Made by a program: the position numbers and the translations under genes
The notes under the pieces: model-generated
Seen by the model: the letters and a program-made list of their open reading frames with translations, nothing else
The model's database searches: none
Told to the model about the DNA's origin: nothing
Source of the DNA: Dehalococcoidia bacterium
Lineage (GTDB): Bacteria > Chloroflexota > Dehalococcoidia > E44-bin15
Length of the DNA: 45,623 nucleotides
Reading direction: 5' to 3'
NCBI GenBank assembly: GCA_014859165.1
Contig: JACUUT010000001.1
Span: 1 to 45,623, forward strand
In this document: one piece after another, positions 1 through 45,623 of the stretch
Layout of the letters: each line of letters begins with the position of its first letter
How positions within the stretch are numbered: the first letter of the stretch is position 1

Positions 1-49
1 TTCTCTATCCTTCCTCAACCTCTATTATATAGAGCCACCGTTGAAGGCA

Positions 50-772
50 TCACTTCCTGGGGCGGCGGGTAAGCCAGCGCAGGGGCGGGTGGCTCAAAAG
101 CCAGCTTATGTCTAGCTGAGTGCCCTCTTTCAGCCGGCGAAGAAAGCGGATAGGGGCAGAGGGAGGGGCTTCAGGTGGCGGAGGCGGCTCTTCAATCTCG
201 GCTTCCTCTACGAGGAAAACACCTTCGAGTTCGACCTCTTCCACGGCTTCCTCAGTCTCTTCTTCCTCGAGCTCAATTTCTTCCTCGGTGGGTGGCGCTT
301 TGGGGGGTGAAATCTTTGTCCTGAAGCGGTCGAATATCCAGTGGCACAGCATTATTATCCACGCTATTATCGCCAGCACCACGGGAACAACGAAGATAAT
401 AGCTGCAATTGCCAGGAAGAGAATGAAAAGCAGAAACAGGAGAAAGAATATCGCATGAACATTTGCAGAAAGCAGATATGAAATTACCAGCAGTAAGATG
501 AGGGCGATTATCACGATGATCATGAGGATAAGGAAGGGGAAGAAGTTACGCCGCTTCGCTCCCCACTCGGCTATGCCGCGGAAGAAGGGGAAGATTCTCC
601 CCCAGATGTAGAGAAAAAGGGCTGGCCCTGATAAAAGAAGGATTGCAGCCACCAGCGCCACAGCCCCCACAAAAAGCAAAAGCACCAGCAGAAGGATGAT
701 CTCGGCCTGGCCACGCTCGTCTTTAAGGAATGCGTGAAGTCCATTTGGGATAGGGCTCAACCTCACCCCCAT
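50..772 (-). CDS. hypothetical multi-pass membrane protein with acidic/Pro-rich C-terminal tail
   Basis: 240-aa ORF with about four long hydrophobic segments (e.g. LLLVLLLFVGAVALVAAILLL, FFPFLILMIIVIIALILLLVISYLL). These are followed by EEEIELEEEETEEAVEEVELE and PPPPPEAPP tracts. No family recognised. Confidence 0.55.
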   Translation of the reverse strand: MGVRLSPIPNGLHAFLKDERGQAEIILLLVLLLFVGAVALVAAILLLSGPALFLYIWGRIFPFFRGIAEWGAKRRNFFPFLILMIIVIIALILLLVISYLLSANVHAIFFLLFLLFILFLAIAAIIFVVPVVLAIIAWIIMLCHWIFDRFRTKISPPKAPPTEEEIELEEEETEEAVEEVELEGVFLVEEAEIEEPPPPPEAPPSAPIRFLRRLKEGTQLDISWLLSHPPLRWLTRRPRK

Positions 773-796
773 ATTCAGACTAACACCAGTTTACCA

Positions 797-860
797 CCCC
801 GATTTATCGGGGTCAAGCCCTGGAAATGGGGCGGGCCGTTTCACCCCGACAGGGTCGGGG
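797..860. repeat. two REP-like hairpins (CCCCGATTTATCGGGG at 797..812; CCCCGACAGGGTCGGGG at 844..860)
   Basis: Perfect short palindromes of the CCCCGA-N4-5-TCGGGG family, which recurs 13 times in the window. Confidence 0.8.
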
Positions 861-881
861 CAGAGCGGGGCGAGCTTGCCA

Positions 882-1061
882 TTACATTGGGGGTGAAGAC
901 GAAAGCGACGGCAGGAAGTCAATAACCTGGCCGACCAAACTGGCAAGCTGGGTCAGCGCCGAGACTGCCGAGCCTAAGCCGTCAACGAGGGTTTGACCCG
1001 CAGCCACCAGGTCCCCAAGCTGGTGACCAATGTCCGTGAAAAGATTCATTAGATTCTCCAT
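882..1061 (-). CDS. unannotated small protein, 59 aa (hypothetical, Ala/Gly/Leu-rich helical)
   Basis: ATG at 1061 and TAA at 882..884, one codon below the 60-aa track cut-off. A G-rich SD-like tract lies directly upstream and a consensus promoter lies 60 nt upstream. Sequence: MENLMNLFTDIGHQLGDLVAAGQTLVDGLGSAVSALTQLASLVGQVIDFLPSLSSSPPM. Confidence 0.4.
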   Translation of the reverse strand: MENLMNLFTDIGHQLGDLVAAGQTLVDGLGSAVSALTQLASLVGQVIDFLPSLSSSPPM

Positions 1062-1119
1062 CCCAACCCCCCCCCAGGCTCCGCTATATATTGAACTATA
1101 TTATCTTATTTTCTGTAAT

Positions 1120-1149
1120 ATTATACCATATTATGTAAAGGCATGTCAA
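1120..1149 (-). promoter_or_regulatory. sigma70-type promoter TTGACA-N18-TATAAT
   Basis: On the minus strand, TTGACA is at 1149..1144 and TATAAT at 1125..1120. It points at the 59-aa ORF. Confidence 0.6.
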
Positions 1150-1187
1150 TACGAAATTATGAGGTCGTTTAGCAACTTTACTTTTTT

Positions 1188-1250
1188 GTCATTCTGAGCC
1201 CTCTGGGCGAAGAATCTCTTTATAGACTCTTCGCTTCGCTCAGAGTGACA
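1188..1250. repeat. palindromic MITE-like element of the GTCATTCTGAGC...GCGAAGAATC family
   Basis: Outer arms are GTCATTCTGAGC / GCTCAGAGTGAC and inner arms are GCGAAGAATCTC / GACTCTTCGC. The same family occurs at 2770, 3155, 25908 and 30290. Confidence 0.75.
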
Positions 1251-1348
1251 ATCGCTGTTAATAAACAATCTTCATTATGTCAATATTTCATCATGTCTTC
1301 GATCTTGTTCAGATAGATAGAGGGGTGAGGGTGATTATTTCTCTTTTC

Positions 1349-1367
1349 TATGCTATAATATAGCATA
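1349..1367 (+). promoter_or_regulatory. 9-1-9 perfect inverted repeat (TATGCTATA-A-TATAGCATA) overlapping a TATAAT -10; probable vapBC operator/promoter
   Basis: The palindrome was read directly. It lies 19 nt upstream of the vapB ATG (1386) and TATAAT is embedded in it. Confidence 0.55.
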
Positions 1368-1385
1368 ATTATGAAGGGGAAATAT

Positions 1386-1595
1386 ATGTATAGGACTACC
1401 ATAACATTACCCCAGGGGCTTGTTGACGAGCTGGTGAAGGTAACCAGGGCCAAGAGTAAGACCCGTGCTGTAACTATTGCCATTGAGGAAGAGATCAGGA
1501 AGAGAAAGCTGGAGAATATCAAAAGTTCGGCCGGGAGTCTGGAGTTCGAGATAGAAGCAGAGGATTTGCGTCATGGTGATGAGCGTCTCGGATAG
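1386..1595 (+). CDS. vapB: type II antitoxin, VapB/DUF2191-like (RHH-type)
   Basis: MYRTTITLPQGLVDELVKVTRAKSKTRAVTIAIEEEIRKRK matches the 'MRTTL.ID..L...A' VapB pattern. AAGGGGA sits 6 nt before the 1386 ATG (the track ORF starts at 1371). It overlaps the downstream PIN gene. Confidence 0.8.
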   Translation: MYRTTITLPQGLVDELVKVTRAKSKTRAVTIAIEEEIRKRKLENIKSSAGSLEFEIEAEDLRHGDERLG

Positions 1596-1977
1596 GTTGG
1601 TCTTAGTAGATACCTCTATTTGGATAAGCTACTTCAGGGGCGAAGAGGAGGTTCACAAAAAAGTCAATGAGCTTATCGATTCTGGCATGGTCCGCTGCCT
1701 CAAACTAATAATCGCGGAACTCATTCAGGGAGCCAAGACAGAGGAAGGGGTAAATGTTATGAAGGACCTTGCCGATGTCTTCCCTCTGCTGGCTGAAGGG
1801 CCCGAGTCCTGGGAAAACGCTGGCATCTTATCCTTCCAGTTAAGAAAGGCAGGTAAGAATATCGGGCTGAGTGATTGTTACATCGCAACCGTAGCAAAAG
1901 AAAACGATGCTATGATTTATACTCTTGATAGACATTTCGTGGAAATCCAGAGGCATTTTGACATTACTCTCTTATGA
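1573..1977 (+). CDS. vapC: PIN-domain ribonuclease toxin VapC
   Basis: LVLVDTSIWISYF...AELIQG...LSDCYIATVA...IYTLDRHF shows the acidic PIN signature residues. It overlaps vapB. The start is ambiguous (ATG 1573/1579 or TTG 1597). Confidence 0.85.
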   Translation: MVMSVSDRLVLVDTSIWISYFRGEEEVHKKVNELIDSGMVRCLKLIIAELIQGAKTEEGVNVMKDLADVFPLLAEGPESWENAGILSFQLRKAGKNIGLSDCYIATVAKENDAMIYTLDRHFVEIQRHFDITLL

Positions 1978-2025
1978 CGGCGTGATGAGGGTGCGCGCTG
2001 AGGCGTGAAGCGGATGAAAATAAGA

Positions 2026-2074
2026 GATGGGCCCCGCCCTTCCACGGAAGGATCGGGACCCATCTCTCTCTTTT
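2026..2074. terminator. bidirectional intrinsic terminator between vapC and the convergent small ORF
   Basis: GC-rich hairpin GATGGGCCCCG...CGGGACCCATC (2026..2064) with a nested CCTTCC..GGAAGG palindrome. It is flanked by T-runs on both strands (TCTCTCTTTT on plus, CTCTTATTTT on minus). Confidence 0.6.
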
Positions 2075-2179
2075 GCGGTTCTTCATCCTTCCACGGAAGG
2101 ATGAAGCTACCTGAAAGGCGAACCGCCTCCCTTTCATGGTTGCTTGCGATTTGTTCGGTGCTGCCTAGACGCCCTCAGC

Positions 2180-2329
2180 TTAGAGAATGGCTAGGATAGC
2201 CGCGATGACCGGTGCGAGGATGCCTGTTGCGGTACCAGCCACAACGCCCGCGAAGTAAGAGGCAGTCTCGGTAAGGACGAGCGCAACTGGAGCCAGCAGC
2301 CCGACCAAAGCCCCGATAAGCGCTGTCAT
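2180..2329 (-). CDS. unannotated small hydrophobic protein, 49 aa (two predicted TM helices)
   Basis: ATG at 2329 and TAA at 2180..2182. The SD GGGGGTGA lies 6 nt upstream. Sequence: MTALIGALVGLLAPVALVLTETASYFAGVVAGTATGILAPVIAAILAIL. It has its own promoters and terminator. Confidence 0.45.
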   Translation of the reverse strand: MTALIGALVGLLAPVALVLTETASYFAGVVAGTATGILAPVIAAILAIL

Positions 2330-2449
2330 CTCAAATCACCCCCTTTCCTTTCTTTATTTTACCCAACCTCAGAGCTCCTACACTTAAACCTTCCGCTTCG
2401 CACCCCCTTTAGGACTTCCTTTAGGAAGTCCTTTCGCCTCTACAATAAA

Positions 2450-2478
2450 ATGCTACCACACTTTTGCACATTTGTCAA
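2450..2478 (-). promoter_or_regulatory. promoter TTGACA-N17-TAGCAT
   Basis: On the minus strand, TTGACA is at 2478..2473 and TAGCAT at 2455..2450, about 115 nt upstream of the 49-aa ORF. Confidence 0.5.
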
Positions 2479-2552
2479 GCCCCCAGCCCTTCCAGGAAGG
2501 GTAAATCTCGCCAAAAGAGCTACTTATGTCCTGCTTTCTCCTGCTTTCGCTT

Positions 2553-2582
2553 ATTTTATCTTTTTTTGTCTAATATTGTCAA
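2553..2582 (-). promoter_or_regulatory. second, tandem promoter TTGACA-N18-TAAAAT
   Basis: On the minus strand, TTGACA is at 2582..2577 and TAAAAT at 2558..2553. Confidence 0.45.
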
Positions 2583-2629
2583 TAGGGGATAGCTTTTTGA
2601 CACAATTTCTTTGTTGGTTAATTTAGGGT

Positions 2630-3020
2630 CCCCGATGCCTCGGGGTCAGATGCTTAAGGGTATGATTTCGTTCAGATAGAGCCGAAGGCTCGGCTCCCCG
2701 ATGTATCGGGGTCGGCCGATGGGTGACGCCTCCCCGATACATCGGGGTAGGGGGTTATCTTAGGCTGCTGTCATTCTGAGCCGAAGGCGAAGAATCTCCG
2801 AGACCCTTCCCCTTCGCTACCGCTCAGGGTCAGGGTGACGCTATGTCATTGCGACCCCGATTTAGGCCGAAGTGTCGGCCTCGGGGGAAGCAATCTCATG
2901 GAAGAGGGGGATAGAAGAAATCTTCCCTCCCCTGGCGGGAGGGAGTTAGAGGGAGCCCCGATTTATCGGGGTCACCCAACCCTCTCCCGTCGGCCGACAG
3001 GTCGCCCCGATGCATCGGGG
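2630..3020. repeat. cluster of seven CCCCGA..TCGGGG REP-like hairpins
   Basis: Copies at 2630..2645, 2696..2711, 2732..2747, 2855..2885 (nested GGCCGA/TCGGCC), 2956..2971 and 3005..3020. Spacing is irregular (36-220 nt). Confidence 0.8.
2770..2897. repeat. GTCATTCTGAGC..GAAGAATC element followed by a GTCATTGCGA..GAAGCAATCTC variant
   Basis: The first element spans 2770..2839 and the second 2845..2897. Both are imperfect palindromes of the dispersed family. Confidence 0.7.
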
Positions 3021-3039
3021 TCGGCTCAAGGGGGAGGGG

Positions 3040-3296
3040 ATGAGATTGCTTCGCGGAGTTTATCCCTTCGGGCTTGAGCCCTCTAGGGCGAAGCCTGAGC
3101 CGTATGTTAAGACTTCGTCGTGAGCTCAGTCGAACGATTCTTCCCCTTCACGGAGTTTACCCTGAGCGAGATTCTTCGGTCGCTTTGCTCCCTCAGAATG
3201 ACAGAAAGCGAAGGGCTCAGGGTCAGAATGACAAAAGGCCAAAGCTCTGAGTCCTGACGACAGGAAGGAAGTGAAGAGGAAGGGCTCGCAATGACA
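3040..3296. repeat. composite of opposite-orientation copies of the same repeat families
   Basis: Contains GAGATTGCTTCGCGGAGTTTATCC, GATTCTTCGG...CTCAGAATGACA and GGGCTCGCAATGACA. Segment 3155..3223 is near-identical to 25960..26028. Confidence 0.75.
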
Positions 3297-3427
3297 AGGC
3301 CTGCCTTGAGCCCGTCGAAAGGAAGTTATGTGTCACTAATGTACTGGACGAATACAGAGGCTGGCTTGCGGCGTGAAAATGTAGTATAATGTTTTTGACC
3401 CCTGGATCGGGGAACAGGAGGCAGGGC

Positions 3428-4222
3428 ATGAAAAGGCTCTCGTTTGTCATCCTGGCAGCGATCGTTCTTCTTGCCACAGTGTCTGCATTGCTTTTAACAG
3501 CATGCGTACCGTGGGGCGCCCCGGAAAATCTAATTCAAAACCCGGGCTTTGAAGAACCACCTGATTCTAATTGTACGGGAGCGCCGGATAACTGGACGTC
3601 TACCGGCAAGTACACGGGGCGTAGCACAGACGCTCACTCAGGCAACTGTTCCGCATATATATATGGAGCTAACAGTAGCTATACGCAAACCGTGCTCATA
3701 GAAGCGCTCGCAGCCTATAGGGTTGTGGCCTACATCAAAATCAGCAATGCTACTGGCAACGTGTCAGTAATGACCCAGGATTCGGATGGGGTGGACCTGC
3801 TAGAGGCCCCCCTTGTTTTGTCGGGTAATCAGACTACCTGGGCCAAATCGCTAATCTACCTTCCTACTCTACCTACGGCATATTATGCTATTATTACGCT
3901 ACGCATGGAGCCTGACGATGGTGCCATCGAGCCGAAGGCGTGGTTCGACGATATCCTGCTAGAAGAAAAAGGTGAATGCTTCATCGCCACCGCAGCCTAT
4001 GGCACACCGCTGGCAGGGGAGATAGAGGTGCTGCGCCAGTTCAGAGACCAATACCTGCTCCCCAACCCGGCGGGACGACTGCTTGTCTCCCTTTACTATG
4101 GAAGCAGCCCACCCCTGGCACATCTCATCAGCAAACATGACGGCCTCAAGGCTGTAACCCGGATGGCATTAGAGCCAATTATCTGGTTCTGCTCCAGGAT
4201 CACCACCCCGCCCGGTCCCTGA
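3428..4222 (+). CDS. secreted lipoprotein with CBM4/9-like (galactose-binding-like) domain and C-terminal CFIATAAYG...LRxFRD module
   Basis: AGGAGG sits 7 nt before the ATG at 3428. The signal peptide plus lipobox reads MKRLSFVILAAIVLLATVSALLLTAC. NLIQNPGFEE...AHSG...AWFDDILLEE is typical of CBM_4_9-type beta-sandwiches. The C-terminal CFIATAAYGTPLAGEIEVLRQFRDQYL motif recurs in secreted proteins; I recall the name CFI-box CTERM but am not certain of it. Confidence 0.7.
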   Translation: MKRLSFVILAAIVLLATVSALLLTACVPWGAPENLIQNPGFEEPPDSNCTGAPDNWTSTGKYTGRSTDAHSGNCSAYIYGANSSYTQTVLIEALAAYRVVAYIKISNATGNVSVMTQDSDGVDLLEAPLVLSGNQTTWAKSLIYLPTLPTAYYAIITLRMEPDDGAIEPKAWFDDILLEEKGECFIATAAYGTPLAGEIEVLRQFRDQYLLPNPAGRLLVSLYYGSSPPLAHLISKHDGLKAVTRMALEPIIWFCSRITTPPGP

Positions 4223-4225
4223 ACA

Positions 4226-4558
4226 TCAGGCTGTCTCGTGGGTGTTTGTGAAGGGGGCCTCATGTGCTATTTGCCCTTTTTTCTTCAGGGCTCCTCTCAC
4301 TGCCCTGGTATTCTCCTCGATATCCACCAGGACATAGATAATCCGCGAGAAAGCATAAAGGAATAGGAAGCTGAGGAAGCCCGAGATAATGCCCATGACA
4401 ATCATCACCGGGAGACCCAGGGCAGTCTCGGCATCCTCGGCACCTGCCGCAGTGACGCCGATTAGCAGGAAAAGCAAAAAGGTAAGTATCCCCACAATCC
4501 AGGCCAGGACCCCAATGATGCGACCGATAATGAGAAAGTTCCTGTATTTCACGCTCAC
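4226..4558 (-). CDS. small two-TM membrane protein (hypothetical)
   Basis: 110-aa ORF with two hydrophobic helices and then YVLVDIEENTRAV. GGAGG lies upstream, so the second GTG at 4552 is an equally good start. The promoter is TTGACA-N18-TAGGCT, with its -35 hexamer at 4638..4633 on the minus strand. Confidence 0.6.
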   Translation of the reverse strand: MSVKYRNFLIIGRIIGVLAWIVGILTFLLFLLIGVTAAGAEDAETALGLPVMIVMGIISGFLSFLFLYAFSRIIYVLVDIEENTRAVRGALKKKGQIAHEAPFTNTHETA

Positions 4559-4806
4559 CTCCTTCGATAAACTCAGGACAGGTCCTTTTTGGTATATGGC
4601 GGCTTATGCAAGCCTAGCATTTGTTCGTGGTGATTGTCAAGCCTGGAGCTCCCCGGCATAGGCAGATAGGGTTAACATCGCTCATCACCGCTCTTAGGTG
4701 TGATATTATACTATTTTAGCCTGATAGCTGCCTTCCCCCTTGCTCTCAAAGAGTCATCAGGGTAAGATAGGGGGGAGGATGATAGTATCAGGCGGGGGGA
4801 CTCAGT

Positions 4807-5595
4807 TTGCAGAAAGGAACAGTGATAACAGCCGGAGTAGACATAGGGGCCTCAACCTCCAAGGTCGTCCTTCTAAAGGATGCCCAAATCCTCTCTTATA
4901 GCATAATTGCCACCGCGGCGGAGAGCGCTTTTTCAGCCCGCCGCGCCATGGATGAGGCCCTCAAGGGGACAGACCTGCGCTCCGGCGATATTGGATGCAT
5001 CGTGGCAACCGGCTATGGAAGGGTAATCGTCCCCTTTGCCCATGAGACGATAACCGAGCTTTCCTGCCATGCCAGAGGGGCAAATTGGCTCTTTCCATCG
5101 GTGAGGACGATACTAGATATGGGAGGTCAGGACTGCAAGGCGATAAGGTGTGATGAGAGGGGGAGGCTTAAGAACTTTGTGATGAACGACAAGTGCGCCG
5201 CGGGAACAGGCAGATTCCTTGAGCTGATGGCGAGGGTGATGGAACTCCGCCTCGAGGATCTGGGCAGGCTGGCGCTGGAGGCAAGAGGAGAAATCAGGAT
5301 CGATAGCACCTGCACCGTCTTCGCCAAATCCGAGGTTTCCTCCCTGGTTCGAGAGGGAAGGGACAAAAGGGATATCCTTGCCGGGCTGCATGCTGCCATC
5401 GCTACAAGGGTTTACAATTTGCTCCGCGGTGTAGGAATAGAAAGGGATCTGGTGATCACCGGGGGAATCGCCAAGAATATCGGCGTGGTGCGCAAGGTTG
5501 AAGAGAAGGCTGGAATGGAGGTGCTGCTGCCGCCGGAGCCGCAGATTGTGGGGGCACTGGGGGCTGCCCTTTTTGCTCATGATAAGCTGCAATAA
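4807..5595 (+). CDS. BcrAD/BadFG/HgdC-family ATPase (activase-type, [4Fe-4S]-bridged) subunit 1
   Basis: Carries GVDIGASTSKVVLL (ASKHA fold) and the cluster cysteines in NDKCAAGTGRFLE and STCTVFAKSEV. Start is TTG 4807 (GGGGGGA SD) or GTG 4822. Confidence 0.9.
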   Translation: MQKGTVITAGVDIGASTSKVVLLKDAQILSYSIIATAAESAFSARRAMDEALKGTDLRSGDIGCIVATGYGRVIVPFAHETITELSCHARGANWLFPSVRTILDMGGQDCKAIRCDERGRLKNFVMNDKCAAGTGRFLELMARVMELRLEDLGRLALEARGEIRIDSTCTVFAKSEVSSLVREGRDKRDILAGLHAAIATRVYNLLRGVGIERDLVITGGIAKNIGVVRKVEEKAGMEVLLPPEPQIVGALGAALFAHDKLQ

Positions 5596-5627
5596 GGAGC
5601 ATCATTGAGGGGAGAGGAGGAAGCGAA

Positions 5628-6860
5628 ATGGTAACCTCAACTAGCGCCAAAAAGCATCTACAGACGACCCTAGAGGTCCCGGCCATGAGGAAGAAGTACT
5701 ATGCGGAGTCGCTGCAAAGGGCAGGGAAGAGGAAGGTGGCCTGGTGCAGCAACAACTTACCGTCGGAGATCATTGATGCTATGGACATAGATGCCGTCTA
5801 CCTGGAGAACTACGCCACGGTATGCGCCTCCAAGAGGCTTTCCTCGGGATTCTGCCGTGCCGGGGAGAAGGCGGGATTTTCCCAGGATGTCTGCGGCTAT
5901 GCCCGGCTCCTTATGGGCTACCTGCTGGGAGGGGAGGAGGCCCCCGAAGCCCCCTATGGAGGTCTGGCCAAGCCTGATTTCCTGGTGGTGAACAGCTTTA
6001 GCTGCGATTCCAGATTGGGCTGGTTTGCCACCATGAGCCGCACCCTGAACCTCCCCATGTATGTAATCGATGCCCCCTGTCAGCCTGAGGGGGGCTGCGC
6101 CGCGGTCGCCAATGCCCTTTATACCGAGGAACAACTGGAAGGGTTTGTCGCCTTTCTAGAGGAGCAGACGTGCACCAGACTAAACCGGGATCGGCTGAGG
6201 GAGAAGATCGCTCTCGCCCGCCGCTCCCACGATATCCAGGTGGAGATTTATGAGATGCGAAAGGCCATCCCCTCCCCCCTTGGCGCAGGCGATGCCTATA
6301 CCGTAGTCTGGCCCGGCCTCTATATGGCGGGCACCAAGGAGTGCGACGAATTCTATGATAGGCTGCGCGCCGAGGTCAGGGAGCGCATCGAAAAGGGGGT
6401 TGGGATCGTCTCCGAGGAGAAATTTAGGCTTCTCTGGAGCGGGCTTCCCTTCTGGTATAACATGGCGCTGCTGAACTATTTTGAGGACTTCGGCGGCGTG
6501 GTTGCCATTGAGAATATCTACTTCCGCCATGAAAAATCCCTTCCCCCCCAGCATGACGACCCAATAAAGGACATGGCCATCTCCTCCGCCATCAGCAGAC
6601 CCTACGCCGCGGGGATTGAGGAGCGCATTGAATTGACCCTGGATATAGTGAGGGATTATAAGGTGGACGGGGTGATCCTATCCTACAATCCCTCCTGCCG
6701 GCTGATGTATATCCTTCAACCGGAGCTCAAAAACGCCCTCGATAAGCACGGGATACCGAACCTGAGCATCGAGTGTGATATGGCTGATGAGCGAACCTAT
6801 GCCGAGGGTCAGGTGAAAACGAGACTGGATGCCTTCATTGAGAGGTTGCTTGCTAGGTGA
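5628..6860 (+). CDS. 2-hydroxyacyl-CoA dehydratase / benzoyl-CoA reductase family subunit (HGD-D domain, HgdA/BcrB/BadE-like)
   Basis: 410 aa with VAWCSNNLPSEIIDAMDIDAVY...VCGYARL...FSCDSR, the typical HGD-D family pattern. A GGAGAGGAGG SD is present. Confidence 0.85.
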   Translation: MVTSTSAKKHLQTTLEVPAMRKKYYAESLQRAGKRKVAWCSNNLPSEIIDAMDIDAVYLENYATVCASKRLSSGFCRAGEKAGFSQDVCGYARLLMGYLLGGEEAPEAPYGGLAKPDFLVVNSFSCDSRLGWFATMSRTLNLPMYVIDAPCQPEGGCAAVANALYTEEQLEGFVAFLEEQTCTRLNRDRLREKIALARRSHDIQVEIYEMRKAIPSPLGAGDAYTVVWPGLYMAGTKECDEFYDRLRAEVRERIEKGVGIVSEEKFRLLWSGLPFWYNMALLNYFEDFGGVVAIENIYFRHEKSLPPQHDDPIKDMAISSAISRPYAAGIEERIELTLDIVRDYKVDGVILSYNPSCRLMYILQPELKNALDKHGIPNLSIECDMADERTYAEGQVKTRLDAFIERLLAR

Positions 6861-7972
6861 TGGAGATGATAGAGGATTTTAGGCAATATCGTCAGAGCCG
6901 CCATCAAGAGATAATCAAATGGAAGCTGGAGACGGGGAAGCGGGTCATGGGGGTCTTTTGTTGCAATGTCCCCGAGGAGATTATTTATGCCGCCGACATG
7001 CTCCCGGTGAGGATCCTCGGGGAGCACGAGGAAACCACAGAGGCAGACCTCCATTTTCCGGTTAAGGTTTGTCCCTATCCTAAGAGTTGCTTTGATCAGG
7101 CGCTGAAGGGAAGGTATGATTATCTGGATGGACTGGTGGTACCCAATGTCTGCGACATGATCAGGGCGATGTATGGCTTTTGGAAGAGGAGCTTCAAACT
7201 CCCCTATATTTATTTTCTGGAGGTTCCCCAGAAGATCAGCACCCATGGGGTAGACTTCTTCTTAAAGCAGCTTATTCTCTTCAAGGAATCCCTGGAGAAC
7301 TTTTCGGGTAAGGAGATCACCCGCGAATCGCTCCTTCGTGCCATAGAGGTCTACAACGAAAATAGGGCTCTTTTGAGCAAGGCCTATGAGTTCAGAAAAG
7401 GTTCTCCCCGCCTCTCAGGGGTTGAGACCCAGGAGATAGTGCTCACCAGCATGTTGATGCCCAAGGAAAGCCACAACAGGCTGCTGAGCCAGTTGCTGGA
7501 TCGTATTACTAACCGTGATGACGCCCCCAAGGAGGGGGTTAGGCTCTTCGTATCGGCCAGCATGCTCGATGACACCGATTTCTTCCAGCTCATCGAGGAG
7601 TGCGGTGGAAACATTGTTGCCGACGATATGCCTACGGGGAGCAGATACTTCTTCAACCCGGTGGATACCACCAAAGAGCCCCTTGACGCCCTGGCGGAGC
7701 GCTACCTGGCAAGGATACCCTGCCCCCGCAAGATGCGGCCTGAGGCAAGGTTTGATCATGTAAGGGAAGCGATGCGCGGGGCTGAGGCTAAGGGGGTTAT
7801 CATTCACAATTTGAGGGCTTGCGATTGCCACCTTTATGAGTATCCTTACCTGAAGGAGAAATTAGAAGGGGAAGGCTTGCCAGTTTTGTTCTTTAGAGGG
7901 GAGGAGACTGAAACGGAGAGGGAGAGGCAAAGGGATGATATCGAAGCCTTTATCGAAATGCTCCGTGGCTGA
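6857..7972 (+). CDS. 2-hydroxyacyl-CoA dehydratase / benzoyl-CoA reductase family subunit (HGD-D domain, HgdB/BcrC/BadD-like)
   Basis: 371 aa with VMGVFCCNVPEEIIYAADMLPVRILG...VCPYPKSCFD...YLDGLVVPNVCDMIRAMY. The start overlaps the stop of the previous gene. Confidence 0.85.
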   Translation: MMEMIEDFRQYRQSRHQEIIKWKLETGKRVMGVFCCNVPEEIIYAADMLPVRILGEHEETTEADLHFPVKVCPYPKSCFDQALKGRYDYLDGLVVPNVCDMIRAMYGFWKRSFKLPYIYFLEVPQKISTHGVDFFLKQLILFKESLENFSGKEITRESLLRAIEVYNENRALLSKAYEFRKGSPRLSGVETQEIVLTSMLMPKESHNRLLSQLLDRITNRDDAPKEGVRLFVSASMLDDTDFFQLIEECGGNIVADDMPTGSRYFFNPVDTTKEPLDALAERYLARIPCPRKMRPEARFDHVREAMRGAEAKGVIIHNLRACDCHLYEYPYLKEKLEGEGLPVLFFRGEETETERERQRDDIEAFIEMLRG

Positions 7973-7980
7973 AGGGGGTC

Positions 7981-8754
7981 ATGATGGCGGTAGCGGGCAT
8001 AGATGTGGGGTCGGTTTCTATTAGCGTGGTGATTTTGCAAGACAATGAAATACTATACCATAGCGTGATCCAATCCGGTGAGGGAGGGACGGCAGCCTCC
8101 GAAAGGGCGATGGCTGAGGCACTGAAGAGGGTAGCTCTCTCCGTTGAGGATATTACCTTTACCATAGCTACAGGATGCGGCAGGAGGAGCGTCTCTTTGG
8201 CCCAAAAAGGGAGCGCCGAGGTGGTGTGTCAGGCGAGGGGGGCCCTTTGGCTGTTCCCCTCAGCTAGAACGGTGATCAACCTCGGTGCTGAGAGCAGTAG
8301 GGCAATAAGATTGAACGAGCAGGGTAGGGTTCAATCCTTCGTGACCAACGATAAGTGTGCCGCAGGTTCAGGCTTGTTTTTGGAGTCAATGTCAAATTTG
8401 CTGGGTGTTCCCTTAGCCAAAATGGGCGAGCTGGCTTTGAGGGCAGAGAGGCAGGAGGAGGTTAGCAGCAGGTGTGCCGTCTTTGCCGAGTCTGAAGTCA
8501 TATCGCATATTCATCGAGGGGTCCCCAAGGAGCACATCCTCGCCGGACTACATAAAGCAGTGGTTGATAGAATACTGGAGATCGCCAGCAGGGTGGGGAT
8601 CGAGAAGGATGTTGTGATTACGGGTGGTGTCGCAAAGAATACCGCCATAATTAAGGAGTTGGGGGAAAGGATGGGTCTGCCCATGATGCTACCCAAGGAG
8701 CCACAGATCGTAGGGGCGTTAGGGGCTGCCCTGATCGCCAGAGACAACATCTAA
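7981..8754 (+). CDS. BcrAD/BadFG/HgdC-family ATPase subunit 2 (paralogue of 4807..5595)
   Basis: Carries GIDVGSVSISVVIL, NDKCAAGSGLFLE and SRCAVFAESEV. It starts 8 nt after the preceding gene. Confidence 0.9.
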   Translation: MMAVAGIDVGSVSISVVILQDNEILYHSVIQSGEGGTAASERAMAEALKRVALSVEDITFTIATGCGRRSVSLAQKGSAEVVCQARGALWLFPSARTVINLGAESSRAIRLNEQGRVQSFVTNDKCAAGSGLFLESMSNLLGVPLAKMGELALRAERQEEVSSRCAVFAESEVISHIHRGVPKEHILAGLHKAVVDRILEIASRVGIEKDVVITGGVAKNTAIIKELGERMGLPMMLPKEPQIVGALGAALIARDNI

Positions 8755-8839
8755 AACCCATTAAAATTAGAGATGCAAGAACCAATAAATATCGCAATTG
8801 AGTTAGCTAGGTGCAGGGGGGGCCGAAAAGGTGGTAGCG

Positions 8840-9709
8840 TTATTCGAGGACGACGGTTCCGCTCTTGCCGCCGCTCTTCCTCACCAGGCGGATCCCCTCG
8901 ATCTTCATGCCCCGGTCAACTGCCTTACACATATCATAGATGGTTAACGCAGCCACCGCCACTGCGGTGAGCGCTTCCATCTCTACGCCCGTTTTCCCGG
9001 TGCACTTTACCCTGGCGGTGATCTCCACCCCATTTTGGGGAAAGTTAAATTCCACCTTTACCTCATCGAGCATCAAGGGATGGCACATGGGGATGATCTG
9101 GGAGGTCTGCTTTGCTGCCATGATCCCGGCCACCTGAGCTGTGGCAAGGACATCCCCCTTCGCCATCTTTCCTTCCCTCATCAGGGATATGGTTTCAGGC
9201 TTCATCACCACCAGGCCTTTGGCCACCGCCTCCCGCTCGGTGAGGGGCTTTTCGCTCACATCTACCATCCGAACTTCCAATCCTCTCTTTTCATCTGCCA
9301 ATGGCACAGGCTGGAGCGTTTCGCCTCGACTTGCTAAATTGGTCGCTAGGTTATGAGCTTCTTTATGGAATGGGTTTTTAGTATCCCCGCGCATCAATTC
9401 CCACCGCACTTTGCGTTCGCTAACAGCCTCGTCCAACCTGTCCCAAAGGTCACGGTTAACGCGCCTTTGCCAGCCCTTGGTCATGCTACCAAAAAGATAT
9501 TGGCTATCTGTATATACCACTACTTCCGAACCTTGCTGAGTGTGTAAGATGGCTTCCAGGGCAGCGGTAAGCTCCATGCGATTATTAGTCGTCTTCTTGC
9601 CCATGCCTGAGAAAACGCGCTTTTGGCTATTCTCAAGAATAACGACTCCCCAGCCGCCTTGATCTAGACCTGCGTTATAAGCTCCATCGGCATAGACCTC
9701 AATCATCAT
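8840..9709 (-). CDS. moaC: fusion protein: N-terminal RNase HI domain + C-terminal cyclic pyranopterin monophosphate synthase MoaC
   Basis: The N-terminus MIEVYADG...[14 protein letters not shown]...VYTDSQY...NRDLWDRLD aligns to the E. coli RnhA motifs. The C-terminus MVDVSEKP...IPMCHPL...[23 protein letters not shown] is MoaC. The likely start ATG at 9709 overlaps the moaA TGA (TGATG) and has GGAGG 5 nt upstream; the track start is 9727. Confidence 0.85.
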
Positions 9710-10717
9710 CAACCTCCTACCTGGCACATTGCTCGCCCCTTTGGGAAAATCCCTTCTGATAGGTGATGGCGCTCCGGTTTTTGGGCCACCGCTTGCTGGA
9801 TCAACCCCTTGAGGTCCTCCGGCAATGCCCCACGGCGCAGCGGACTTTTAAGGTCCACCTCCTCATCGCTCAGCAGGCAGGGGCGAAGCTTTCCGTCTAC
9901 CGTGAGGCGCAGGCGATTGCAATTGAAGCAGAAGTGTTCACTGAGCGGGGTGATAAAGCCCACCGTTCCCTTTGCCCCGGGAAATCGAAAGTATTTGGCA
10001 GGGCCGTTGCCAAGACTGGGTAGGCAAGGCTCAAGAGCTCCAAGCGAGAGGAGGCGCTTTTGTATTTCGGAAATGGGCACAAATTGTAAGGTGGCCCCAC
10101 AGCTCGAAAAAGGCATCGGTTCGATAAGGCGGACATGCCACCCCTCTTTCAGGGTCAGGCAGGCGAAATCGAGCACCTCGTCATCGTTTATCCCCCGCAT
10201 TACCACCATATTCACCTTGACCGGGTCAAGCCCCACCTCTTTTGCCGTTTCGATGCCATCGAGGACATCGCCTAGCTTATCATGCCTGGTGATCTGATGA
10301 AATCTCTCCCTTTTAAGGGTATCAAGGCTCACATTGACCCGCCTTAGCCCAGCCTCTCTAAGCGGGGCAGCATATTGTCTGAGGAGCACACCATTTGTGG
10401 TCAGGGCTATATCGTTGATGCCCTCGATCTGGGAGAGCATGCCCACCAGATGGGGTAGTCCCGACCTCAGCAGGGGCTCGCCCCCGGTGAGCCTCAATTT
10501 ATTGATGCCCAAAGCGGCTGCTGCCTGAGCCACCGCTTGAATCTCCTCATAACGAAGTATCTCACCACGGGGCGAGAGGGTGATGCCCCCAGGAGGCATG
10601 CAGTAGATGCAGCGCAGATTGCAGCGGTCGGTGACCGATATTCTGAGGTAGTTTATGGGGCGCTGAAAGGAATCGGAAAGCTTTTTCGAACTATTCGTAG
10701 CCTTGTTTTCTCCTCAT
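9709..10717 (-). CDS. moaA: GTP 3',8-cyclase MoaA (radical SAM), with an unresolved 5' end (no in-frame canonical start upstream of the CxxxCxxC motif)
   Basis: The conserved [25 protein letters not shown] is encoded upstream of the track's ATG (10599). That frame runs back to the rdgB TGA (10714..10716) without ATG, GTG or TTG. An ATG at 10717..10715 is in the adjacent frame, and the length 1009 nt equals 3n+1. See findings. Confidence 0.8.
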
Positions 10718-11373
10718 TCGCTGTTTTTTGAACTTTTCGTGGCCTTGGTTTCTCTCGATTCTCCCTTTTGAAGAATTTGCCGCTCCAAAATCTGGCGCGC
10801 CTTCCTCGCCGCCCGGCCTCGGTGGCTTATTTCGTTCTTCTCCTCGATGGATAACTCAGCCATTGTCCGGCCCGATTCCGGGAGGTAGAAGATGGGGTCA
10901 TAGCCGAAGCCATTTTCGCCCTTGGGCTCAAATGCGATGGTGCCCCGGCACTCTCCCTGGCATAGTTCTATTTTCCCATCAGGCATGGCAATGGCGATTA
11001 CGCACCTGAAGCAAGCTGCTCTTTCCTCCCAGGGGATAAGACGAAGCTTTGCCAGCAGATATTCGATCCTCTCACTGTCTGAAACGCCCTCCCCTGCATA
11101 GCGGGCGGAGAGGGCACCGGGCTCCCCGCCCAAAGCAGCCACCTCAAGCCCCGAATCATCGGCGAGGGTGAGCAGGTTACCTTGAGTGGCGTAGGCTTTA
11201 GCTTTAATGGTGGCATTTCCCTCCAGGGTTTTCCCCGTCTCCCTGACTTGCAATTCGATGCCCTGCTCAGCAAGAGTAACGATTTCAAACGGAATTCCCT
11301 TTAAAAGCAGCGAGTATTCCTGCGCCTTAGCAGGGTTGTTTGTTGCCAGCAGGAGCTTGGGCATCCTCATCAC
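10714..11373 (-). CDS. rdgB: dITP/XTP pyrophosphatase (RdgB/HAM1 family)
   Basis: LLLATNNPAKAQEY...TLEGNATIKA...ADDSGLEV.ALGG.PG..SARY...FGYDPIF...MAEL...EKN.ISHRG is the canonical HAM1 pattern. The start overlaps the fbp stop. Confidence 0.9.
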   Translation of the reverse strand: MMRMPKLLLATNNPAKAQEYSLLLKGIPFEIVTLAEQGIELQVRETGKTLEGNATIKAKAYATQGNLLTLADDSGLEVAALGGEPGALSARYAGEGVSDSERIEYLLAKLRLIPWEERAACFRCVIAIAMPDGKIELCQGECRGTIAFEPKGENGFGYDPIFYLPESGRTMAELSIEEKNEISHRGRAARKARQILERQILQKGESRETKATKSSKNSE

Positions 11374-12464
11374 TCAAGGGCGACGAATCTCCCCTCCAGC
11401 TTTCTCACCACCTGGGGCATGGTGGTGTATTCCATCGCCTCCAGTGGTAGGCGGTGGGGCTCGAAGGGTCCGTGGCGACGCATGTAGTCAGCGATTTCGT
11501 TAGCTATTTGCCTCGCCTTATCGAAGCTGGGGTCATCGAACATATCCCTCGGTCCCACCAGCTTGCCTCCCGAAAGCTGGAAGCCGGCGGCGATCACCCG
11601 TGGCGGACCGTCGAATCGGGTTGGATTAGATTCGCGAAGAGCCACTGGCATGAGGGGACCGTGATGGGAGCCCCGCATCCATCCCTCCACCAGGAAAGGG
11701 TTGGTGAAGGGTTCCAGCACCTCCCCCACTGCGGGGAACTCACCCTGGGAGCGCACAATGCACACCGGGTCGTCCTTGCCCACATATCTGCCGGCAATCA
11801 GCGCCAGGCGCTGCGTAGAGGAGACGGCGGCGATCTCGTCAGAACCGCGGTGATAAACTGCCTTCACGGCATAGCGTGATGGTGCTCCCATGAAGAGAAG
11901 CATGTCGTAGATCTCCTCTGGGGCGTTAAGGGTGATCTTCCTGTGCTCCTTGACATCGTGAATCTCGAAGCGAAAGCCCCCGTGCATGTTCTCGGCAATG
12001 ACCAGCCCGATGGTGTTAAAGGGGTCGGCGAACATCTTGTAGAGGGGCATGTTCCAGGCCCCGGCCGATGTCTTATCAGCCATGAAGATGATGATCGTCT
12101 CCGCCCCCCGTTCCTCGATCTCCATTTCGGCAACACCGGGCCCCATGCCTTTGACATTGCCGGAGAAGGCCTCAGCGAGAAGGTCCTGCCCCGCCCCGTG
12201 AAGCTTTAGCTCCCTGGCCACCTTTGTGCACTCAAGGAAGGTGTCCCAGGCGAGTTTATGGATCGCCTCATCCTCCTCGCCTCGCTGGTGTGTCATGATA
12301 AGCTGGAGGTCATCGCCACATCTGGTAACATGGAAGTCGACCAAGAGCTTGTCGCGCAATGCCTTTTCCATGCACTCTTTAGCCCTTTCCAGGACCTTGG
12401 GATGAGAGCTGGAATGCCCCACATAGCCACCGACGTCAGCTTTGATTACGCTCAGGGTAATCAT
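11370..12464 (-). CDS. fbp: class V fructose-1,6-bisphosphate aldolase/phosphatase
   Basis: MITLSVIKADVGGYVGHSS...CGDDLQLIMTH...AGQDLL..AFSGNVKGMGPGVAEMEIEER matches the archaeal-type bifunctional FBPase. GGAGG lies upstream of the ATG at 12464. The 49-codon upstream extension in the track overlaps the mutase gene and is not coding. Confidence 0.9.
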   Translation of the reverse strand: MITLSVIKADVGGYVGHSSSHPKVLERAKECMEKALRDKLLVDFHVTRCGDDLQLIMTHQRGEEDEAIHKLAWDTFLECTKVARELKLHGAGQDLLAEAFSGNVKGMGPGVAEMEIEERGAETIIIFMADKTSAGAWNMPLYKMFADPFNTIGLVIAENMHGGFRFEIHDVKEHRKITLNAPEEIYDMLLFMGAPSRYAVKAVYHRGSDEIAAVSSTQRLALIAGRYVGKDDPVCIVRSQGEFPAVGEVLEPFTNPFLVEGWMRGSHHGPLMPVALRESNPTRFDGPPRVIAAGFQLSGGKLVGPRDMFDDPSFDKARQIANEIADYMRRHGPFEPHRLPLEAMEYTTMPQVVRKLEGRFVALE

Positions 12465-12480
12465 CCTTTTCCTCCTTTCT

Positions 12481-14145
<1,665 letters not shown>

Positions 14146-14163
14146 ATTACACTCCGAAACTAT

Positions 14164-14700
14164 CTAATAATCGAATCCCCTCCTCGCCTTTATCCCCTTC
14201 TCGAAGGGGTGCTTGACCTCCACCATCTCGGTAACCAGGTCCGCCTTCTCGATAAGCCTCTCGTCGGCACGGCGACCGGTAAGGATAAGCTCCACATTTT
14301 GCGGCCTCTCCTCGATGAGCTTTAATACATCTTCAACCTCGAGGAGCTTCCAGGCGACAGCGAGGTTTACCTCATCGAGCACCACGAGGTCGAAGTCGCC
14401 GCTAGCGATCGCCCCTCTAGCTGCCTTGAGCGCTTGCCTCGCCTGCTCTTTTTCCTCCGCTTTCACATTCTGTGGATCGATGAAGTCTTCATGCCCGAAG
14501 CTTTGGAAGCTGACATTGGGTAGGTGGGCTAGAATGTTTCGTTCGCCATAGGGATAATCGCCTTTCATAAAGTAGACGATGTGGACCTTCAGCCCCTGTC
14601 CTAGAGCGCGCAACACAACTCCCATGGCGGCAGAGGTCTTGCCTTTGCCACTGCCTGTGAAGATTTCCACCAGCCCTTTTGTGGGGGGATTGTCGTTCAT
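14164..14700 (-). CDS. cobO: cob(I)yrinic acid a,c-diamide adenosyltransferase, CobA/CobO/BtuR type
   Basis: GLVEIFTGSGKGKTSAAMGVVLRALGQGLKVHIVYFMKG carries the P-loop pattern of the CobA family. The ATG lies 7 nt after a TAGACT -10 box, so the mRNA is probably leaderless. Confidence 0.9.
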   Translation of the reverse strand: MNDNPPTKGLVEIFTGSGKGKTSAAMGVVLRALGQGLKVHIVYFMKGDYPYGERNILAHLPNVSFQSFGHEDFIDPQNVKAEEKEQARQALKAARGAIASGDFDLVVLDEVNLAVAWKLLEVEDVLKLIEERPQNVELILTGRRADERLIEKADLVTEMVEVKHPFEKGIKARRGFDY

Positions 14701-14707
14701 TATTCAG

Positions 14708-14757
14708 AGTCTATCAAGAGGGCCTACGCTTGTCAAGGAGAGCCGCTGTGATATAAT
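14708..14757. promoter_or_regulatory. back-to-back divergent promoters sharing a TTGTCAA core
   Basis: Minus strand: TTGACA (14736..14731)-N17-TAGACT (14713..14708), driving cobO. Plus strand: TTGTCA (14730..14735)-N16-TATAAT (14752..14757), driving the pduO-type gene. Confidence 0.55.
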
Positions 14758-14777
14758 GCCCATCAAGGGAGGCAGAG

Positions 14778-15299
14778 ATGAAGACCTTTAACAAAAGGGG
14801 AGATAGTGGGGAAACAAGCCTGCTTTATGGGGGCCGGGTTCCCAAAAGCGATCCCCGGTGTGAAGCCTACGGCACCATAGATGAGGCCGTTTCCGCATTG
14901 GGTTTAGCACGAGCCCTTTCTAAAAAAGAGCGCATTCGGGATATTCTGTATCTCATCCAACAGGAGCTGTTCATTGTAGGCTCGGAGCTTGCTACTGTTG
15001 CTGACCACTATGATAAACTGGTGGCAAAGCATAAAGTGGTCACTGAGGAGATGGTGGCTCGACTGGAAACCCTGATCGAAGAGTTCGAAAAAGAGATGGA
15101 GATGCCCAAGCTTTTCATCATCCCCGGCGCCTCCCCAGGCTCGGCAGCCTTAGACCTGGCACGAACCATAATCAGGAGGGCGGAGAGAAGGGCTGTGGAG
15201 CTTAAGAACGAAAAAATGGTGCCCAACGAGAGGGTGCTCCAGTATCTCAATAGGCTGGCGGACCTGGTTTTCACGCTAGCTCGCTATGAAGAGATTTAA
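14778..15299 (+). CDS. ATP:cob(I)alamin adenosyltransferase, PduO/MMAB type
   Basis: KRGDSGETSLLYGGRVPKSDPRCEAYGTIDEAVSALGLA...QQELFIVGSELAT matches the PduO-type pattern. Confidence 0.9.
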   Translation: MKTFNKRGDSGETSLLYGGRVPKSDPRCEAYGTIDEAVSALGLARALSKKERIRDILYLIQQELFIVGSELATVADHYDKLVAKHKVVTEEMVARLETLIEEFEKEMEMPKLFIIPGASPGSAALDLARTIIRRAERRAVELKNEKMVPNERVLQYLNRLADLVFTLARYEEI

Positions 15300-15311
15300 A
15301 GGAGGGAAAAT

Positions 15312-16514
15312 TTGCTGGACTTTAGCTTTACTGAAGAGCAGGAGCTTTTTCGAACGAATTTGAGGAGATTCTGTCGGGATAGGGTTGTTCCGAGACTGGA
15401 CGAAATGGAACGAGAAAGGGAGATCCCCGATGATTTGATCAAGGCGATGGCTGACATGGGGCTTATTGCCATGTCGATCTCAGAGAAGTATGGGGGCACG
15501 GGCCTGGATGCGGTGACCGCCGGCATCGCTGCCGAGGAGCTGGCCTTTGCTGACACAAGCTGCTCCATCCCGGCCTTTTTCTTGATCCAGAACGCCTGGG
15601 GCTACCTCCTCGATAAGTATGGCACACAGGAGTTAAAGGGGGAGGTGCTGCCCATGGTGAGGAGGGGAGAATCGTTTCTCGGTGTGGCCACCACAGAGCC
15701 CGACATCGGCTCGGACCTGGCATCGATGAAAACGAGGATCGCCAAGGATGGCGATGGATATGTGGTAAAGGGGGAGAAGAACTATATCAGTGGTGTCAGG
15801 GAGGCGGAGCGCCATGGTGGGGGCTATGTCACCCTGGCTAAGATGACCCCCGAGCTGGGCACCAGAGGGATGAGCCTGTTCTATTTGCCGATAAAGGGAA
15901 CGCCCGGGATAAAGGTGACCTACCTTGAGGAGCTGGGCCGGGAGGGCATCTCCTGGGGTGGCTTCTTCATCGATGATGTTCACATCCCCAGGCACTACCT
16001 CATCGGCGAGGAGAACCGAGGCTTTTACATCGTGCATGAGGGCTACGAGTTTGCTCGTGGGATGATCGCCTTGGTGTGCGCCGGGGCTGCCGCTAAGTCC
16101 CTGGAAAACGCTATGAACTACATGAAGCAGCGGCAGGCCTTTGGCCAGGCCATTGCCAGATATGAAGGGCTCCAGTTCGCCCTGGCTGAGGACTACGCCA
16201 AGATCGAAGCGGCAAGACTGCTGGCTTACCGGGCATTATGGTTATATGATAAGGAGCAAAAAGGGGGAAATATCTCACGCTTTGAGGTGTCAAAGGCGGT
16301 AGCGATGGCCAAGATGCTGTCGCCGATATGGGCCTTTGACACCATAAACGATGCTATGCAGTGGCAGGGCGCCTTCGGCTACTCCAAGGAATGCCAGGAG
16401 CAGAGAGCGCTCCGGGGGGTGAGGTCCTTCACTCTGGCCGAGGGCTCCACCGAGGTGATGAAACTCATTGTAGCCAGGGAGCTTCTGGGAAGGGAGTATC
16501 TGGCCTACCGTTAG
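15312..16514 (+). CDS. acyl-CoA dehydrogenase
   Basis: MLDFSFTEEQELFR...EPDIGSDLASMKT...LAEGSTEVMKLIVAREL. TTG start with GGAGGG SD. Confidence 0.9.
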   Translation: MLDFSFTEEQELFRTNLRRFCRDRVVPRLDEMEREREIPDDLIKAMADMGLIAMSISEKYGGTGLDAVTAGIAAEELAFADTSCSIPAFFLIQNAWGYLLDKYGTQELKGEVLPMVRRGESFLGVATTEPDIGSDLASMKTRIAKDGDGYVVKGEKNYISGVREAERHGGGYVTLAKMTPELGTRGMSLFYLPIKGTPGIKVTYLEELGREGISWGGFFIDDVHIPRHYLIGEENRGFYIVHEGYEFARGMIALVCAGAAAKSLENAMNYMKQRQAFGQAIARYEGLQFALAEDYAKIEAARLLAYRALWLYDKEQKGGNISRFEVSKAVAMAKMLSPIWAFDTINDAMQWQGAFGYSKECQEQRALRGVRSFTLAEGSTEVMKLIVARELLGREYLAYR

Positions 16515-17156
16515 ATGATTGCGATAATTGATTATGGTGCGGGGAATCTGCGCAGCGTAGCTAAGGCCATCGCCGGGCTGGGCTATGAAGCCAGGGTCAC
16601 CAGCAGCCCCGATGAGGTGCTCAACGCTGATGCCGTTATCCTCCCTGGTGTTGGCGCCGCCGGGGACACCATGAATAGCCTTGAGGCTTTGGGCATGGCT
16701 GACCCGATCCGTCAAGTGGTCGCCCAAAATCGACCCTTCTTTGGCGTCTGCCTCGGGCTTCAGGTTCTCTTCGGCAATTCCGAGGAGGGCGGCGGGCAGC
16801 GGTGCCTCGACCTTATCCCGGGGATGGTGAGGAGATTGCCCCCTCACCTCAAGGTTCCCCACATGGGGTGGAACCAGGTAAGCCAGAGGATGGCTCATCC
16901 CCTCTTCGAGGGGATACCCGATGGTGCCAATTTCTACTTCGTTCATAGCTATTACGCCGACCCTGAAGAAAAGGCCATCATCGCCGGGGAGACGGAATAT
17001 GGGGTCAGTTTCCCCAGCGTGATTATCAAGGGAAATCTGGTGGCTACCCAGTTTCACCCCGAAAAGAGTGGTGACCTGGGACTAAAGATGTATCATAATT
17101 TTTTGAAGTTCGGTTTAGGGGGACGATATGGAGGTCATCCCCGCCATCGACCTTAA
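16515..17156 (+). CDS. hisH: imidazole glycerol phosphate synthase, glutaminase subunit HisH
   Basis: MIAIIDYGAGNLRSVAKA...LPGVGA...FGVCLGLQ...VPHMGWN...QFHPEKS. Confidence 0.95.
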   Translation: MIAIIDYGAGNLRSVAKAIAGLGYEARVTSSPDEVLNADAVILPGVGAAGDTMNSLEALGMADPIRQVVAQNRPFFGVCLGLQVLFGNSEEGGGQRCLDLIPGMVRRLPPHLKVPHMGWNQVSQRMAHPLFEGIPDGANFYFVHSYYADPEEKAIIAGETEYGVSFPSVIIKGNLVATQFHPEKSGDLGLKMYHNFLKFGLGGRYGGHPRHRP

Positions 17157-17850
17157 GGGCGGAAGATGTGTTCGCCTCTATCAGGGCGATTATAGCAGGG
17201 AGACGGTCTTTTCAGAGGAGCCTATCGAGGTCGCCCTGCGCTGGCAATCGCTGGGGGCAAAGCGGCTTCACATCGTTGACCTCGATGGCGCTTCTAAGGG
17301 CGAGCTTTGCCATGCCTCCATTATCGAGGAAATGGCGCGCTCGGTCAAAATTCCCCTTCAGCTAGGCGGGGGGCTAAGGCGACTGGATGTGATAGAGCAA
17401 GTGCTTGAATTGGGGATAGGGCGTGCCATCCTGGGCACAACGGCTATTGAAGACCCTGACTTGATTCGAGAGGCGTGCCACAGGTTTGGCGAGGCGATCA
17501 TTGTTAGTATCGATGCCAGGGATGGCTATGTGGCGACCCATGGTTGGCGGGAGAAGACAGCGGTTACTGCCATAGAGCTATTAGAGAGCATGGCTGCCCT
17601 TGGGGTGAGGCGCTTCATCTATACCGACATTGCCCGCAACGGCACGCTCACCGAGCCCTCTTTTCGAGCTATAGCCCAGTTGGTAGGCAAAACGAATCTC
17701 CCTATCATCGCCTCCGGTGGTATCTCATCCTTGGAGCACATAAAGAAGCTGGCCCGGCTTGGCGTGGAGGGGGCGATTGTGGGACGTGCGCTCTATACGG
17801 GGGAGGTGGACTTGAAAGCGGCGCTGGCGGTGGTGGGTGGTCATGAGTAG
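17128..17850 (+). CDS. hisA: ProFAR isomerase HisA
   Basis: VIPAIDLKGGRCVRLYQGDY...HIVDLDGA...TDIARNGTL...ASGGISS. Confidence 0.95.
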   Translation: MEVIPAIDLKGGRCVRLYQGDYSRETVFSEEPIEVALRWQSLGAKRLHIVDLDGASKGELCHASIIEEMARSVKIPLQLGGGLRRLDVIEQVLELGIGRAILGTTAIEDPDLIREACHRFGEAIIVSIDARDGYVATHGWREKTAVTAIELLESMAALGVRRFIYTDIARNGTLTEPSFRAIAQLVGKTNLPIIASGGISSLEHIKKLARLGVEGAIVGRALYTGEVDLKAALAVVGGHE

Positions 17851-17862
17851 TGGAGGGACCAG

Positions 17863-18498
17863 ATGCACCCAGCCTTAATTGCCATCTTCAGTCTAATCGG
17901 TGCCTACCTCTTCTGGTGGCTTGTGGGGCTGCGAATAATGCGCAAGCTGCACCCCCGGCCTATACCTTGGCGCTGGGCTCGCTTTATAAACAACCCCCTG
18001 CGGAGACGAGCCCAAAATCCTTCAAAGACCTTGGGCCAAATGGGCTTCCGCGAGGGGATGAGGGTGCTGGAATTGGGCCCCGGCTGGGGCTTTTTGACTT
18101 TAGAGGCAGCGCGGCGGGTGGGTGATTCGGGAAGGTTATACTGCCTCGATATCGAGCCGGCCCTGATAGCCAGGCTTAAGCAGAAGACCGCAAAAGTGGG
18201 GCTGGAGAATGTGGCTCTGGTAATGGGCAATGGTGAGTGCCTCCCCTTTGCCAGTGACAGCATCGATCTCGCCTTCCTGGTCGCCGTTCTGGGTGAGATA
18301 CCGGATAAAGATGCTGCACTAAAGGAGCTAAACCGCGTGCTGTGCCCCGGTGGGGTGCTATCGATTTCAGAACTACTTCCCGACCCCGATTATCCTCTAA
18401 GGAGGACCACCATCGCTTGGGCTCGCAAAGCAGGATTTGAGCCCTTTCAGGAATTTGGCAATTTCTTTGCCTATACCGTGAACTTTCGAAAGGGGTGA
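17863..18498 (+). CDS. class I SAM-dependent methyltransferase with N-terminal TM segment
   Basis: Motif I reads VLELGPGWGFLTLEAA, followed by LDIEP and LCPGGVLSI. GGAGGG SD. It is inserted between hisA and hisF. Confidence 0.8.
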   Translation: MHPALIAIFSLIGAYLFWWLVGLRIMRKLHPRPIPWRWARFINNPLRRRAQNPSKTLGQMGFREGMRVLELGPGWGFLTLEAARRVGDSGRLYCLDIEPALIARLKQKTAKVGLENVALVMGNGECLPFASDSIDLAFLVAVLGEIPDKDAALKELNRVLCPGGVLSISELLPDPDYPLRRTTIAWARKAGFEPFQEFGNFFAYTVNFRKG

Positions 18499-18501
18499 CC
18501 T

Positions 18502-19299
18502 ATGTTGACCAAGAGAATCAACCCATGCCTTGATGTAACCGAGGGGAGGGTGGTGAAGGGAGTAAGCTTCGTCCAATTGCGGGATGCGGGCGACCCCGTG
18601 GAGCTCGCTGCCTTCTATGACAGGGAGGGCGCCGATGAGCTGGTTTTCCTTGATATAACAGCATCCTCCGATGCCCGCGACATCATGATCGATGTGGTGA
18701 AGCGCGTCTCAGAGCAGGTCTTCATCCCCCTCACTGTAGGCGGCGGCTTGAGGAATGTCGAGGACATGCGCCGCATCCTGGAGGGGGGCGCCGATAAGGT
18801 GGGCATCAACACCGCGGCAGTTCAAAACCCGGAGCTGATAAGGGAGGGAGCCACCAAATTCGGTAACCAGTGCATCGTGGTTGCCATCGATGCCAAGAGG
18901 CTGGAGAAGGAGGTCTCTTTAGAGGGGCCTCTTGCACTGGGTCCCGGCTCGAAATGGGAGGTCTACACCCATGGCGGAAGAAAGCCAACCGGGATCGATG
19001 CCCTTAAATGGGCCAAGCAGGCGGTGGCTTTAGGTGCTGGCGAGCTCCTCCTCACCAGCATGGACGCCGATGGCCATCAAACAGGCTATGATCTGGAGCT
19101 CACTCGTGCCATATCGGAGGCGGTGAAAGTTCCGGTGATCGCCAGCGGCGGCGCAGGCACCTTAGAACATCTCTATGAAGCCATCGTCATTGGCAAGGCC
19201 GATGCAGTGCTTGCTGCCAGCATCTTCCACTATGGCACCTACTCCATTCGCCAGGCAAAGGAATATCTTGCCCGGAAGGGGATAGCGGTAAGGCTTTAG
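18502..19299 (+). CDS. hisF: imidazole glycerol phosphate synthase, cyclase subunit HisF
   Basis: [17 protein letters not shown]...[10 protein letters not shown]...[13 protein letters not shown]...TVGGG...ASGGAG. Confidence 0.95.
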
Positions 19300-19307
19300 G
19301 AGGGGTC

Positions 19308-19631
19308 ATGCTCAAGTTCGATGAAAAGGGGCTAATCGCGGCTATCATTCAGGACGCGACAAATGGCGAGGTGCTGATGTTGGGGTATATGAATGAGGAG
19401 TCGCTGAAGAGGACGCTTAATACGGGTCAGGTCTGGTTCTATAGTCGCAGTCGCCAGGAACTATGGCACAAGGGGGAGACATCGGGAAATTACCTCGATG
19501 TTCGCTCTATCTTCAAAGACTGCGATGAGGACGCCCTTTTGCTTCAAGTAGAAGCCACCGGCCCGGTATGCCACACGGGAAACAGGAGCTGTTTTTTCCG
19601 AAAGCTGGAGCAAAATGAAAAGGGGAGCTGA
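19308..19631 (+). CDS. hisI: phosphoribosyl-AMP cyclohydrolase HisI (no HisE domain)
   Basis: GLIAAIIQD...[15 protein letters not shown]...G.V.FYSRSR.ELW.KGETSGN...DCD.DALL..V...GP.CHTG..SCF. Confidence 0.95.
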
Positions 19632-19662
19632 ACTGCCCCCCTTTGGCTTTACATGCTTTTAT

Positions 19663-19863
19663 CTACTCCATCTTGTAGCGCCGCTTGAAGCGCTCTACCC
19701 GCCCTGCGGTGTCCACGATGCGCCGCTCCCCTGTAAAGAATGGATGACACTTGCTACAAAGCTCGACCTTCAACACCGGCTTGGTGGAGCCGGTGGTAAA
19801 GGTGTTGCCGCAGGAGCAAATCACCTGCGCTTCCTTGTATTTGGGATGGATGTCTTTCTTCAT
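19663..19863 (-). CDS. rpmE: 50S ribosomal protein L31 (Zn-ribbon type A)
   Basis: [22 protein letters not shown]...[12 protein letters not shown]. Confidence 0.95.
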
Positions 19864-19870
19864 ATCACTC

Positions 19871-20848
19871 TTACGGAATTAGCTCAGGATAGTAGCCATC
19901 ATAGATTTGTGGCTGCGATTTAGGCTGCTCCGCCGTGACGAGCGGGTATGCATATGCCAGCGCCTCCTCCATAGAAACTCCATCCGCAGGCACGCTTCTC
20001 TCCGCTTTCCCATCGAGAATCCCCTCATCGACGAAGTAATAGCCAAAGAGGGTGTTACCAAGACGCAGATAGTCCCATGCATACTGGTCCGCTTTACAGG
20101 CGGAAGCAATAACCCTGCCCGGTGCCCGGAGGTCAACATTCAGGTCATCGAACATGCCACCGGAGTAGCATGAGCCGAAGACAAGGGCGAACTTTTGCGT
20201 CTCAAAGGCTGAGAACTTCTCCCTCAAAAGCCCGTCTGTCAAGCCGTAGAAGTCATGGCTCACTATCCCTTCATCAATTTCATCCCACTCAGCGTCAGCA
20301 TCCCAGCCTTCAGCATCGGCCACCGTAAAGCCATGCCCGCTGAAGAAGAACACCACCGTGGATTGTGCATCCTCCTTAGCTGCCAGCCAATCTATCGCTG
20401 ACAAGATGGCGTTAGCCGTGGCTTTTCTATTTAGCAGAATCTTGATGTTGTCTTTAGGGAAGCCATACTTGTTGATCAGGGCGTCCCTCATCTCCTTGGC
20501 ATCCTCATCAGGGTGCCAAAGGTCATAGCCCGTCCCCTGATAGTCGGCGATGCCGACCACCACCGCCCATTTGTTGGCGGTTGGCCCTGGGGGAGGCTTT
20601 TTAGCCTGACCTGGTGGTGTACCCTGTGGGTTGCCACCAGTGGGTGACGATTGGCCACCAGCCAAAAGTTCACTAGGTAGCTGCATGACCGGCAGGTCAT
20701 TTGGCGTTGTCTTCCCGGGGTTCCCCAGAGGCTGAACCGCTGAAGTGGCTGGCGCTGCAAACGCCACCGCGAGAGCTACAATTAGAAAAACAACTACTAA
20801 TTTCCTCACTGTAATCCCCCCTTCGGTTTGAATTCTATATTTAACCAC
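19871..20848 (-). CDS. secreted caspase-like cysteine peptidase (C14/C13-type His-Cys dyad)
   Basis: The signal peptide is [24 protein letters not shown], so the likely start is GTG 20809 with a GGGGGG SD. A Pro/Gly-rich linker follows. [12 protein letters not shown]...[10 protein letters not shown]...[13 protein letters not shown] fits the caspase/legumain-fold catalytic His and Cys. Confidence 0.75.
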
Positions 20849-20895
20849 AATATTGAAGCAATGACAAATAAACAGGCTCTACCAATGGAAGGTGA

Positions 20896-21150
20896 TTAGG
20901 CACTGTAAACGCTCACCTTCTTTCTATCCTTTGATGCCGGCTCGAACTTCACGCTGCCATCGGTGAGGGCAAAGAGGGTGTGATCCCGCCCCACGCCCAC
21001 ATTGTTGCCCGGCTTGATGCGGGTGCCCCGCTGACGAACGATGATCGTGCCCGCGCACACCTGTTCACCACCGTATCGCTTGACCCCAAGCCGCTTCGAC
21101 TGGCTGTCTCGCCCCAACCTTGAGCTGCCGCCGCCCTTTTTATGCGCCAC
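20896..21150 (-). CDS. rpmA: 50S ribosomal protein L27
   Basis: (GTG)[30 protein letters not shown]. There is no N-terminal propeptide. Confidence 0.95.
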
Positions 21151-21239
21151 TTTTTCGCCCTCTTCCTTGCTTTTCGATAAAAAAATGCCTTCGTAAAGAT
21201 TTAGGCTGGATTTCCACCTCGCTCATTTCACTACTCATG

Positions 21240-21551
21240 TTAGCACACTATCTCTTTTATGGCAAGCCTGGTATGGATTTGGCGGTGCCCTCTCATCCTG
21301 CGATAGCGCACCTTCGGCTTGTATTTGAAGACAATGACCTTCTTCCCTTTCCCCTCGCCGAGGACCTCAGCGATGACCTTAGCCCCCTCAACGGCCGGCG
21401 TGCCTACCCTTACCCTCTCCCCATCGGCGATAAGCAATACCTGATCCAGCTCAATGGTGCTCCCTTCCTCTGCCGGCAGGCGCTCCACATCGATGGTCTC
21501 CCCCGGGGAGACCTTATACTGCTTTCCTCCTGTTTGAACTATGGCGTAAAT
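21240..21551 (-). CDS. rplU: 50S ribosomal protein L21, apparently initiated at ATT
   Basis: The conserved N-terminus (I)[24 protein letters not shown] lies upstream of the track's GTG start (21488). The only plausible start is ATT at 21551..21549, with AAAGGAGG 8 nt upstream. That gives 103 aa, the canonical L21 length. Confidence 0.85.
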
Positions 21552-21581
21552 CCTGCTTTCCTCCTTTAATTTGCATTCATA

Positions 21582-22001
21582 TCAGGGATAGACGCCGCCA
21601 AACCCTTCGCCATCCTTGCCATCGCAGTCGGTACACGAGTAATCGCAGTCAGCGGCAGTGCAGACCCCATAAACAGTCCCCAACGGGTACTGAGCAGTTT
21701 GGAAATTATCGCCTTCGTCAACGTACCAAGTGTAGCTGCCATCGCAGGTGCTTACAGAGCAATTAGTGGCGCTCGCTGACTCGGGTATCGAATTCAAATA
21801 GGGAAGCCCTCCCCCAGGTGGGCTTATCAGCTTGTCCATGTCGATTGGATTGCCCGCGTCGCCATTAGCATCCACCGTCGGCCACGCGCCGTAGTCGACA
21901 TAGTAGGCGAGCACCGCCGTCTGAATACTATCCCCGTCTGCATTATACGTAGCCTCGTGCTCCGAGTCTGGTCCCATCACGCCGCCGACGATGACGATCA
22001 C
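21582..22001 (-). CDS. Cys-rich secreted/anchored protein with pilin-like N-terminal region (hypothetical)
   Basis: 139-aa ORF. SIQTAVLAYYVDYGAWPT resembles the segment that follows the N-terminal helix in type IV pilin/pseudopilin folds. It has 8 Cys in its C-terminal half. The N-terminal anchor is incomplete at the annotated GTG (see findings). Confidence 0.5.
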   Translation of the reverse strand: MIVIVGGVMGPDSEHEATYNADGDSIQTAVLAYYVDYGAWPTVDANGDAGNPIDMDKLISPPGGGLPYLNSIPESASATNCSVSTCDGSYTWYVDEGDNFQTAQYPLGTVYGVCTAADCDYSCTDCDGKDGEGFGGVYP

Positions 22002-22240
22002 AATGACAGCGAGGATAGCAAGCCGTAGAAGACCGTATCTATTATGCCGATCACCAAGCCGGCGGTTGCTATCCCTTCGCCTCCCAGCTCTGGGTTTTCT
22101 CGGATCTTCCTCCTAGCTCCCACTCCAAGGGCTATCGCGATGGGGCCGAGGACAATTCCGAGAATAAAGAAACCGACAATAGCGCACACCAGCGACGCTA
22201 TTGCTCGCCCTGGTGTAGTCCTGGCCCTCTTCGCTTCCAT
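21998..22240 (-). CDS. DUF4190-like small two-TM membrane protein
   Basis: SLVCAIVGFFILGIVLGPIAIALGVGARRKI...GEGIATAGLVIGII matches the DUF4190 pattern. The best start is ATG 22240, preceded by GGGGGTGA; the track start is 22276. Confidence 0.65.
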   Translation of the reverse strand: MEAKRARTTPGRAIASLVCAIVGFFILGIVLGPIAIALGVGARRKIRENPELGGEGIATAGLVIGIIDTVFYGLLSSLSL

Positions 22241-22266
22241 TTCACCCCCTTTTACTGCTGGGAGAA

Positions 22267-22317
22267 ATTCTACCATTTCCTTCCCAGGATGTCAAAAGGG
22301 CAAAGCTTTGTTATAAT
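22267..22317. promoter_or_regulatory. back-to-back divergent promoters
   Basis: Minus strand: TTGACA (22295..22290)-N17-TAGAAT (22272..22267), driving the DUF4190 operon. Plus strand: ATGTCA-N17-(TG)TTATAAT (22312..22317), only 9 nt before the radical SAM ATG. Confidence 0.55.
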
Positions 22318-22326
22318 GGGAGCGCT

Positions 22327-24198
22327 ATGGTCTATCTAGATCGCATTCTGCCCAGAGTTGTGAGGCCTGCCCGCTATACCGGGGGCGAGTGGAACAGCAT
22401 CACCAAGGACTGGGATGCCATCGATGTCAAGTTGGCGCTCGCTTACCCAGACCTCTATGAAATCGGTATGTCCAACCTGGGGCTATCCATCCTTTACGAC
22501 CTGGTCAATAGACAGCCCAAGGCCCTTGCTGAGCGTGTCTATGCCCCTTGGGTCGATATGGATGCGGAGATGAGGAAAGCCTCCATCCCCCTCTTCAGCC
22601 TGGAATCAAAGCGCCCCCTGAGGGAATTCGACATCATTGGCTTCTCCCTGAGCTATGAGCTCACTTGCACCAATGTGCTCAATATGCTTGACCTGGCCGG
22701 GATACCGGTGCTTGCCTCCCAGCGAGATGATTCCCACCCCTTGATCATCGCCGGTGGTAGTTGTGCCCTCAATGCCGAGCCCATGGCCGAGTTTATCGAC
22801 CTCTTCGTCCTTGGCGAGGGAGAGGAGGTTCTCTTAGAATTACTGGAAGCCTTTCGCCGGTGGAAGTTTGACGGCTCCCACGGGAAACAAGAGCTATTGC
22901 GAGAATTGGCGCTTATTCCCGGCGTCTATGTGCCTACTCTATATCAGGTTGACTATCATGGTGATGGCACCGTTTCCCAAATAATGCCTGTATCCCCGGA
23001 AGTGAGCCCAAGCGTCAGGCGACGCATCCTTATGAAGCTGCCCCCGGTGGTGACCAAGCCGGTGGTTCCTTTTGTTGAGACTATTCACGACCGGGCAGCG
23101 ATCGAGATCCAGCGGGGTTGCACCAGGGGCTGTCGCTTCTGCCAGGCTGGCATCATCTATCGCCCGCTCAGGGAGCGCCCCAAAGAGGAGGTGCTGGAGG
23201 CTGTGGACGAATTGCTCGGAAATTGTGGCTATAATGAGCTTTCCCTGCTCTCTTTGAGCACCAGCGACTATTCAGATATTGAGAGCCTGGTTAGCACACT
23301 ATCAGCGCGGTATCGAGAGCATTACCTCAAGCTATCGCTGCCCAGCCTGCGCATCGATAGCTTCTCGGTAAGGTTGATGGATTGCGTTATCTCTGGGAAG
23401 AAGGCAGGATTGACCTTTGCCCCTGAAGCGGGCAGCGAGCGACTTCGCCGCGTGATCAACAAGAGCGTTTCCGAGGAGGAGTTGCTCCGAACTTTGAAGG
23501 TGGCTGCGGAGAGGGGCTGGAGCAGCGTTAAGCTTTATTTCATGCTCGGCCTGCCCACGGAGGCTCCCGATGATATAGAAAGCATCGTTCATCTGGTGCG
23601 CCAGATTTGTCATGCGGGGAGAAAACCCGGAGGGAAAGCGCTTCATCTACGGGTGAGCGCCTCAGCCTTTGTGCCCAAGGCGCACACCCCCTTTCAATGG
23701 GTGGCCCAGAGCACTGAAGAGGAGCTAAATGCTAAGGTTGAAGTGCTCAGGCTTGGCTTGAAAAGGTTGGGGGTGCGTCTATCGTGGCAAGACCCCAGAA
23801 TAAGCCTGCTTGAAGGGGTGCTGGCACGGGGCGACCGCCGTCTCTGGAAGGTGATATATCGTGCCTGGCGGCCGACAGGTCGAGCCGAGCCTTCGGCTCA
23901 ACAGGGCTCGACCTTCGATGCCTGGAGCGAATATTTCGAATATGAAAGATGGGGCCGAGCCTTTGATGAATGTGGGCTCGCCCCCTCTTTCTACGCTAAC
24001 CGCCAGCGCCCTTTGGATGAAACACTCCCCTGGGCTCACATCGATGTTGGCGTCGACCCTGCCTTCTTGAAAAGGGAATACCAGAATACTTTTAGCGGCG
24101 CAGAAACCGAAGACTGCCGCTTAGGTCGCTGCGCCGCGTGCGGGCTTGAGCGCTGGCACCCCGCTTGCCAAAGAAGCTCTTATAACCCTTCTTCGTAG
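22327..24198 (+). CDS. B12-binding-domain radical SAM protein (TIGR03960-like family)
   Basis: The N-terminus reads LPRVVRPARYTGGEWN...LAYPDLYEIGMSNLGLSILY and the radical SAM core reads EIQRGCTRGCRFCQAG. 623 aa. Confidence 0.8.
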   Translation: MVYLDRILPRVVRPARYTGGEWNSITKDWDAIDVKLALAYPDLYEIGMSNLGLSILYDLVNRQPKALAERVYAPWVDMDAEMRKASIPLFSLESKRPLREFDIIGFSLSYELTCTNVLNMLDLAGIPVLASQRDDSHPLIIAGGSCALNAEPMAEFIDLFVLGEGEEVLLELLEAFRRWKFDGSHGKQELLRELALIPGVYVPTLYQVDYHGDGTVSQIMPVSPEVSPSVRRRILMKLPPVVTKPVVPFVETIHDRAAIEIQRGCTRGCRFCQAGIIYRPLRERPKEEVLEAVDELLGNCGYNELSLLSLSTSDYSDIESLVSTLSARYREHYLKLSLPSLRIDSFSVRLMDCVISGKKAGLTFAPEAGSERLRRVINKSVSEEELLRTLKVAAERGWSSVKLYFMLGLPTEAPDDIESIVHLVRQICHAGRKPGGKALHLRVSASAFVPKAHTPFQWVAQSTEEELNAKVEVLRLGLKRLGVRLSWQDPRISLLEGVLARGDRRLWKVIYRAWRPTGRAEPSAQQGSTFDAWSEYFEYERWGRAFDECGLAPSFYANRQRPLDETLPWAHIDVGVDPAFLKREYQNTFSGAETEDCRLGRCAACGLERWHPACQRSSYNPSS

Positions 24199-25871
24199 CC
24201 CTCCTCAGGGAGAGCAGGTGGCCTCCTCGGGCGAACCAAGAACAGGATGATGCCGACGACGATGATCAGGCTGCCTAGCCCTATCAGCAGCCAATGCCAC
24301 CACAATAGACCTCTGCTTCCAATTGTCACATCCTCCGTTGCTGGGGAGGCGTCCACATTTCCTGCAGCGTCCTCAGCCCTGGCCTTGATGTTATACATCT
24401 GGCCACCTCCCCATGTTGTGTCCAAGGCTGGCGAGGTAGTGGTTGTAATTTCCCAATCTTCGCTAGCGGAATCAAATGCGCCATCTGAGGCCGTGGCATC
24501 GAGCCATGTCTCAGACACTACCCAGGATGTGCCATTCCAGTACTTATCATCACTGTCGCGTTGGATCAGCACCTCCACCCCGGCGATCTTGCCCGGCGGA
24601 GTATCGGTTGCGTTGCCAGTGACCTCGGTGAGGCTTGGCACAGAGGCCGAGATGTCAGTGATGGTGGTATTTGGCTTGGTGGTATCGTAGGTGAAGCTCT
24701 CCGTAGCTGGTGTGGAGTCCACATTGGTTGCGACATCCTCCGCTTTGGCCTGGATGGCATAGGTCTCGCCATCTCCCCATGTTGTGGGCAAGGCTGGCGT
24801 GGTATTGGTTGTGATCTTCCAGCCCTCGCTGGCGGAATTGAATGCGCCATCTGAGGCTGTGGCAGCGATCCATGTCTCAGACACTACCCAGGATGTGCCA
24901 GTCCAGTACTTATCATCACTGTCGCGCTGGATCAGCACCTTCACCCCGGCGAGCTTGCCACCGGTATCGGTAGCATTGCCGGTGATCTCTGTGAGGGTGT
25001 TGACATAATTGGGGATGGCACCGATGGTGGTAACTGGCTCTGCAGTCTCGTAGGTGAAGCTCTCTGTGTCATAGGTGCCTGTATTGCCTGCCTTATCCGT
25101 TGCTCTGGCGCGGATGGTGTAGGTTACACCTTCGCCCCATGTTGTTGGTAGGCGATTCGGCAAGGATGTAGTGGTGGTGATCTTCCAGCCCTCGCTGGCG
25201 GAATCGAATGTGCCAACTGAGGCTGTGGCATCGAGCCATGTCTCTGTGGTTACCCAGGAGCTGCCGTTCCAGTACTTACTATCGCTGCCGCGCTGGATTC
25301 TCACCTCCACCCCAGCGATTTTGCACGGCGAAGTATCGGTTGCGGTGCCCGTGATAGCAGTAAGCTCATTGACATACTCAAGGATGTCATCGATGGTGTT
25401 GGTTGGATCGGTGATGTCGTAGATGAAGCTCTCCGTGACTACAACACCAGCGCCATCGTCATCATAAGACCGGGCATAGATATTATAGGTATAGCCATTT
25501 GTCCATGTTGGCAATTCGTCTGCTGTAGTGGTGGTGATACGCCAAGGCTCGGTAGCCTCATCCCAGGCGTCATCTGTCGGCTCCGCATCGTTCCACGTGG
25601 CTGAGCTCGTTACCCAGGTCTCGGTGCTGCCGTTCCAGTACTTAAGGGTATTGGTGCAGTAGATCCGCACCTTCACCGCAGTGACAGTGCCATTAGTAGC
25701 GACTGCCGTGCCAGTGATGGAGGTGAGGCTATTCACATAATCGGGAATGGAGGTGATAGTGGTGGTTGCTGCCGCCAGCACAGCGCCGCTCAACGCTACC
25801 ACGGACGCCAGAGCAAACACTAGAAGAAGTGCTACTACAATGCGCCATAATGGGTCAAACCTTTTCTTCAT
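24180..25871 (-). CDS. cell-surface protein with four tandem Ig-like repeats, N-terminal signal peptide and C-terminal TM anchor
   Basis: 563 aa. The signal is MKKRFDPLWRIVVALLLVFALASVVALSGAVLAAA. Four units of about 121 aa follow (..YVN.LT.ITG.ATDT...AGV.V.IQR.SD.KYWNG.SW...ETW..ATAS.G.F.SASE.W.ITT...T.WG.G.TY.I.A.A.D.AGN..). The C-terminus is LLWWHWLLIGLGSLIIVVGIILFLV plus RPRRPP. Confidence 0.8.
   Translation of the reverse strand: MKKRFDPLWRIVVALLLVFALASVVALSGAVLAAATTTITSIPDYVNSLTSITGTAVATNGTVTAVKVRIYCTNTLKYWNGSTETWVTSSATWNDAEPTDDAWDEATEPWRITTTTADELPTWTNGYTYNIYARSYDDDGAGVVVTESFIYDITDPTNTIDDILEYVNELTAITGTATDTSPCKIAGVEVRIQRGSDSKYWNGSSWVTTETWLDATASVGTFDSASEGWKITTTTSLPNRLPTTWGEGVTYTIRARATDKAGNTGTYDTESFTYETAEPVTTIGAIPNYVNTLTEITGNATDTGGKLAGVKVLIQRDSDDKYWTGTSWVVSETWIAATASDGAFNSASEGWKITTNTTPALPTTWGDGETYAIQAKAEDVATNVDSTPATESFTYDTTKPNTTITDISASVPSLTEVTGNATDTPPGKIAGVEVLIQRDSDDKYWNGTSWVVSETWLDATASDGAFDSASEDWEITTTTSPALDTTWGGGQMYNIKARAEDAAGNVDASPATEDVTIGSRGLLWWHWLLIGLGSLIIVVGIILFLVRPRRPPALPEEGYEEGL
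24327..25763 (-). repeat. four in-frame tandem repeats of about 363 nt inside the surface-protein gene
   Basis: Units 3 and 4 are near-identical over long DNA stretches; for example 24511..24590 matches 24873..24955 at an offset of about 363. Confidence 0.85.
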
Positions 25872-25907
25872 CTCTTCTCTCCTTTCATTTAATGTATCCG
25901 TTTCCCT

Positions 25908-26032
25908 GTCATTCTGAGCGTAGCGAAGAATCCCTAATCTTCTTTAGACCCTTCGCTTAGTTTACCCTGAGCAAGATTCTTCGGTCGCTTCGCTCCCTCA
26001 GAATGACAGAAAACGAAGGGCTCAGGGTGACA
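25908..26032. repeat. MITE-like composite palindromic element (GTCATTCTGAGCGTAGCGAAGAATC ... GATTCTTCGG..CTCAGAATGACA)
   Basis: Inverted halves were read directly. Segment 25960..26028 is near-identical to 3155..3223. Confidence 0.8.
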
Positions 26033-26050
26033 GGAGGGTAGCAACTAATA

Positions 26051-26105
26051 TAAAATAAAAAGGCTGGATGCCACCCCGACATGTCGAGGTTGGCTCATCC
26101 AGCCT
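26051..26105 (-). terminator. intrinsic terminator (minus strand)
   Basis: AGGCTGGATG...CATCCAGCCT is a 10-bp stem enclosing a CCCCGACATGTCGAGG hairpin (26074..26089). On the minus strand it is followed by TTTTTATTTTAT. Confidence 0.65.
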
Positions 26106-26178
26106 CAGGGTTACATCTCCAGCCTTGCCCCATTGGCCCAATAAGAGGGATTCACCAAATTCCTGCCTCAGTATCACC

Positions 26179-26238
26179 CTTATATCATAGCATAAAGCTA
26201 GTTGTCAATACTCTAGTGCAGATTCGGTGATTTGTCAA
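26179..26238 (-). promoter_or_regulatory. two tandem TTGACA promoters
   Basis: Minus strand: TTGACA (26238..26233)-N17-TAGAGT (26215..26210), and TTGACA (26208..26203)-N18-TATAAG (26184..26179). Confidence 0.5.
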
Positions 26239-26279
26239 TGGTTTCTTATGCAATTTTATCTTTTTGTGGGAAATCCTGT

Positions 26280-26966
26280 CTAAAAGTTGCTTAAAAAGTC
26301 CTCGATGGCTTGGTTAACCTCCCGGGGCTTCTCGGCGAAGACCATATGAGTGCCCCCTTCGATAATCACCTCCCTGGCCCCCTCGATCTTATCGGTGAGG
26401 TATCTGGTGTATTTCGGCGGGGTCATTATATCCTCGCTGCCGCAAAGCACCAGAGTGGGCAGTTTGATCTCCCCAACCCGTTCCATGATGTCGAACCTGT
26501 CGCAGCAGAGCATATCGTTGAGAAACACCGCGGGGCCGTTCTCCAGAGACCTCCGCCACAGCACCTCCTTAAGCTCGGGGTCGATAAGCTCCCATCCCGT
26601 TTCCAGGAACTCCTCAAGCATGCTGGGGTCGCTTTTCGCCTTCTCCAGCATCTCCAGATACATGGGGTGCACCTTGAGCCTGGCCCCAGCGCCGATGAGG
26701 ATCAGCCCCTTTAAATCGTCGGGATACTTGAGGGCATAAAGCTGGGCGATGGCGCTGCCCAGGGAGTGGCCTGCGAGCACCACATCACGATAGCCCTTTT
26801 CATGGACGTAGTCCCTGAGCCAATCCACATAGCCCTCAACGCTGGTCTGGGGCTCGCCATCGGGGTGGCCGGGGAGGTCGATAGCCTCGGCATCGGGGAA
26901 GTGCTTCGTCTGATAGTGCCATGCCTCCTTGGAGCCACCCGAGCCGTGCATAAAGATGAGCTTCAT
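26280..26966 (-). CDS. alpha/beta-fold hydrolase
   Basis: MKLIFMHGSGGS... with the nucleophile elbow GHSLGS and a C-terminal ...GGTHMVF histidine. The likely start is ATG 26966; the track start is 26996. Confidence 0.85.
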   Translation of the reverse strand: MKLIFMHGSGGSKEAWHYQTKHFPDAEAIDLPGHPDGEPQTSVEGYVDWLRDYVHEKGYRDVVLAGHSLGSAIAQLYALKYPDDLKGLILIGAGARLKVHPMYLEMLEKAKSDPSMLEEFLETGWELIDPELKEVLWRRSLENGPAVFLNDMLCCDRFDIMERVGEIKLPTLVLCGSEDIMTPPKYTRYLTDKIEGAREVIIEGGTHMVFAEKPREVNQAIEDFLSNF

Positions 26967-27002
26967 TTTTTCCGCCCTAAAAGCTATCACCCTCACCTTA
27001 TT

Positions 27003-27018
27003 CCCCGATTTATCGGGG
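27003..27018. repeat. intercistronic REP-like hairpin CCCCGATTTATCGGGG
   Basis: Lies between the marC stop (27039) and the hydrolase start. Confidence 0.8.
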
Positions 27019-27038
27019 TTAGGTGAGGGGTCGAGTCG

Positions 27039-27671
27039 TTATAGCGTCTCCAATATCTGTGTAACGCCTTCCCGAATCATCATTACAGCGATTGCAGTGA
27101 GGAGCAGCATGGCGATCTTGGAGGCTGCCCTGAGCCCTCCCCTCCCCAGGAAGCTGGCTATCCTATTCCCCTGAGCGAAGATCAGCCAGGCAATGGTCAG
27201 GTTGGCGATAAAGGCAATTATCACCGCGGTTATCCCCAAGGCGCCTTCGTATCGGTCGATGAGCAGAAGCAGGGTGGTAAGCACCGCTGGGCCGACTATC
27301 AGCGGGGTGCCGAGGGGGACAATACCGATCATCTCCCCATCGGCTGGAATCTCCCTCCTCTCCGTGATGAGCTCCCTGGCTGCCAGTATAAAAAGGACTA
27401 GCCCCCCAGCGACGAGGAAGTCGGCAACCTCGATACCCATGAGGATGAAAACGAGCTTGCCCACAGCAATGAAACCAAGCCCTAGGCCTAAGGCGGTAAG
27501 CATGGCATAGCGCACCATTCTAGTGCGCTCCTTTGCCATCATGCTTTCGCTTAGCCCGAGGAGGATGGGCAATACGCCCACCGCATCCATAGCAATGAAG
27601 ATGGGGATAAAAGCAAATAGCAGGTTATTAAAGAAATCTGCCAACTCTTCCACGCTCCACCAAGGGGGCAT
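27039..27671 (-). CDS. MarC family (UPF0056) integral membrane protein
   Basis: FIPIFIAMDAVGVLPILLGL....ER......A.L....L..F...G matches the MarC pattern. The start ATG shares one base with the gyrA TAA. Confidence 0.85.
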   Translation of the reverse strand: MPPWWSVEELADFFNNLLFAFIPIFIAMDAVGVLPILLGLSESMMAKERTRMVRYAMLTALGLGLGFIAVGKLVFILMGIEVADFLVAGGLVLFILAARELITERREIPADGEMIGIVPLGTPLIVGPAVLTTLLLLIDRYEGALGITAVIIAFIANLTIAWLIFAQGNRIASFLGRGGLRAASKIAMLLLTAIAVMMIREGVTQILETL

Positions 27672-30082
27672 TAGCGCGACGCTGCGATAGCAACTACTTG
27701 ATCCCCCTCATCCAGTTTCATAAGGCTGACCCCTCTTCTAATTCTCCCCTGAATCGAGATCTCCTCCACCCTGATCCGAATCACATTCCCCTGTGCGGAA
27801 AGGATCATCAACTCATCGGAGGGATCCACAATGTGCCCTGCGATAACCCCACCAGACTTTGGGGTAATGCTGATGCTCTTTATCCCCCGACCGCCACGAG
27901 CCTGGGGGCGATAATTGACTAACGGGGTGCGCTTGCCGAAGCCATTGGTGGTGACTACAAGCAGGTAGGCTTTAGGGGAGACAACGTTCATAGCCACCAC
28001 ATGGTCGCCTGGGGAGAGTTGGATGGCGCGCACCCCCCCGCTTGTGCGGGAGGCAGCTCTGAGTTCAGCGATGGCAAACCTGATCGCCTGCCCCCTTTCG
28101 GTTACCAGGATGACCTCGGCCCCTTGCTGAGCCACCCTTGCTGCCACCAGCTCATCATCTTTCTCCAGACCCATGGCGATGAGCCCGCTACTTCTGACCG
28201 AGGCGAACTCCTCAAGAGCGGTCTTCTTTATCTCTCCTGAACGGGTAGCCATTACCATAAAGTCACCTGGAACAAAGCCTGATACGGCCAGAAGCTCAGT
28301 AACCCGCTCCCCCTCATCTATGGAGGTCAATTTTACCAGAGGTGTCCCTTTAGCGGTTCTGGAGGTATCCTGAGGCAAACGGTAGCATTTAAGGGAGAAT
28401 ACCCTACCCCGATTAGTGAAGAAGAGCAAGGTATCGAGGGTGTCGGCGACCAGGAGGAAGCGCACGCCCCCTGCCTCTGGGGCACCCATCACCCCTCTCC
28501 CTCCTCGAAGCTGAAGCCTGTAGCTTTCACTGGGCACCCGCTTAATATATCCCCTGTTGGTTAGGGTGAGCACCACCCTTTGATGAGGGATCAGGTCCTC
28601 CGCCCTGAACTCCTCTGGTTCCTCTTCAACGATCTCCGTCCGCCGAGGGTCGCCATATTTTGCCTTCAGCTCACCCATCTCCTCCTTGATCAGAAAGAGG
28701 ATCTTCCTCGGGTTGGCCAAGAGGTCCTCCATGTAAGCGATGGTCTTCAAGACCTCGGTATACTCCTCGGTGACCTTTTTGCGCTCCAGGGCAGCGAGGC
28801 GCCTGAGCTGCATCTCCAGGATAGCTTGCGCTTGGGCCTGGGTCAGATTAAAGGAATTCATTAGATTTGTCCGTGCCGCCTCAGCGCTTTGGGAGCGGCG
28901 AATCGTGTCAATAACCTCGTCTAGGTGATCGAGGGCGATCTTCAGCCCTTCCAGGATATGGGCCCTTTCTTTAGCATGGCGAAGCTCAAAGTGAGTGCGA
29001 CGAACGATGATCTCCTGGCGGAAGTTGATATATTGCTGAAGCGCCGTTTTCAGGCTGATCACCCTGGGCTGCCCATCGATCAAGGCCAGCATGTTGACAA
29101 AGAAGGCTGACTGCATCGCCGTATGCTTATAGAGGTTGTTCAAGACCTGCCCCGGTTGAGCATCTTTCCTCAGCTCGATAACGATGCGCATCCCCTGTCT
29201 ATCCGATTCATCGCGCAGCTCAGCGATCCCTTCGATCTTTTTCCCCTTGACTAATTCTGCGATCCTCTCCACCAGCGCCGCCTTGTTTACCTGATAGGGA
29301 AGCTCAGTGACCACTATCCGATGGCGTCCCTTAGCGATCTCCTCGATATCAGCCCTGGCTCTGACCACAATCTTACCCCTACCTGTGGTGTAGGCGTTTT
29401 TGATCCCCTCCAGACCGAAAATAATGCCCGCAGTTGGGAAATCGGGGCCCTTTATGAAATCGGTGAACTCGTCCACCGCAGCCTCGGGGTTATCGATAAG
29501 ATGGGAGATGGCATCTGAGATCTCACTGAGGTTGTGTGGTGGGATGTTTGTAGCCATACCCACGGCGATTCCCGAGGCACCGTTGAGAAGCAGATTGGGA
29601 AGCCTTGAGGCAAGGACGGCGGGCTCTCTTAGGGAGCCATCGAAGTTAGGCACTAGATTCACCGTCTCCTTATCGATGTCAAAGAGCATCTCCTCGGCGA
29701 TGGGGGAGAGGCGAGCCTCGGTATAGCGCATCGCCGCCGGGGGGTCGTTATCCACACTGCCAAAATTCCCCTGCCCATCGATGAGCACATACCTCATGGA
29801 GAAATCCTGGGCCATGCGCACCATAGCTTCATAGACCGGGGCATCGCCATGGGGGTGGTATTTGCCCAGCACCTCGCCGACGATGCGCGCGCTCTTTTTA
29901 TGAGCACCGGTATGAGTGAGCCCCAATTCCCCCATAGCATAGAGGATCCTTCGCTGCACCGGCTTTAGCCCATCGCGCACATCGGGCAGGGCGCGAGAGA
30001 CGATAACGCTCATCGCATAATCGAGGTATGAGCCCCTCATCTCCTCTTCAATGTCCACTGGCTTAACAGCTCCGATGTCCAT
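27671..30082 (-). CDS. gyrA: DNA gyrase subunit A
   Basis: [40 protein letters not shown]...HPHGD...MRYTE. 803 aa, with C-terminal beta-pinwheel repeats. Confidence 0.97.
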
Positions 30083-30115
30083 CAGGTCTCCTCACTAATG
30101 AAGCCTATTAGCAAA

Positions 30116-30144
30116 AGAATATCACGCTTCGCCGAGCTCGTCAA
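30116..30144 (-). promoter_or_regulatory. gyrA promoter TTGACG-N17-TATTCT
   Basis: On the minus strand, TTGACG is at 30144..30139 and TATTCT at 30121..30116. Confidence 0.45.
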
Positions 30145-30166
30145 AAGGGGAATCTAGTCAATATAA

Positions 30167-30350
30167 GGGCGACCCTGAGGGGTCGCCCTACGCTCGTCAT
30201 TGCGAGGACCCAGACTTGTCGGGGGAGGAAGCAATCTCAAAGGGTGCAATGAGATTGCTTCGCGGAGTTTATCCTGAGCCGTATATTGAGATTCTTCCCC
30301 TTCACTTCGTTCAGGGTCAGAATGACAGAAGGCGAAGGGCTCGCAATGAC
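30167..30350. repeat. GC hairpin GGGCGACCCTGAGGGGTCGCCC (30167..30188) plus stacked GTCATTGCGA / GAGATTGCTTCGCGG / CAGAATGACA repeat copies (30196..30350)
   Basis: These are the same repeat families as at 2770..3296 and 25908..26032. The track ORF 30154..30438 is their spurious translation. Confidence 0.75.
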
Positions 30351-30403
30351 ATGACATGCTCAGCATGACAAAAGTGGCCTTGCCCTGCGCTGCTTTTGGG
30401 GGT

Positions 30404-31225
30404 TCATTCTTCCTCGAGGATATTCTCGTTCTCATCACCGGCTAAAAGGTGGTCATCCTCAGGCAAGGGCTCTATTTCCTCTTCCCCTTCCAGGTGATAA
30501 TCCTTGTCCTCAAAACCATCGTCTTCATCCAGTTCATACTTTAATAGACTGTCTTTAACATATGATCTAAAGCCATCATAACCCTTAGCCAGGAAGGAGG
30601 GGTGTCCTACCAGGCTGGGATGCTGGAATACCTCATTGATAATCACCCTCACTCCATTGTCCGCTGAACTGGTGATCATCGCCGTATAGCGATTGCCCCG
30701 CTCGATTAGTCTCGCGAGGCGCACCCCAATCCTTGGCTCAACCTGTCCCAGATACTCACCAAGCTTATTCTCCACCATGAGACCTTGCTTCTTCGGTCTC
30801 AAGTAGACCGGGTCACCTGCGGCGACCTTAGCGAGCACTTGCCTTGGGGCCAGTTGCTCAAGACTGGCCACCCCAGCCTTACCCGTTTCCTCGATGAAAA
30901 GCTGAGGGGCAACCTTATGGCGATCTCCTCCTGGCGCCAGTTGCGCTTCATTCAGTAGAGACAATCGCCGAAGATTCTTTCTGGCGATGTTATTTTTGTG
31001 GTCGATTTCGAGGGCTTTCATATAGGCTTCCTTCGCCCGGTCATACTGACCTAGCTCCGCCAGCGCCTTGCCCAGCCGGTTATAGGCGTTTATATCCTTG
31101 GGGAAGACCTCAATTATGCTCCTGTTGGCATCGATGGCCTCCTCCCACCGACCCTGCATAGCCAAAGCGATAGCATCCTTGCTGCGTCGCCGCCTCAGTC
31201 TCGCCTCTCCTGTCTGATAATGCAT
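30404..31225 (-). CDS. TPR-repeat protein with uncharacterised C-terminal domain and acidic tail
   Basis: The N-terminus has TPR-like helices (AYNRLGKALAELGQYDRAKEAYMKALEIDHKN). The C-terminal ~150 aa belong to no family I recognise. The tail reads DEDDGFEDKDYHLEGEEEIEPLPEDD. Confidence 0.7.
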   Translation of the reverse strand: MHYQTGEARLRRRRSKDAIALAMQGRWEEAIDANRSIIEVFPKDINAYNRLGKALAELGQYDRAKEAYMKALEIDHKNNIARKNLRRLSLLNEAQLAPGGDRHKVAPQLFIEETGKAGVASLEQLAPRQVLAKVAAGDPVYLRPKKQGLMVENKLGEYLGQVEPRIGVRLARLIERGNRYTAMITSSADNGVRVIINEVFQHPSLVGHPSFLAKGYDGFRSYVKDSLLKYELDEDDGFEDKDYHLEGEEEIEPLPEDDHLLAGDENENILEEE

Positions 31226-31245
31226 CGTCTCCCCCTCGTCGCCCT

Positions 31246-31273
31246 ATTTTAATGCCCTCCCCCCAATTGTCAA
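31246..31273 (-). promoter_or_regulatory. promoter TTGACA-N16-TAAAAT for the TPR gene
   Basis: On the minus strand, TTGACA is at 31273..31268 and TAAAAT at 31251..31246. Confidence 0.55.
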
Positions 31274-31318
31274 TAGGGAATTGGCGGATTTTTGGCGAAG
31301 ATCAGACACTGCCTTCTA

Positions 31319-32572
31319 TCATTTTCTGAAACTCAGGATCATCTCGGAATGGCAAACATAATGAACCTCCTCCAGGGCAAAACCTTGCCCTTCAAGAAGC
31401 TCTACCAGGCTGCTTTTTGAATAGCGGGTGATGTGTTCCTCAGCGTATCCTCCAGGGGCAAAGCGGCCGTATAGCCGCTCAATAACCCTCCACCAGGCGC
31501 TGGCATAGTCTGGCGTTCCCATAATGAGCCTGCCTCCCCCCTTTAGCACCCGCCACATCTCAAGGAAGGGCTCCTCCCCCAGGGGGAGATGCTCGATAAC
31601 CTCTGAGCAGACTACGCAATCAAAGGCATTGTCCTTGAAGGGAAGGGCATAGATGGAGGCATTGACCAATGGCTTTCCATACCCCCTTATATAACGGAGC
31701 TTAGCCATTTGAATATCAACGCCGGTGCCATTTTCCAAACCTATTAGAATTCTGCTGGAACCGCAGCCCACATCCAAGGTGGAACCCGCTCCCCTTGCTA
31801 GGTCAGTGATAATCTTGTAGCGGCGCCTTTGCCAATACCGCTGAAGGGGGATGCGGCTGTCGAAGGCTCGCGCATCGTAATCTGCTGAGAGGATCGAGTT
31901 TCTCAAGCGCCACATGCGCCTGAAGGTTCTCAGGTAGGAGATGCCAAACCTCAGCAGTTTCACATGGGTATTGCCCCCTTTTCTGGGCAAATAGTGGAAA
32001 GGAATCTCCTTGACCCTCCAACCCTGAGCATAACACTTAACAATAACCTCCTCCAGTATATCAAAGTCCGAGCTACTGAGAGCCAGATTGGGTAGAAGCG
32101 AAGATCGGTAAAGACGAAAACCACTGGAGATGTCCTTTAAGGGAAGCGAAAGCCCGGTGGTAAAAACCTTGTTGAGCATCCTGCTAAGGAGCCTCCTGAC
32201 CCGCGGCATTTCGGCCGAGCCCCCAGGTGCGTGGCGCGATGCCACCACGATTTCCGCCTCGGTTTTTGCCTCCCACATTTGGGGAATAAAAGCGGGGCTG
32301 TGCGATAGATCGCCATCTAAAGTCAAGATGTACTCGCCCTGAGCAGCATCAAACCCCTCTTTAAGTGCCCCTCCATAACCCCTCCCTTTCTGAACTATCA
32401 CCTTTGCGTTAAGCCGCTCTGCCACATCTCTGGTCTTGTCCACCGAGCCACCATCAACTAGGATGATCTCATATTCAGGCGAAATTAGCGCAACTACATC
32501 ATGAAGGGCAGTGATCAATTCGCCTATATTCGCCTCTTCGTTCAAGGCCGGTATGACAATACTGAGCTTCAC
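31319..32572 (-). CDS. fusion: family 2 glycosyltransferase (DPM1-like) + class I SAM methyltransferase
   Basis: The N-terminus reads LSIVIPALNEEANI...VDGGSVDKT...TLDGDLSH. The C-terminus reads LDVGCGSSRIL...AFDCVVCSEVIEHL...LKGGGRLI. GTG start. Confidence 0.85.
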   Translation of the reverse strand: MKLSIVIPALNEEANIGELITALHDVVALISPEYEIILVDGGSVDKTRDVAERLNAKVIVQKGRGYGGALKEGFDAAQGEYILTLDGDLSHSPAFIPQMWEAKTEAEIVVASRHAPGGSAEMPRVRRLLSRMLNKVFTTGLSLPLKDISSGFRLYRSSLLPNLALSSSDFDILEEVIVKCYAQGWRVKEIPFHYLPRKGGNTHVKLLRFGISYLRTFRRMWRLRNSILSADYDARAFDSRIPLQRYWQRRRYKIITDLARGAGSTLDVGCGSSRILIGLENGTGVDIQMAKLRYIRGYGKPLVNASIYALPFKDNAFDCVVCSEVIEHLPLGEEPFLEMWRVLKGGGRLIMGTPDYASAWWRVIERLYGRFAPGGYAEEHITRYSKSSLVELLEGQGFALEEVHYVCHSEMILSFRK

Positions 32573-32774
32573 TGCTACCCCCGTAAGAAAAGGCTATCTC
32601 GATGGCATAAAGCTGTGGGTATTATATATCGGCGTCTCTTTTAGGTCTACCCCTTCTCACCAAAAGAGTCTTTTATCGTGATCTCGTTCAGATAGATGGG
32701 TGACACATGGAGTATGAGAGGGTTATATAATGGCTGTACTATGGGTGTGTATGGCAACGTGATCCCTGGGGCCA

Positions 32775-32818
32775 CCCCGACATGTCGGGGTTTGGGGTAG
32801 AGCCCCGACCTGTCGGGG
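32775..32818. repeat. two REP-like hairpins (CCCCGACATGTCGGGG at 32775..32790; CCCCGACCTGTCGGGG at 32803..32818)
   Basis: Perfect palindromes of the same family. Confidence 0.8.
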
Positions 32819-32947
32819 CCAGGCAAAGACTCAAATGGTTTGATTAATAAATTAAAGGATTCTCAATTTTATTAATAACGAGGATGGGGAAAAATGGCTG
32901 AGAAAGAACCAACTAAGACTTCTTTACATTGAGTATCTTCGATCCCC

Positions 32948-33169
32948 CTAGACGGCGGTTACCTCCTTGATCTCGGGCACCTGCTCCTTGAGGATTCGCT
33001 CGATGCCACCCTGTAGAGTCATGGTGCGCATCGGGCATCCACCGCAGGCACCGGTGAGCCTCACCTTAACGATACCATCCTCAACATCGATCAGCTCAAC
33101 GTCACCGCCGTCAGCCCACAGATTGGGCCTTATCTGGGCTAGAACCTCCTCTACCTTCTCTCGCATCAT
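32948..33169 (-). CDS. NifU C-terminal-domain (Nfu-type) Fe-S cluster scaffold protein
   Basis: VEEVLAQIRPNLWADGGDVELIDVEDGIVKVRLTGACGGCPM....TL. AAAGGAG precedes the ATG at 33169; the track GTG start is 33193. Confidence 0.9.
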   Translation of the reverse strand: MMREKVEEVLAQIRPNLWADGGDVELIDVEDGIVKVRLTGACGGCPMRTMTLQGGIERILKEQVPEIKEVTAV

Positions 33170-33191
33170 ATTTCTCCTTTCATCCAAAACC

Positions 33192-33221
33192 ACTCTATCA
33201 TGAAGGGAAGGACCTTGTCAA
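33192..33221 (-). promoter_or_regulatory. promoter TTGACA-N18-TAGAGT for the nifU-like gene
   Basis: On the minus strand, TTGACA at 33221..33216 overlaps the ribD stop codon and TAGAGT is at 33197..33192. Confidence 0.5.
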
Positions 33222-34321
33222 GGATATGCATCCGCTTTAACCCTTGCTTCGATGACCAGGTCTTCTCCCCTCCTGTATGCCCTAACAAAGGATAACTTCA
33301 AAGCACGACCCACATCACGTATACCCAACTCTCCCACAGCTTCAATCCCCTTCCCCATGATCTTAGGAGCGATGACTATTACCACCTTATCTACAAGCCC
33401 CTGGTGGAGCAAGGAGGTGATAATCCGCGCTCCCCCTTCCACCAAGATAGAGGAAATCCCCCTCTTTCCTAACCTTTTGAGCAAGTCCTTCAGGTCGACC
33501 TCGCCCTTCTCGTCCTCATCAACCGTTAGCACCTCGATCCCCATCCCCTTCAAGGAGAACAATTTCTCTCCATCGGCCCGCGATGTAGCGGCAATTATGG
33601 TAGGAGCGACATCCTGATCTTCAAGGACCCTAGAGCTTAGCGGGATTCTCAATCTACTGTCAGGGACGATGCGAATGGGGTTTCTCCCTTTGACCAGGCG
33701 TACCGTTAACTGAGGGTCGTCGGTTAAGACGGTCCCTACCCCTACCAGAATCCCGTCGTGGAGACTGCGAAGACTGTGTGCCAATCTTCGGGATGATTCG
33801 GAGCTTATCCAGTGGGAATTTCCGGTGGCACTAGCAATTCTCCCATCTAAAGTCTGGGCGAACTTCAGGGTGACAAAGGGGAGACCTGTTTGAATATACT
33901 TAAAATAGACCTCATTGAGCCTACAACATTCCTCCACCAGAACCCCGACCTTTGTTTCTATCCCCCGCTGTCTGAGGATTTCAATGCCTTTGCCGTTTAC
34001 CTGGGGGTTCGGGTCAACCGTCCCTATAACTGCCTTTGCGATGTTGCCTTTTACTAGCGCATCCACACAGGGAGGGGTTTTCTTCTCGTAATGACAGCAG
34101 GGTTCCAGGGTCACATAGAGGGTTGCCCCACTTATCTCCCCTCGAGCGTCTTGGATAGCATTGATCTCAGCATGGTTTTCACCGTAGCGATGGTGATAGC
34201 CCTGGCCAATTATTTCACCATTCCTCACGATCAGCGCCCCTACCATGGGGTTTGGGCTCGTCTTTCTCAACCCTTTTCGGGCGAGACGCAAAGCCTTCCT
34301 CATGTAGTATTCATCATTCAA
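33218..34321 (-). CDS. ribD: bifunctional riboflavin biosynthesis protein RibD (deaminase/reductase)
   Basis: (TTG)NDEYYMRKALRLARKG...NPMVGALIV...GYH...G..HAE...TLEPC.H. The TTG at 34321 gives the canonical N-terminus; the longer track ORF (34405) overlaps the upstream gene. Confidence 0.9.
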   Translation of the reverse strand: MNDEYYMRKALRLARKGLRKTSPNPMVGALIVRNGEIIGQGYHHRYGENHAEINAIQDARGEISGATLYVTLEPCCHYEKKTPPCVDALVKGNIAKAVIGTVDPNPQVNGKGIEILRQRGIETKVGVLVEECCRLNEVYFKYIQTGLPFVTLKFAQTLDGRIASATGNSHWISSESSRRLAHSLRSLHDGILVGVGTVLTDDPQLTVRLVKGRNPIRIVPDSRLRIPLSSRVLEDQDVAPTIIAATSRADGEKLFSLKGMGIEVLTVDEDEKGEVDLKDLLKRLGKRGISSILVEGGARIITSLLHQGLVDKVVIVIAPKIMGKGIEAVGELGIRDVGRALKLSFVRAYRRGEDLVIEARVKADAYP

Positions 34322-34340
34322 GATCGTGCTTGCCTCTCTT

Positions 34341-36296
34341 TTAGACCTGGCGCCCCAGCTCAGCGCCCTCGCCGATAGCCTCCATAGCGTCTCGTGGCTC
34401 CACACAGTCCCCTATGGCATGAACCTCGACGATATCCTTCAGCTCCTCAATCAACCTGTTCTGTGATACTGAGCCCACTGCGAGGACCACGGTATCTGCT
34501 TTCAAGAAGGTGAGCTCCCTGGCCTGCACCACCATGACGCCGCCCTCTCTTATCTCCCGCACCGGCGAGAAAGGGTGTATGTAGACGCCATGCTCGATCA
34601 GCCTGTCCTTTAGGGTCATCTTGATGTTACGTTCAATCCACCTCCCATTGCGGCCAAGTTCGCGTTCGGTGACCAGGGAAACCTTCTTACCCTGCTTCGC
34701 CAGCGAGAGGGCCGTCTCCATGCCCAGATAGCGTCCCCCGACTACGACTACTGTGTCGCCAACCTTGACCCTGCCGGCGACCACATCCGCCGCCTGGACC
34801 ACATTGGGTCCATCGGCACCGGGCACATCCAGAACCCGTGGTGCGGCCCCGGTGGCCACAATGGCGACATCTGGCTTGAGCTCTCGCACCAGCTCGGCAG
34901 TCACCTCTTTGTTCAGGATAACCTCAACCCCGGTTCGCGCCAGGTCGTGAAGCATACGCTGGGTCACGGTGTTATATATGTCCTTGCCCTCCCCCATTGC
35001 AGCGATGTTCCATTGCCCACCGAGCTTGTCGCTCTTTTCGTAGAGCGAGACCCGGTGCCCCCGTTCAGCGAGGGTTATGGCAGCCTCCATGCCGGCAAGC
35101 CCACCACCGATGACCATCACCCTCTTCGGCGAGGTTGTGGGCTTTATTTCGAATTCCTCCTCCCTGAAGAGCGCCGGGTTGACGGTGCAGGCGAAGGTAA
35201 TGCCATGCTTTAAGACCCTCTGTCGCCACGCCACATCCCAGCAGTTGTTGCAATAGATGCACTTACGAATCTCGTCGAATCGTCCTTCCCTCGCCTTGTT
35301 GGGTAGCTGTGGGTCTGCCATCAGGGCACGGCCCATGGCGATGAAGTCTGCCTTTCCCTCCTCGAGTATCCTCTCAGCGAGGAAGGGATCGCCGATCTTG
35401 CCCACCGCTATGACAGGGACATCGACTGCCCTTTTAACCGCTTCAGCCAGCGGCACTAGCGGCGGCTCCGCAAATAGGTAGCTGGGATTTGTGTAGTTGG
35501 TGGACTCCATGGCGCCAGCGGTTATATGCAGGGCATCGGCGCCGGCTTTGACAAAGAGCGGCGCAATACGAACGATGTCATCTATGGTTATCCCGCCCTC
35601 GATGAACTCGCTGCCGCTAACCCTGAAGCTGATGGGGAAATCAGGACCTACCTTCTCTCTGACGCGTGAGATGACCTCGCAGGCAAAGCGGGCTCTATTC
35701 TCCACACTCCCCCCGTACTCATCGGTGCGGCGATTGGTCAGCGGAGATAACCATTGACATATCCCATAGCCATGGCCGCCTAGGATCTCCACCAGGTCAA
35801 AGCCCGCCTCTTTTATGCGCCTGGCACCCTCGCCAAAGGCTTCCACCAGGCGTTCGATGTCCTCCTTGGTCGCTTCGCGCGGGGCCACGTTGTTCCATAC
35901 CCACGGTATTGCCGAAGGCCCAACCACATCTATCTCCTCGGGGTGCTCATAGTAGGTGCGCCATTGACTCAGTGCCTTTCCGTGATGCACCACCTGGAGG
36001 GCTGCCTTGGCGCCATGCCGATGGATGATGTCACTAACCTCCCGCAGCATCGGAATATATTTATCATCCCAGTTGGCCGCCCGAACCGGTGCCCGCCCTT
36101 CATAGAGGACGCAACTGGAGCCGCAGTTGACCAGGCTCACCCCTCCTTTAGCCTTTTCCCCGGCCTGGCGTATCCCATGAGGGGTGAAAATCCCATTTAG
36201 ATCGCACAGAGCGCCCAGCGGGGCGCACAGCAGCCTGTTCTTAAGTTCAAGCTTGCCTATCTTTCCCGGCTCAAAAAGTTTGGTTAGTTGCTTCAC
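34341..36296 (-). CDS. OYE-domain + [4Fe-4S] + FAD/NAD(P)-binding reductase (2,4-dienoyl-CoA reductase FadH-like architecture)
   Basis: The N-terminus LFEPGKIGKLELKNRLLCAPL is an OYE TIM barrel. CIYCNNC forms the cluster motif. VMVIGGGLAGMEAAITLAERGHRVSLYEK and VVVVGGRYLGMETA are Rossmann folds. 651 aa. Confidence 0.85.
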   Translation of the reverse strand: MKQLTKLFEPGKIGKLELKNRLLCAPLGALCDLNGIFTPHGIRQAGEKAKGGVSLVNCGSSCVLYEGRAPVRAANWDDKYIPMLREVSDIIHRHGAKAALQVVHHGKALSQWRTYYEHPEEIDVVGPSAIPWVWNNVAPREATKEDIERLVEAFGEGARRIKEAGFDLVEILGGHGYGICQWLSPLTNRRTDEYGGSVENRARFACEVISRVREKVGPDFPISFRVSGSEFIEGGITIDDIVRIAPLFVKAGADALHITAGAMESTNYTNPSYLFAEPPLVPLAEAVKRAVDVPVIAVGKIGDPFLAERILEEGKADFIAMGRALMADPQLPNKAREGRFDEIRKCIYCNNCWDVAWRQRVLKHGITFACTVNPALFREEEFEIKPTTSPKRVMVIGGGLAGMEAAITLAERGHRVSLYEKSDKLGGQWNIAAMGEGKDIYNTVTQRMLHDLARTGVEVILNKEVTAELVRELKPDVAIVATGAAPRVLDVPGADGPNVVQAADVVAGRVKVGDTVVVVGGRYLGMETALSLAKQGKKVSLVTERELGRNGRWIERNIKMTLKDRLIEHGVYIHPFSPVREIREGGVMVVQARELTFLKADTVVLAVGSVSQNRLIEELKDIVEVHAIGDCVEPRDAMEAIGEGAELGRQV

Positions 36297-36298
36297 GA

Positions 36299-37093
36299 CT
36301 ACCTTCCCTTGAATTCGGGGGTTCTCTTCTCTATAAAAGCCGCAACCCCTTCCTTCACATCCTCGCTATTAATGCAGAATTGCTGGAGATAGGTCTCAAA
36401 CTCCAGCGTCTCCTCCAGGCTTAAAAGCTGGGCCCGGTATATCTGTCGCTTTGTCATTTGAGCGGCGATGGGAGCTTGCTTTGTCAGCTTGGCGGCGAAG
36501 CTCCTTGCCTCCTTCATCAGCTCATCGAAGGGCACAACACGGTTCACCAGCCCGATGCGCTCAGCCTCCCGCGCATCCAAGAGATCGCCGCTGAGGCATA
36601 TCTCCAGGGCCTTGGGCAGCCCGACGAGGCGGGGTAGGAAGTAGGCCACCCCTGTATCCAGGGCGAGCCCCCTCCTGATAAATACCGGGCCGAATCTGGC
36701 GTTCTCCGATGCTATCCTGAAATCGCAGGATAGAGCCAGACCGAAGCCTCCCCCGGCAGCGACGCCATTCACCGCGGCGATGGACGGCTTGTCCAGCCGG
36801 TGAACTCGGGCAGCCAGCCATCCCAGAGGGCTGAAGCGATACCTTTCCCCCAGTCCGGCATCGGCGGGGTTCTGGGATGCCTGTAGCACCCAGTCATTGC
36901 CGGTGCAGAAGCCGCGGTCGCCGGCACCGGTCAGAATCAACACCCTGATCTCCGGGTCGTCCGCCGCCTCCTCGATGGCCCTAGCTATCCCAAATCTCAT
37001 TTTGGGGCTATAGGCATTCATCCTCTCCGGCCTATTTAGCGTAATAGTAGCAATCCCCTCCTCTTTCTCGAATATGATGTCTTCGTAATCCAT
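36299..37093 (-). CDS. enoyl-CoA hydratase/isomerase (crotonase) family protein
   Basis: ATITLNRPERMNA...LTGAGDRGFCTGND...AAVNGVAAGGGFGLALSCDFRIA. Confidence 0.9.
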   Translation of the reverse strand: MDYEDIIFEKEEGIATITLNRPERMNAYSPKMRFGIARAIEEAADDPEIRVLILTGAGDRGFCTGNDWVLQASQNPADAGLGERYRFSPLGWLAARVHRLDKPSIAAVNGVAAGGGFGLALSCDFRIASENARFGPVFIRRGLALDTGVAYFLPRLVGLPKALEICLSGDLLDAREAERIGLVNRVVPFDELMKEARSFAAKLTKQAPIAAQMTKRQIYRAQLLSLEETLEFETYLQQFCINSEDVKEGVAAFIEKRTPEFKGR

Positions 37094-37181
37094 GCTCTAC
37101 CTCCTCTGTATTAGTATAATTCACCTTCGCAGATTCTGAAAGGGAAAAGCCGCGGCACTGCCCCAGGTTTGAAAATGAGTG

Positions 37182-37976
37182 CTATCTCCCCTTCCAGGTA
37201 GGTGGCCTCTTCTCCACGAAGGCTTTGAACCCCTCCATTATGTCCTCAGTGCCCATTAGGTTGTGAATTACATGGTCTGTTAGAGACATGGCATCAGGGC
37301 GGCTCATATCCCTGCCTCTCTGGAGCAGCTCCTTTACTGCTCTTATTGCGAGAGGACTTTGTTGACAGATCTTCTCCGCCATCTCTGTTGCCGCAGGGAG
37401 AAGTTGCTCTGGGGAAACTATCCGGTTCACCAAGCCCACCTCGTAGGCCCTCTGAGCGCTGAGCCTATCGGTGGTAATGAGCATTTCATAGGCGACCCCT
37501 CGGGGGATATAGTGCTGGAAAAGCGCGGTAAATGTCGCCGGCATGCCCAACCTCGGCTCCGGAATCCCAAATTGAGCACTCTCAACGGCAATCCTTATAT
37601 CGCATTCCAGCGCCAGCCACAAGCCTCCACCAAGACAATATCCGTTGATGGCTACAATAATGGGTTTTGAGACCTCATAGCTTGCAGGAGATGCACGGAA
37701 AGCGGGCGCCTCTTTCAGCAAAGAGCCCACCCTTGTCGGACGGATGCTCCCCATCGCCTCAAACATCTCCAAGTCCGATGCGATATCGACCCCGGCGCAA
37801 AATGCCCTCCCCGCGCCTGTGAGGATACCCACCCACACCTCCTCATCGTCCCTGAAATCCACCCATGTCTTCGCTAACTCATTGACAAGCTCAGGATTGA
37901 GGGCGTTCAACTTCTCAGGACGATTCAGGGTAATATTGGCGATCCTACCCTTTTTCTCATAGATAACCAAAGACAT
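37182..37976 (-). CDS. enoyl-CoA hydratase/isomerase (crotonase) family protein
   Basis: ANITLNRPEKLNAL...LTGAGRAFCAGVD...VAINGYCLGGGLWLALECDIRIA. Confidence 0.9.
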   Translation of the reverse strand: MSLVIYEKKGRIANITLNRPEKLNALNPELVNELAKTWVDFRDDEEVWVGILTGAGRAFCAGVDIASDLEMFEAMGSIRPTRVGSLLKEAPAFRASPASYEVSKPIIVAINGYCLGGGLWLALECDIRIAVESAQFGIPEPRLGMPATFTALFQHYIPRGVAYEMLITTDRLSAQRAYEVGLVNRIVSPEQLLPAATEMAEKICQQSPLAIRAVKELLQRGRDMSRPDAMSLTDHVIHNLMGTEDIMEGFKAFVEKRPPTWKGR

Positions 37977-38186
37977 AAATCACCTCCTCGTTACTTATTG
38001 AACATTGGACAGAGTGACGTTAGCATAGCTGCTGCTGGTAGTCAAGGAAAAGGGCTTCGCCCGCCCTAGCACCTGCACGTCCATCTCCTCATAGTGCGCA
38101 TGGGAAATTATTGACTTCTTACGCCATTTAGTGCACAGTATTTGTGTTAACTATTCCTATAGCTATAATTTCAAAAGGAGGTTTCT

Positions 38187-38615
38187 ATGGGCGCTAGTGA
38201 AGCGAAGAAGAAGGTGCCCATAAAAGAGGGCCTGTTTAAGGTGCATACCGATGAAGAGGAGGGCTATCTTATTGGCAGCAGGTGCAAAAAGTGCGGTGAG
38301 TATTTTCACCCTAAAAGGGTGGTCTGTGCCAATTGTTATAGCGAGGACATGGATGAGGTTGCCCTCAGCACTCGAGGAAAGATCTTCACCTATACCATTG
38401 CCCGAACAAGCTACCCGGGAACGCCGTTAACCGCGCCTTTCATCACCGCCCACGTGGAGCTGCCGGAGAAGGTGAGTGTTATAAGTCTCATAACCGATAT
38501 CGACCTTGATAAGGTAAAGGTCGGCATGGAGGTGGAGCTTTATTTCTGGAAGGCGCGGGAGGATGGTGAGGGCAACGAGGTGATGGCTTACGCCTTTAGA
38601 CCGGTCTCAAACTAG
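38187..38615 (+). CDS. Zn-ribbon/OB-fold protein (DUF35 family), thiolase partner
   Basis: The rubredoxin-like zinc ribbon is GSRCKKCGEYFHPKRVVCANC, followed by an OB fold. A TATAAT -10 (38163..38168) and AAAGGAGG lie upstream. Confidence 0.85.
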   Translation: MGASEAKKKVPIKEGLFKVHTDEEEGYLIGSRCKKCGEYFHPKRVVCANCYSEDMDEVALSTRGKIFTYTIARTSYPGTPLTAPFITAHVELPEKVSVISLITDIDLDKVKVGMEVELYFWKAREDGEGNEVMAYAFRPVSN

Positions 38616-38616
38616 A

Positions 38617-38632
38617 CCCCGATTTATCGGGG
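38617..38632. repeat. intercistronic REP-like hairpin CCCCGATTTATCGGGG
   Basis: Starts 2 nt after the DUF35 stop. Its 3' arm runs into the GGAGGAGG SD of the thiolase gene. Confidence 0.8.
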
Positions 38633-38646
38633 GAGGAGGCAACAGG

Positions 38647-39777
38647 ATGGCAGAAAAAGAGGTTGTGATACTAGGTGTTGGGATAACCAGGTTTGGTAGG
38701 GTTACCGGGAGGAATCCAGTGGAGATGGCCCGAGAGGCAGGGCTGATGGCCCTTAAGGACGCGGGAGTCGATTTTAGAGATATTCAAGCGGGCTTTTGCG
38801 CCCATGTTAATCAGCCGATGGGCACTGGGGCGGATTGCTTTGCTGAGCTGGGGATGACGGGCATCCCGGTGACCAATGTGGAGGTAGCCTGTGCCAGCCA
38901 GTCCCGTGGTGTGATGCTGGCTGGGGATATGATAGCGGCTGGCATCTACGATATGGCCTTGGTTATCGGCGTGGAGAAGATGCCTCGGGGCATGGTGCCC
39001 TTGGGGGGGGAGCTGAGCGATATGTCTTATGCCTTCCTTATGGGCTTGATGCCTTTCCCTGGGACCTATGCTATGACGGCCCAAAGACACATGCACACTT
39101 ACGGGACAAAGCCAGAGCATTTTGGTAGGGCTGCGGAGAAATCTCACAGAAATAGCAGACTTAATCCCAATGCTACATACCAACAGGTATATACCCTAGA
39201 GGAGATAATGAGTTCCAGGATGATTGCCGATCCCATCACCATGTATATGTGCTCAGCCAATGCCGATGGCGCCACAGCAACGGTGGTCTGTTCCAGGGAG
39301 AAGGCGAAAAAGTATACTACTAGGCCGGTGCTCCTGGTGGGTTGGGCTGGAGGGACCCCGATATATGAAAAGGGGGAGCCAATGCTTGCCGAGGGCCCTA
39401 CTGAATTACTGGGCAAGAAGGTTTACGAGATGTCCGGCCTGGGGCCTAAAGATGTCGATGTCGCCCAGGTTCATGATGCCTTCAGCCCCGGGGAGATCTT
39501 TGCCATCGAGGAGCTGGGGTTCTGCCCCAAGGGTGAAGGTGGCCCCTTTGTCTGGGGGGGCAATACTGAGATAAATGGCAAGATCCCGGTCAATACCGAT
39601 GGGGGGCTGGTCAGTTGCGGGCATCCCATAGGTGCTACCGGCGGGCGTATGATCGCTGAGCTTTCCTGGCAGCTCAGAGGAATGGCTGGGCCAAGACAGG
39701 TGTCTGGCAATCCCAAGGTAGCTCTGCTCCATAATCAAGGTCTGGGCGGCACGAATGTGATGATTTTCAAGATGTAG
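38647..39777 (+). CDS. thiolase-fold protein (SCP-x/DUF35-associated acetyl-CoA acetyltransferase-like)
   Basis: VVILGVGITRFGR...VEVACASQS...GVEKM...CGHPIGATGGRM. 376 aa. Confidence 0.9.
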   Translation: MAEKEVVILGVGITRFGRVTGRNPVEMAREAGLMALKDAGVDFRDIQAGFCAHVNQPMGTGADCFAELGMTGIPVTNVEVACASQSRGVMLAGDMIAAGIYDMALVIGVEKMPRGMVPLGGELSDMSYAFLMGLMPFPGTYAMTAQRHMHTYGTKPEHFGRAAEKSHRNSRLNPNATYQQVYTLEEIMSSRMIADPITMYMCSANADGATATVVCSREKAKKYTTRPVLLVGWAGGTPIYEKGEPMLAEGPTELLGKKVYEMSGLGPKDVDVAQVHDAFSPGEIFAIEELGFCPKGEGGPFVWGGNTEINGKIPVNTDGGLVSCGHPIGATGGRMIAELSWQLRGMAGPRQVSGNPKVALLHNQGLGGTNVMIFKM

Positions 39778-39881
39778 GCCGCATAAAGGCAAAATAAGGG
39801 GGTTTAAAATGACGCCACGCGCCTTCCGTTGCTACCTTCGCCTCCGGAAAGTATAGTGAGGATGAAAGGCGGTGTGTATAG

Positions 39882-40070
39882 ATGAATAAGGTCGAATCGA
39901 AAGCTGAGGTCTTTTTGTGGGCATTACAATCGCTTTCCAAAGCGGAGAGGGAGGCGGTTATCAGCCGCCTGCTGGAAGACCCTGAATTAAGAGAGGATAT
40001 GCTCGACATTGCCCTTATACAGCAACGGAAGGGCGAACCATCGCGCCCCTTCAGGGAATACCTGCGATAG
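39882..40070 (+). CDS. orphan type II antitoxin-like small protein
   Basis: 62 aa: MNKVESKAEVFLWALQSLSKAEREAVISRLLEDPELREDMLDIALIQQRKGEPSRPFREYLR. I recognise this pattern as small antitoxins encoded next to RelE/ParE-type toxins. No such toxin gene follows. Confidence 0.5.
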   Translation: MNKVESKAEVFLWALQSLSKAEREAVISRLLEDPELREDMLDIALIQQRKGEPSRPFREYLR

Positions 40071-40233
40071 GTGTAAACGCAAGTTTCGCACCCGCAATCT
40101 GCAAATTCACCACAAGGACAGAGACCCTGAGAATAATAGACTTAAAAATCTAAGGGTGCTGTGTAAACGTCATCATATAGACCTGCACAGAAAGGCTAAA
40201 AGGAGAAAAAACCTAAGTCAACCTAAAAGATAA
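40009..40233 (+). pseudogene. minimal HNH nuclease motif ORF, probably a 5'-truncated remnant
   Basis: CDRCKRKF..RNLQIHHKDRDPENNRLKNLRVLCKRHHIDLH forms an intact CxxC...HH...N...CxxH beta-beta-alpha-Me finger. Everything N-terminal of CDRC is just the alternate frame of the antitoxin-like ORF. TTG start, no SD. Confidence 0.4.
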
Positions 40234-40630
40234 GTCTCCAGTGTTCTGAGGATATATCATCTTTAAATTTCTTAAGACAATTCTTAAGTTGTGTAAAGCA
40301 GTTTGCTGAAAGCGAACTTATCACACTTATTTTCTTGGACAGAGCACCTCTCAATAACTCTTCAGTGGATATTTCAATAATCTGTGGTAATTGTATAAAG
40401 GTATTTAACGAAAAACACTCCTGCCAATTCAGGGGTACAAAGAATACCTTCTTTCGTGGGTTACAACCCTCACTGACTCCTGCATACCGTCGTGGTTGAG
40501 ATGTGGTTTTTAGAACAAGACTAGGTAAATTAGCATCCGCTTCATTTAAGATGATAAAAAGTTTATCTCTTACCGAACCGTCTTCAAAGCAGAAATCTTT
40601 ATAATGGAGAACTTGCCCAGCTTGTGGCAT
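40223..40630 (-). CDS. unassigned 135-aa protein, candidate toxin partner of the Panacea/DUF4065 gene (possible MazF/PemK-like SH3 fold)
   Basis: Starts 16 nt downstream of the DUF4065 gene on the same strand, in the AT-rich islet. The pattern GQVLHYKDFCFEDGSVRDKLFIILNE...LVLKTTSQ...FIQLPQIIEISTEELL...ISSLSANCFTQLKNCL loosely parallels MazF (G.i..v.f....G.E..K.RP.vVls...v.P.TS...Q...id..rl...G.l). Confidence 0.55.
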   Translation of the reverse strand: MPQAGQVLHYKDFCFEDGSVRDKLFIILNEADANLPSLVLKTTSQPRRYAGVSEGCNPRKKVFFVPLNWQECFSLNTFIQLPQIIEISTEELLRGALSKKISVISSLSANCFTQLKNCLKKFKDDISSEHWRLIF

Positions 40631-40645
40631 ATTACTATACCTAAA

Positions 40646-41233
40646 TTACTTCGTTGGACTGAGACCAAAATTACGCACAGCTTCCTGATGTTCCTTAAGC
40701 GACTCTTTAGCATCATCTAAACTAACTTCCGATTTATCATCAATGCCAAGAAGATAGTCTATAGGTTTATTTTCACCACTCTGTTTTAGTGTAATATCCC
40801 AAGGCTGTTTAGGTAAGTGAGTAACCTCCGTCATGTCCTTAAATCTAGCATCTTTATAAATAAACGCCAAATCCCCTAAGATTTTTATTTCTCTAGGTGT
40901 AAACACAGACAAGTCTGGTTTTCCTATAGCTTTAATTTGGAATCCTCTACGGCTTAAGGTGAGGTCGTCCTCGATTGGTAACAATGCCACTTTACCTACA
41001 AAATCACCAGGTACATCACCATCTTTTATCTCTAGCCAAAAATCTCTAGGTACTGGGCCTTTTTTAAAGGTAAAATACTCCAGTCCAATAGATGGGTATC
41101 CTGTCTGTTTAAAATGTGTGAAGTCGAGGAAGTAAAGAAGTTTCGAGAGTTTGCCTAAACCCACATATTTAGTATTAACTGCAAAAAACAGTACAGCGTT
41201 GAGTAGTTTCCTTCTATAGATATTGCTCTGCAT
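40646..41233 (-). CDS. Panacea-domain (DUF4065, SocA/GepA/PanA-like) antitoxin-type protein
   Basis: LLNAVLFFAVNTKYVGLGKLSKLLYFLDFTHFKQTGYPSIGLEYFTFKKGPVP fits the DUF4065 signature (KL.KLLYF.D......G.P..G..Y.....GPV). 195 aa. Confidence 0.75.
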   Translation of the reverse strand: MQSNIYRRKLLNAVLFFAVNTKYVGLGKLSKLLYFLDFTHFKQTGYPSIGLEYFTFKKGPVPRDFWLEIKDGDVPGDFVGKVALLPIEDDLTLSRRGFQIKAIGKPDLSVFTPREIKILGDLAFIYKDARFKDMTEVTHLPKQPWDITLKQSGENKPIDYLLGIDDKSEVSLDDAKESLKEHQEAVRNFGLSPTK

Positions 41234-41389
41234 TTCTTACTGCCCTAAGATATTATACTACTAACCGTCAAGAGAGATGCAAGATTATAACACCATTATT
41301 GCTTCGTGCCTCGCTATCAACTTAAACCGAACAGAACCCAAGTGTACAATAAGCAAAAAACAAAATATAATCAGCAGTGGCACTACAAG

Positions 41390-42121
41390 CTAGAGAAGCT
41401 TCTCACCTAGCTTCTCCGCCATCATCTGCGCATTCCTAACCGCATACCCCTCGGCATCGTTATTGAAGTAGATATAGACTGTGTCCAGGTTCCTCGCTAG
41501 CTCCGCTATCTTCCTCGCCCAGTCTTCAAGCTCCTCATCGGTGTAGCAGCTAAAGTAGAGACCGCTTGAGCCGTGAAAGCGGATGTAGGAAAAATCCGCC
41601 GTTGCCTCAAGCGGGCAGGGGAGACCTGGCATATCGAAAACGCAGAAGCCCACATTGTGCTTGCGTAATATCTCAAAAACACCCTCATCAAGCCAGGACT
41701 CATGGCGGAATTCGATGACATGGCGAAGCCCACCGGGGAGTAGCGAGAGAAAGCTGTCAAGCCTCTCATCGTTGCGGTGCATATTCGGTGGGAGCTGATA
41801 GAGAAGGGGGCCCAGCTTCTGATTGAGATGTCGCGCCAGCGACAGGAAGGTCGCCACCGGCTCTTCGACATCCTTGAGCCGTTTGATGTGGGTTATGAAC
41901 CGGCTCACCTTGACAGCGTAAAGGAAGCCATCGGGGGAGGTATCACGCCAGTTTGAAAAAGCCTTCTCCGATGGAAGGCGATAGAAGCTGTTATTGAGCT
42001 CCACCGTAGGGAAATGCCCGGTGTAAAACTCCAGCCACTTTGACTGCGCCAGCTTCGGGGGATAAAAGACATCCCGCCAGTGGGGGTAGACCCAGCCACT
42101 GGTGCCGATATAATACTTCAT
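41390..42121 (-). CDS. DUF72 (UPF0759) family protein
   Basis: MKYYIGTSGWVYPHWRDVFYP....S.WLEFYTGHFPTVELNNSFYRLP. Confidence 0.9.
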   Translation of the reverse strand: MKYYIGTSGWVYPHWRDVFYPPKLAQSKWLEFYTGHFPTVELNNSFYRLPSEKAFSNWRDTSPDGFLYAVKVSRFITHIKRLKDVEEPVATFLSLARHLNQKLGPLLYQLPPNMHRNDERLDSFLSLLPGGLRHVIEFRHESWLDEGVFEILRKHNVGFCVFDMPGLPCPLEATADFSYIRFHGSSGLYFSCYTDEELEDWARKIAELARNLDTVYIYFNNDAEGYAVRNAQMMAEKLGEKLL

Positions 42122-42142
42122 CCTCCACCCCCATCACTTGTT

Positions 42143-42535
42143 TCAGGCTACCCGCTTCCCCCTAGCGCCAAGGTTATAGATCTCCTCCACCTTCACCTTA
42201 ACCGCCGCCTTAGGCGGACCGGGCGTCTTAAGCATCTCCGCCAGCTTCTTAGCGCCCTCGTAGAGCTCTCCTTTGGTAACAAGCTCCGCCTTGCCCACAA
42301 AGCGGTAGCCCTGCATCTTGCTCGCATCGACCACAGCGATGGCCACCCTGGGATTCTTCTGCAGATTCTCCCAGGTGCGCCCCCCGGTCAATTCGTAGAA
42401 CACAATATGCTCATCGTCCAGCACATGGGTGCTCCGCTTGGGCCCGATATTGGGCACCCCATCAGGGCTAGCGGTGGCGATAAACGGCTGCTGGCTAGCC
42501 ACTAGAGCCTTCATCTCCTCGGTTAACTTCGCCAT
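42143..42535 (-). CDS. pyridoxamine 5'-phosphate oxidase-family FMN-binding split-barrel protein
   Basis: MAKLTEEMKALVASQQPFIATASPDGVPNIGPKRS...VFYELTGGRTWENLQKNPRVAIAVVD. GGAGGGG SD before the ATG at 42535; the track start is 42613. Confidence 0.8.
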   Translation of the reverse strand: MAKLTEEMKALVASQQPFIATASPDGVPNIGPKRSTHVLDDEHIVFYELTGGRTWENLQKNPRVAIAVVDASKMQGYRFVGKAELVTKGELYEGAKKLAEMLKTPGPPKAAVKVKVEEIYNLGARGKRVA

Positions 42536-42572
42536 TTTGCCCCTCCTTTCCTCGACTGTTATAATCAACCCG

Positions 42573-42601
42573 ATTCTATTCCCTCCACGGCTTGCTGTCA
42601 A
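42573..42601 (-). promoter_or_regulatory. promoter TTGACA-N17-TAGAAT
   Basis: On the minus strand, TTGACA is at 42601..42596 and TAGAAT at 42578..42573. Confidence 0.55.
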
Positions 42602-42632
42602 CCTTGATGCCACAGTGCATTTGTGTTAGATT

Positions 42633-43298
42633 TTGACAGCAGTAAGTGATAGGTCAATCGTGAAGCTGGAGAAAGACCGAGAAAAGCTAATTGAGCATAT
42701 TCGTCGCGAGATCAGCGATGAGCGGGTGCTTAATGCTATGGCGCGTGTGCGCCGGGAGCTTTTCATACCCAGCACTAGTCGCCACCTTGCCTATGAGGAT
42801 CGCCCCTTGCCGATTGGGGAAGGGCAAACGATCTCACAGCCCTTCATCGTTGCCCTGATGACTCAGGCTCTGGAGCTTGTAGGCACGGAGAAGGTTCTGG
42901 AGTTAGGCACGGGGAGTGGCTATCAGGCGGCGATCCTCGCCGAGCTGGCACGAGAGGTGATCACCTTGGAGCGACTTCAAAAGCTTGCCAACAAGGCGAG
43001 ACGCACCCTTAAGAAGCTGGCCTACACCAATGTTCAAGTTCATCTTGCTTCAAGAACCCTGGGCTGGCGAGCCGAGGCACCCTATGACGCTATCATGGTA
43101 ACGGCCGCAGCACCAAGGGTCCCCAAAGAGCTTATCGACCAGCTTGTCATAGGTGGTCGTTTGGTGATCCCCGTTGGCTCCCGCTGGGAGCAGGATCTCT
43201 TGCAGGTGATCAAGCAGAAGGAAGGATACACCGCTAAGAATTTGACCCCTTGCCGCTTCGTCCCCCTCATCGGTGAGGAGGCCTGGAGCGAGGAGTAG
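42633..43298 (+). CDS. pcm: protein-L-isoaspartate O-methyltransferase
   Basis: VLNAMARVRRELFIP...GEGQTISQPFIVALMTQALEL...VLELGTGSGYQAAILAEL...RLVIPVG. The start may instead be GTG 42660. Confidence 0.9.
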   Translation: MTAVSDRSIVKLEKDREKLIEHIRREISDERVLNAMARVRRELFIPSTSRHLAYEDRPLPIGEGQTISQPFIVALMTQALELVGTEKVLELGTGSGYQAAILAELAREVITLERLQKLANKARRTLKKLAYTNVQVHLASRTLGWRAEAPYDAIMVTAAAPRVPKELIDQLVIGGRLVIPVGSRWEQDLLQVIKQKEGYTAKNLTPCRFVPLIGEEAWSEE

Positions 43299-43318
43299 GA
43301 ATCCGTCCATCGACCCCT

Positions 43319-43861
43319 CTAATCAGACTTTTTCCCCTTGAGCCTATCGATGAGCCTGGAGGCCTCCTGCTTGGTGAGCTCGGCGTGAAGCTTGCCGTAG
43401 GCTTTCTTGGCATGCTCGTTCATCTGCTCCTCACTAAGGCCGTGCTCCTCCTGGGCGATAGTATAGATGGCCTTGACCTGCGCCGCGGTAGCCGGGGAAC
43501 GCTTCACCGGGGCATCCACAGGCTTATCGTGGAAATCGAAGTCGTCACAGAATTGCGTGCCATAGCCCAGCGCAGCGCAAGCCCGGCCCAGCGCCTTTGT
43601 CTCCGCTTTCTCTATGTAATCGCCAAAGTCGCTCACTGTCTCGCTACCCCATCCTGTAGCCTCCCCTCCATCGGGGAGGGTGATCTTCGCCTTAAAGAGG
43701 GCCATGCCCCCCTCGTGCTTCTCAAGCTCAGTGATAATCACCGCATCGGGATGCTCGGTGCGCAGCCACAAAATCCGCCACTTCACCTCAAGATAATCCT
43801 TCCCATCCAGCTTCATCAGATACCTGCTTGCCCTAAAGCCCTTATCATTCTTCTCCACCAT
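43319..43861 (-). CDS. Rad52/Sak-like single-strand-annealing-type protein (tentative) with C-terminal helical domain
   Basis: YLEVKWRILWLRTEHPDAVIITE...ALFKAKITLPDGGEATGWGSETVSDFGDYIEKAETKALGRACAALGYGTQF resembles the beta-beta-beta-alpha core and the 'A.T.A.KRA...G.G' helix of Rad52-family SSAPs. AGGGAGG SD. Confidence 0.45.
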   Translation of the reverse strand: MVEKNDKGFRASRYLMKLDGKDYLEVKWRILWLRTEHPDAVIITELEKHEGGMALFKAKITLPDGGEATGWGSETVSDFGDYIEKAETKALGRACAALGYGTQFCDDFDFHDKPVDAPVKRSPATAAQVKAIYTIAQEEHGLSEEQMNEHAKKAYGKLHAELTKQEASRLIDRLKGKKSD

Positions 43862-43890
43862 TTTGCCTCCCTTGATGGAACATATGTTCT

Positions 43891-43919
43891 ATTATAGAGC
43901 AGTCTTCTAGATTTGTCAA
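43891..43919 (-). promoter_or_regulatory. perfect consensus promoter TTGACA-N17-TATAAT
   Basis: On the minus strand, TTGACA is at 43919..43914 and TATAAT at 43896..43891, about 30 nt upstream of the 43861 ATG. Confidence 0.7.
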
Positions 43920-43990
43920 TAGTTTTTGAGCCGAGCTTTTAGAACAAAAACTTGCCCCGGTTGGGAAAAGAGTGCTATACTAACGAAGAG

Positions 43991-45457
43991 ATGGACTACG
44001 AAACGATCATCGGCCTAGAGGTTCATGCTCAGCTACTGACAAAGAGCAAGATGTTCTGCCGCTGTAGCGCCGACTATGCCAATGCAGCGCCCAATACATA
44101 CGTATGCCCGGTTTGCCTGGGCATGCCTGGCGTCCTCCCCCTCATAAACCAGCAGGCCGTGGAGTATACAGTGATGACAGCCCTGGCCCTAAACTGCACT
44201 ATCCCCGAATATTCCAAGTTCGACCGAAAGAACTATCCCTATCCCGACCTTATGAAAGGCTATCAAATCTCTCAATACGATGCCCCTCTCGGTATCGGTG
44301 GATGCATAGACATCGATATCGATGGACGAAAGAAGAGGATCGGGATCATTCGGGTCCATCTTGAGGAGGATACGGCAAAGCTAATTCATCATACCACCCT
44401 CGAGGGGGAATCCTATAGCCTGGTGGATGTCAATCGCGCCGGGGTCCCTCTTATGGAGGTCGTGAGTGAGCCCGACATGCGCTCCCCTGAGGAGGCGAGG
44501 CAGTACCTGATGAAGCTGCGCACCATCCTCCAGTTCCTCGGCGTCTCCAGCGGCAATATGGAGGAGGGGAGCTTCAGGTGCGACGCCAATATCAGCACTC
44601 GCCCCTCAGGCAGCACCGATTCGGTGAAGGTCGAGGTTAAGAACATGAATAGCTTCAAGGCTGTCTATCGCGCTCTGGAATATGAGGAGGAACGGCAGCG
44701 GAGAGCGATGGGAAAAGGGGAGCGCCTCATCCAGGAGACAAGGGGCTGGGTTGAGGAGAGAGGGGTCACGGTATCGCAGCGGAGTAAGGAATATGCCCAT
44801 GACTATCGATATTTCTCTGAGCCCGATCTTCCACCATTGGTGTTCAGTCGCCTCTGGGTGGAGGAACTCAGATTGCGCCTGCCCGAGCTTCCCGAGGAGA
44901 GGCGGGATAAATTCATAAGCCAGTATGGCCTGTCCCGCTACGATGCCAGCTTGCTAACCGCCTCTAAAACGATGGCAGATTATTTCGAAGCCTGTGTGAG
45001 ACTGAGCGCAAAGGCCCAGGTCGAAAAAGTCGAAAAAGGGGCCAAGGCAGTGAGCAACTGGCTTCTGGGCGATTTCACCAGGCTTCTCCATGCCACGGAC
45101 ACCGAGATCGAAGATTCCAGGGTTACCCCGGAGCATCTCGTGGGGATGCTGGAGCTGATTGACTGTGGCACGCTTAGCGGTGCCGCAGCTAAGGCGGTTT
45201 TTGAGGAGATGTTCAATGGGGGCAGGCATGCTAAGGATATCATCACTGAGAGAGGGCTTACCCAGATCAGCGATGCCCGGGAGATAGAGGGTATCGTGGC
45301 TCAGGTAATCGCTACCAATACTCAGGCGGTGGCCGATTTCAAGAAGGGGAAGGAGCAGGCGCTAACCTTCCTTGTGGGGCAGGTGATGAGAGTGACCAAG
45401 GGGCGGGCCAATCCCTCTCTGGTAAATAAACTCTTGAAGGAAAAGCTGGAAAACTAA
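43991..45457 (+). CDS. gatB: Asp-tRNA(Asn)/Glu-tRNA(Gln) amidotransferase subunit B
   Basis: [24 protein letters not shown].......[16 protein letters not shown]. The C-terminal YqeY-like tail reads [23 protein letters not shown]. The track start (TTG 43952) is less likely. Confidence 0.95.
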
Positions 45458-45459
45458 TC

Positions 45460-45623
45460 ATGCAGACCTATCTCAATATCGCTCAGATTATAGTAGCCAT
45501 TGTATTGATTGCTGCTGTCCTGTTTCAGGTGAGGGGAGGGGGTTTGGGGGGCATCTTCGGCACGCAGACGGGCATGTACCGCACCAAACGGGGTATAGAA
45601 AAGACCTTGTTTCGATTCACCAT
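45460..45623 (+). CDS. secG: preprotein translocase subunit SecG (3' partial, runs off the window)
   Basis: MQTYLNIAQIIVAIVLIAAVLFQVRGGGLGGIFGTQTGMYRTKRGIEKTLFRFT is the canonical SecG pattern. It is not in the track because it is truncated. Confidence 0.8.
   Translation, partial: MQTYLNIAQIIVAIVLIAAVLFQVRGGGLGGIFGTQTGMYRTKRGIEKTLFRFT

Follow-up and report, generated by a model that had tools for sequence, protein, structure and literature searches.

A short islet on a Dehalococcoidia contig most probably carries a horizontally acquired, bicistronic type II PanA–PanT module, in which a Panacea antitoxin is paired with a divergent MazF-fold toxin that is probably an endoribonuclease. The islet consists of two minus-strand open reading frames (ORFs), encoding proteins of 195 aa (41233–>40646) and 135 aa (40630–>40223), within the 45,623 nt of DNA analysed as a whole (hereafter “the window”). 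Both ORFs, with their coordinates and their 16-nt separation, are exactly as claimed in the original prediction. The features of the locus and its immediate surroundings are the following:

39882 to 40070, plus strand: 62-aa ORF without a family match, out of frame with the HNH ORF, whose start it overlaps
40009 to 40233, plus strand: 74-aa HNH-motif ORF (HNH_3, E 2e-6; ZorE-like HNH, E 1e-6; HNH PHROGs)
40223 to 40630, minus strand: panT, the 135-aa toxin candidate, predicted MazF/PemK/CcdB-type fold with a C-terminal helical extension
40631 to 40645, minus strand: spacer from the panA stop to the toxin ATG, 16 nt by gene-call convention, with an AGG-type ribosome-binding site read from the sequence
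40646 to 41233, minus strand: panA, the 195-aa Panacea antitoxin (Pfam PF13274, SocA_Panacea)
41234 to 41273, minus strand: panA 5′ leader, putative promoter or leader, with nucleotide-level homology to some homologous modules and a TATAAT box at 41257–41252

The module (40223–41233) has a G+C content of 0.372, compared with 0.545 elsewhere in the window. In sliding windows of 200 nt, values of 0.33–0.40 extend across ~40100–41400 and are flanked by 0.50–0.60 on either side. The predicted AT-rich islet is thus present, but its left border had been set too generously at 39778, because the trough spans only ~40100–41400 and the stretch 39778–40222 has a G+C content of 0.479. Since the 16-nt spacer bears an AGG-type ribosome-binding site, panA and the toxin gene are probably co-transcribed. 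We only infer a promoter in the panA leader, because a consensus scan gave no canonical minus-strand promoter near it; the promoter scan was not significant (three promoter-like sites against 3.8 expected), and the terminator scan returned 0 sites. As had been noted at the outset, the islet comes without an integrase or tRNA: tRNA and tmRNA genes are absent from 36000–45623, and scans of neighbouring ORFs gave no match to an integrase family. Direct repeats at the islet borders do not exceed chance, and those within 39700–41500 are two-copy chance matches at most.

The 195-aa protein is a DUF4065/Panacea protein, as proposed. It matches PF13274 at residues 29–145 with an E-value of 5.7e-13 and 50.2 bits (gathering score 25.7), spanning profile positions 1–112 of 113. 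It also matches phrog_1281, and its exact database match is titled “MAG: SocA family protein [Dehalococcoidia bacterium]”. PanA homologues number 520, of which the best 120 are 193–218 aa long and all contain PF13274 (120/120). The NCBIfam equivalog model NF047745 (SocA_antitoxin) scored 20.4 bits where its cut-off is 190, aligning residues 28–71 only. Judged by these profiles, the protein shares the Panacea domain with SocA, yet is not a SocA equivalog. Beyond the domain, the C-terminus is extended by a conserved acidic stretch (residues 146–195; pI 4.7, net charge –4), for which the AlphaFold2 model of PanA (pLDDT 75) predicts a beta-hairpin (147–161) and a helix (172–188). A fold search with the PanA model against the PDB gave no credible match (best E 0.37), and a search of the PDB sequences with the PanA sequence found nothing.

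The 135-aa protein, in turn, is basic (pI 8.6) and matched no Pfam, NCBIfam or PADLOC model; in particular, PF02452 (PemK_toxin) was not matched by the protein of the window, and only one to two of its relatives (in sets of 56 and 131) matched that model weakly, with a best E-value of 0.0024. Its family comprises 152 close homologues and at least 555 clusters at 50% identity, metagenome-only. A profile search from the distant subfamily added no relatives, returning only four proteins already known, and tblastn of the toxin against phage and plasmid collections gave no match. Across 131 family sequences T43, C56 and C118 are invariant, and K23 is kept in 123. With dN/dS values of 0.15–0.19 for the toxin gene and 0.07–0.09 for panA, both genes are under purifying selection. 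C56 and C118 have no MazF counterpart, and Cys72/Cys111 occur in the close subfamily. The toxin gene is occasionally skipped by gene callers: it is uncalled in L106 and apparently missing from the NCBI record of the metagenome-assembled genome studied here.

The link to MazF comes mainly through structure. The AlphaFold2 model of the toxin (pLDDT 92.6, pTM 0.85) was compared with the PDB by Foldseek, where the best 14 matches are MazF-mt3 and the MazF proteins of S. aureus, E. coli and D. radiodurans, then CptN and CcdB, with probabilities of 0.99–1.0 and TM-scores normalised by target length of 0.51–0.74 (0.64–0.74 for MazF and CcdB). The best five matches in the viral library are annotated as Endoribonuclease or PemK/MazF. 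In the model, the protein is a MazF/CcdB-type SH3-like beta-barrel with two extra C-terminal helices, which upholds the original description of the protein as loosely MazF/PemK/CcdB-like. Profile–profile comparison lends weak support: hhalign of the family with MazF, EndoA, Kid and ChpBK gave co-linear alignments over 102–103 columns with E-values of 1.5e-4 and then 6.6e-5, at a probability of 64%. Family profiles did not recover MazF among the PDB sequences at E<=10.

In E. coli MazF the catalytic residues are R29 and T52. The hhalign alignment places T43 (131/131) on T52. The column of R29 is not conserved in the family (G 55, S 19, A 14, K 13 and R 9 of 131), and K23 lies one residue downstream of it, so that K23 may replace the canonical Arg. 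The beta1–beta2 loop, which is long in MazF and shapes the substrate site, is cut to a few residues. Because CcdB, a gyrase poison, uses the same fold as MazF, the fold alone leaves the target of the toxin unfixed; the essential C-terminus of CcdB is Trp99-Gly100-Ile101. A genuine PanA–PanT pair whose toxin is not an RNase, but a gyrase poison like CcdB or the bearer of a new activity involving Cys56 and Cys118, is in our view unlikely. CcdB (2vub) does reach the highest target-normalised TM-score of the PDB matches (0.74), the canonical Arg column is unconserved, and the two invariant cysteines and the C-terminal helical extension are foreign to MazF; moreover, a conserved fold need not imply a conserved function (Ernits et al, PMC10440598). 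However, 2vub ranks below the MazF matches, MazF/PemK RNases rank best in both structure libraries, the invariant Thr sits on the catalytic Thr52 of MazF, PemK_toxin is the sole recurring Pfam hint, and the validated MazF-like PanT proteins inhibit translation. The resemblance of the C-terminal HW(K/R)LIF motif to CcdB is superficial, and the motif is found in the close subfamily only and not family-wide. We favour a MazF-like RNase as the downstream product of the pair.

The pairing itself was assessed at loci L001–L018, L020–L024, L105 and L106. A Panacea gene lies directly upstream of the toxin gene in 17 of the 17 assessable distinct loci, down to ~32% toxin identity and with unrelated flanks, so the claim that the 135-aa protein is a conserved partner in antitoxin-then-toxin order holds at every homologous locus where the neighbourhood could be assessed. 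The two genes are 16 nt apart in L001, L004, L007, L105 and L106, as in the window, and elsewhere are separated by a 7-nt gap or overlap by 4 or 14 nt. Homology between loci, as seen by blastn, is bounded by the two genes (starts at 41220–41273, ends at ~40227), PanA similarity drops in parallel with toxin similarity, and in L016 both genes have decayed together. From these sequence comparisons the two genes appear to form an autonomous unit that moves from one chromosomal site to another, unrelated one. Its hosts include Chloroflexota, Aerophobetes, Zixibacteria, Pseudomonadota and Desulfobacterales, among others, and in 15 of 15 other loci the G+C content of the module is lower than that of its flanks.

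None of 80 loci with an orthologous DUF72 gene, five of them syntenic, contains the module. The gap in the syntenic loci is filled by an enoyl-CoA hydratase gene, so neither a clean insertion scar nor a target-site duplication can be seen. Low G+C content and absence from the DUF72 loci together suggest that the Dehalococcoidia genome acquired the module recently and horizontally, in keeping with the preferred reading. An integrase, ISL3 transposase or terminase-like gene lies near some of the PanAT loci. IMG/VR holds only one contig with the module, whose neighbours are mostly unannotatable, and neither PanA nor the toxin matched a defence model of PADLOC-DB v2. Together with the empty phage and plasmid searches, this gives the originally suggested role in phage defence no direct support.

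Mobile-element neighbours of this kind, the single IMG/VR contig and the JGI label of the PanA homologues (“uncharacterized phage-associated protein”) would also suit a conserved, non-toxic mobile-element pair, such as a regulator or sensor associated with phages, plus its partner. The survey of Kurata et al (2022; PNAS, PMC8832971) could not reliably predict a toxin partner for 1,004 Panacea proteins, and several of its PanT predictions proved non-toxic, among them some MazF-like candidates in E. coli. We nevertheless consider such a pair very improbable: the partner bears a classic toxin fold, the architecture is canonical (short spacer or overlap, antitoxin first, acidic/basic polarity), the two genes travel as an autonomous unit between unrelated chromosomal sites, and they decayed jointly in L016. 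Even further from what we would expect is a type III system like ToxIN or CptIN, where a repetitive RNA instead of PanA would neutralise a toxin with the MazF/ToxN fold. The structural matches do include CptN (4rmo; E 0.06, probability 0.99), but a coding Panacea gene under strong purifying selection always lies directly upstream of the toxin gene, and type III is effectively refuted because 39700–41500 contains no tandem repeat array.

The closest known systems are the pairs of PanA with MazF-like toxins. Kurata et al (2022) listed the MazF-like PanT clusters T5, T6 and T25, two of them validated (PMC8832971). The HHpred-MazF-like PanT proteins of Pseudomonas moraviensis and Bifidobacterium ruminantium are toxic, inhibit translation and are neutralised by PanA, and for P. 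moraviensis a stable PanA–PanT complex was shown (PMC8832971). As in those pairs, a stand-alone “noNTD” Panacea antitoxin is encoded first and a small MazF-fold toxin follows immediately, with a short gap or overlap; likewise, the toxin is often “hypothetical” and MazF-like by profile or structure methods only, and the modules are mobile and patchy. The pairing of PanA with a MazF fold is therefore already known, and of the “candidate new toxin-antitoxin or defence pair” originally proposed, the two-gene module of PanA and its partner stands while the novelty of the combination does not. Differences lie in the toxin. Unlike T5 (99.5% HHpred probability) and T25 (CDD PemK match; PMC8832971), the 135-aa family lies outside every curated model, with a weak profile link to MazF; it adds a C-terminal helical region with an invariant Cys, has no conserved Arg column and is almost confined to uncultured lineages. 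For T5, T6, T25 and the large unnamed T1 the comparison covered published descriptions and accession numbers, and the family may equal one of the 88 published clusters.

With MazEF, PemIK and Kid–Kis (PF02452) the module has in common the fold and topology of the toxin, an invariant Thr at the position of MazF Thr52, a basic toxin whose antitoxin carries an acidic segment at its C-terminus, and an antitoxin-first operon. The antitoxin there has a MazE/AbrB fold or is PemI, whereas here it is a Panacea protein, and the toxin of the window, undetected by PF02452, differs by its short beta1–beta2 loop, its unconserved Arg29 column and ~30 additional C-terminal residues that form the two predicted helices. 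SocAB of Caulobacter (type VI) shares with the window a PF13274 Panacea antitoxin, SocA, but the partner in the window is not SocB-like; SocA is a ClpXP adaptor for SocB degradation. CcdAB has the toxin fold in common, with no sequence relationship detected, and its antitoxin belongs to a family other than Panacea.

PanA proteins generally form stable, type II-like complexes with their toxins (PMC8832971), and neutralisation proceeds via Panacea itself or via appended C-terminal helices (PMC10440598). In the mechanism that we consider likeliest, the upstream gene would supply PanA, with one Panacea domain and the ~50-residue acidic extension, and the downstream gene a basic 135-aa PanT that would arrest growth. 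The toxin would most plausibly cleave RNA as MazF does, sequence-specifically and independently of the ribosome, with Thr43-Ser44 (invariant) and Lys23 (conserved) in the roles that Thr52 and Arg29 have in MazF. PanA could neutralise PanT by direct binding through its Panacea core or, alternatively, its acidic C-terminal hairpin and helix could fill the RNA-binding groove. Loss or triggering of PanA would then free the toxin, leading to addiction-type stabilisation, abortive infection or both.

A bolder interpretation, to which we give a low but not negligible probability, takes the family as an uncatalogued, Panacea-dedicated lineage of MazF-fold PanT proteins. Here, the Lys23/Thr43-Ser44 site would be rewired, an invariant Cys56–Cys118 pair would bridge the barrel and the new C-terminal helix, and target or regulation would be unlike those of MazF (e.g. 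redox- or metal-gated); a new acidic C-terminal element of PanA would neutralise the toxin, and the module would serve abortive infection in uncultured anaerobes such as Dehalococcoidia. The best reading, in which the 135-aa family is a new sequence family within the known pairing of PanA with MazF-like toxins, is the more conservative one: the family is of a known kind because Kurata et al (2022) have already validated PanA with such toxins. That Panacea can neutralise MazF-like toxins has likewise been published and validated, so the locus establishes no new principle; what it contributes is improved annotation and a candidate protein for enzymology. A widespread family of “hypothetical proteins” without a curated model acquires a fold and a partner, together with a likely function. 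The partner network of PanA now also reaches uncultured phyla (Dehalococcoidia and other Chloroflexota, Zixibacteria, Aerophobetes and Desulfobacterota) and gains a MazF-fold lineage whose active site is atypical and whose cysteine pair is conserved.

Finally, the “nuclease debris” originally described beside the islet corresponds to the 74-aa HNH ORF and the 62-aa ORF overlapping it, but neither belongs to the conserved module; both are neighbours outside it. The HNH ORF is convergent with the toxin gene, overlaps its 3′ end by 11 nt and, besides the ZorE-like model, matches a homing-endonuclease HNH model of PADLOC; it is missing at every other PanAT locus compared. The 62-aa ORF had zero matches in the Pfam, NCBIfam, PADLOC and PHROGs scans. 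On the identical contig L024 the HNH ORF is uncalled as a gene, and the 62-aa ORF, seen in this genome only, is called as one.

The AT-rich islet between the thiolase and DUF72 genes, which a PNPOx-family gene also flanks, is best explained as a PanA-PanT toxin-antitoxin operon of type II. The islet and its immediate neighbours comprise the following features:

38647-39777, plus strand, thiolase gene (flanking)
39882-40070, plus strand, 62-aa ORF of no known family, overlapping the start of the HNH ORF in another frame
40009-40233, plus strand, 74-aa HNH-motif ORF (HNH_3, E 2e-6; also ZorE-like and homing-endonuclease HNH models)
40630->40223, minus strand, 135-aa ORF (putative toxin)
41233->40646, minus strand, 195-aa ORF (PanA)
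41390-42121, minus strand, DUF72 gene (flanking)

The ORF listing agrees with the original prediction of two co-directional minus-strand ORFs of 195 and 135 aa, 16 nt apart, and the spacer contains an AGG-type ribosome-binding site. The sharp drop in G+C was likewise reproduced by sliding-window composition, with 0.33-0.40 across ~40100-41400 versus 0.50-0.60 on either side (0.372 for the two-gene unit, 0.545 for the remainder of the window). As also predicted, the region 36000-45623 is free of tRNA and tmRNA genes, and the neighbouring ORFs scanned gave no integrase-family match.

The DUF4065/Panacea signature noticed in the 195-aa protein corresponds to a full domain: PanA matches Pfam SocA_Panacea (PF13274) over nearly the entire profile (E 5.7e-13, 50.2 bits, cut-off 25.7). 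It reaches 20.4 bits against a SocA equivalog threshold of 190, and has the domain in common with SocA yet is no SocA orthologue; at NCBI the exact sequence is named "MAG: SocA family protein [Dehalococcoidia bacterium]". PanA has no N-terminal accessory domain. A conserved, acidic extension of ~50 residues (146-195; pI 4.7, net charge -4) follows the Panacea domain and forms a beta-hairpin and a helix in an AlphaFold2 model of moderate confidence (pLDDT 75, pTM 0.77), which had no credible match among solved structures.

Gene neighbourhoods bear out the proposed antitoxin-then-toxin pair. In each of eight loci with close homologues, from four unrelated contexts, a SocA_Panacea gene directly precedes the toxin gene, which starts 16 or 7 nt after it. 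We scanned eleven MAG loci with a PanA HMM (Chloroflexota, Dehalococcoidales, Aerophobetes, Zixibacteria, Pseudomonadota, Hatepunaea, Desulfobacterales and Binatia; one, L019, cut by the contig end), and a PanA homologue ends just before the toxin start in every locus having upstream sequence. In two distant members (~33% identity) the toxin gene again comes after a Panacea gene, here with overlaps of 4 and 14 nt, and the reciprocal search from PanA homologues likewise found the toxin downstream at +16 nt, one toxin having been missed by the gene caller. The two-gene linkage is therefore obligate in the loci examined. A decayed copy lies in one of the MAG loci, L016 (2591-3191), where PanA is split over two overlapping frames and the toxin match covers residues 1-63 only before the contig ends; this reflects either joint pseudogenisation of both genes or an assembly error.

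The module also bears signs of mobility. Between the window and these loci, nucleotide homology sets in 0-40 nt ahead of panA and runs to the toxin stop codon, so that the conserved mobile unit is these two genes and nothing more, and its G+C is below that of the flanks in 15/15 other loci measured. Individual copies have classic markers of mobility or of hot spots as neighbours: smpB in L105 (1865-2326) and, in L007 (1864-3261) and L008, a 465-aa protein that weakly matches the terminase large subunit. One distant member (L020) adjoins a phage-type integrase and a canonical MazE/PemK (MazEF) pair (3636-4754, 5531-6112), and the other lies near an ISL3 transposase.

The 135-aa toxin, which matches no Pfam, NCBIfam or PADLOC model, is a real, conserved protein. 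Its 152 close homologues are 59-73% identical and 128-148 aa long (mostly ~137 aa), none being functionally named, and an exhaustive profile search (E<=1e-3) puts the family at 555 clusters at 50% identity, of which 201 reach E<=1e-10. Purifying selection is evident from dN/dS values of 0.15-0.19 against five homologues, wherever synonymous sites were unsaturated. The exact protein is recorded solely from a Logan assembly (P0001) and the adjoining PanA from NCBI (P0279), so the toxin gene is seemingly unannotated in the public MAG record. An intact toxin gene in L106 was likewise left uncalled; it seems that this AT-rich gene is overlooked by gene callers time and again.

The AlphaFold2 model of the toxin is confident (pLDDT 92.6, pTM 0.85; alignment of 33 sequences) and shows a beta core of seven strands, after which come helices at 89-97, 109-120 and 128-134. 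In a Foldseek search of the PDB, MazF structures take ranks 1-8 (M. tuberculosis MazF-mt3, S. aureus, E. coli, D. radiodurans, K. pneumoniae), ahead of CptN and CcdB, with probabilities of 0.99-1.00, sequence identities of 6-14% and target-length TM-scores of 0.51-0.74 (0.64-0.74 for MazF and CcdB). The top five matches in an independent viral structure library are "Endoribonuclease", "PemK-like protein" and "PemK/MazF family toxin". Sequence support for the MazF link is much weaker than fold support. Toxin-family profiles found no MazF among PDB sequences, and just 1-2 family members gave sub-threshold PemK_toxin matches. Profile-profile comparison with five canonical MazF/EndoA/Kid/ChpBK sequences, verified by matches of 1e-42 to 1e-49 to PDB MazF, EndoA and Kid chains, was co-linear over 102-103 columns (E 1.5e-4, probability 52%; E 6.6e-5, probability 64%). 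The "loosely MazF/PemK/CcdB-like" assignment thus holds by structure and finds weak support in profiles; in observation and interpretation, this tentative call included, the original prediction was essentially right.

In the profile-profile alignments, the invariant Thr43 of the toxin (131/131) stands opposite E. coli MazF Thr52, and the strand-1 "GD/GQ" and a "Q-I-x-x-I" strand also align. The column opposite MazF Arg29 is unconserved; Lys23, the next residue on, is present in 123/131. In the MazF literature, R29 and T52 are catalytic residues of the E. coli enzyme. Unlike MazF, the family has a very short beta1-beta2 loop and C-terminal helices, as well as two invariant cysteines (131/131), C56 in the barrel after a conserved Gly ("GC[NH]" motif) and C118 in a C-terminal helix ("NC[LI]K" motif). 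Two further cysteines, C72 and C111, are conserved in the close subfamily. The cysteines might form a disulfide or metal site.

This kind of system, a Panacea antitoxin with a MazF-like toxin, is already known and validated. Among 88 PanT clusters, several (T5, T6, T25) are EndoA/PemK/MazF-like; for the pairs from P. moraviensis and B. ruminantium, toxicity, inhibition of translation and neutralisation by PanA were demonstrated, and a stable PanA-toxin complex was shown for the former (Kurata et al, 2022, PMC8832971). Neutralisation can be achieved directly by Panacea on its own, and it can also be the work of helices appended at the C-terminus (Ernits et al, 2023, PMC10440598). By analogy, the MazF-fold toxin, predicted to be basic (pI 8.6), would cleave RNA, and PanA would hold it inactive, possibly via its acidic C-terminal hairpin and helix. 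RNase activity is the weakest link in this proposal, given the unconserved Arg column and the fact that CcdB has the same fold. A type III arrangement with an RNA antitoxin was excluded because the locus has no repeat array. A phage-defence role is plausible for toxin-antitoxin modules in general but is not directly supported for this one, which had no PADLOC match and no relatives in the phage or plasmid collections searched.

What is new is the sequence family: widespread, unannotated, metagenome-dominated MazF-fold toxins, which may coincide with one of the published PanT clusters. A literature search found no paper describing it. The family seems to be reserved for partnership with Panacea antitoxins, and the set of residues it conserves is atypical.

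None of 80 metagenomic loci with DUF72 orthologues (69-86% identical) carries PanA, the toxin, the HNH ORF or the 62-aa ORF. PNPOx-DUF72...thiolase-OB-fold synteny is kept in 5/80, and in these an enoyl-CoA hydratase gene of 258 aa fills the gap, joined in L037 by one further ORF. Module absence and differing gap content show that the module was acquired in this lineage, at a junction that varies. Border repeats around the module did not exceed chance. Because the syntenic gaps hold the hydratase gene, no empty site can be recognised, and the event was not a plain insertion. In L026, L036, L037 and L038/L039 this gene lies directly downstream of thiolase, the islet position in the window (39778-41389); the sole nearby enoyl-CoA hydratase of the window (264 aa, 37182-37976, minus strand) lies on the opposite side of the operon; the fatty-acid-type operon was therefore rearranged where the module sits.

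Of the toxin-antitoxin and nuclease debris suggested beside the islet, an HNH-motif ORF is indeed present, but it and the 62-aa ORF lie outside the module and occur solely in this genome and the identical Logan contig. The HNH ORF, with a complete small motif (CxxC...HH...N...HH...H), converges on the toxin gene with an 11-nt overlap at the toxin's 3' end; of the two ORFs, only the 62-aa one was called as a gene. Possible explanations for the pair are a second small cargo in the form of a homing-type nuclease, or a remnant disrupted by a frameshift. Farther along, between a PIMT-like methyltransferase gene and gatB, a 180-aa ORF (43319-43861, minus strand) gave sub-threshold matches only, to DUF3072 and the Imm72 immunity protein.
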